Below are positions 1 through 64,000 of a stretch of DNA of 64,000 nucleotides, in pieces. Numbering within the stretch: position 1 is the first letter of the stretch; every line of letters starts with the position of its first letter. A model generated the notes under the pieces. The model saw only the letters and a list, made by a program, of their open reading frames with translations. It was not told the DNA's origin and did no database searches. A program made the translations under genes and the position numbers. Source of the DNA: the human T2T-CHM13v2.0 reference genome, Homo sapiens; assembly GCF_009914755.1 (NCBI RefSeq), contig NC_060928.1; one strand, given 5' to 3'.

Positions 1-22
1 ATCAAAGCTGTAATAAAGCTAA

Positions 23-77
23 CAGCAGAGTTCTTTCTTCTCTCCTTTTCAGCAGAGTTCTTTCTTCTCTCCTTTTC
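23..77. repeat. 27-bp perfect tandem duplication
   Basis: CAGCAGAGTTCTTTCTTCTCTCCTTTT x2. Confidence 0.95.
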
Positions 78-1869
78 CCCTGCCTCCATAAAAAAAAGTC
101 ACAGGAAATATAGAATTAGGACTGGAAACCATTCCCCCTCCATTCTCTCCCCACCTCCCCCATTCTTTAGTTATCCTAAGGGTATCTGGTATCCCTTCAA
201 GGAGGTCTCCAGAGACCAGGTAATATTATATAGGGTTAAGCTCCTTGGAAATACAATGGAGTGAATTAAGGCTGAGATTTCAGCTTCTAACGAAAAATGT
301 CTTGACGTATCCTTTCAGACAAACACCTGGAAATATAATAAACTATATTTTAATGTTTATTTGTTTCAAATACAGTATTTTTTTTTCAACAGACAAATGT
401 GAAGTTTTGAGTCCAGAAAAAAATAGGTTTAAATCACCATCCCAGCAAGCAGTTTTTAAAATAGTACACACAAGTGATCATTTCCATGCAGTTTAATGCA
501 CTTAGCCAACAGGCATTAACAGTCTTTTCAGAATAACCTAACACCTGAAGCTTATTTTCTAGTCTTAGTTCAGATGAATTTTAACCTTTCTAAAAAAAAC
601 TGGTGATGCAGGGCACCCACTGAACTCATAAATTTTAGTAGATTCTGCATTTGCATTTCGAGCTTATTTTATGAGGACGGAAAAAAAACAACCATCGAGC
701 CTTCCTTTATGTGCGGGTTTTAAGACAATGGTTCCCAGAGCATTTTGAGGCAAAACATGGTCCTCTCCAGCCAGTTTGTGCCGAAAGGCAAGACACTGTG
801 ACCAGCAAGATCCCTCACCAAAGAAGGTGGGAGAAAAAGAGCTGAAGGAGGCTCAGAAGAGGGCCAAAAATACGTTATTTACCTTGACTTTGTGTTGGAT
901 GTGACAGGTTAAAAACAGAAATCAGCAGTCCATCTAACTGGGATCGTAGACTGCGGCTGAAGAGAGAACCTTGGTGTTCATAGCTCATCTAATCCAAGAA
1001 AGTCGAAAGAGGAAACAGACTCAGGGAAAGAAAATATTTCTCCGAGGCTTAAGTTTACAGAGGGAAGAAGGTACGAGAAAGATTCAAGAAAAACACACAT
1101 TCAATGCACAAAGCATATGGGCCTGCAATGGGGCATGAACTACCATGCAGTAGAGGGAAGAGCCACACCAGATACCCGCCCATTTAGGGCTTGGGACGTT
1201 CCTCTGATGTTGACAGATGATTTTTCCCATTCTATCAGTGTGGAAACTGAGTGTCAGAGACTCATGTCCCATGTGCTGGGTGAGGTCAGGTTTCACCGCT
1301 TCTTGCCTTTTTCTCTTCCCCATGCAGCCTTCTCCCTTGCCTCCCTGCCACATCACCGTGGGGTCCTCCTGCCAGGCTGACGGCCAGCACATCTCTTCTG
1401 GTTTCCCACACAGGTCCCAATTGTATCAAGGCAGGAAGAAAACTCAAGACTAGAGGCCCCAGGCCGCTAAACGATTCATGGCCCACATTGTAGACCTCAA
1501 GGATGGGCAAATAAAATGTCACAAGGCAAGTTACATCACCTTGGCTTACGGGAACTTTGCATCTTTAAAAAAAAAAATACCATGAAAATCCATCCTTTGC
1601 TTCAGACACACTAGGCTAAAAATAGCTCAGTCAGCCAGTAAGTGTGTGTAATTTTTCCTTTGTGCATCTCCCTATCCACTGATTTCTTCCTCTCAGCAGA
1701 CAGATGTGCTCCAAGACAGACCACCAGTCCACCCTCCACAAAGGGATCAGAGTGTTCTTGCTCAAAGGCATAGCAGATTGCTTCACTCCCCAGCCAACAC
1801 AAAACAAAATAAAACAAAACACTTTATTAGCTCCCTCGGCCCAATAGTAGACGCTAATACTGACTGAAT

Positions 1870-2030
1870 CCGTACTATGTACCAGGTGTTGGTCTGAGGG
1901 CTTTCATGCCTTACCTCATTAAATTCCCTAAAACAACTCTGTGAGGCGGGGACTACTGTTGTCTCATTTTGCAGATGAGAAAACCAAGGCACGGAGAAGT
2001 TAAATAATCATGCTATCGTCCAAAGTATAG
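1870..2030 (-). mobile_element. MIR fragment
   Basis: MIR core-like CTCATTTTGCAGATGAGAAAACCAAGGCAC; boundaries approximate. Confidence 0.6.
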
Positions 2031-2744
2031 TCTCTAAAAGGTAAAGAACCCTGGCTTGGTATTTAAATACCTCCACAATTCGGCCCCTACTTCTTCTCCA
2101 GGCCTACACACACAATCATATACACACTAACACATACACCCCAGACCTTAAGCCTCAGCAGTGTCAAAATCTTCACCCTTCCTAAAATATAATATCACTT
2201 TATTTGCATTTGCGTTCTTGCTACCTTAAACACCCTTTCCACCACCCTTCTCTAATTGGCAAATTCCCATTTATCCATCAAGACCTTCCTTCCCTGTAAA
2301 TCCTTACTGTGTCCTCAGTAAGCTCTTTTAAGAGAAGGACACTGCCCTCTTCGTCTCTAGACTAGTAATATCATGTGTAGTAGATGTTCAATATCCATTA
2401 AACCAATAAGCCACAATAATAATTGTTAACCCTTATAGGGTGCAGGCATTATGCTAAGCACTTTACAAGAATTAACTCACTCTATCTTATGAGAACCCAA
2501 ACACATAGATTCTGTTATTCCCTACATTACCCATAGGGGCATCCCAGGTACAGATGGATAAATTATCCAAGGTCACACAGCCACTAAGTAAAGAAAAAAA
2601 TTTGCATGACTCCAGAAGTTAAGCGCTTAATGCCAATGCTATGGGAGAGGACATAATCTTATTGTACAACCTATGTTGTACTAGAAGCATACGTGTATGA
2701 GGCTTATTTTTAAAAAGCATATTACTCATGTAAAAACAGTGATC

Positions 2745-3010
2745 TGAGGCGGGAGGATCACTCAAGCTCAGGAGTTTGAGACCAGCCTGGGCAACATAGG
2801 GAGATACCACTTCTAAAAAAAAAAAAAAAAAAAAAAAACTTTTTTAATTAGTCAAATGTCGTGGTGCATGCCTGTGGTCCCAGCTACACAGGAAGCTAAG
2901 GTGTGAGAAATTCGAGTCTTGGAGGTCGAGGCTGCAGTGAGCCTGTGATCACACCACTGCACTCCAGCCTGGGGAGCAAGACGCTGTCTCAAAAAAATAA
3001 AAAAAGAAAG
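2745..3010 (+). mobile_element. AluJ-type SINE, 5'-truncated
   Basis: GAGGCGGGAGGATCACTCAAGCTCAGGAG...GAGGTCGAGGCTGCAGTGAG with an expanded A linker and an A tail. Confidence 0.85.
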
Positions 3011-3607
3011 TGATAACAAAATGGCTGCTTCAGTGAAATGTGCCTTTAGAAGAAGATTGATATTGGTCACAGAGAATATCAGTTGTTATGACTGATACAA
3101 ATATGAGCAAGATAGTGCCCAATCCCAAAGACCTCTTTGATCCAGTAAGGAAAACAGGATAACATTACATACAAGTCATGACACAACCCACTTTTTGAGG
3201 TATCCCTTTTCTTTTTGAATTAAAGACGTGTCCTTCAGAGGTGTCATAAATTAACTTGCTATATCCCAACTCTCTGGTTCTAGATCAACACTAACCCTTA
3301 ACATTAATTCAAGCTTCCTCTTCCCAGTATGTATTGTGCTAAAATATTTTGATTTATGGACCTTGTGAAAGATTACGTGCTCGCTGCCTTTTGACTCAGA
3401 AATAATACAAGAGAAAGAAAAGCAGAAATAAAAAAGGATCCACCCTCAAGTTGGGGATAGGGAGTGAGAGAGAGGTCTGGATTCAAGACTTCTGACTAGT
3501 ACTAAATGCTAACGGTCATTATAATAGTCATCATAGTTAACTCCTTCATACCAGTAATCTTCTACCGCAATGGGAGATAAAATTGATTGTTAAGAATACT
3601 TAACTCT

Positions 3608-3905
3608 GGCCTAAACTTGTAATCCCAGCACTTTGGGAGGCCGAAGCAAGAGGATCACCATGAGCCAGGAGTTTGAGACCAGCCTGGGTAACAAAGAGAA
3701 ATTCTATCTCTACAATTTTTTTTTTTTAAATTAGCCTAGTGCAGTGTCATGTGCCTGTAGTCCCAGATACTCAGGAGGCTGAGGCTCAAGGATCACTTGA
3801 GCTCAGGAGGTCAAGTCTGCAGTGAGTTCTGATGGAGCCACCGCACTCCAGCCTGGGCAACAGAGCAAGACCTTGTCTCAAAAACAAAACAAACCAACAA
3901 ACAAA
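3608..3905 (+). mobile_element. AluJ-type SINE
   Basis: Dimeric Alu with J-type GGATCACTTGAGCTCAGGAGGTCAAG and an (AAAC)n tail. Confidence 0.85.
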
Positions 3906-4411
3906 AGCTGATCTCAAATCATGGTACAATGGAGCCAAATAATTTTTAAAATATCTATATGTTGTTAATTTTTGAAACATAAACAGATGTAAGAATAATT
4001 CAGGCAACTCAAAATTATATTTTAAGAAGATTTAAGGACACGGTAAAATACTCATAATTTTACTTAAAAGAGCTGGATTCAAAAGGATGCTCAATATGCT
4101 TGTAAGCAAGTAAAGATTTATGTATATGTATGTGTGCATTAAATTTATATACTAACATGTTCACAGCAATTTTGTTGCACAGTAAAATTAAAGACGATTT
4201 TCTTTACCTCCTTGAACATTTTTGTATTTCACAAATACTCTACATTAATAATGTACTGTTTCTAAAACCAAAAAAGGAGACATGTATTTTAAAGCACATG
4301 CAGCTTTATTCTAAATAAACTGGCAAAGGAAATCATAAATTCAAAAGCAGTGAAGGTTAGTGATGTGTTTTTCAACATCAATAGCATGACACTAAAGATC
4401 AACACTGTTTT

Positions 4412-4804
<393 letters not shown>

Positions 4805-6721
4805 TTAATGCTTGGTAAGTGTGTTTGGATTTAGCCAGTTCCTGGTAATTACATAGTGACAGGAGAGTGCTAAGACTTGAAAAAAAAAAAAAAGAAAAAG
4901 AATAAAAAGAAACCTGAGATGGCTTATGAATTGACAGCACTGCTTAGTCCAAGTTAGCCCCGCTTGGGTTTGACTTCTGCACTTCCATAATCAGGAGCTT
5001 GGGCTAGATGATCTCATAACCATTCCAGCCCTGAAATTCTAGGATTCATCTAATTTGGGACTAGTAGGTTCCATCAAATTAGAACCTTTCAAAGGGCAGG
5101 TAATATGCACTGACTGTTTAAGTTTAATTTCAAGTAATAAATTTCAGCCAACTACATGGTAATCATGTTAAACTTGTAAGGTCTAAAAAAGGTTGTTTTT
5201 TTGTGTGTATTTCCAATTGGTCAGTTTTATGTATTGGTTTAGCTTTTGCTTCTCTACACAGATTTTCAATATTGAGATCAAATCTTCACGAGTCCTAAGA
5301 AATGACCTACGTTGGGAAGAGAAGTTTAACACATCCTAACTCCTACCAAAAGGAAAAGAAAAAAAAAGGGCTACAAATAATTTAACGTTTGAGCTACACA
5401 AGATCTTACTTTATAAAAGTTGATAAAAATTATTATTAATATAAGACTATAAAAATCATAGGTGCCCTGGTCAGAGAAATGAAGTATAGGACAATGTATG
5501 TAATCCGAAGAATTCCTATTGAATTCTTCAATAGGAATTCTTCAAATCAGCACAGTGTAGTGCCCACTTGCATCTGTAAAAAAAAAAGAGACAGGTAGCG
5601 TTACTACCCATCCACCTGATCCCTGTGGCCAGAAAGATACCGTATGGTACTCTTCAGCACTTCACTACTTCCACCAGTGTGTGCATTAAGCCACAAGGTG
5701 TCACAGTGAATCAATTGGAAGGGCTGTTATCAGTCCAGACACGCAGGTGGTGCTTCAGGCTTCCGACCAGTGCTGACCCAGCTCCCTTGGAGAAGTCTGT
5801 GCTGGGCTGCATATTGAGAAGCATGCGTCCTTAGAAGAAATGGCCAGTCAAGGCCAGTGGGTGTGTGCTCTCCAGCCCTCTCCTGGGGCCCCCATTCAGA
5901 CAGCCCTGCAAAGACACTGGTGAAAGGGAACCTTTTAATGTTTTGTTGTCTCCACTGAGTTCTTAAATGGAGAAAACACCAATCACAGCTTTTTCCCAAC
6001 AAAACGGAGTACACATGGTCTCATACATTGGTCAACCCTTACTACTTAACCATAGGTATGCCTAAGAAATAATTCTAGCCTTGAATTTGCAGGAGATTGT
6101 GACTACTCTGCCATTCCTCTCACATAACAAGGTATATGATTATTATGTCATCCCTGCCATATAACAGTGAAAAGCCCCTTTGGCATTATCACACGAGAAC
6201 AACCAAACTCAAGAGTCCTAGATCATGTTATTGCAAGTTTTGTTTATTAAATTGAAATATGCTAGTGCAGGCATGTAAAAAGTATTTTTAAAGATACTTT
6301 TAAGAAATGAAGCAATGTTTGGCATTACTTACATTATTTAATTTGCTGATAGAATCCAGAATAAGTGTATCGTCGTCATCGTCGTCATCATCATCATAGT
6401 TCCCAATGATGTGGCACCTATCATATACCAGGCATTATACATGCATTTATTCTTTACTTTGCAATGTAAATTTCAGGCTAAGGAAATTGAGGCTCAGAAA
6501 ATTTAAGAAACTTCCTTAATATTCCACAGCAAGTAGAAGACAAACTCAGAGTTTGGACCCAAATCTGTCTTACTATAAGTCATACTGAGGTTGAAGCCTT
6601 TATGTTCAAGGCTGGTCACTGTTTTCATTCCAGAAGAAAAAACTATTGGTGAAAAAAAATGTTCATATTCCCTAACCAAAAGCTGCACACATACACAAAC
6701 ACAATCTGATTAGGACAAATG

Positions 6722-6781
6722 TCTCTCTCTCTCTCTCTCTCACACACATAAACACACACACACACACACACATACATACAC
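6722..6781. repeat. (TC)n(AC)n compound microsatellite
   Basis: Directly visible. Confidence 0.9.
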
Positions 6782-7304
6782 CAGTTAGCAAACACAAAGT
6801 TATTACAGACCACAGCATCATATACTGATAGAACTTCCCATATTTTCTGTTGTGCAAATCACTTCAAATAAGCTGATTAATGGCCCCGAAAGCACTTACC
6901 TAAAATGCAAAGTGCTCCAGGAAATGTAACATATTATCATGATTCATACCGTAATTCACGGCTGTGGGCTCCCAGGTAGATATAGAGAGACAGAAGTAGC
7001 AGAAATATCAAATGAGAAAAGAAACACTAGGATAAGTATAAATATTTTTAATCAGAAGTCAGGAGATTCCCAACAGATTTGCACTATCCAGAGGGCAAAA
7101 TAGTCAGGTCAACACTCCCTTCATAGAAGAAATTTTGTTCTCTCAGGGCTTCTTTTTCCTTTGGGCTGGACGTGCGTTCTAGCAGTGAATGCTCACTGGG
7201 CTATTAGGCTCACAGATTCTTCTCCTACTGGAACTGTAGGCAATTGTTGGTAAGACTTGGGGAAAATTTTAGCGTCAGGATGGCCAGTGCTGGAACAACT
7301 TAAT

Positions 7305-7570
7305 TTTCTTTATTCAATAGGTAATATTTTGCACATCAGCCATGTGCTATATAGGGCACTGGGGATGCAATGATGTGTAAGACAATCAGGTCCCTGCCCT
7401 CATGGGGCTTATATTCTATCAAGGACAAGCAAATACTTAAGAAATAAACAAGAAGCAAGAAAATACAGGCTTCCAATAATTCCTATGAAGAAGGCATGTG
7501 GTAGAAAGTGATTGGGGGTTAATTTTAATTGTTTGAGGAAGGGCTCTCTAGGAAGAGAACATTGAAGTTG
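7305..7570 (-). mobile_element. L2 3'-end fragment
   Basis: TTTATTCAATAGGTAATATTT...GTCCCTGCCCTCATGGGGCTTATATTCTA, typical of an antisense L2 3' end; boundaries approximate. Confidence 0.55.
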
Positions 7571-8900
7571 CTCAGTACAGGACCTCCTAATTGCTGGGAC
7601 TCTTTTCCTTTATTGTCCTTCTTTTCTTTTTCTAATTGATTACCTGCAAATAAAGCCAGCACTATGCCAAATCCCAACTCAACTGAGGTCTCCTAATACT
7701 TAGCTGAGTTATTACAAAGAAAGCCATATATTCGGTGTTCCCTGACCGAGGGCAAAGGTCCTGCGGTGTGAATCAGCTTGGCAAGCTAATGGATCCCAAA
7801 GAAGCCCTCCGTGGCTCCAGTCCAGTGAACACTTGGTAGCAGATAAGAATGGACCATCAGGAAGGAAGAGATCAATAGATTCTTAAAACCAGAGCAAGGA
7901 GTTTAGAGCTTGTTCTAGGTTTGAGAGGAAGCAGGAGAGTCACAGGATCTGATTTATGCTTTAAAAATATCACCTTGGCTGTTTGTGGGGATCAGATTAT
8001 AAGATGGAAAGGGGGGGCACGGAGTGCTGTTAAGAGGCCGTCCTGATTCCAAAAAGAGAGGCTGAGGGCTCGCAATGTCACCAGAACAGGACAGATTCCT
8101 CTTCTTCAGAGAGGTCTGCCAAATCCTTAACGCTAAGCCTCCTATTTTGAACTGGAAGACTAAAACTTCAAATTAGGCTGGTCCAACGTGGTACTAATGT
8201 GAGAGAAGGGTGTGGCTACCAGGGCATCCAAGAGGAAGTGGGCAGCTGGGAGGCAACATCCCTTTACCAATATGCTCCAGGACAGACCATACAGTGAAAA
8301 GTCAGATGATCCAGCCCCTGGGCTCTCAAATCTCAGGATGGCCATGCATGAACTGAGGCCTCGGTTGCTTGTCTGGTAAAGGAGAACCAGAATGCGTGCA
8401 TCTCAGGCTTTGGGGGTGGATCAAATGAGGAGATCTATCTTATCTTCAACAACTGGCAGGCATTTACTCTCATGACAATGGCTTTGCAGGTAGCTAAAGT
8501 GGTCTGCAAGGGTAGGAAGGAAATATCACCTCCCACAAAGAACTTCTGCAGACAGACAGGATGTGGGGAGACTGACTTCCTCTCAGGAGTAGATTAAACT
8601 AAGATCCTGAGAAGCCAAACATGTTGGAAGTTCTTTCCCCTTTATGTCTTTATTTTCCCTAAGATTCCTAATTGATTACCTGAAAAGGGAGCCAATACTA
8701 TACCCAATTTGAATTGTAATTTAATTTCCTAACATTTATTTTGGTTATTGTTTCCACCAAAAAATGAGATAGCTTTTATACTCATTCACTACTGTTTAAA
8801 ACAATAAAAACACTATCTTTCCCAGGGCACAACTAAGAAGAAGCACTGAATGGAAATTTAAATATTTTTAAGTAAAAAAAAAAAAAAACCTTTTAGATGA

Positions 8901-9267
<367 letters not shown>

Positions 9268-9554
9268 ACTTAAGTATTCTTTAATAAGGAGTGTAATTTG
9301 GGTTTTTTTGTTCAGTACCCAGGGTATATTTTCCATCCCTGGATCCATCCCTTGGAATTTCACTTGGTCCCTTTGAAAATTAAGTTAGGCAGTTGAGACA
9401 CATCTAGCAGAATCAAGTTAGTGAATGGGATCAATTTCCAAGCCACCTCCAAAGTCAATTTGTCTTAGAAAACAAAAATGAATATATTCACATTAAAAAT
9501 TTCTATAGGTAAAACTAGATTCCTAGCTCATGTTTCCTATTTCAAGAGAGGTGC

Positions 9555-9750
9555 TATGGCAGAGTAGTTACAACCTCTGAAGCTAAACTACCGTCTATTT
9601 GACCTTGGACAATTTATGTAACCTGTCAGTTTCCAGTTTCCTCATTAGTAAAAGTGCAGATGTTAGTAGATATTAGTATCATACGATGTGATCATGAGGG
9701 TTACTTGAGCCGACATACAAAAAGCACCTAGTATTCATACTTGCCCAACA
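9555..9750 (+). mobile_element. MIR fragment
   Basis: GACCTTGGACAATTTATGTAACCTG...CAGTTTCCTCATTAGTAAAAG; boundaries approximate. Confidence 0.55.
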
Positions 9751-12700
9751 GACACTGAAAACTCCATATATGCTATTCTATGACTGCCTTTCAGAAAGGT
9801 GTATATACCTTTCACTACAGGAATATGCCCACGATACACCGTGTATTAACCTATCATGGCTCTCTATTGTAAGTGTGGTTTGTATGTCTCCCCTCTTTAT
9901 CAAATTGTAAGCTTCTAGAAGACAGAAAATATCTTAATCATGTTTATATTTCCAGGCCCTGAGACTGTCATTGCCTGAATGAAGTATGGAAATTCTTGAA
10001 GGAATGCCTGAATTTTGTTTTAAGCATTAATAGTTGCCTAGGTTCAAATGCATGCTGCCAGAATTTAAATTTTAAAAAAAATCTAGGCTCATATTGATTT
10101 TTAAAAATTTAAAAAGAAGGAAAACGCCTTGTCAGAAAATGACGAAGGTATTTGTAGTATCTACATCCTTTGGACATTTTTTTAAATGCTATGTTCTGAC
10201 ACTTCAAAAAGACATTGTTTTCCCAGGTCAGTTATATTTTGAGGCCCACCAACCAAATCCAAATAAGTAAGTTTATGAATTTTGTTCTTGATCATTTATA
10301 AAGTTGGATGTTTGGGGTTGTTTTACGTTTCGTTTGCTTGTTCAGAAAGCGGGTGCTCTGTGTTCCTCATGAAAAATGAGTTAATGTGGACAATTGTAAT
10401 AAAAAGAGATTTATGGCCCTGTTCTCCATATACTTTAAATTAATTTCTTTCTGGACCCCAAACAAAAAGCTAAATGTTTAAAAAATGCATAGCGTTTAAA
10501 TCCTACATCATAATTTACACACCAAAAAGAGAGAAATTTAAATGTGCATTGATTTTAGGCTGATAAGAATCTGTGTTGAATGTGAGTTGAAAGTTCTTTT
10601 TTTTTTCTTTTTTCTTCTTGGCCTCCTATGAATAGTTAGTTTGCAGCAATTTTTAATTAAAAACAGTTCCCATAGTAAGAAAATGGGGGAAAAAAAAGAC
10701 TTCAAGAAAATAAAATCAGTATAAGAGTCTTACAATTGGTTTTCTGAGGCCATGTAGAGATCCTGAAAAATAAGAGAGTTTGGAAGTTCTCATTTTTAAA
10801 ACTGCACTTTTGGTTTCATTTAACATTTTCAAAATAGCTTTCCTTTCCACCACCCAGCCCCCTCCCCCACCTCACCAACCCTCTTCAAACAACTTGCAAA
10901 GTTCTGTTTTTAACACTGAAAATCATTCATATATCTCAGAGTAGCAGCAACATTTTTCTTTCTAAATTTCTAGGGGGGAGAAACCTCCAAGTTACCACAA
11001 AGCATTTTTTCTTTTTCTCCACCTATCCAAAATAACTAATCTCATTTTAACTAGATTCCATCTGAACATCAATGATACCAAGCTATTCCATGAATAAACA
11101 TGATGTTACAACGTGAAACCCTGTGACTAAAGTATATAAAAATGTAGCTGAAAGAAAAGAGGACTAAGAATCCCCCTCCTCCCCACCCCCTCCCCAGGGA
11201 GTTTTAGAGTTGAGCTGAGAAGGGGTGAAAACCAGCAGATTTAAATTTCTAGGTCTTCGAACATTTGTAACCTTCATATTAAATCCTGTGAAACTAAAAA
11301 CTGTAATTCTATAAAATCCTTGTGCGTACAGCTTCCGATTGTAATCACAGTTTTCTCTTTTGGAAGAGGATGTGTAATATTGATAAAAGAAAAAAACCTC
11401 AAAACAGGAAAAATACATAACGGAACTCACACTTTTCTGGTGTTTATGGTATTTTTTTTTTTAAATTAGCATGGTGCCAACATGAAGAACTATGTATACT
11501 TAAAAATATCTTCACTTAAATGCAGACATTTTTGGTCATTTGAATGAGAAAACAAGGTATAGAAAAGTTATCTCCTCTAACAAAGATTTGTGAACTTTAC
11601 TTGATAAACTTTCTTAAATTTTATAATAATCGAACATTAGTTAAATCCCTTCACTTACAATGATGTCCACTGTAATGTTTCTCATATATTTTACCTATAT
11701 TTTCATCTCAGGGCTGAGACCTAAAAATGAAAAAATACATTGTTTTTGCTTTTATTGAAGCTTTTCACAGAACAAATTCTGAAGTCTTCAGAACATATTT
11801 TTATATCCTATCTGACTGTATTGTGTGTACAGTGTTAAAACTATATAATTGTGCGGTTGTATTCTTCCAAAATACATTTGGCACTGCCAAACCATTCAAA
11901 TACATGAATTTTGGAAGACATTGGGTCAATTTTTGACAGCATACACAACAGAAAATGTAAACTCCTTTCTGCTGCCTGGGAATTACAGTGAACAACAGTG
12001 ATGCTAACCTCAGAATTTTTCTTAATTTCATTTTAAAGGGTGGGAAGAGCACCCACACATTTCTTTATTAAATTCCACTGAGATTCTAATGTTGAAAAAA
12101 AAATTTATTTCCCAGAACAGCTAGCAGCATTTAAAATATACTTTTGTTGTTGTTGCTGTTTGCTTTTTAATGCATGCCTATTCCTTTACAGAGAGGTGAG
12201 GTCCTGTTAGTACTTAGTCACTTGCTTTCCTCTGCCACAAAGATTATGGATCTAAATGACCTCACATAAAATAAATGTGGGGGATGTGAGATGAACACTT
12301 TAGGGAGAGTGAGAAGCAGAGGCGCAAAGCTGCTTCAGCTCAATAGGAGATACCAGGCCCCAAAAAACTTCAGAATTGTATTTCTCAGGGAAGGTGCTAA
12401 TTTAAATGCATTGGTTTTCAAATTCTCTCCTTTTGTCTACTGATTCACTGATTGGCTAGTCAGCAAATGTTTAATGAGTACCTACTTGGTCCAGGAACTA
12501 CTTGCTTTAAGTGCTAGCTTTAAAACCAAACTGGACCTTCAAGTTTTCTTCACCATTACCCAATTATTTTATTATTGGATGTGTAATATTGATAAAAGAA
12601 AAAAAAACCTCAAAACAGGAAAAATACATAACGGAACTCACACTTTTCTGGTGTTTATGGTATTTTTTTTAATTAGCGTAGTGCCAACATGAAGAACTCT

Positions 12701-15700
12701 TTGTGATTTTGTGATTTTGAACTAAATACCATGAGCAAAGAAATAATGTCTGCACTCTTTACTTCATAATACTTTTTCATGCTAAAAAAAAAAAAAAAAA
12801 AGAAAATCTGAATTTTCAATTAAAGGGACACTGTTGGTAATTTGCAAATGAGGAACCAAGACCCATGCTAACTAGTTTGTAAGAGTTAGAAATAATATTA
12901 ACTCCCAATGCCATCCTCTTTAAACTCAAACTTCCCGGCTTCTGAAGAACTTTGATTTAATTTAATTGGAAGAAATGCATGGATCCCCATGAGAAAATGC
13001 CCTGGGATCAGCCATGGAAGGAGAGTAGGTAAACATCATGGTTCTTTACTAATTTCTTTCCATATAAAAAAGGAGGTTTCTAGGAAATTTCCAGAAACTT
13101 GATTACAATTTCTTCATCACATACTGATTTGCTATATATTGTTTTTCTAGCCAGGTCCATGTTCCAAAAGGGGTGAAGACTTGAGAGTATTACCCAGTGG
13201 GGTGTGTTTGTGTGTGTTTGTGTGTGAGAGAGATATTAGGACTTAATGAAATAATACTATATACTATAGGAGTGGGACCAGAAGAGAGAGAGGAAGAGAG
13301 AGATGGAAGAGGGATGGGTGAGTCAGTCTTGCCCAAAATGGTTGTATGCTTTGGCTAAATTCTCAAAGTAGTCACTCAAAGGCATATTTGATTTTGCATG
13401 TGAATAAACTAATAACTCTTGCTGAGTATCATTGTATTTTATCCCAACCAATCCCTCTCCAGAACTCAGAGCAGCTTTATCATAAATAACAATTATTGGT
13501 AAAGGTATAGTGTAACTTTACATGAAAATTGTTTTTTTCAAGGTACATACATCATGATCAAAATTTAATATTTGATGTAAATATTTAAATATCTTAGGAG
13601 CAATTATTTGATTCTCTCCCCTTTTCATATGAAATAAAAACAAATGTATGGCATTGCGTTCATGACAGTATTTACTGCTTAGCAAAGAAAAAAAGAAGTA
13701 TTGAGGCAATTATTTGAATAATTATTTGAAAAATTATCTAATTAAGGAGGGAAAAATGTAAACGGTTAGCTCTAGGACACACCAGAAAACAGTTCATAGC
13801 ACTTTACTGTTACAGGCAGGGAGGTTTAAAAAAATCTTTAAGATTTGTCATAGCAAGCTTTCTTCTCTTGGTTCTTGAGCTATGAAGTAGTCTTTTTCTA
13901 CTCAGAGCTAAATCTTTAAAAGTAATACCCCATAATCCAAAAGTTAGGAATTCCTGAGTTTAGCTCTCACAAAAAATAATGTACCATCTTTGCAAAGCAT
14001 ACTGCGAAAGGAGGTCTTTTCAAATGTCTTGTCTCAAATGGGAAACAAACCTGGGACCATATTGAATCCTGCAGTTTTTTTTAATGAGGGCAAGAGTAGG
14101 GAAATCTTGCAGATAAGTCTCCTAGCTCAGACCTGGCCAAGTGCTCAGTAATGGGCAGGAGGGCAGGCAGATATCAGAGAAAGCTGCCTGTGTTCCTAAC
14201 TGCAGGAGGATGGAGAAGAATCTCTGCAATTCCTCAAAAACTTTCTAAAATGTAAGGTGGACAGGTCATTTTTAAATATTGTTGCTGTTCAAGAATTGAG
14301 CCATAATGGTCCCTGGCCTCTTTTTTTATAACTAATCATACTTTTAAAAGACTATTTTTTCCAAATTTGTATTGCAATTAATGTGTGCCTGAACTATAAG
14401 ACATTTTCTATCCTCCTAATTATGAAAGCAGCCTGTGTCAACCAATGGTTTATGCAGAGATTTAAGATTCCAACACACAGTTGCAAAGATCTGAAGGAAA
14501 TATACAAACTGTTACACACACAAAGCAACATACACAAAACAGCAAGCACAAATATCAGTCACTGCCAACAGTTCACTATCCTAAGCAAAACATAGTTTGC
14601 ACTTCTATAGAAGCTACTGGCTTCTAGAAAGAGCAAGAGTACCAGCAGTCATATTTAGCGTCTATGGTGTATTAACATATAAAGAAAACAGCAGTCATTA
14701 AAGACAACCCAGCTTTTAAAATACATATAAGTCCTTGTCCAGCAGTTAGCCAATCAGAAAGCAGGTCACATCTTGTTAGCTGTATTAAATACACGAAACG
14801 TCATGAATTCTCTATGGCTCTGTTGACAATTCAAGCCAACTGTGTTTTATCCCATAGCACAAACTTAATGGAGTCCCTTCCTAGAGTTAAAAGTCAATCT
14901 TCAATCTAAAATTCCACCAGAGCTATTCCCTAAAAGCTCTTTGGCATAAATCTTGTGGTATTTATACTCTGCAGAGAAGACTAAATTCCTAGCAATTTCC
15001 ACTTCCTAAAGTGACTTTGGTGCACCTATAACAAACTCCTTTTCCGAACACTTCCACACAAAGCCCCAACTTACAGGCAGATGGACAATCCAGCAGCAAG
15101 ACCTGCCAGCTGAGCTAGCACAGAGAAAAAGTCAACTGACATAAAATATTTAAATTGCAGGAGGCGAGTCTGGAGTTTTGCATTTAAAAAGTTCTGAAAG
15201 TCCTGTTCTCTCTGCTCCCAGAGTTGCTGGCTGCCTAGGAGGCTGAGTCTCCCTCTCTCAGGCACAAGATCTCAAATATGCAAAAACTAGAGCTGACTTG
15301 AAAGCTGAACCAGCTCCTGTCCTAAGGTAGAGTGATAGGGGGGCACGACCGACAGCAATAGGAGAAAGTCTAGAGTCCCCTTGCCCCAAGCAACTGGTTT
15401 CTGATTTTAACACTGAAATATACAAACATGTGTCCCTCCAGGGCTAGTTCTGAGAAGTAGGCAGGTTTACTCTTCTGCCCCTTTTTACCTCGATTTTGGT
15501 GACTCTGAAAAGTAAATACAGGTCAAAGCAGACTTCCTCTAGGATTTGTAAAAAAGAAAAAATATATATATATATATATATACACATATGTATATATATA
15601 TATAGCCAGATGCAAACAATCACAAAATTCCTTGGAATTATATCTCAAGAAACACCAACAGGACTGACTCAGAGCCTGTAAAACACCAGAGTTCTGGAAG

Positions 15701-15961
15701 AGCAACATTTCTGGAAACCCGGCATGTGAATCAAGTGCTGGGTTGTCTCAAGATTCCGGCAGAAACTGTCCTCTGCTACAAGAGTTGCTGTGCCTGGAAA
15801 CCCAGCGTCCAAACTCGTGGATTCATCCTGGCGCTCATTTCCACGTACGTGGTAGTATCAAGTGGGACACTTCCCATAGAATTCAGCCAGAAACCCTAGG
15901 AAAAGCTCATGCATAGCTTAACAAAAATACACAAACACATCCCCAAGGTTGAAGTACTTAC

Positions 15962-16093
15962 CTCTGTGCGAGACTGCAGTCTCTTGTTCATCTCATAGAT
16001 TCGGTACTCTGGCTGTACCATGTATGGTGTATGCCTCCTATAAAATGGGCCGAAAGGAGAAGAATAGAAGGGGTCATGTGGTGTGCTGGACAT
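15962..16093 (-). CDS. LDB2: LIM domain-binding protein 2, first coding exon (44 codons, phase-0 end); the rest of the gene lies left of the window
   Basis: Translates MSSTPHDPFYSSPFGPFYRRHTPYMVQPEYRIYEMNKRLQSRTE, recognised as the LDB2/CLIM1 N-terminus. ATG context is GCAAGATGT (A at -3). A canonical donor GAG|GTAAGT lies at 15962/15961; the ORF-track extension to 15896 is intron read-through. Confidence 0.96.
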
Positions 16094-16455
16094 CTTGCCT
16101 GCTTTTCGAAAATCAAGCTAAACAGAGTATCAGTAACGTCCATGCAGAGCACATGGGCTGTGTTCTTCCCAGTACAAAGTAGACGCACGCACACACGCTC
16201 ACACACACACAGAGGCAGGCAGGCAGGCAGGCTGAACACGCTGGCTGGGAACTGCTGTCGGAGCCCTCTATAGCAGGAGAGGAGAGGGAGAGGAGAGGAG
16301 GGAGGGAAAGAGGGAGGGAGGGAGGGAGCACGGGAGAGGAGGGAGAGGGAGAGAGCAGGAGCTCCAGAGAGGGAGGGAGGTTGGTATGGAGGAAGGGAGG
16401 GAAGAAGGGAGGGAGGGAGGGAGGGAGGAGGGAGAGAGGGAGGGAGGGAGGGAGG

Positions 16456-16515
<60 letters not shown>

Positions 16516-16900
16516 AGCTGGATAGCTTTAGGCACCACTGCTTGTTTTTAAAGAAGCAGTTTGTGGAGAGGTCATTTCCTGTCCACATTGTAGACTAGTT
16601 CACAAATATAATTCTCCTCACAGTCTGACAAGAGGTCTAAGGTTTGGTTTTAATTTTTTTCCTCCAGCCAGGACCCTTCACAACCTGATTGCTAAGCTTG
16701 TTAGCATAGAGGTGGTCTAACCGCTACATGAGCCGCTCACCCCTGACAACCACACTGTTGTAATGTATCAGAAATGTTGATTACTACAAAATACAGAAAC
16801 ACGGGCACTGTGGTGCCCCGAATTGGGACCGGTGATTCACTCACATGCAGAGATTTATTTCAGCACTAATCTCCCTATGTAGTTTTGCTTTACTTGCTGT
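16094..16900 (-). promoter_or_regulatory. LDB2: LDB2 5'UTR and proximal promoter
   Basis: Lies immediately upstream of the ATG and is free of interspersed repeats. Contains (TG)n and (CCTG)n in the leader, a TATA-like CTATAG near 16268-16273 and a long CT-rich tract. The exact TSS cannot be determined from sequence. Confidence 0.65.
16275..16520. repeat. Polypurine (GGGA)n/(GA)n tract in the LDB2 promoter
   Basis: Directly visible; pure (GA)n at about 16460-16510. Confidence 0.95.
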
Positions 16901-19117
16901 TGTTCCAAGGGCTGTTATATTCTTTGCCCTCCACTCCATCTCACTCCCATCTCTCCCCACTCACCCCTCTTCCCAGCCACCTCCCTCTTCTCCAAAGACT
17001 TCATTCAGGCCCTTAAGGTGCCTGGGCATTTTCAGGTAAAAACAGTCGTTCTGAATGTGGAAGGTATAAAATACACTTAAGGAGAGCAATGGTCTTTTTT
17101 CCCAGGAAGGAAAAACAAACAAACAAACAAACAAAAAACCCAAACAGACCTCCCAATAAGACAGGAAAAGCAAAGAAGGAGAAAACTGCCACAAAAATGA
17201 CCACGGAAAATTTGGTTGAGAAGGAAATTGCAAATAATTGAATGGATCATCCCCAGATAACATGTCCAACTCTTATGGAGACAAAGTCTGTATTTTCCAA
17301 GATTGGTCAAGTAAACAAATATTTTCCCAACTGTGGTATATGATAACCATAAGAAATCCCAACAGCCCATGGAAGGGGAAAATCTCTATAGAGAATTAAA
17401 CAATCTATAAAATAATCAAATTCTGCTAGAACCCACTATAACCAGAGATACGACACTTAAACAAAGCCCAGCCACACAAAATTTAAATGTATTGAGCTAA
17501 CACCTAGGTAGGTCAGTGGTATTAAGGAAATAAAGCAAAGGACCACCAAAAAGCATAATGAATTCAAGACCTGAATGCAAATGCATGCAAATGAGACATT
17601 TCTTCTTTTTAATAAGCAGATTAATTAACTTTCTGCCCCAATCATGGCTTGGGTATCTCCAAGTCACTAGCCAACAGGGGATAGAGTATTGCTAATTCTG
17701 CAATTTACACTCTTAAAAATACTCAGACACAGAAAAGTGTATTGCTGTCTTGATCAGTCCTTCTTCATAATTGCATGAAATATTTGCTGAGTCCACCCCA
17801 AACTTCCAGCAGCGCAGCCTAACACACTAATGTCGCTTCCCAGGATGAGATTAGGGTAGGTATTACACTAAGGCTGCTTGGAACTTGCGCTAGGAGACCC
17901 CAAGGCAGGCGAGAATGCTTGGTTTCAGGTTTCATTACAAATCCGAAAGCTGGACCAAATTTGCTGCAAGGTTTGTCAAAACACACAACCTTCTAAAGAC
18001 AGGATTTCAAACAATTTTGGCATGATTTACGTTTTGGTATGGCAGCCACTGCAAAACCTAATGGTTCCTTATGTTTAAACTCTCAAACTAAAGACATTCT
18101 GAAAGTTTAGTGTCTGCCTGAGTTTGTGTTAATGTGACCATTTCAGTGCAAGAATGAAAGTAACACCTAGGCAGGCCTGTGCAGGCCAATAGTAACAAAA
18201 AAAAATGAAACAGTTCAAAAATCCATTTAGGAAGGGAATCCCTCTCTGAATAAGGTTCTGGTTTGCTCTCATTTGTTTCTGCAGACCATTGCCAATTATA
18301 ATTGGAAATATTTCTTGCCATTAATAGTGAAAGACTCTCATTTCAGAACTATCTGAAACTTGATAATGCTGATCCATATCCCTGATTCTCATCCCCGTTA
18401 TTTCAGGAGTCTCCGAACTGGTCCCCCTGCCCACAGATTCACAGTCCTCTTCTAACTTGTGGTCTGTCCTTATTCAAATGAGAATGTGGATTTCAGATAA
18501 GTGAAAGCGATCATGTCCCATGTTTTCCCCCTCAGTGTTTCCCTGCTGCCAGAAGGAAAACGTGCAAGTTCCTTAGGAACATGGCATACAGGGCTCGGTA
18601 AGACCCGCACTTCTGTGCTGTCTCTTTCTCCCTCTGTCACATACACACACACACTCACACACACTCATTCATTTACTCATTTGTGTGTTCATTCATTTAT
18701 TTATTTGCTATACTTGATCTTCCTAAACTTGCAATCTTTCTTATGCATGGCCACATTTGTACTTCTGGCCCTAGTTTACCTACAAACTGCTACTTATCCT
18801 TCTATTAAATTAAATTGTCTCCTCCATAAATCTTTTTAAATTACACATTCATTTGTTTATTTATTCAACAAATATTCCATTCACAGTGGATAGAGGCAGA
18901 GCCAACAGCAGGGCCAGAGCACGTTTCAACCCTAGCTCCACCATCTAGTTGTCGCGTGAACCTGAGCAAAGGACTCAGTCTCTCTGCACCTCAGTTATCT
19001 CATTGCAAGATGAGGACAATGATAGAAACTAGTCTATAAGATTGTTGCTAAGGATTAGCAAATACATCCAAATGCATTAGAACCCTGTCATCTAAACGCT
19101 CAAATAATAACATGATA

Positions 19118-19610
<493 letters not shown>

Positions 19611-19784
19611 TTATTAGGTACCTGATATCTGCTTAGGTTCTAGGGATCATTGGGAGGCCAAGGTGACATAGCACACAGGCTACCTGCCTTCCTGCCCCTT
19701 GCCATCTAGTGAGGGCAAGGGAAAGACAGTGTAGAAGAGCTAGTAAATATTTGGGAACATAATTTTAAACTATAGTGCAAGCTC

Positions 19785-20077
<293 letters not shown>

Positions 20078-21386
20078 TCATCCTCCCCCTTGGTGTCGTC
20101 AGTGTAGTGTAGTTTCTATATTCTTCTATTAGAGGACTTATATTAATACATAAAAGGAACAAATACTGTCACTTGTTCAGTACTTGCTATGTGCCAGCCA
20201 CTGTACTGAGTGGTCTACACAATCACTCTTAGTTTATCTTGCAATAAATCTATGGAATTGATTTGATTACTATTCCCATTTTACCCAATGGGAAACTGAG
20301 GCTATGAGAGGCTAAGAAAGTTCTTTGAAGTCATGCAATGAATAAGTGACAGAGACAAAATTCACAGCCAGTTTGCCTGACTGCTTGACTTAAGCATTTT
20401 GCTGCTCAGAGGTCAGGTCCATCCTCATCTCAAGGGCATTTCTGTTCTTTGTCCCCGGTGGCCAGCGTGGTGCTGAGCCCATAGTAGATGCTCAAGACAC
20501 ATGGACCTGACTAAATGGAAGAAGAAGCAAAGGATAAAGTGGCTCCCCTCACTTGGATTTTATTCTTCGTTGTCTTGCTTAGTTTCAGACACTCAATGCC
20601 CCCTGCCTCGCTCCGACCCCTGTCCCTGAAGCCCTGCCCTGCAAATCACCACTCCCATCTTTGTTATTGTCCCAGATCTCCCAGCATAGATTCCTAAATC
20701 CACAAGCTAGGAGTTGAATCCTTTGCACCGCCAGGTTACCGGGTTGTCTTTGTCGTTCATCTGTTTGTCTTCTTTCTTGCTTCTTGAAGGATCAGCTATG
20801 ACTGGTCTTCTGGGTCAAGGATGAGCTAAGAAGTGAAGAAAACAAAGTGCTTATTTTAAGATTGTAAATCAACTCCTTCAGAAAACCATAGAGAATTGCA
20901 AGTATGCAGTATTTGTACCCTAGCAAAGAATAAACAAGTCTAACCCCCAACACAACAGTTCTATTACCCCCAAAGATTAAGCCATGCTCGTTTACGCATC
21001 ATTTTGTGTATTGAGTATGAATGAGTTCCCAAAGTCCTCATGCGGACGTTCAGGGTGCTCTAAAAGCTGGCCTGCCCTTTACACTCGGGACCTAATTTAG
21101 CTGCATTCACCTTAGGTTTAACCCAGAGAATGATTATTGTTCCTTTAAGTGGAAATACTTACCCACAGTTTAAAAAGTGAAGAATTTCACATACAATCCA
21201 GATTTTCATCTTCTCTGAAAAATTATAAGCTCTGACCACCCTTGGCCCCATCCCTGCTGCATGGCAGTGTGCAGTGGGGCCAGCCTCTTTGTGCTTGCCC
21301 GTTCACCATGGTCTCTGTCACTCTACAGCCGTCCCCTCCAATGTCCCTAATTTCCGTTTACCTGCCTGGTTCTTCCAAGTATTTGA

Positions 21387-21926
<540 letters not shown>

Positions 21927-23543
21927 TAAATGAAAACATAGAAGGCGTGGCAGATTTCAACCCTGGTGCCACCACTTAGTTGTCACGTGAACCTGAGCAA
22001 ATGACTCAGTCTCTCTGCACCTCAGTCATCTCATTGCAAGATGGGGACAATGATAAAAACTAGTCTATAAGATTGTTGCTAAGGATTAGCAAATACATCT
22101 GACAGCATTAGAACCCTCACATCTAAATGCTCAAATAATAACATGATTATTAGGTACCCAGCATCTGCTTAGGTGCTAGGGATCATTGGGAGGCCAAGGT
22201 GATGTGGCACACAGGCTACCTGCCTTCCTGCCCCTTGCCATCTAGTGTCTGCCTTCAGGCAACTTAGCAGACATGCAAAACTATGCTTCTTTCATTCAAC
22301 AAGGTATATATTGAGCCCCTACTATGTACTAAGCACCATGCCAAGTGCTGGTAATATTGCTCCAACAACCAAACCAAAGGAAACACAGAACTAATCCCTT
22401 ACTCCAGGAGAGAGGTGGTCTAGAATAATGTTGTCAGCGATGGGCTTTGGAGCCTCACCGCCTTGGCTTGAATCGTGACTCCTGCATTTAGCTGTATGAC
22501 GTTGGCATTTCATCTGTCTCTGCCTCAGTTTTCTCATCTCATCTGTAAAGTGGAGTTAATAGCAACCCTATGATTCCTATGAGGATAAAACAAGCTAATG
22601 CATATATGTTGATTAGAACAGTGCCTGGCATTTAGTAAGTCCTCATAATTATTAGTTATTATTAGAAGAGGCAACGGGCATTAACCAATATCAGAAGCAC
22701 ATGTAAAGTGACACTGTGAAGTATAGAAGGCAGGCTGGGATAAGGAGGAGGCATGAGCAGTAGAGAAGCGGCCAAAAAAAAAAAAGGTCTAAGGCATAAT
22801 ATGATAGGCATCTCCATATTAATAAACAAAATGCTAATTTACAAAGAGCCTTGAAATAAGGAGGGATTCATTCAAACTAGTGAAATCAAGGAAGGCTTCA
22901 CAGAGGAGTTGGCATTTGTATTTAGCCTCATAGGATCAGTCCCAAGACTAAGATGAAAGTTTGAGAAAGTTCACGCCAAGCAAAGCGGACACCATGGAAA
23001 TGAACATATTTGACATCAAGCAAAGTCAAACAACTTGGTGAAGGCAGAGATAGTAAAAAGATGATGAAGTTCAATTCCAGGAGACCTGAAAGTGCCATCT
23101 GAAGGAATTTGCAGTTTATCGCCTGGGCACTGGGAAGCCAATAAGTGGTTTGCTCAAGCAAGATGACTTGCTAATACAAGGAGGATAAATTAGATTCAGA
23201 GCGACTCAAGAACTTAACTATGCTTTGGGAAGTTGATTTTGGTCAACAAAGTCCCCAGCATACATCTGTTCAGAAAATTCTCTCAGAGCACATGAAACAG
23301 AAGACCCAGAACAGATACTGAAAAAGCTCTCATTGTTCTTGGCTACCACCTAGAATTAAGATCTTTTATGACTTTGTGGAACTTCAAGGTCATCTTCTAA
23401 ACAGCACCAGTAGTCATTGTCCAGGCTTTCAAAGTTTATAAATTGAATTCAGAGTTGAGAAGGGCATTGCTGAGTACATCAAAGAGCTTGGAAATCTGTC
23501 TCTACCCTGCAGTCTTAGAATTGTCTTGGATTTCCTTTATTGA

Positions 23544-23894
<351 letters not shown>

Positions 23895-25874
23895 TGACTA
23901 AGCCAAATGTAATAAGAAATTATAATGACTAAGAAAGGCCATAGCCATTGAGAACAGCTTATTTCAAGAGTATCAACAGTGAAATCCAGCCTCATAGCAT
24001 GGACCACTTAATGTTCATTTAATTATTAAACAGGTCATCCCTGAGTACCTGCAATGTGCTGGGCCCTCCTCTTTTGGACTCTGTGGGATCAGATCCTCTC
24101 TGACCTCCTGCCTTTCCAACCACATCTGTGCCTGTATTCACCCAGCCAACACCACCTGCCATGACACTTCTACTTCATTCCCAATATATGTCAGATTCTT
24201 TCTTCTAGATTGTAGGACACTCCTCTCTTGGCCTTAGCATGGCTAGCTCCTTCTCAGCTCAAGATGTTACCTGTTCAAAGAGGCCATCCATGACCAAGTT
24301 ATATAAATAATTTATCCATGCTCCATTACTTTCTCTCACTGAATTCTGTTTGTTAGGTCTCTGACACTGATCACCATCTGTAATTACATCTGTATTTGTT
24401 ATTTACTTGTATATTGCCTGTGCCTGTGTTTCCTCTGAGATTATAAATTCCACAAGGGCTGACAATGTGCTGGTTTTATACACCAATGTATAAAAAATTC
24501 TGTACACTCAGAATTTCACATAAGGTTTGGCACATGCAGGAACTCAGTATATTTTTTGAAAATAAATAGGTGAAATATCTGAATGCATCCCTGGAGCTGT
24601 CCTGGCAAATTATATCTCTTAATTCCAGGCTGAGCTATTCATATAATAGTGATGTATAAAGGCTATTTTTGTTCATTTATTAATGCAATTGGGTACTTAC
24701 TACAAGTCAGGTACTGGGAAAACCAAACTGGGCAAATTTGATAACTTGAGAGGCTCCCTTTCCAGGAACCAATTCCCTAGAAAGCCCTTTGTCATCATTA
24801 ATTATTTCATATCCAGAAGACCTCAGAGCTGCTATTGAGACTTCTGTGATCCACTTCTGACCTATGGAAGACCATGCAGCCAAGTGTCAAGGACGCTGTA
24901 TTCTCTATCCAGCTTTGAACCTTTCTCAGTGTGACAATTGGGTTAAGTCATATCACTGCAGTTAGCTTGAGTTTCCGTACTTGCAAGATGCAGATAATAG
25001 CACTAACTTCATAGGGCTGTTATGCGAATTGAGGAATATTTTCTGCCCCTAATAGCCAATAGCTGTTACGAAGTGTCAAGCATTGTTCCAAGCATTTTAT
25101 AAATATTGATTCATTGAATCCTTAACACAATCCCATAAGAAAAAGACTATTTTGTTCCCACTCTGTAGGTGAGGAAACAGATGCTCAGAGAGTCTGAGCA
25201 ACTTGCTGTGGGTCTCACAGATAGTAGCTGGTGGAATGGGAGTGGAATGAGGGGCGTCTGGCTCCCCTTGTTGATGCTCTCGGAGGGTCCACAGTCTCTG
25301 TTCATCTCCACACTCAATTGTGAGCTGCTTGAGGGCAGGTGACACATGTTTTTCATGAAATAAGAAAAATATAAATGAGAGAATGAAGACAGAGTATCAT
25401 TCAAGATTCTTCTGCTTGTAGAAAAAAAAAACACTCCAAATGTCTTAAGTAAAAAAGAAAAAAAAGTGAATTTATTTGCTTATCTAATTGGAAAAGTCAG
25501 AAGCATTTGAGTTCAGGTTCAGTAGGATCCAGGGGCCCAAACTACATCTCCAGGACTTGGAACCTGTGGCCGCCCCTGTAGGCAGGCTTTCCTCACTTGC
25601 TGGTAGACTCTGCCCATGTGGTGACCGTGGGTAAGGCTGGGTTCATATTCTCCCACTTTAGCCCAGCAGAAAGAGAGGTTTCTTTTCCAAGAGTTCCAAC
25701 AAAAATCCCAGTTTTGTGTCTCATTGCCTGATTCGGACATAAAAACCAATCTCTGCAGCCAAGAGAGTGGCCAGTCCTGGGTCACATGCCCACTCCCCCA
25801 GCCCGGGGCAGGTTGGCCCCCCTAAATCCAGGGACCCAACAAAATGGCAGGGTTCTGTTACCAGAAGGTGAGTG

Positions 25875-26315
25875 CATTTATAGGTATAGCCACCCACAAA
25901 ATATACATTCAAGTCCTAACCTTTAGTACCTGTGAATGTGAGATTATTTGTAAATAGGGTCTTTGTGGATGTAATCAAATTAAGATGAAGTCATACTGGA
26001 TTAGGGCGAGCCATAAATCTGATGACTAACGTTCTTACAAGGAGAGACACAGACACACAGATACACACATGAAGAGGGAAGCAGAAGCTAGAGCGATGCA
26101 GCTACAAGCCAAGGAACACCAAGGACAGCCAGAAACCACCCGAAGCTGGGAAGAGGCAGGAATGAAGTCTTCCTTAGAGCCTTCAGAGGGGGCATGGGCT
26201 GCCGAGACCTTGATCTTGGACCTCTAGCCTCTAGAACTGTAAGCGAATACATTTCTGATTATTGAAGCCACTCAGTTTGTGGTACTTTGTTACAGCAACC
26301 TTAGCAAACTAATAG
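25875..26315 (+). mobile_element. MaLR solo LTR (MLT1B/C-like), apparently nested in an older MLT1 LTR at ~25400-25870
   Basis: CCTGTGAATGTGAGATTATTTGTAAATAGGGTCTTTG...CTCAGTTTGTGGTACTTTGTTACAGCAACCTTAGCAAACTAATA. Confidence 0.75.
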
Positions 26316-26659
26316 AGAATGGATATGGGTTCTGCATGCAAAGCCTCTGCTACCCAACCACAAAGAGGCTGACTTGGCTCAAAACAGAAGAGACTGCAAG
26401 GAGACCCACCTGTTTTCTTTTCCTTTACTAACAAGGGTAATAACAATAACAATACTAATGTCATTTACTGATTGCCTACTAATTGTCATGCAAATGTAAG
26501 GTCTGGTAACTCACAAAAAATTATATCATTGGATCCTCACACCACCCCTGCTGAGTTAGCTAAGTTTTCCTCCAAGCACAGGGAGCTATCAAACAGGAAT
26601 AGAGTCCTCCTTCTTCTATTTAGGTACATATTAATCTTTATATGAACCCTCCCTCCAAA

Positions 26660-26695
<36 letters not shown>

Positions 26696-28145
26696 CCCGC
26701 CCCCCCCCCCCAACACACACGCACACACACACACTGCCGTACCACTAAACTGTGCTTGTCCCAGAATGGGTGGCAAATATTTACAAATGAATAAATGGCA
26801 GCCTTTTAAAAATTGTGTTCTAACTTACTAAAAATTATTATCTGTGGTATGATTTTCTCTTCGTGCTCTGTTTTATCAGAACTAACTTTGAGCCATTTTC
26901 CTGCCCGATCTGCCAGAACTGCTGTCACTCATCCTGATTTCAGCCATGTGCCTCCTGCCTCTCTTTCCCTCCCCTGGAGCTTTGAGAGACAACTTTTGGA
27001 TTGGCGGCTGACACCAGGATGCCTCCGGACACCCTGGAGGCTGGAGAAAGACAGTGTGCTGCACAGCCTCACACAGCCTGCCAAGGACAAACTTCCTCTG
27101 CGCGACTTGGACCTAGACAATCGTTCTCTGACAAAGGAATCCCCAAGCCTGCGCCTTCGTGGAATTGACTTTTGAGTCCCTTTATTACTGAGACTGACAT
27201 CTGAAGCACATGTATGTTTTTCTTTCATAAAAGCTCTACCCTAATCCAAGATCAAACAATTTATTTTGAAAATAACTGTACAGAATGGTACATTTTCCAG
27301 AACCAAACAGGTTTCCCCTGTCATTTGCCATCGCCTTTGAAGTATTTAATAGCTGAGGTAACTTGGAGAAACGACTGTGTTCCTGAAAACTGCACTTACT
27401 GTCGCTCCTGTTTGCAAGGGACTTAGCATTTACTCACTGCTTTTATCAGTCCACTTTTTGCTTTTATCTGCTTTGTTTCCCAAGTGAATTCTCATTCATA
27501 GTTTTCTACACATCATTTCTGAGAGCCACGGAGGATTTCCTTCTGGGAATGGACCTTAACTGATCTCAATGTCCCCTGCTGTTGATATTTGCATTATTTC
27601 CAATTTTTCTCTAATACAGCAATCCTTGATAAATATCCTTATATCTCTTTGTATATCCATATGTGTCCACATCAAAACTCTAAAAGTAAAACCATTTTAA
27701 GGCAAGGGGCATGTACTTTGTAAACCTTTTGTTACATATTGCCAAATTGCCCTATAAATGAGTTCTGTGGATATAGTCCCACCAGTAATTTTTAATTTTG
27801 ATTTCATTTTTATGTTGATGAGCATGATACACATTCATGAAGAAAACTCATGCAATACTTCAAAGTGTGAAGAAAAATGTGAAATGCACCTGATTTTCTG
27901 CTCTGATTTTCTCCACTGTAGAGGCTGTACAGAAGGATCTAGCAGCTCATCTCTTTGTGCATGGGCTGAGTTCTCCAGCCACCATGCCTCCACTGGGAGC
28001 TAGTGGAAGGAAACCCACCGTATGGATGCAAAGCACTGTAGCTGACAAATCTTTGAGTGTTTTTTAATTTTTCACAATCATAAACAACAGGGCAAAGAAT
28101 TCCCTGGAATTCATCCTTCAGCACTGGACATAAATGCCACTTCTT

Positions 28146-28429
<284 letters not shown>

Positions 28430-29404
28430 CATAAATGCCACTTCTTGAGCATGCTTTCCTTGACTCCCTAACCTATAATTCAACCTTTTCTTTGATTCAT
28501 TAACTGGAGTAAGAGGTTCTGAGCCCTATGCCTGGAAACTTGCACCCACAGAGTATCGTGTACTTAGCACATCTTGACAAACTAGGTCTGGATGCACTTA
28601 CTAATATGTAGCAAACTTTTCAAAACATGCAACATGCTGCGAAATATGTCATCAGTGACAAATTAATATCAAAACCAATCAATATTCTATGGACACAATG
28701 GCCCATATGTTCACTTGAAATGGGTAAACATTTGTTGTCACCACAATGCATCACATCTGCTAGGCAAGTGTTGGAAATGGTGATGGTTAATATTATGTGT
28801 CAACTTGACTGGGCCACTGGGTGCCCAGACGGTTGATCAAACATTATTCTGAATGTGTCTGTGCAGTGCAGGTGTTTCTGGATGACACTACCATTTGAAT
28901 TGGTAGACTGGGTCAGCAGGTTGAAGGGCCTCACCCCGCATTCCCAAGGAAACTGGATGGCCTCTCTGAGGCAGTTGCTGTGCAGGACAATGCTGAGTCT
29001 CCTTAGGAGCCATCCCATAGTTCCTGTTTGCTTCTAGACCTGTAACCAGAAGTAAGTCCCAGCAGCTCTACAGTTGAGGGACACAGTGTGACCCCTGAGG
29101 AGGTGCACTGCACTCCAAAAGAAAGACTTGAGTTTTCTAATGACAAGGACAGAAATCCAGAACATGTGTGGGAACGCATAGTAAGGGATGGAATAATGGT
29201 GGAAGAAACTTAAAGTTGGATTGGGCTGAATTTATTGGTATGGACTCACCGAGAGATTCTGCATTTAATGCTGCAGCTCAAGGAGTTAGAAAGGGCTCTA
29301 GCAGTTTGGCCGTTTGGTTGGTTGGTTGGAACATGGACCAAAGGGTGGGCCATGGTAACTGAGCTGGAAATGTCAAAGCCATTTTGATTTAAAGTAGAAA
29401 AAGG

Positions 29405-29774
<370 letters not shown>

Positions 29775-30279
29775 TTAGGGTGGATTCACCATTTAAAACC
29801 GACTCACTCACACTGGAAGGGTCCTAAGACCCTACCACCACAACTGTGAGAAATAAACTTATGTGAGGAGCCCCAGCATCCTTGGAAAATCATCCCACAG
29901 TTGTTTTTCTATACAGCGCAGGCCTTACAGCGGAACTTCAGTTACTGAATTGGGAAACCTAAATGCAATGGGTGTAATTGGATCCTGGGGTGGCAGGGTC
30001 CACACGGCAGCATCAACCACCCGAGGCCAGGTGAACGTGGTCACTGTCTGGCACAGCAGAGTCAAAGCAGCCCTCAGAGCAGTCTGACTCACACTGACCT
30101 GTGGGGCTGACTAATTGATCATGCTCTTCCTAGAAGTGAAATAGACAGGAAACCCACTGAATTCTTACTTAATGTATATAAGCAAATTCTAGGTTGAGCG
30201 AACAAAAGTCTAACTTGAATCATAAAATCAGAGAGTCATGGCTCTTCAATTCACTCAAGGGGAGGCTGGTGTTGTGGGG

Positions 30280-32420
30280 CTACATGGAGATTTCCCTTCT
30301 AAGGCAGAGAACGCTTTGATGCATCTGGCCCCACACCTGCAAGTGAAAAGGAGACACAATGCCTGATAGGCCTCTATGGAGTTTGGAGGCAGTATATTTC
30401 TCATTTGGGTGCATTAGTCCAACTCATTTACTGGGTGAACCAAAAAGCTGCTAATTTGAGGGGCACAGAACAAGAGAAGTCTCTGCAGCAGGTCTTGGCT
30501 GCTGTGCAACCTGCTCTGCCACTTGGACCATACGATCCAGCAGATTCAATAGTGCTTGGTGTCTCCGTGGCAGATGGGCAAGGAATGCTGTCTGGAGCTT
30601 TAGCAGGCCCATTAGGTGGATCACAGCACAGGCCCTCGGGATTTTGAAGCAAGTCCTGCCATCCACTGTGGTTAACTACACTTGTTTTGAGAAATAGCCC
30701 TTGGCCTGCTACCAGGCCTTAGTAGAGACTGAACCATGAGCCAGCAAGTCACCATGGGACCTGAGTTGACCACAAGGAATTGAGTGTTAGCTGGCCTATC
30801 AAGCTATAAATGGAGGCGTGCACAGCAATACTCCATTATCCAATGGAAGTGGTGTATACGTGATGGGGTCTGAGCAGGTCGTGAAGGCACAAGTAATTTA
30901 CATGAAGTGTCCCAAATGCCATGGTCGCCAGTTCTGCTACACTGCTTTCTCTTTTCCATTTTGGACTTATGACCTCATGGGGGGTCCCCTACAATCAGTT
31001 GACAGAGAAAGAGAAGGCTTGGAACAGGTTTACCGATGGTTCTGCATCATGTGCAGGCACCACTGAATGTGGACAGCTGCAGCACCACAGCTCTTTCCTG
31101 GGGCATCCTGAAGGACAGTGGTAGATGGAAATCCTTCCAGTGGGCAGAATTTTAAGCAATGCATCTGGGTTTTTTTTTGCCAGGAAGAAGTAACAGCCAG
31201 ATGTGCGATTATATACACTTCATGGGCCGCATCTATTGGTTTGGCTGGATGATCGGGGACTTAAAGAGATCGTGGTTGGAAAACTGGTGACAAGGAAATC
31301 TGGGAAAGAGATATGTGGATAGACCTCTTTGAGTGGGCATAAAACATGCAGATATGTTAGTTCCACGTGAATGCTCATCAAAGGGTGACCCCAGCAGATG
31401 AGGGTTTTAATAATCAAGTAGATAGGGTGATCCAGTCTGTGAGTACCAGTCAGCCTCTCTTCCCAGGCAACCCTATCTTCACCCAATAGGCTCATGTACA
31501 AAGTGACCATGGTGTCAGGGATGGAGGCTATGCATGGACTCAGCAACATGGACTTCCACTCACCAAGGCCAATCTGATTATGGCCTCTGCTGGGAGCCCA
31601 ATCTGCCAGCAGTAGAGACCAACACTGAGTCCTCAATATGGCACCATTCCTTGAGGTGATCAGCTTATCACCTTGTGGCAGGTTGATTACATTGGACAAT
31701 TTCCACCATGGAAGGGGCAGTGTTTCATTCTTAATGGAATAGATGCTTACTCTGGAGATGAATATGTCTTTTCTGCTGCAATGCTGCTGCCAAAATTACC
31801 ATCCATGGACTTACAGAATGCCTTATCCATCGTCATGGCATTCTATAGAGTATTTCTTCTGATCAAGGAACTCACTTCAGAAGAAAGTGTGGTACTGGGT
31901 GCATGTTCATGGAATTCACTGGTCTTACCATGTTCCCCACCATCCTCTAGCAGCTGCACTGATAGATCAGTGAAATGGCCTGTTGAAAACTCAGTAACAA
32001 TGTCAGCTAGGTGGCAGTACCAGGCAGGGCTGGGGCAAGGCTTTCTAAAAGACTATGTAAGTCTCTCAGTCAGCATCCAGTATATAGTACTGTTCCTCCT
32101 ATAGCCAGGATTCATGGGTCCAGGAATCAAAGGGTAGAAATGAGAGTGTCACCATTCACTATTACCTTTAGGGACCCACTAGCAAAATTTTTGCTTCCTG
32201 TTCCTGCAACCTCTTCTCTGCTGGCCTAGAGGTCTTAGTTCCAAAGGGAGAAGTTCTTCCATCAGGAGACACAAAAATGATTCTTTTGAACTGGAAGTTA
32301 AGACTTCCAGCCATTTAGGGCTCCTCATGACTCCAAATCAATCAACAGGCAAAGAAAGGAGTTTTTGTACTGCCTGGAGTGAGTGATCCTGACTTCCAAG
32401 GGGAAACTGAACTGCTACTC
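30280..32420 (+). pseudogene. ERV-L pol (RT C-terminus, RNase H, integrase) and dUTPase relics
   Basis: ORF-track fragments 30405-30647, 30921-31124, 31673-32104 and 32011-32229 carry the motifs in different frames. Confidence 0.8.
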
Positions 32421-34522
32421 CACTATGGATGTATGGAATGTAGGAGATTCCTTAGCATGTCTCTTAGTGTCACCATGCCCTGTGATTAATGTCCATGAAG
32501 AGTGACCCAATCCAGGAAGGACTACAAATAGCTCAGGACCTTCATAAATGAAAGTTTGGGCCACCCCAACAGGTAAAGAACCACAGCCAGCTGAGGTGTT
32601 TGCTGAAGGCAAGAGGAATACAGAATGGGTAGTGGAAAAAGGTCATTATAAACACTGGCTACAGCCATGTGACCAGTTACAGAAATGAAGGCTGTCATTG
32701 TCATGAGTATTTCTTCCTTATTTTGTTACGAGTATGTCTGTGTGTGTGTATGTGTGCATTAAGCAAACGTTGTTTTCTTCCCTTTCTTATTTTCTTATCA
32801 CATATTATAAGATGTGTTGACTTTATAATATAGTATTTAATATTATTAACTACATCATAATTTATAAGTCATAAAATATCAAGGAGAAGAGTTAACATCA
32901 CTCAAGGACTTTATTTCCTCCTCTGTGGAAGGGGTTAGTGCATTTCTGGTTTTACACATGATAGTTGTATAACATTTGGTGGAATTTTGACCTTTTAATT
33001 CTGTTTATTTGGAGAATAAGTATGATTTAAGAGGATGTGTGTGGGTGCCAAGTTGACAAGGGGTGGACTTGTGATTGTTAATTCTATGTCAACTTGACGG
33101 CCATGGAATGCCCATGTATCTGATTAAGCATTATTTCTGGGTGTGTTGGTGAGAGTGTTTCTGGAAGAGATTAGCATTCGAGTTAGTGGACTGAGTAGCG
33201 CAGATGGCCTTTCCCAATGTGGGTGGGCATTATCCAGTCACTGAAGGCTTGTATAGAATAAATGGTGAGCATTAACTAAATCACGTATCATGACTGTGTA
33301 AGATGTTAACATTAGGTGAAGCTTGGTGAAGAGCATACAGCAACTCTCTGTACTATTTTTGCAACTTTTCTTTAAGTCCAAAATTTACGCAAATGTAAAT
33401 TCTAAGTCACACAACATGGTGCCATAAAAGATAAGTGTGTGTATATATCCTATACACACACTTATTTTTTATGTTTGGCACAAACATTTCGAGTGATGTT
33501 TAACAGAAAAATACTCATTTATATTTGCTTTATTTAAAGATAAAACTTGCGGTTGTCATTTACTTTTCTAGTTCAGGGAGTAAGTGGGTTACCACCGCTC
33601 TCTCAGTCGCTGAATGACATTAATTTTGCCTTTGGAGTATTTATTACAGCAGTGTGTTTCCTCAAACAAGTTAAAAATTTTGGAATCCCTTTTATTCACC
33701 ATGTAAATGGCAACACGGTTGTCTTAGAATTCCACAATGTGTCAAGCTTCAGTAGTCAACATGGTCAGTGACCCAGATCTTACACCACATTCCCTTGTGA
33801 GGAAGATATTCTTCTGAGCCTAAAATGTTGAAGACGTTTCTCTTTTGCTGCTGAGGTCTTCATACCAGCTTGTTTCCTTCAACCCCTGCTATGCTATACT
33901 CTAAGGCACAATCCCAATTATTTTGCTTTATGTGAATTTCAATGTGTTAGTTTCCCTAGTTTAAAAAATAAGCTCCTCATCTACTGGAACTTGGTTTGAC
34001 TGCACATTTTTCTTTCCAGTGTGTTTACTGCAGAAGAATTTGAGCCATACATTTTAGTTATTTATAGGACTCTGCTTAAGGTTATGGTGAAATTGAACAA
34101 TTTCCCAAGATTCAGGCTGTGGGTTTTGGGGAGGGGGCTGTGAGATTGGTCCGGAGAATCCTGCTTTGGGAACTAGATCATCACTCAATGGGGAGGGGAC
34201 AATGGCCCTACAGATTGGTGTGGTCAGTATATGGACAACAGAAAGTGGCACGCCGACCCTCATATCTGGAGTATGATTGCTTATTTAGAATCAAACAATG
34301 AAAACAAACAAAATCAAAGAGATGACATGAGCAGATCCATTGATAACCCGCCTTTTTAAAAACGACACAAAGTTCCGGCCCTCTTTCCCCAGTCAGAACA
34401 GCCGGTTTCCCTCCTGTACATTCCCTGCCCTTATAGCAGGTAATGGCCTGAATGCACGGTGATTTCCCTTGAGCAGGGGCGGTACCTGGGGAGCTTGCGT
34501 TGTGACTGCCTCAGCGCCTCCT

Positions 34523-34541
34523 GTCTCCCTCTAGTGGCAGC
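34523..34541 (-). promoter_or_regulatory. CTCF consensus motif
   Basis: Minus strand GCTGCCACTAGAGGGAGAC matches the CTCF core CCAC(C/T)AG(A/G)GGGCG with one deviation, in a locally GC/CpG-enriched patch. Confidence 0.6.
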
Positions 34542-34965
34542 CTCAGGGAGGGCAAGCATACGAATGTAAATTCTAAATCACACCACAGGGTGTCCTTGTT
34601 TAAAGTTCTCCAATGTCTCCTTATCACTTAGAATAAACCCTAGCTATCTACCAGTCTCTGTGAGGCCACTCACTATTGGACCCTGTGTACATCTCTGAGC
34701 ACGTCCATGTCTTTCCTCTTCCCAGTTCTACCGCCTTCCTTCTGACTTCAAATACGCCAAACTAGAATTCCCTTTAAGGTCTTTGTACTTGCTTTTCACT
34801 CTCTGGGATTCTCTTTTGCCCAGACTCTAAGCCTACCTTCTGATCATTATTCAGGTTTCAGCTTAAACACCACCTCTTCATCGGAGTCTTCCCTAATGAC
34901 CCAATCTACAGAAACCCACTTTCTTCATTGCACAGCCATATTTTATTAGTTCTTCATGGAATTCA

Positions 34966-35191
<226 letters not shown>

Positions 35192-35195
35192 TTAA

Positions 35196-35509
<314 letters not shown>

Positions 35510-35524
35510 AAAGAAGGATATTCT

Positions 35525-36060
35525 GATAATATTGCAATGGGAAAAAAAATCTCTATGGGAAATATATTCCAAAGTCAAGCATAAGACCTGGAAGTCAATG
35601 GAGAAAGAATTGATAATTATGGCAATGAAATTATCGTTTGTATAACACAGTGAGCCAAGTTAAGAGATAAATAAAACATTTGGTGGCAATATTTGCAAAA
35701 TAAATGAATAAAGATTAATAGCCTTAATTTTTTTAAAATGTATATCTCAATAGGAAAATGAAAACAATCCTATAGAAAATGAACATTAGATATAAACCAA
35801 CAATTCACACAGTACAAATCACCACTGAGAATATGGAAAGACATTCAACCTCACTTATAATCAAGAAAATGAAAATCAACATAAAATGCTGGTTTCTGTT
35901 AGATTAATAACAGAAAAAATTCACGTCTGTCAGAGAAGTAGAGGAATGGCCATAGTAATCACTGGGGAAGAGTGTGAATGGGTCCTGTCCTTTTGGAAGA
36001 CAATTTGTCAGTGTCCACCAAAATGTATAATGCACATATACAATAATTTCACAGTTATGT
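35525..36060 (+). mobile_element. Old L1M ORF2 3'-region fragment
   Basis: Degenerate AACAATTCACA...ATGGAAAGACATTCAACCTCACTTATAATCAAGAAAATGAAAAT; boundaries approximate. Confidence 0.55.
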
Positions 36061-36347
36061 ATTTTGTAATAACTGACATTTCTTTGACTATAAGTGAGAT
36101 TAAGTATTTTCATGACAATCATTCATCTGTATATTTTTCTATTCTGAACTTGCCTGCTTATGGCCTTTGCCTGCTTTCCTACCATTAGATCATTAGCTGA
36201 GTAAGAGGTGGGGAGGAAAGGAAGCACAAAAAGGCCCCTAAAATATACTTCCTCATACGTGAGCTGTTGAACTCCTTCATCATTTCACTTTCAATAGTGG
36301 AGCCAGTGGAGGCAATAATATAATTACAATCATTTCTTAGTAGTGGC

Positions 36348-36754
36348 TGTCAGGCCTCTGAGCCCAAGCTAAGCCATCATATCCCCTGTGACCTGCAAGT
36401 ACACATCCAGATGGCCTGAAGTAACTGAAGAATGACAAAAGAAGTGAAAATGGCCTGTTCCTGCCTTAACTGATGACATTACCTTGTGAAATTCCTTCTC
36501 CTGGCTCATCCTGGCTTAAAAGCTCCCCCGCTGAGCAACTTGTGACACCCCCTCCCCACCTTGCCCCTGCCCGCCAGAGAACCCCCTTTGACTGTAATTT
36601 TCCTTTACCTACCCAAATCCTATAATATGGCCCCACCTCATCTCCCTTTGCTGACTCTCTTTTCGGACTCAGCCCGCCTGCACCCAGATGAAATAAACAG
36701 CCTTGTTGCTTACAAAGCCTGTTAGGTGGTCTCTTCACGGGGACAGGAGTGAAA
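36348..36754 (+). mobile_element. Solo HERV-H LTR (LTR7 family, LTR7B/C-like)
   Basis: Starts TGTCAGGCCTCTGAGCCCAAGCTAAGCCATC, contains AATAAA, ends GTGAAA; perfect 5-bp TSD GTGGC at 36343-36347 and 36755-36759. Confidence 0.93.
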
Positions 36755-36965
36755 GTGGCCCCACCCCCAGAAACTTGCAATCCTTTATTACTTGCTACAA
36801 AGATGAAATAATTGCATTTAAATACAAGAAGATCGAACTTATCATGCATTCTTTAATTCAGTTAGCAAACATTTATTGACTACCTACATTTGCCAGGGAC
36901 TGTTTCCTTTATCCTTCCGCAACCCTTTTTTCGCCCACTCTTACGTATAAAATATATACAACCTC

Positions 36966-37275
36966 TTTTTTTTTTTTTTCTTTTTTTGAGATGAGTCTTG
37001 CCCTGTAGCCCAGGCTGGAGGGCAATGGTGCAATCTCGGCTCACTGCAACCTCTGCCTCCCAGGTTCAAGCGGTTCTCGGTTCTCCGGCCTCAGCTTCCC
37101 GTATTTCTGGGATTACAGGCGCACTCCACCACACCTGGCTAATTTTTTTTTTCTGTCTTTAGTAGAGACGGGGTTTCACCATGTTGGCCAGGCTGTCTCG
37201 AACTCCTGACCTCGTGATCCTCCCGCCTCAGTCTCCCAAAGTACTGGGATTACAGGCGTGAGCCACTGCGCCTGG
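36966..37275 (-). mobile_element. AluS
   Basis: Antisense Alu; TSD TACAACCTCTT. Confidence 0.9.
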
Positions 37276-37496
37276 GGTGTACAACCTCTTAAGAAGCAGT
37301 GGCATGGCAGAGGAATCAAAGCCAGCCATCAGAGTCCACAAAAAAGGTGATCAAGTTTTCCTTCTGAGCAAGAAGGGAAATTGTGTTATTAAAATTTAAA
37401 AAGCAGAATCTTGAAAACTTGAAAATTCTACAATTTTTTTAAAAAGTTAACAAAATTCTACGTGTATTTATAGCTTTTTTGCCCATCTTTGCTAAA

Positions 37497-37497
<1 letters not shown>

Positions 37498-37571
<74 letters not shown>

Positions 37572-37573
37572 TA
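37498..37573. repeat. (TG)n(TA)n(CA)n compound microsatellite
   Basis: Directly visible. Confidence 0.93.
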
Positions 37574-38304
37574 AACATTTATATGTGCATATTTATATGA
37601 ATGAATTTAGACAAGAAATGTCCTGGAAGAAGGCATTTGAAACATTTTCTCAAAAGGTGAAATTTCACACTATTTTCATTTCTTTTTGTCTTATTTTTAT
37701 TTTTTTAACTTTTTGCTACTAAGGTATACTACCCCTAATAAACTCAGAAAAGAAAAGATTCCTTGTGTAGTAGTTAAAAGTAGGTTCTGTAACCAACAGT
37801 CCCAGTTTCTTTTTGGTTTTCTTTCTGTCACTTTCTTATCTCATGAATTTGACAATTACTTTTAAAAAGTTACTTGAACTATGCTAAGCTTTAGTTTCTT
37901 CACCTGAATCTAGTGATAATAACTAATAACTACTCTTAAGGGTTCTTAGTTTGGATTAAATAAGATCAAGGGAGAAAAGCCCTTAGGATATAGCTTCACA
38001 CATAGTAAATACTCTCAGGGTTAGTACATTTCTTTCCTCCTCTCTTTTCATGTGGACAAATGGTTAACTTCAATTAAACATTAGGGAGTCTATAGGAGCC
38101 ATAACTGTACATCTGGGGGTTTCTGGGATAGTCCCAGTTTCAAATATCGTATCCTGTTGCCAGACCACATGTACTGATTTTAATTTAGGACTCATGATTT
38201 TCATCAGGCTTATGTTCCTTTTGTCATCTTATCATAATATCGAACATCTTTGAGCATATGCTATGTGCCATCCAATCTTCTGTAATGAGGAAAAATAGCT
38301 CTGA

Positions 38305-38657
<353 letters not shown>

Positions 38658-38739
38658 ACAGTCTCTTTTATACAGTTAACTGAGATGTTACCTGCCTTCC
38701 TTAGTAGATAGGCAACCTCAGTTCATTGGAATGCTAAAA

Positions 38740-41150
<2,411 letters not shown>

Positions 41151-41692
41151 ATGTCAACTGATCAACAAAAAGATTGCTAACAAAAATAAACAAAAAATTG
41201 CTAACATTTGCTAGATTTATAAGTAAAGCAAAAACTTCAAAATGAAGCTAAAATCCTAGGAAAGAGCTAGGTTTCATGAATCTGTAACTTTGATGCATTG
41301 AATACTAGTTGTTTAGACCCAAATACAACTTCTAAATAGTGTTTTCTATGCATAAAAACCAATCTCAGGGACACTAAAATACAACTTTAACAATAAAGAG
41401 TCTTGACTCTGAAGAGAGACAGGCTGGATTCAAATTCCTTCTCCCCACAAACTTGAAATATAAGGTGTTTGGAACTGGCTGCTACAAAGACAACACTCAG
41501 AAAATTCCAGCCGTCCTGATGATTATCCTCCTGGACAGTGGAAAGGGAATGAACTTGGTTTCAAATCTTGACCCTTCTATTTATAAACTGGGGGCAAGTT
41601 ATGAGGTTTGTCTTGACAACTGTATATGGAAGTGCCCTCTGTGTGGTAGGCCTACCAAAAATGGGTCTCTGCTGTTTAGGAGGTTACAGTCT

Positions 41693-42627
41693 TGATGGGA
41701 TTTAGGATGCTACCCCAAAATATGGCACCTTGGCATTTGAGAAAACAGCAGAAGCAGGAAGGTCTCTCTGGCCTTCCCCTGCCCGTGTCTTCTGCTACAG
41801 ATTATAAAAGAATTCTCTGACCTTCCTCCAAAGCAGGTCATAGGACCCTCATCTCAGAGGTACCCTCCCTATACCCAGAGGAAAGAAATGTCCTTATCTC
41901 TAAGACACAAGGACACAGAGAAGAGTCTGTATAAACAAGCTTTGTTAAGTTTCCCCTGGTTTATTACCATTAGATTATACCCCTATTGTCCAATCACACT
42001 TCTCTACAACTATCCACTTCATCAAACTTAGCATAAAAACATACAGATTTCCTGTTCCTTGGGTCTTTATTTCTGAAGGCTTCCATGTCATGTAAAACTT
42101 ACATTAAATAAATGTATATGATTTTCTCTTGCTAATCTGTCTTTTGTTATAGGGACCCCAGCCATGAACCCTGTGATAGTAAAGAAAGATATTTCTTCTG
42201 CCTCCCCCGAGTTTGTTCCTCACACCCCAGGTAGAACAGCTGAGACTTTTCTGGTCACTTTTAATCCTGCAGATGAGATCCCGGGACAATGAACAAAATG
42301 CCAAAAAAAAAGGTAAGAATTCTTCCCAAGGTCAGCACTCCTGGATACTACAGACACTCCCTACTGTCTGTAGTTCCCAGTGGGGTGAGGAACGTTAAAA
42401 ACTCCTGGATACTACAGACACTCCCCACTGTCTGTAGTTTCCAGTGGGGAAAGGAAGGTAAAAGCTTCTTGTCCTTTTCTTTCCAGATTCAGAGTAGCAA
42501 AGGAAAACTATTTGTTTGCATTGTGAAATAAATTTATATGTTTTTCTCTTGTTAATCTGTCTTTTGTTACAGGTGCCTCAGCCATGAACCTACAGAGGGG
42601 TGAGGAAAGAAATCTTTCCTCCCTACA
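41693..42627 (+). mobile_element. ERV1 element (MER39/MER34-group-like): full LTR, short leader, then the 3' end of a second LTR
   Basis: TGATGGGATTTAGGATGCTACCCCAAAATATGGCACCTTGGC start. The AATAAA..TAATCTGTCTTTTGTTA..CAGCCATGAACC block occurs at ~42105 and again at ~42527. Family name is from memory. Confidence 0.6.
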
Positions 42628-44397
42628 ATCTACAGTCTAAAGTCAATCTCTGCATCTCTGATTCTAAAATTGTTATCCTAATGGTCACAGATCACAATAC
42701 CTTCACTCAGTTGTTTGCAAATGAAGTAAAATGATTCCAATGATCTAAACAGAAAAATCCCAAAGTGGAAAAAAAAAAGTTTGCAGCATCCCAACATCTC
42801 TACTAGATGAAAATAGCCTTCAAGAGCATCGGACTAGTTTGCTTTCTTTTCTAACCATGCTGACTGCTGATGTTCATTTGCTCCCTGACAGGACCTACCA
42901 ACCACCCAATGTTCAGCTAACTTCTGGTGTTTCCTATTAATACAAAAGGGGTTGCATTAAGCCAGAAATTATAATTTGGATTTATAAATCAAGGCTTAGC
43001 TCATTTTGTTCATGGAAATCCAGAACCTGAAATCCAGAACCTGTTTATCTTTTATTCATGAATTCATCCAATAAGTAGTTCTGAGTGACTACACACAGGG
43101 CACTGAGCTAGGACTTGGGACAATCTTCAACACGCAAACAAGCCTACGTCCTAGCGCAAGAGGAGAAAGACAAACAATATGCTTAATAAATGAGTGAATT
43201 ATTAGTAAGTTAGATAGTGAAATTTGCCATGGGGGAAAAAGTAGAAAAATATACACTAGGTGTTTAATATTTGCTGATTGATTGTTTTACATTTGAATTT
43301 TACTGGCCTTTATAATTGTTATCTACAACTCTTGATATTTCACAAACAATTGCTTTTGCAGACACTCAGTTTATCGATAAACTTAGAAGCTTGGACTCAA
43401 ATGTGTACCAAGAGCTCCATAAGAAGGAATTAAGGCTATGGGTGCATGTGATTTGGAGCAGAAGAAGCTAAATTCTGTTTATGTCTTCATTTCCACAAGT
43501 CAATTATTTGAAGCTTCAGGTGCTGAGTGATAGAGTTGGTAAGAGTTTACAGGAAAAAAAAAAAGTTGGAGTTCATAATATTAGGACATGGTGTCGTCCG
43601 TCTTTAAGGAAAGCAACACACCTATTGCTTCAGTAGGGTCCAACAGAACTCCCATGTTACACTGAGTGCCCTAGAAACCTGGTAGATTGCAGCTTGGATT
43701 GTTTTTTTGTTATTTAATAATTTGCTTTCACCCACAGTACATGGTCTTTGTTGCCTGCTAAAATTCCCAAGCAACTTCTGAATGTATACTCACAGCTCTC
43801 CCCTAAAGACTACAGGAGAATAGGTAGCAGAGGGCTTACAGGTGTGGATGCCTCCCTCTCCAGCAAGGTGCAGCTGGGTGCTGCCCTTTCCATCTGTTCT
43901 ACACACCAGTGCTGGGCAACACTGAATTTAATTTGTTCTTTCTCAGCAGCTTTGCTGTGTAGGATCTCTTTACCGTTGAAGCAGTGGTATCTCTCTAATT
44001 ATGTATTAGACACATCAAAGGGATTCTTCAAAGTAGGGAGGTTTCCTCTGTGCACCCTTGCTAGGCTGCTGAGAAGTTTAGTGCCTGGTCTTAGATTTAG
44101 CTCATCCCCTTCCTGCCCATCTGGATTGACTTGGTTGACTTTTCCTTTGCTTGGGTTAGCTCAGTTGTTTGCAAACCCAATTGTGTTTGAATCACCTGGG
44201 GGTTTTGAAAAATAGTGCTAAAGTCCCCCACTCCACCTGACAGGATTGGACATGAGAAGGGCTGGAAATCAGTGTTTTGTGATGATCTCACACCTGGCCT
44301 CCAGCCTCTGAGTGCAGCCAGGAAGAGTAAATCGGGGGGCCTTTGGCTTTGCAGTGACAATTTTCTTGTCCCTGCTCTAGCACTTCCACCTACTTAG

Positions 44398-44436
44398 TTT
44401 CTCTTTCTTTTCTTTCTTTTTCTTTCTTTCTTTCTT

Positions 44437-44472
<36 letters not shown>

Positions 44473-44570
44473 CTTTCTTTCTTTCTCTCTCCCTCCCTCT
44501 CTCCCTCCCTCCCTTCCTCCTTTCCTTCCTTCCTTCCTTCCTGCTTGCTTTCTCTTTCTTCTTTCTTTCT
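44398..44570. repeat. (TTTC)n/(TC)n/(TCCC)n/(TTCC)n pyrimidine tract
   Basis: Directly visible. Confidence 0.93.
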
Positions 44571-44644
44571 GAGTAAAGTGGAAGCAAGTTTATTAGAGAA
44601 GTAGAGAAACAAAAGAATTGCTAGTCCATAGGCAGAGCAGCCCA
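44570..44644 (-). mobile_element. ~75-nt ERV1 LTR fragment (MER41-like) ending just after its poly(A) signal
   Basis: Minus strand GGGCTGCTCTGCCTATGGACTAGCAATTCTTTTG...AATAAACTTGCTTCCACTTTACTC. Confidence 0.65.
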
Positions 44645-45674
44645 ACTAGTTTCTTTATTTGAGTCATTTTTACAGTTTTCCAGAACTGGGAGCCTGCCAT
44701 TTATTCACTGATTCCTCTGAGCAGGTGCCATGATGCCTCCTCCAATCATTAACATAATATACAGGCTGCAGAAGTCAGCTACTGGGTGGACATCAGGTGG
44801 CAGGACTATCCCTTGGCTGCTGCCACTACAACTTGCTTAGCATCATCGAGCAGTCTAGGAAAAGGGAGTTAATGTTGTCTGCATAGTCCGCTCAACACTA
44901 TATGCCCGTTCTTTATCTTCTGCTAGATTGAAAACCTGAACTGTTTCCATGGTTACAAAGGCCACTTGATGGGGCAAGGGGCACAATAAACATGGCATGG
45001 GGCATTTAACATGCTAAATGTCAGCTTTTGTCTGGGGCCACATCGTAAGAAATTAAAACAGGACTTGTGGAGTCTGCCTCGAGATGAGAGGGCAATTCTT
45101 GGTAAATCTATTCACACTCAGGTGCTGAACACTGCACTCCAGGCTGACAATCCCACCCAGCGCCCACCCTCAGATAAAATTCTTTCCATACTTGCCAGTG
45201 CTCAAAAGATAAAGTCCAAATTCTTCCACTTTTCTGTAAGACCTCAACAACCTGTTCTGGTGAAATTATGCATCTCCTGTAGACACACAGGTCCTTGGCT
45301 TAGCAAATTCCCCACTCTCTCTCCTTTGACTGGCAAACCTTACTGTTTTCTCTAGAGCCGGTTCATTTATCACTTTCTCATGTAGCCTTGGTGCCCCTAT
45401 CAGAATTTATATCCCCCACCCAAATCCTCCATGGCATTTATATTATGATATTGATTGGCTTACATGCCTTTCTCACCAACTGGGATAACATCTTTAACAA
45501 CAAGGCTTTGATATATGGAATTTACCTTTGTAACTCTCAGCACTGAAAACATGGTAGACACTCAAAAAATACCCATCAAAATAAATGAAACCGCCTATGA
45601 AGTATTCTTGCTCTAAAAACAAGAACCTGAATCTTTTAGATCTATCTTCTTGTTTAAATAAAAGATGACATCAG

Positions 45675-45880
45675 CACATAGAGGGAAACAACACACACTG
45701 GGGCTTCTCAGAGGGTGGAGGTTGGGAGGAGGGGGAGGATCGGGAGAAATAACTAATGGGTACTAGGCTTAATACCTGGGTGATGAAATAATCTGTACAA
45801 CAAACCCCCATGACACAAGTTTACCTATGTAACAAGCCTGCACATGTACGCCTAAATTTAAAATAAAAGTTAAAAATTTT
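45675..45880 (+). mobile_element. L1PA (old primate) 3' end inserted within older L1M sequence (~45570-46230)
   Basis: AACAACACACACTGGGGC...TAATACCTGGGTGATGAAATAATCTGTACAACAAACCCCCATGACAC...TAAAATAAAAGTTAAAA. Confidence 0.85.
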
Positions 45881-46251
45881 TTTTTAAAAAAAGAAAAGAC
45901 ATTGATGAAGGCACCAGAGAAATTGTACTATTAGGAGACAATCACAGCGTGGATTTTACAGACAGTTGATGTGGTTTCTGTAATAATTCAATGGCATGGG
46001 AAAAAAGGAAGGGGATAAGCTAGGGGCTCTTCTAGATAAAAGAGAAAACCATATGTTACAACCAAATGCAATGTGTCAATCAATTATAAAGACATTTTTG
46101 AGATGATTTGGGAAATCTAAGTATGGAGAGGGTATTAGATGATATTATTGTTCATTAAGTACAAAATAGTGTTTTGCTTATATATGAAATGTCCTTACTT
46201 AAGCATAAAACAACCTGATATAGAAGTTTTTCTTTAAAACACACTATAGCA

Positions 46252-46400
46252 GGCCAGGGATGGTAACTCACATCTGTAATCCCAGAGCTTGGGAGGCCGA
46301 GGTGGGAGGATCACTTGAGGCCTGAAGTTTCAGATTACAGTGATCTACGATCGGCCACTGCACTCCAGCTTGGGCAACAGAATGAGACCCTAATTCTAAA
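46252..46400 (+). mobile_element. Alu monomer (FRAM/FLAM/AluJ-derived)
   Basis: Single Alu arm of ~150 bp. Confidence 0.75.
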
Positions 46401-46479
46401 TTAATTAATTAAGTTAAATTAAGTACTACTGCAAAATTTTAAAAACTAATAAATATGCAAATAAGACATAACTGGGATA

Positions 46480-47269
46480 TGTGGCATAACAAAAAAATAA
46501 ATATTTGGTCTTTGTTCCTCCCACCTCTGTTTCTGGCACAGAGCTCCTAAATTTGCTTGGAATTTCCTGAGTGATAGGGGACTATCTTTTGTTATTCATA
46601 ACAAGTCCCTTTCAACCTCACCTAAGTTTATCTGATGAAGTGACTTATGGGGTGCCCTAGGTAGCGTCTGGATGGGGGTTAGCCACCAGCAGGGACACCA
46701 ACCTTGTGATTCGAGGGTTAGAACTTTCAGCCCCATGTCAGGACCTCTGAGGAGGGGAGAGGAGGTGGAAGTTGAGGTCAGTCACTAATGGCCAATGATT
46801 AAATCAATCACACCATGTAATGAAACCTCCGCACAAAACCTCTAAGTTGTGGGGTTCAGGGAGCTTCCAGGTTGAGAAGCCCCCCACCAACCATGACCCC
46901 CATATTTTGCTCCATGCATCTCTTCCATTTGGCTGTTCCTGAGCTGTATTTGTTATAATAAAATGGTAATTATAAGTAAGGCACTTTTGCTGAACTCTGT
47001 GAGTCATCCTAGATAATTACCAAATTTGATAGGGAGAGTAGCCTCACAATTCCCAATTTTGTAGTTGGCCAGGCAGAAATGCAGAGGTCCTGAGGACCCC
47101 CTTTCAGGCTGGCATCTGAAGTGGGGGCAGGCTTATGGGACTGAGCCCTTGATTTGTGGGGTCTGTACTAATGCCAGTTAATTAGTGACAGAATTGAATT
47201 GAACTGTAGGACATCCACCCAGTTCGTGTCAGAGAATGGGATAATTGATTATTGTTGAAAAATGACACA
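46480..47269 (+). mobile_element. MER21-like solo LTR
   Basis: TGTGG start; CTGGCACAGAGCTCCTAA..GGAATTTCCTGAGTGATAGG; GGCATCTGAAGTGGGGGCAG; ends ACACA. Confidence 0.7.
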
Positions 47270-47429
47270 AGGTAATTATGGCAAAATGTTGGTAATTGTT
47301 GCATCTATGAAATGAATATATGAGGGTTCATTAAACTATTCTTCTATTTTTGTGTGTTTGTTTCCTAATAAAAACATTAAAAACTTAAAAGAATATTATT
47401 TCCAGATTCATTTGCCTGTTCAAAGAGAA

Positions 47430-48097
47430 TATTTGTAAACTTTAGCCATCCTAGTAGGATGCAGTGGTATCTCACAGTGGTTTAAATGTACATCTCTTAC
47501 ATGATTAATGGTGGTGAACATTCTTACAGGTGTTTGTTGGGCATTTGTATACCTTCTTTTATAGAGCATTATTCCAAGATATTTTGCTGAAGGAAATGAA
47601 ACCTTTGCCCACAAAAGGACTTTTACAAGAAGATTCATGTCAATTTTATTCGTAATAGCATAAAATAGAATAAAATAAAGAAAATAATCCAAATGTTCAT
47701 CACCAGGAAAACAGATAAACAAATGGTGGTATACTATGCAATGGAATATCACCCAGCAATAACAAAGGAGAAACTACTGTTATACAAAACAACATAAATG
47801 AATCTTAAAATTATTGTGTTGAGCAAAAGATGCAAAACACAAAAGAATGCATATTTTGTTATTTTTAATAAGAATTTTGAGATCAGGCAAAATTGATCTG
47901 TGGGGATAAAACTAAAAAGAATGGCTATCAGGGGAAGTTGAATGATAAAAGGCAGCAGAGACCTTTCTGGGGTGACAGAAATGTTCTGTTATCTTGGTAA
48001 AGCTATTGGTTACACAGGTGTATACATTTTTCAAAACTCACCAGATTCTATGCTTAAGATCTGTGCATTTCACCGTATATAATTATAGTTCAATTTA
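47430..48097 (+). mobile_element. Old L1M 3' end with an inverted 5' segment (~47430-47560 antisense)
   Basis: Antisense TTTAGCCATCCTAGTAGGATGCAGTGGTATCTC abuts sense AAATGTTCATCACCAGGAAAACAGATAAACAAATGGTGGT...TAAGATCTGTGCATTTCAC. Confidence 0.65.
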
Positions 48098-50704
48098 GAG
48101 AGAGAGAGAGAGACAGCAATACCTAACACACAAAACATGGGTTGCTAGAAGTGGGATTTCAGACACTGGCAAGGGAGGTATTTTAAGATGGAAACGCATG
48201 CCTTCCTGGTCTTTCCTCCAGGTATGAACCTGTAATTCAGGACTCTCTGTGTTCACCCTGAAAAATCTCAATTCCCCTTTGCTTAGGTATCAATGCAGAG
48301 CAGCTGGCCACCCCTGAGATCTGAACTTCTCTTGCTGCAGACACAATCCAGAATTCTTAGTATGACACCATGGAAAACAGCGCTAGCTTTCTCTATGGGC
48401 CACACAAGTGACCCCACTACTGACATCCTCCTTGCATGAAGAAGCAGAAATATTATTAGCAATAAGTGGGCTGTATTTGACTGAAAGGAACACCGTAGAG
48501 AGGCATATGTTACTTTTCAATTCTAAGAGCTTATCTCGTGGAGTTCAAGGTTATCGGTTTGCACGACTTACCTATTGGACTTCTCTGGGAGTAGAAATGA
48601 AGGCTCAGTAAGGAGAAGGTCTAGAAGAAAAGAAAAGTTGTTTTGTAAATGTTGAGACTGCTATCTGTTTTGGTGTTAATGCACTAGAAATATATTACCT
48701 TAGTAGTATATTAACAATAAAGTGTGTTAATCCTCCCCAGGTGAAGGTATTGTGGTCCCCATTTTGGTAGTACAAAAATGAGCCTCAAAGGCATTAAGGA
48801 ACTAAGTCAAGGCCATTTAGCTGGCAAGTCATAGAGATGGGTGTGGGGGATCATATCCCTCAGGCCTCATCATTGTATTGCACCCCGGCAGACTTCTAAC
48901 AGGAGTATGTAAACCCAGTTAACAGGGAGTGGAAGGACTTTCTCTGGAGCTCTGAAGGCCACTATGCCTGTCCTTAGCAGCAGCTCTTAACCAGTTACTA
49001 ATGGAAGTTACTATGCAAATATCCCAGCCCCCTCCCCTTGGGTGGGCTGCCTCTGAGATGCACGTCTACACTGAATTCCACATCTGCCCAGTGAGAGTAA
49101 GTTTCCACTGCCTTTGGCTTCTGTTGTGGCTGGCTGGATAGCACGCCCTTTGTGGGCTGCATTTTCTTCTCTGTGTCTCTTCCTCAACTGGCACGTCCCA
49201 CCAGAAACTCCTTCACCGTGAGTCCTTGTGTCAGTCTGATTCTGTGGAACTCAAGCTAAAATGTGAAATTCACACCTAGGGTTTTTGATTTCACAATCTA
49301 TTCTTCTACCATACTATAAATTACAGGTCAGACTGTTGGAAATAGTGATATTTGACCATTTTTTAACCAATAGAAATGGCAGTATCATACAGTTCAACTG
49401 ACTCACAGTAGGAGTATGTGTACATCAATATAAACACTCAAAAATGCATGTATACACAAAATGCACATATGTGCATGTAATAGAAACATAATATGCTTTT
49501 TATAATGTAAGGAGGCCAGCCACGTGGACTTTCTAAAGCAAAAGTCTTTGTATCTCTTCCTTTACTAAATCCTTCAGTAATTATATCATCCCCTTGGCAA
49601 AATCCAGGCTCTCTAGCATGATATAGATATCCCATTATCTTCTGGCTCCAGCCCTTTTCTTTGGCTTGTACTCTGCCCTCTTTGTTTTGTTTGACATTAC
49701 TAAACTGCTTAGAATTAAATAATAAAAGAAAAAAGAAAAACACTGGACTATTTCATCATCTTTTCCTGCTCAACAGCCAGTTTTTCTTGTGGCTCCCTTT
49801 TCCCAAAGCAAATGAGTCCAGCCCTCCCAGGACCAGCTCTTTACCTTGGAAATAAATCCATGAGTGTATCAATTACATTGAACTATAATATTTTCATTTG
49901 CTTGACTCGTTCCCTTATCAGAATGTGAGCTCCTAAGTCCAAGACCTGGTTTGATCTTCTCTGCATGCCTACTGTCTACCATAGAACCTGATGCATAAAA
50001 GGTGCTCACTAAATGATGTTGAATGAAGATGAAGTCAGATTTGAACTTTGTCATCTAGGCTCCAGTAAAGCATTGTGCAGAAGGTATGTGAGCAATGCCA
50101 ATTTCTTTACAGTGCATAGGGACTTTATACTCAGAAACAAAAATAAAGATGCATGACTTTCTGATACCTGGCCCCCAAACCAGGTCTGAATATTTGACAC
50201 AAACTATCCAGGGAAAATGGAGCTATGCTGAAACTGTGACATCTGAAGTCAGGCTGCGTGGGCTCAATCTCCAGCTCTACCACTAACGAGGAGTATGACC
50301 TCAGGCAAGTCTCTCCCACTTTGTGCCTAAGTTGCTTCTTCTGGAAAGGAGGATACTAAAAGATCCCACGTCAAAGAGTTGTTGCAAAGATAGTTCGGTT
50401 TTGGCAATAAATACAGGCTATGGATAGCAATAATGCTAGCAAGTCCACAGCCTTTATCTGCATTTCATGTAAACTCTGAGCCTCAGTCTCTGTATCTATA
50501 CTCAAGGGATAACTTATGAATTACTGAAACCAATGTTCATATATCTGACATGCTCAGCACAGTACCATGTCTAAGGAAATCACAGAGATGAAGATAAGAC
50601 ACAGGACTTTTCCTCATGGAGTTTCTTGTCTGATGAAGGAATACAGGGAAGTGGAAATGTCATGAAAGCTGAGAACTGAGGGTAAGCTAAGTTAGAAGAA
50701 AGGG

Positions 50705-51080
<376 letters not shown>

Positions 51081-51253
51081 CTAAGAGCAATGAATCAGGA
51101 AAGTAACTCGATCTGAGTGAATTTTAGTTGAGATCACTCAGTCTGCCACGTGCAAAATGGAATTTAACGGGGAAGGCGGGAGCAGAATGATCTCACAGGC
51201 AGCATTTACAGCCAGTCATCCCTGCAAGAACCAGGAAAATGACAGTGAGTATG

Positions 51254-51672
51254 TGTATTAGATTCCTAGGGCTGCCATAACTAGGTATTCAAAGTTGGTG
51301 GCTTCAAACAACAGAAATAGATTCTCTTATAGCTTTGGAGTCTAGGATTCCAAGTCAAGGTTTTGCCGGGTTTGAGCTCTCTCTGAATGCTTTAGGGAAG
51401 GATCCTTCCTCACTTCTTGCTAGTTTTTCATGATTGCAGCAATCTCCACCTTCTTCCTGTATGTCTTTTTCTCTGTGTCCAAATTCCCGCCACCCCCCCT
51501 TTTTTTTTTTTAAATAAGAATACCAGTCATTGAATTAGGGTCAACCCTACTCCAGTCTGATTTTAACTTGATTGCGTACGTAAAGACCCTTTTTCCAAAT
51601 AAGGTCACATTCATAGGTACTGGGGTTTAGGACCTAAACTTATCTTTTTAGTGGGGCAAAATTCAACCTACA
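51254..51672 (-). mobile_element. MaLR solo LTR (MLT1-type)
   Basis: TGTATTAGATTCCTAGGGCTGCCATAAC...CCAAATAAGGTCACATTCATAGGTACTGGGG...AATTCAACCTACA. Confidence 0.8.
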
Positions 51673-52129
51673 AAAGGCTGGCATTAAATAAGTAAACTCA
51701 GGAGATTATTACTAATTTACTGATTCACTGGGAATGGTGAAGGATATGGAAGAATAAAAGATATTATCCAAAAAGCAGACATGGGAAAATAGTAGGTGAA
51801 ATATGAATAGTAGGTGAATAATGGTTCAATTCACTTTTAAGTGGGAGAAGTAACGTGGGAGAAGTCCAGATTTCATGGAACAGATGACATGGAGTTTTAA
51901 ACCTGCTGCTGGAGACACCATCTTTTGAAGCTTTGAAAGCCTTGAGGAACAGCTGTCGGGGTAGAATTTGAGAACTGGGGATTGGATTTCTAGATGGTAG
52001 AGCTTCCACAGTAAACACTAAGAAGCAAAACTTGAGATGAGGCGGAGGTGAATGTTTCAGTAGGTTTGAAAAAGCATGAAATTTGGAATCATAAGCCTTA
52101 CGTTCTGAATGTTTAGAAATTACATGTGA

Positions 52130-52686
<557 letters not shown>

Positions 52687-54229
52687 TTCTAGATGAATGT
52701 AATGATGCTCATTATAATATTTAGGTAATATTTTAGTTTATAGAATATTACTACATGCATTAAATGATTTGGACCTTACAATAACCCTAAGATGAGATGA
52801 AGTAACTTGTCCTAAGTCCCATAGCGAACAAGGGGCAAACATAGCAGGGAAGCCCAGGTCTCTGGTTCCAAGGCTACTGCTCATTTCATGGCACCTCACT
52901 GCCTCTAAGAGGTTCCTTGATTGGAACTCCTCATTACTATGCTTGCTTTCTTGGCAACAGCCAGTCACACAGTGCCTTTTAGATTTCTCATACATATCAG
53001 CGTGGAGGAACCCATTTTCCTCAGCTCAAAAGACCACCCTCCTTAAAAAGTAGACACTCCCCAAAATATATGGATTTAAATCCTCTTCAACATGGTGTAA
53101 TATTATTTTTCCAGAGAAAAAGAGCAATGTATCTTTGAAAGCAACTAAAGGTCCCCTAGATTATAAAGAGCCAGATGAAAAGCAGAAAATGACTGCAAAA
53201 AAGCACTAAACAAATTTTTGAACCTAAAAATAAAATTCCAAATATTGCTTTTAAAATTCTGATCAAAATAAAATAAATTAGAATCACAGATTTTTCTACA
53301 AGTATTTAAGAGGCCAAGGGCAGTCTCACATTTATATCATAACATATAAATATTATTATAACAATAAACAGGACCTTTGGGAGTTATTTAATACATTTTC
53401 CTTTCTCAAGAATAGTTGTATCTAATTCAGTGCTTCTCGAAGTTTACTCCATAGATGTTAATAAACATTATTTGTTTTAAAAGAATGGGCGATGGTGGGA
53501 AACCTTAGATGAAGTTAAATAGATTTACTTTTTGCAGGACTTTTCAGGGCCTTTGATATGCTAACATGTTTATTGAATCCCTAAGGAGAGGGATGGCATG
53601 AATGGATATTTGCTAAACTTATTTGATCGTAAAACCCTTTTATCGCATAAGAGCATGAAGACTAGCATATCATAAAATATACTTTAGGAAACAATCATTT
53701 AAGTAATCAAAAGGATAAATTTTTACCTAATTTTAAAAATCAGAATCCGAGATTTCTGTGTTTCTTTCCATGTCTTATTTCTATATTTAACTTTAATATC
53801 AACCACATTCTCCTTTAATATGGGACTCAAGTTTTAGCTCCTGCAATGCAAATCATATGCAGCCAGTAAGTATTTATTGAGAGCTTACTATGTGTTGGAC
53901 TGCTCTAGGTACCAGCCTCTGAAGATAGATAAGACAGCAAATATATTCTCAAAGTAATATGTCTTTTCTAAAAGTGAAGTCTTTCGCTCCCTCATTCTTC
54001 TGAAGTCTACATTCAAGAACTGCAATTCTTCTTGCTTCTTGCATAATTGATCTGAACCCCCTTTTTAATGCACTTTCCAAGGGGCAGAGATCAGAGGGTC
54101 TGTCAGATCAAAGTTCTCATTTTGTAAATGGAAGAGTGAAACACGAAGGGAGAAATAACTGGTTCAAAATTACAGAAGAGTTAAAGATGGAGGTGAGATC
54201 AAACTCAAGATCAGTGGATCAGTGTGAGC

Positions 54230-54673
<444 letters not shown>

Positions 54674-55304
54674 AACTAAATACTTTTTTTAAAGCAATCA
54701 GTCACCTTCTTTTGGCTATACCAACCAGTCTTTTTTCCTTTTGCTCAGTTCTCAAGTCCATAGGTTATAGCGTCTGCATACTTAGAACAATAGTGTGACC
54801 GATTCTTGATGAAATGCAAGGAACTGCTTGCAGTTCCAACATCCAAAACTTTTATCCACGGAAAGTGACTGAAATGGAGACAAGCATGGACTCAAATTCT
54901 ATCTCTGTTATTAACCAGCAGTGAGAATAGGAAAAAGTTTTTAAAATGCTCCAGGCCTCAGTTTACCCATCTCTTTAAGAAGGGCAACAGTAACAACTAC
55001 TACTACAACTACAATAAAATTACAGAATTGAAATGCCCAACTTGAAGGTTATCCTCAATAAATATTATTAAAACTGAAAATATATATCCGTAAGTTCATT
55101 TAACAAGTTCACTAGGCTTAATCTCATTCTCTATGACACCCATAATCTAAGGCAGTGTTGGCCATTACATACCCTGCATGCTGCTTCACTACCTTGCTCT
55201 CTTCAACAGAACCTTTCCCCAGGGCAAGAAAGAATGGGAGGTTCAAGCAACTCTCTGAGACAGGTGGTAAAAAGAGTGAAGACAAGACACAAATGAACAT
55301 CTCA

Positions 55305-55610
55305 GTCAGGCACGTTCATCTGTAATCCCAGCACTTTGGGAGGCCAAGGCAGGTGATCGCTTGAGTCCAGGAGTTCAAGACCAGCCTGGACAACATGGCA
55401 AAACCCCCATCTCTACCAAAAATACAGAAAAATTAGCCAGGCATGCATGGTGGTGCATGCCTGTAGTCCCAGCTACTTGGGAGGCTTAGGTGGGAGAATC
55501 ACTTGAGCCCATAAGGTCAAGACTGCAGACAGCAGTGATCTCACCACTGCACTCCAGCCTGGGGGACAGTGAGACCCTGTCTCAAGAAAAACAAAAACAA
55601 AATTAAACAA
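55305..55610 (+). mobile_element. AluJ
   Basis: GATCGCTTGAGTCCAGGAG, GGTCAAGACTGCAG and an (AAAAC)n tail. Confidence 0.85.
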
Positions 55611-58600
55611 AACCAAAAATGTCCCAACAAGCTGTTGCATTACACATGCATCATATTGTTTCATTTTATAGCTGTATGTACATCTTATACATAAGCCTCT
55701 GAGAACAAGGAATTTGTTTTATTCTTTTTTGTATCATTCAGGCACATTACATGAAGCAGTTCTTAACACGGAGCCTCACACACATACACTAAGCACCTAC
55801 TACCTGCAGGCTAGAAGGAATCAACGAGGAATGAATGGGTCCCCTGTCATTTGCACTCCTGAGGTTCTGGTCCATTTCTCCTTGTGTTCTCCTTAAGCTC
55901 ATTTCTGAACCAGAGCTGCCCCCTGCCTTTGCATACCCATCTGCTTCCTTTATCTATTGGGGTAGTTTTGCTTTTCTCCCTGAATCAAACCACCAGTATT
56001 CAATCAAGACTTGTTACAACACAGTCCAGCCAAGGGATGCTCAGGCAAAGAATTACCTACAGCATCTTAGCAGATCCCAGCTAAATAAAGCACATCATAC
56101 ATTTGACATAAAAGCAAGATTGTGACTATATCTCACCTTAGAGCAAACAGCAGGGCTTTGAGACATGAAGAAGGGTGGGAAAAATTACTTACTCACTGCA
56201 GACCATTAGGCCAGAAACTAGAAAACGAGAGCGATCTGTTAGTGTGGGATTTGACACACCAGAAGTGCCTGCTGTCAATGAAACATCCATCTTCAGATCA
56301 AACTGGCAGTCTATGAGGAAGGCTGCCAAGCCCTGCCATCTGAGTTGAGTCTCATCACCGACACTTGGGTGCTGCTTTCTCTATGACAAAGTTTCCAATA
56401 AAAAAGCCTCAGGGACTTGGGCTCTGCAGACACGTGTCTGTAATTTCTCTTGACATCTTACAGAAAGTGGAGATAAGGCGTGGCCACTGTCAGTTGAACT
56501 GAAGCAGGTCAGTCCTTTAGAGAGATAGTTCAGGGGCAGTCTTCGGTGCTTACAGGCTGGCTGGCAGCACAGAAAGTCTCCTCTTCCTGGAATCTTGCCC
56601 TACCTCACTCCATCCTGCTGGGATCATTCACTTGCCCCATTTACACTTGGTCTGCACCAGACCATTACACATTTGTTTTAGATCCTTGGGTAGTTTCTAT
56701 AGTTGTTCTATATCCATAGTTAAGACTCAGTAAATCCCACCTTAGCCATCAAGGCTTTTCCCATAGCTGCCTGAAGCCCTGGCCAAGGTAACCTCTCATT
56801 CACCTTGGAGGGATGGGATATTGAGCTTTAGAGTCGGGAGAACTTGAATTCAAAGTGTATGTCCAACACTAACCACATGATCCCAGACAACACTGAGCAT
56901 CCCTTTTGTACCTATGGGGGACAATAATCACATCCAGATAAAATAATGTGTGATATAATGGAATGATTGGAAACAAGCCAAATGTCTCATAAGGGCTGGT
57001 TGTATAAATTACGGCATATGCATACCTTGTGGGGAGCTTCTGTATTTCTGATGTTTCCTTTGATATGGAGGGAGCTCCACTAGAGTAACCTCTATTCCTC
57101 TCTATCCCTTTTCTTACTCTTCCACAGAAAATCAGGGGTGACTTTTCTCATTGATGAGTTTGGGAACAATCAACTGGATGTGCTTAGCCAGTCTCTCCCT
57201 CCCATGTCTTAGGAATGAGATGCTTGCAGAGGTTCTTGTTCTCTACGGGAACCACACTTGCCTGTTCAGTGCTGCCTGGGGCTGGGGAGGGAATTCTCTC
57301 TAATTCTGGGGTTCAGTATCAGTCAGTCTACCAGTCTTCAGCTAATAGCTGCTGCACCTTCATCATCAGGAATGAAGGTGATATTCATTTCTCAAATAAT
57401 TCAGAACTCAGGTAAGAAAAATGGTTGCTATTTGGAGGGTCCTCCCAAAGTCCCAACATAATACCATGAAATAATTTAAGTTTAAAATAATGTAATATAT
57501 GTATGTTTATTGACATAGAAAGATAAAATGATGTTCATTATAAATTGATGGCATAAAGATAATAAAACAGAAAGAATGGTATAATTCTTTTAGTTTAAAA
57601 TATATATACTTATGTATACGCAACATGTAACAACAGGAAAAAATCTGAAATGACAGCGTGAACTTTTAATAGCAAATATCTTGAGGCAGTAGAATGATGG
57701 GTGTTTTTTAATATTCTTCTTTTAGATCATGAGCATTTTAAAAGAATCTACAATAAAAGTATATTCCTGAAAATACCACAGTTATTTATTTGCTAAAAAA
57801 TAAAAGACATTTTCAAAATTGTCAAAAACACAAATGTCTCCCAATTACCTCTTCAGGAGTTCATTGCTTGGATTGTTAGCTCAAGTAAGAAGTAATTATA
57901 TATTTGTTGGGGACCATCTGGTGTCACTGGTTTTAAATGGACAAGTTTCTACAGGCTATAAATCCCTTTGAGTTTTAGAATACTAAGGATGAAAAAAAAA
58001 AGCTCCTTCAAAATTTGAATAATGCTGTATGCTCAGTATGTGTCAAATAAAAGGGAAAGGATACAGTGATTAATAAGCAAAGCACATAAAAATGTAGAAT
58101 TGTCTCTCTAGACAGCACCTTAGAGTTGCCCTGGCCCTTCCCTCTGCTTTCACCGTGGCAGCTACTGATGGGTGGTAATGGCCTTTTTCTTTCCCAGTCC
58201 ATAGCTCAGTTGCATCCTCTACTCCAAGAAGCCACTACATATTCATCAGCTTTGGCAGAACAAATGACACCTTTTGCCCATCTCTCCTCTATCTGAACCA
58301 TCTGTTTCAGAGATGAGGAAACTGAGACATGTGACAGTGAAGTGGCTTTCAAAAAATCACATGGCTGATGACAGACTCTGATACCAAATCTTTAGTTCCA
58401 TCCAAAACACTTTTACTGAGCCCCTAACATGAGTAGATCACTGACCTAGGCTTTGTGGAGCTGGTTAGGATAGGATAGGAGAATGTATTCACATGCCTTC
58501 AAGAAGTTTACGATCTACTCAGAGTTACTCTGATGCATAAAGGAAGATCATAAAACCACATATAATGCAAGAAATTGAGGTACAAGGAGAGATCAGAGAA

Positions 58601-60163
58601 AAAAGGACTAATCGTGATTGGAAAGATTGAGAAACCCAGTGGTCAATCTACTACGCTGGAAAAACTGTATACTACAAATATAAACCTAGCACATAATAGG
58701 TGCTCAATAAAGGCTGACTGAAAAAATTAGTAGATAAATATTAAAATATATATATAGTCTTCAAATAATTTATATATAAATCACTTATATACAATCAAAC
58801 CATTTCATTCAAATTATATTGAGATTTTAATAATTTATATATGAGTATACATACATTTATATGTAATTTATATATAAAAATAAACTTAAAAAGATATACA
58901 GTCTTCAAATCATTTTACATAATGATGACAGTTACCATAATGTGTATCAGACCCTGCACTGTTTTACATATATGATCTTACTTGATTTCTTCCAATCTTA
59001 TGAAGTAGTTTATGGGTAATAGAAAATAAAAAAACAATAACAGCTAAAATTTTATTTCATGGGCTAGGTAATCGTCTGAGTGGTTTGCACATATTATCTG
59101 ACTTAATTCTTAGAACAGTCTCATGAATTAGGTCCTATTATCTTTTACAAATGAGAAAATGGAGGCAGAAAGGGACTGATTAGTGGACGCAGAGTCGCCC
59201 AGCTCCTAGGCAGAGCAGCTGAGAAAGAAACTGAGGCAAACACAGGCTGTCTGACCCCATAAATCACTGGGCGCATTATACTATACAGTCTGGGGGTGGA
59301 CGTACACCCTGCACGGATGTAGAGGGGGCTCTAAGACTCAGGCACAGAGAAGCACAAGCAGGCCCACAGAGGTCAGCAGTAGGGAGACCACTCAGAGACC
59401 ACTCATACCTAGGGAATGGTGGGTCCTCTGGATTGTGGTGTTTGACTTCAGACCAGCAAAAAACCTTTTGTGGCTGCCTCAAAGAATAGAGGAGAGGGTA
59501 TAATTCAGATCATTTCTAGAAACTGTTTATGTAAAATGTCCTTATGATTCAGTGAACCTATGATATTTCCTTTAAAATTATCCATGAAGGGCAGAAGCAA
59601 ATGTGCACCCCCTTTTCCAGCTGTACAGTGGGTCTGCTGGGGCTGAGGGCCCACTTGCTTAAGCTGAGCAGCTATGCCCCAAAGTGCCACTCAAGTCAGC
59701 TGTGGAAAGAATTGATTTGGAAGTCACCTATGGCAGCTGGAATCTCCTTCTGTCACGTCCAACCTGGCAGACTCCTACATGCTTTTCCAGGGCCAGTGGA
59801 CAGTGTGAGCCTGGGACAGATAGCGGCACGATGGGCTTATTCCTGAAAGGGCCACAAGTGTGCTTTGGTGTTGGCCTCAGACGACTTCTGCAACTGCCAA
59901 ACTACTAATCACATGTCTTTCCAATCAATGACCACATTGTCATTAAAAGCAAGACTACCAGGCATCACTGCTATTGCATTTACTTTGAAAATACAAGGCT
60001 GGCTGTGGAATGTTAAGGCAGGTAGACCATTGGGGGATGGGAAGCATTTCCTTAGATGGGGAACTGAAGGAAGGGAAGGTGTTCTGAGGAGAGGGGAAAG
60101 CAGAAATAAAAACTAGAAAAAGGAAAGGTACAAGATGTAATGAGGAGTTTCTGAGTAACCTGG

Positions 60164-60231
60164 TATATTAGTTTGATAGGACTCCCATAGCAAAGTACCG
60201 CAAAGTGGGTGGCTTAGAAATTTATTGTCTT
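60164..60231 (-). mobile_element. MLT1 LTR end, cut by the L1 insertion
   Basis: TATATTAGTTTGATAGGACTCCCATAGCAAAGTACCGCAAAGTGGGTGGCTTAGAAATTTATTGTCTT aligns by eye with the MLT1 start at 51254 and stops abruptly. Confidence 0.75.
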
Positions 60232-60377
60232 GGCCATTTTCCTCCGGAAGTGCGGATCCCAGCGGCGGTCCTGTAGCTGAGCAGGCCTGTGGCTTGGTTC
60301 TATGTCCCTGTGGCTATGTTTCCAGTGTCCTCTGGGTGTTTCCAAGAGCGGCAAGAAACGAATAAATCTCTGTTTTA
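60232..60377 (+). other. Non-L1, non-MLT1 146-nt segment fused to the L1 5' end (putative 5' transduction)
   Basis: Begins GGCCATTTTCCTCCGGAAGTGCGG (YY1-like and ETS motifs), contains 6 CpGs, and sits between the MLT1 break and L1 nucleotide 1. Confidence 0.75.
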
Positions 60378-61280
60378 GGGAGGAGCCAAGATGGCCGAAT
60401 AGGAACAGCTCCGGTCTACAGCTCCCAGCGTGAGCGACGCAGAAGACGGTGATTTCTGCATTTCCATCTGAGGTACCGGGTTCATCTCACTAGGGAGTGC
60501 CAGACAGTGGGCGCAGGCCAGTGTGTGTGCGCACCGTGCGCGAGCCGAAGCAGGGCGAGGCATTGCCTCACCTGGGAAGCGCAAGGGGTCAGGGAGTTCC
60601 CTTTCCGAGTCAAAGAAAGGGGTGACGGACGCACCTGGAAAATCGGGTCACTCCCACCCGAATATTGCGCTTTTCAGACCGGCTTAAGAAATGGCGCACC
60701 ACGAGACTATATCCCACACCTGGCTCGGAGGGTCCTACGCCCACGGAATCTCGCTGATTGCTAGCACAGCAGTCTGAGATCAAACTGCAAGGCGGCAACG
60801 AGGCTGGGGGAGGGGCGCCCGCCATTGCCCAGGCTTGCTTAGGTAAACAAAGCAGCCCGGAAGCTCGAACTGGGTGGAGCCCACCACAGCTCAAGGAGGC
60901 CTGCCTGCCTCTGTAGGCTCCACCTCTGGGGGCAGGGCACAGACAAACAAAAAGACAGCAGTAACCTCTGCAGACTTAACTGTCCCTGTCTGACAGCTTT
61001 GAAGAGAGCAGTGGTTCTCCCAGCACGCAGCTGGAGATCTGAGAACGGGCAGACTGCCTCCTCAAGTGGGTCCCTGACTCCTGACCCCCGAGCAGCCTAA
61101 CTGGGAGGCACCCCCCAGCAGGGGCACACTGACACCTCACACGGCAGGATATTCCAACAGACCTGCAGCTGAGGGTCCTGTCTGTTAGAAGGAAAACTAA
61201 CAACCAGAAAGGACATCTACACCGAAAACCCATCTGTACATCACCATCATCAAAGACCAAAAGTAGATAAAACCACAAAG
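60378..61280. promoter_or_regulatory. L1 5'UTR with sense and antisense promoters (CpG island)
   Basis: Intact YY1 motif and dense unmutated CpGs; promoter function is established for L1HS 5'UTRs. Confidence 0.85.
60610..60825 (-). CDS. ORF0: L1 ORF0 (71 aa), intact
   Basis: MAGAPPPASLPPCSLISDCCASNQRDSVGVGPSEPGVGYSLVVRHFLSRSEKRNIRVGVTRFSRCVRHPFL*; ATG at 60825-60823. Confidence 0.85.
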   Translation of the reverse strand: MAGAPPPASLPPCSLISDCCASNQRDSVGVGPSEPGVGYSLVVRHFLSRSEKRNIRVGVTRFSRCVRHPFL

Positions 61281-62593
<1,313 letters not shown>

Positions 62594-62632
62594 AGACCAT
62601 CGAGACTAGGAAGAAACTGCATCAACTAATGA

Positions 62633-64000
<1,368 letters not shown>

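What the first reader, a model, noticed from the sequence alone, without database searches (positions are those of the whole stretch)
60216..60400. Young L1HS carrying a captured host promoter/5'-exon segment (5' transduction)
Seen: an MLT1 LTR breaks off at ...GGCTT|AGAAATTTATTGTCTT, a plausible L1 endonuclease site (TT|AGAA) with a 15-16-bp candidate TSD. The L1 does not start there. 146 nt of foreign CpG-rich sequence intervene (60232-60377), opening with GGCCATTTT (YY1-like) and CCGGAAGTG (ETS/GABP), the signature of a housekeeping-type TSS. Inference: the donor L1 was transcribed from an upstream cellular promoter, possibly with splicing onto the L1 5' flank (...TCTCTG TTTTA GGGAGG), and the whole chimeric RNA was retrotransposed. 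That would move a promoter module ~44 kb upstream of LDB2 and tag an L1 lineage that can bypass its own promoter. From memory and unverified, the segment resembles 5' exons of GUSBP/SMA-type segmental-duplication transcripts. 5' transductions are known but rare, so this case may already be described.
Basis: partly seen in the sequence, partly recalled or inferred. Interest (0 to 1): 0.85.

Follow-up and report, generated by a model that had tools for sequence, protein, structure and literature searches.

The report
Known exon-tagged young L1 insertion

Summary
The 16-bp AGAAATTTATTGTCTT at 60216-60231 recurs directly after the L1 poly(A), 2.7 kb past the window end. So the 146 extra nucleotides and the L1 went in as one event.

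The 146 nt consist of:
- one untemplated G;
- exon 1 (81 nt);
- exon 2 (59 nt), with a ~2.13-kb intron removed exactly at GT..AG;
- five bases, TTTTA, of unknown origin.

The two exons belong to a family of about 37 copies on chr1, 3, 4, 9, 13, 14, 15, 21, 22 and Y. Exon 2 stops exactly at its splice donor.

The L1 is very young, at least 99% identical to dozens of copies. It has since been disabled by a stop codon in ORF1 and an Alu insertion. No source L1, identical paralog or sister insertion exists in this assembly.

The same locus is row 2 of Table S5 in Law & Burns, Cell Genomics 2026, so it is already known. The recalled GUSBP/SMA likeness found no support. Only transcribed promoter-proximal motifs were carried, not the upstream promoter.

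The parts
60216..60231 (+). 5' target-site duplication AGAAATTTATTGTCTT; cut site TT|AGAA
   Evidence: Read. An identical copy follows the L1 poly(A) at window-coordinate 66710. Table S5 of PMC13174262 gives the same TSD pair.
60232..60232 (+). Single G not templated by any paralog; likely cap-derived or otherwise untemplated
   Evidence: All 19 distinct paralog copies compared read C at this position (22 rows, 3 of them duplicates of the same copies). The cap origin is inferred from recalled knowledge.
60233..60313 (+). Exon 1 (81 nt) of the ENSG00000291032-type family, carrying GCCATTTT (YY1-like) and CCGGAAGTG (ETS-like)
   Evidence: Matches 36 other places at 85-98% identity. The paralogs continue with GTAGGT right after ...CCCTGTGG. 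Mapped in print to chrY:11214938-11215018.
60314..60372 (+). Exon 2 (59 nt), joined to exon 1 with the ~2.13-kb intron removed; ends exactly at the family's splice donor
   Evidence: In the paralogs it is preceded by ...ccag and followed by gtgagt. It has 36 other matches at 92-97%. The 37 family rows listed all read CTCTG|GTGAGT. Mapped in print to chrY:11212744-11212802.
60373..60377 (+). TTTTA, five bases of unknown origin between the exon 2 donor and the L1 start
   Evidence: Not part of exon 2 in any paralog. Called '3' untemplated' in Table S5. Together with the next G it closes a 20-codon reading frame that starts in exon 2 (read).
60378..64000 (+). Full-length young L1 (L1HS, Ta-type 3' UTR). 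It runs on to window-coordinate 66709 outside the window; 6332 nt including the embedded Alu and a 23-A tail
   Evidence: One search gives the length and tail. The 5' UTR is at least 99% identical to 39 of the 39 other copies scored. The last 2.7 kb is about 100% identical to 39 others.
61281..61670 (+). Start of ORF1, with a premature TGA at codon 130 (61668-61670)
   Evidence: Translation.
62232..62518 (+). 5'-truncated sense Alu (Yb8-like by recalled diagnostics) with a 21-A tail, inserted near the ORF1 C-terminus. Its own TSD (AAAA)GAGCTCCTG recurs at 62519-62527
   Evidence: The same break in the L1 is recorded in hg38 (16944630|16944927).
62657..64000 (+). ORF2, open for 1275 codons (ends outside the window at about window-coordinate 66484)

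Best explanation
One L1-mediated, target-primed reverse transcription event inserted a chimeric RNA at a TT|AGAA site inside an old LTR, about 44 kb upstream of the LDB2 start and pointing away from it.

The RNA began at the capped start site of one paralog of a multi-copy pericentromeric/acrocentric transcript family (ENSG00000291032-type). It ran through exon 1 and exon 2, correctly spliced to each other. At the exon 2 donor it was joined to a point five bases (TTTTA) ahead of a full-length L1HS-Ta RNA.

The join was most likely made by the spliceosome. Either it acted in cis, from a source L1 lying downstream in an unsampled or lost paralog with an AG acceptor 5 nt before the element, or it acted in trans. 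The element's own proteins then copied the whole RNA up to its cap.

Afterwards the copy decayed, acquiring an ORF1 nonsense codon and an Alu insertion in ORF1.

Shown: the single event, the exon identity, the exact splice junctions and the youth of the L1. Inferred: how the exon 2-L1 join was made, and where the source was.
For: - The TSD brackets tag plus L1 plus poly(A).
- The exon 1/exon 2 junction matches GT..AG introns of about 2127-2128 nt in the two best-matching chr13 and chr14 copies; the third copy read has exons about 2.13 kb apart with the same splice sites (spacing).
- Exon 2 ends at the base before GTGAGT in all 37 family rows listed at 0-1 mismatch.
- The first base, G, is untemplated in 19 of 19 distinct copies. 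The templated part then starts where the published mapping to the transcript starts.
- The L1 is complete from GGGAGGAGCC to the tail and nearly identical to many copies.
- The same class is documented: 17 chimeras, 6 ending exactly at donors, 15 in sense orientation, mostly full-length L1 (PMC13174262, section 13). A source L1 at 8q21.11 has 22 spliced 5' transductions (PMC12350158, passages).
Against: - No source was found. The only other L1 in the assembly preceded by TTTTA (chr1:59.41 Mb) is older and has AAAAA, not AG, before it.
- The 30 kb downstream of exon 2 in one best paralog holds no L1 sequence. Only 1 of about 37 copies was examined this way.
- No paralog is identical to the tag. 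The best differ at 4 of 140 templated bases, and the GG in exon 2 and one T in exon 1 were found in no other copy.
- The origin of TTTTA is unexplained. If it is the start of the family's exon 3, the join need not be a splice at all.
Confidence: 0.7

Rival explanations
1. Template switch or RNA ligation. ORF2p copied a normal full-length L1 RNA to its 5' end, added or copied a few bases (TTTTA), then jumped onto a separate spliced transcript of the family and copied it to its cap. Alternatively, the two RNAs were ligated before reverse transcription. No source L1 near the gene is needed.
For: - No source L1 is associated with any paralog, and no L1 has an AG+TTTTA flank in the assembly.
- A short unexplained filler at the junction is what the paper calls 'untemplated'.
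- Template switching and RtcB ligation are established for U6/L1 chimeras (PMC13174262 introduction passages; PMC6789731 seen in a search listing only).
Against: - The partner RNA ends exactly at a splice donor. A jump onto a mature mRNA should land at an arbitrary base.
- The authors of the catalogue disfavour template switching where a splice junction is present.
- Known template-switch chimeras usually carry 5'-truncated L1s. This one is full-length.
Confidence: 0.2
2. Ordinary 5' transduction from an L1 that sits inside exon 3 of a paralog. TTTTA would be the first five bases of exon 3 and the source L1 would be inserted right after them, so the transcript is simply the normally spliced gene RNA reading into the L1.
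For: - Eight AG|TTTTA sites exist in the 30 kb downstream of exon 2 in one paralog, so such an exon start is not excluded.
- Exon 2 is used with its normal donor.
Against: - No L1 with a TTTTA flank lies in any family region of this assembly.
- No retrocopy showing an exon 2-exon 3 junction was found from which to read the exon 3 start.
- The prior chance that a given exon starts with these five bases is low (inference).
Confidence: 0.08
3. Two separate events. A 146-nt processed fragment was already at the site and the L1 later landed next to it.
For: None found.
Against: - The 3' TSD copies the 16 bases upstream of the 146 nt, not the bases before 60378.
- There is no poly(A) or second TSD between the tag and the L1.
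Confidence: 0.01

Closest known systems
mRNA/lncRNA-LINE-1 5' chimeric insertions catalogued by Law & Burns (Cell Genomics 2026, PMC13174262), Table S5
   Same: It is the same locus. Row 2 gives hg38 chr4:16942777-16949113(+), identical TSDs, TT/AGAA, the same 146-nt non-L1 sequence, assignment to ENSG00000291032/ENST00000652671.2 exons on chrY, and TTTTA as the 3' untemplated part. The class features also match: sense orientation, first exons, near full-length L1.
   Different: The table marks the splice donor 'Undetermined', and the locus is not discussed in the main text. It also shows about 37 paralogs in T2T, none identical, an untemplated first G, and that the element is now defective.
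Spliced 5' transductions from the 8q21.11 source L1 (Schloissnig et al., Nature 2025, PMC12350158; passages read)
   Same: An upstream cellular promoter drives a transcript whose exons are spliced and carried at the 5' end of new L1 copies.
   Different: At 8q21.11 the source L1 is known, has 22 offspring, and a second acceptor lies within the L1 body. Here no source and no sibling were found, and the join lies 5 nt ahead of an intact L1 start.
SVA-F1 (MAST2 exon 1 spliced onto SVA)
   Same: A 5' exon of a host gene is acquired by splicing and then retrotransposed. It is mentioned in the passages of PMC12350158; the rest is recalled.
   Different: That is a non-autonomous SVA which founded a whole subfamily. 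Here it is a single L1 copy with no descendants in this assembly.
U6/L1 and other template-switch chimeric retrogenes
   Same: A cellular RNA in sense orientation sits 5' of L1 sequence inside one TSD pair.
   Different: Those partners are small RNAs joined to 5'-truncated L1 3' ends. Here a spliced Pol II transcript ends at a donor site and is joined to a full-length L1.

Membership tests
Single L1 target-primed reverse transcription insertion | Identical target-site duplications flanking the whole insert | tested here: met
   The 15-16 bp at 60216-60231 recur after the poly(A) at window-coordinate 66710.
Single L1 target-primed reverse transcription insertion | Endonuclease-type cut site and a 3' poly(A) tail | tested here: met
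   TT|AGAA at the 5' TSD border and a 23-A tail. The consensus site itself is recalled; the paper lists TT/AGAA.
Spliced 5' transduction / mRNA-L1 chimera (Law & Burns class) | [quoted passage not shown] | tested here: met
   Exon 1 and exon 2 lie about 2.13 kb apart in the paralogs, with GT..AG borders, on the same strand as the L1.
Spliced 5' transduction / mRNA-L1 chimera (Law & Burns class) | The captured exon ends exactly at a splice donor | tested here: met
   CTCTG|GTGAGT in the 37 family rows listed. Five unexplained bases follow in the insert.
Spliced 5' transduction / mRNA-L1 chimera (Law & Burns class) | A splice acceptor at the L1 side of the join | tested here: inconclusive
   The join is 5 nt upstream of an intact L1 start. 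The acceptor would lie in the unknown source flank, and no L1 with an AG+TTTTA flank exists in the assembly.
Classical cis 5' transduction | A source L1 lies downstream of the captured promoter/exons at the donor locus | tested here: not met
   No such L1 in CHM13: the flank search and the 30 kb downstream of 1 of about 37 paralogs found none. Absence from one assembly does not exclude a polymorphic or lost source.
Template-switch chimeric retrogene (U6/L1 type) | Partner RNA joined to a 5'-truncated L1 at an arbitrary position | tested here: not met
   The L1 is full-length and the partner ends at a splice donor.
L1HS (Ta) | Near-identity to other young copies and the Ta-type trinucleotide in the 3' UTR | tested here: met
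   At least 99% identity to all 39 other scored copies in the 5' UTR and about 100% to 39 copies over the 3' 2.7 kb. ACA is seen in ...GATGACACATTAGTGGG.... That ACA is diagnostic is recalled, not tested.
Retrotransposition-competent L1 | Both reading frames intact | tested here: not met
   ORF1 has a TGA at codon 130 and an Alu near its end. ORF2 is open for 1275 codons.

The most novel reading that the evidence does not exclude
The tag's private bases (one T in exon 1 and GG in exon 2) are absent from every copy in T2T-CHM13 plus the HG002 Y. This would mean the donor was a paralog that is missing or variable between people, in acrocentric or pericentromeric duplicated DNA. That paralog would have hosted an active L1HS-Ta driven by a housekeeping-type promoter. 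If so, it is a hidden source element whose transcription escapes control of the L1's own promoter, and it could be found in pangenome assemblies. A bolder variant: the join was made by trans-splicing between two separate RNAs.
Probability: 0.3. Interest if true: 0.45.

Novelty: already known. Interest (0 to 1): 0.2.

Why it matters
Exon-tagged L1 copies show that L1 RNA can be made from, or joined to, cellular transcripts. This is one route by which L1 could acquire new 5' regulatory sequence and escape silencing aimed at its own promoter. Both the class and this very locus are already in print.

The small additions here make the splicing reading firmer for one of the four cases the catalogue left undetermined. 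They also point to the duplicated short-arm regions as the place to look for the source. These additions are:
- the exact donor use;
- the untemplated first G;
- the size and chromosomal spread of the donor family in a complete assembly;
- the lack of any identical donor or sibling.

There is no evidence that the insert affects LDB2. The element is now defective and faces away from the gene.

Tried and rejected
- Rfam scan of 59500-61500 at E<=1 gave no match, so the tag is not a known structured RNA.
- The chr1:59.41 Mb L1 with the same TTTTA flank was examined and rejected as source. It is an older, diverged L1 with no AG before TTTTA.
- Listing all young L1 5' ends to intersect with paralog positions failed. 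There were 1,236 matches and only the first 100 were listed.
Only 30 kb of one chr14 copy was obtained, so 1 of about 37 copies was checked for a resident L1.
- I tried to find exon 3 from open reading frames (154 stop-to-stop frames of at least 45 aa) and from AG|TTTTA sites (8 sites). Neither identified an exon. The frames were Alu-like or from a 48-bp satellite. I did not send them to Pfam.
- I guessed from memory that the family might be the 'chAB4' duplicon, or FRG1/TPTE/PCMTD1-type pseudogenes. A 'chAB4' literature search returned 13 papers; none of the 11 listed (titles and abstract starts seen) concerned this duplicon, and the two human-genomics papers that hold the term once were not opened. 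No name beyond the Ensembl identifiers in Table S5 is claimed.
- ADAR editing was considered as the cause of the AA-to-GG difference in exon 2. I have no evidence for it beyond the direction of change.
- The phrase '5 transduction' could not be searched properly because of the prime sign.

Full report
**What is in the sequence.** At 60216-60231 the window reads AGAAATTTATTGTCTT, preceded by ...GGCTT. From 60378 onward it is a LINE-1 starting GGGAGGAGCCAAGATGG. Between them lie 146 bases (60232-60377) that are neither L1 nor the flanking repeat.

I fetched the 4 kb to the right of the window. The L1 ends in a run of 23 A, followed at once by GAAATTTATTGTCTT and then by sequence that continues the interrupted repeat. 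The target-site duplication therefore encloses the 146 bases, the L1 and its tail.

**What the 146 bases are.** A search of the whole assembly with 60216-60400 found two sets of matches, about 2.1-2.2 kb apart and on the same strand at each place (40 of 74 candidates scored).

Separate searches gave these results:
- For the first part, 38 of 38 candidates scored: self, 36 others at 85-98%, and one 45-base fragment.
- For the second part, 37 of 37 scored: self and 36 others at 92-97%.

All matches lie on contigs 1, 3, 4, 9, 13, 14, 15, 21, 22 and 24, near centromeres or in the first 11 Mb of the acrocentric chromosomes.

Reading three copies shows how the parts fit. The first part ends ...CCCTGTGG and is followed by GTAGGT. 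The second part is preceded by ...CCAG and followed by GTGAGT. The intron between them is about 2127-2128 nt in the two best-matching copies. In the window the two parts are joined exactly at these borders.

The tag is therefore exon 1 (60233-60313, 81 nt) plus exon 2 (60314-60372, 59 nt) of a spliced transcript. My first notebook entry placed the border two bases too far right; this is the corrected reading. It agrees with the 81- and 59-base mapped blocks in the published table.

**The two ends of the tag.**

The first base, G at 60232, is C in all 19 distinct paralog copies I could compare (22 rows, three of them repeats of the same copies). An extra untemplated G at the 5' end is what copying up to an RNA cap is known to give (recalled). 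The templated part starts where the published mapping to the transcript starts. So the RNA seems to have begun at the family's normal start site.

Just upstream, the paralogs carry GCGCATGCGC and a GC box. These are not in the insert. The YY1-like GCCATTTT and the ETS-like CCGGAAGTG lie in the transcribed part and were carried.

At the other end, exon 2 stops exactly before the donor. Among rows listed with 0-1 mismatch, 37 family copies read CTCTG|GTGAGT, and only the chr4 copy reads CTCTG|TTTTAGGGAGG (1,650 weaker rows were not listed).

The five bases TTTTA belong to neither exon 2 nor L1.

**The L1.**
- It is 6332 nt with its tail.
- Its 5' UTR is at least 99% identical to all 39 other copies scored (of 3,341 candidates).
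- Its last 2.7 kb is about 100% identical to 39 others (of 7,870 candidates).
- The 3' UTR carries ACA at the position I recall as diagnostic for the Ta subset.

The copy is no longer intact. ORF1 has a TGA at codon 130 (61668-61670). A 5'-truncated sense Alu with its own 9-13-bp duplication and a 21-A tail sits near the ORF1 end (62232-62518). ORF2 is open for 1275 codons. The Alu looks Yb8-like by recalled diagnostic bases.

There is no 3' transduction, because the tail abuts the TSD.

**Search for a source, siblings and an identical donor.**
- The exon 2-TTTTA-L1 junction occurs once in the assembly (27-mer, up to 2 mismatches).
- The exon 1-exon 2 junction also occurs once (29-mer, up to 3 mismatches). 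So there are no sister insertions and no retrocopies of this transcript.
- An L1 5' end preceded by TTTTA occurs exactly twice among 18 matches at up to 1 mismatch: here and at chr1:59.41 Mb. The chr1 element is visibly older and has AAAAA, not AG, ahead of TTTTA.
- None of the one-mismatch flanks lies in a family region.
- The 30 kb downstream of exon 2 in one best paralog (chr14:2.99 Mb) contains Alus but no L1 sequence (19 hits, all to the Alu part of the query). It runs into a 48-bp satellite array of about 70 units.
- No paralog equals the tag. The best five differ at 2 of 81 bases in exon 1 and 2 of 59 in exon 2.
- The GG in ...GAGCGGCAAG... has no match within one mismatch anywhere else.
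- The T in ...CCTGTGGC... is G in 19 of 19 copies.
- The 146 bases printed for hg38 read the same, by eye, as the CHM13 window. These differences are therefore old or came with the RNA.

**Mechanism.** The single-event structure is shown. The join between exon 2 and the L1 has to be inferred.

The partner ends precisely on a donor that every family copy keeps. A spliceosomal join is therefore the most economical reading. It could be in cis, from a source L1 downstream in a paralog not present in this assembly, using an AG five bases before the element. Or it could be in trans.

A template switch by the L1 reverse transcriptase, or RNA ligation, would explain the lack of a source and the short filler. 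It does not explain why the partner ends on a donor, unless TTTTA is the start of exon 3, which I could not check. I put about 0.7 on a splicing-derived chimeric RNA, 0.2 on template switch or ligation, and under 0.1 on an exon-3-resident source.

**Comparison with print.** Law & Burns (Cell Genomics 2026, PMC13174262) describe 17 hg38 L1 insertions with mRNA or lncRNA 5' segments. Of these, 15 are in sense orientation and most carry near full-length L1. Six end exactly at splice donors and four are undetermined because of short untemplated bases. The authors argue for cis- or trans-splicing. For that paper I read:
- the abstract and outline;
- sections 13, 20 and 49 in full;
- passages and passages of the preprint version;
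- part 1 of 3 of Table S5;
- a search of the four spreadsheet supplements.

Row 2 of Table S5 is this locus. It gives chr4:16942777-16949113(+), both TSDs AGAAATTTATTGTCTT, TT/AGAA, the same 146 bases, ENSG00000291032/ENST00000652671.2 exons on chrY, 'TTTTA' as 3' untemplated, and splice donor 'Undetermined'. The main text does not mention the locus (0 hits for the gene identifier, chrY or LDB2).

Schloissnig et al. (Nature 2025, PMC12350158; passages only) report that 82.2% of L1 partnered transductions are 3', so the rest are 5'. They also report that one source at 8q21.11 produced 22 spliced 5' transductions from an upstream promoter. The kind of event is thus established, and this instance is already catalogued.

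**Verdict.** The recalled gene likeness found no support. The 'promoter capture' is limited to transcribed motifs, and no tagged lineage exists in this assembly.

- the canonical donor at the end of the captured exon;
- the untemplated first G;
- the roughly 37-copy donor family with no identical member;
- the element's present defects.

Novelty: already known. Interest: low.

Noticed in passing
window 62232-62527: A 5'-truncated sense Alu (Yb8-like by recalled diagnostic bases), with a 21-A tail and its own duplication (AAAA)GAGCTCCTG, sits inside ORF1 of the young L1. It is also present in hg38. So two young retroelement insertions are nested at one site.
   Followed up: partly
window 60316-60378: The ATG in captured exon 2 opens a 20-codon frame. 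That frame is closed by a TAG formed from the last two filler bases (TA) plus the first G of the L1, giving a short upstream reading frame ahead of the L1 5' UTR.
   Followed up: no
L046:3-3338 (G000:C14:2958812-2962147): About 20-30 kb downstream of the family's exon 2 on chr14 lies a 48-bp satellite array of about 70 units at 81% match, continuing past the fetched piece. From memory it resembles the 48-bp 'CER' satellite of acrocentric chromosomes. The label was not tested.
   Followed up: partly
G000:C1:127719735(+)/127933880(-); C4:49120095(+)/49453469(-); C13:10411938(+)/10551754(-): Family copies often come in inverted pairs 140-330 kb apart, suggesting large palindromic duplicons around centromeres.
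   Followed up: no
L026:1500-1530 (G000:C1:59411448): An older, diverged full-length L1 is by chance preceded by the same TTTTA. It has no AG acceptor ahead of it and is not the source.
   Followed up: yes
window 59807-60101 and 58988-59488: The RefSeq 'silencer' and 'enhancer' features from the hub table lie just left of the insertion site, 115 bp and more from the TSD. They do not overlap the tag or the L1.
   Followed up: no
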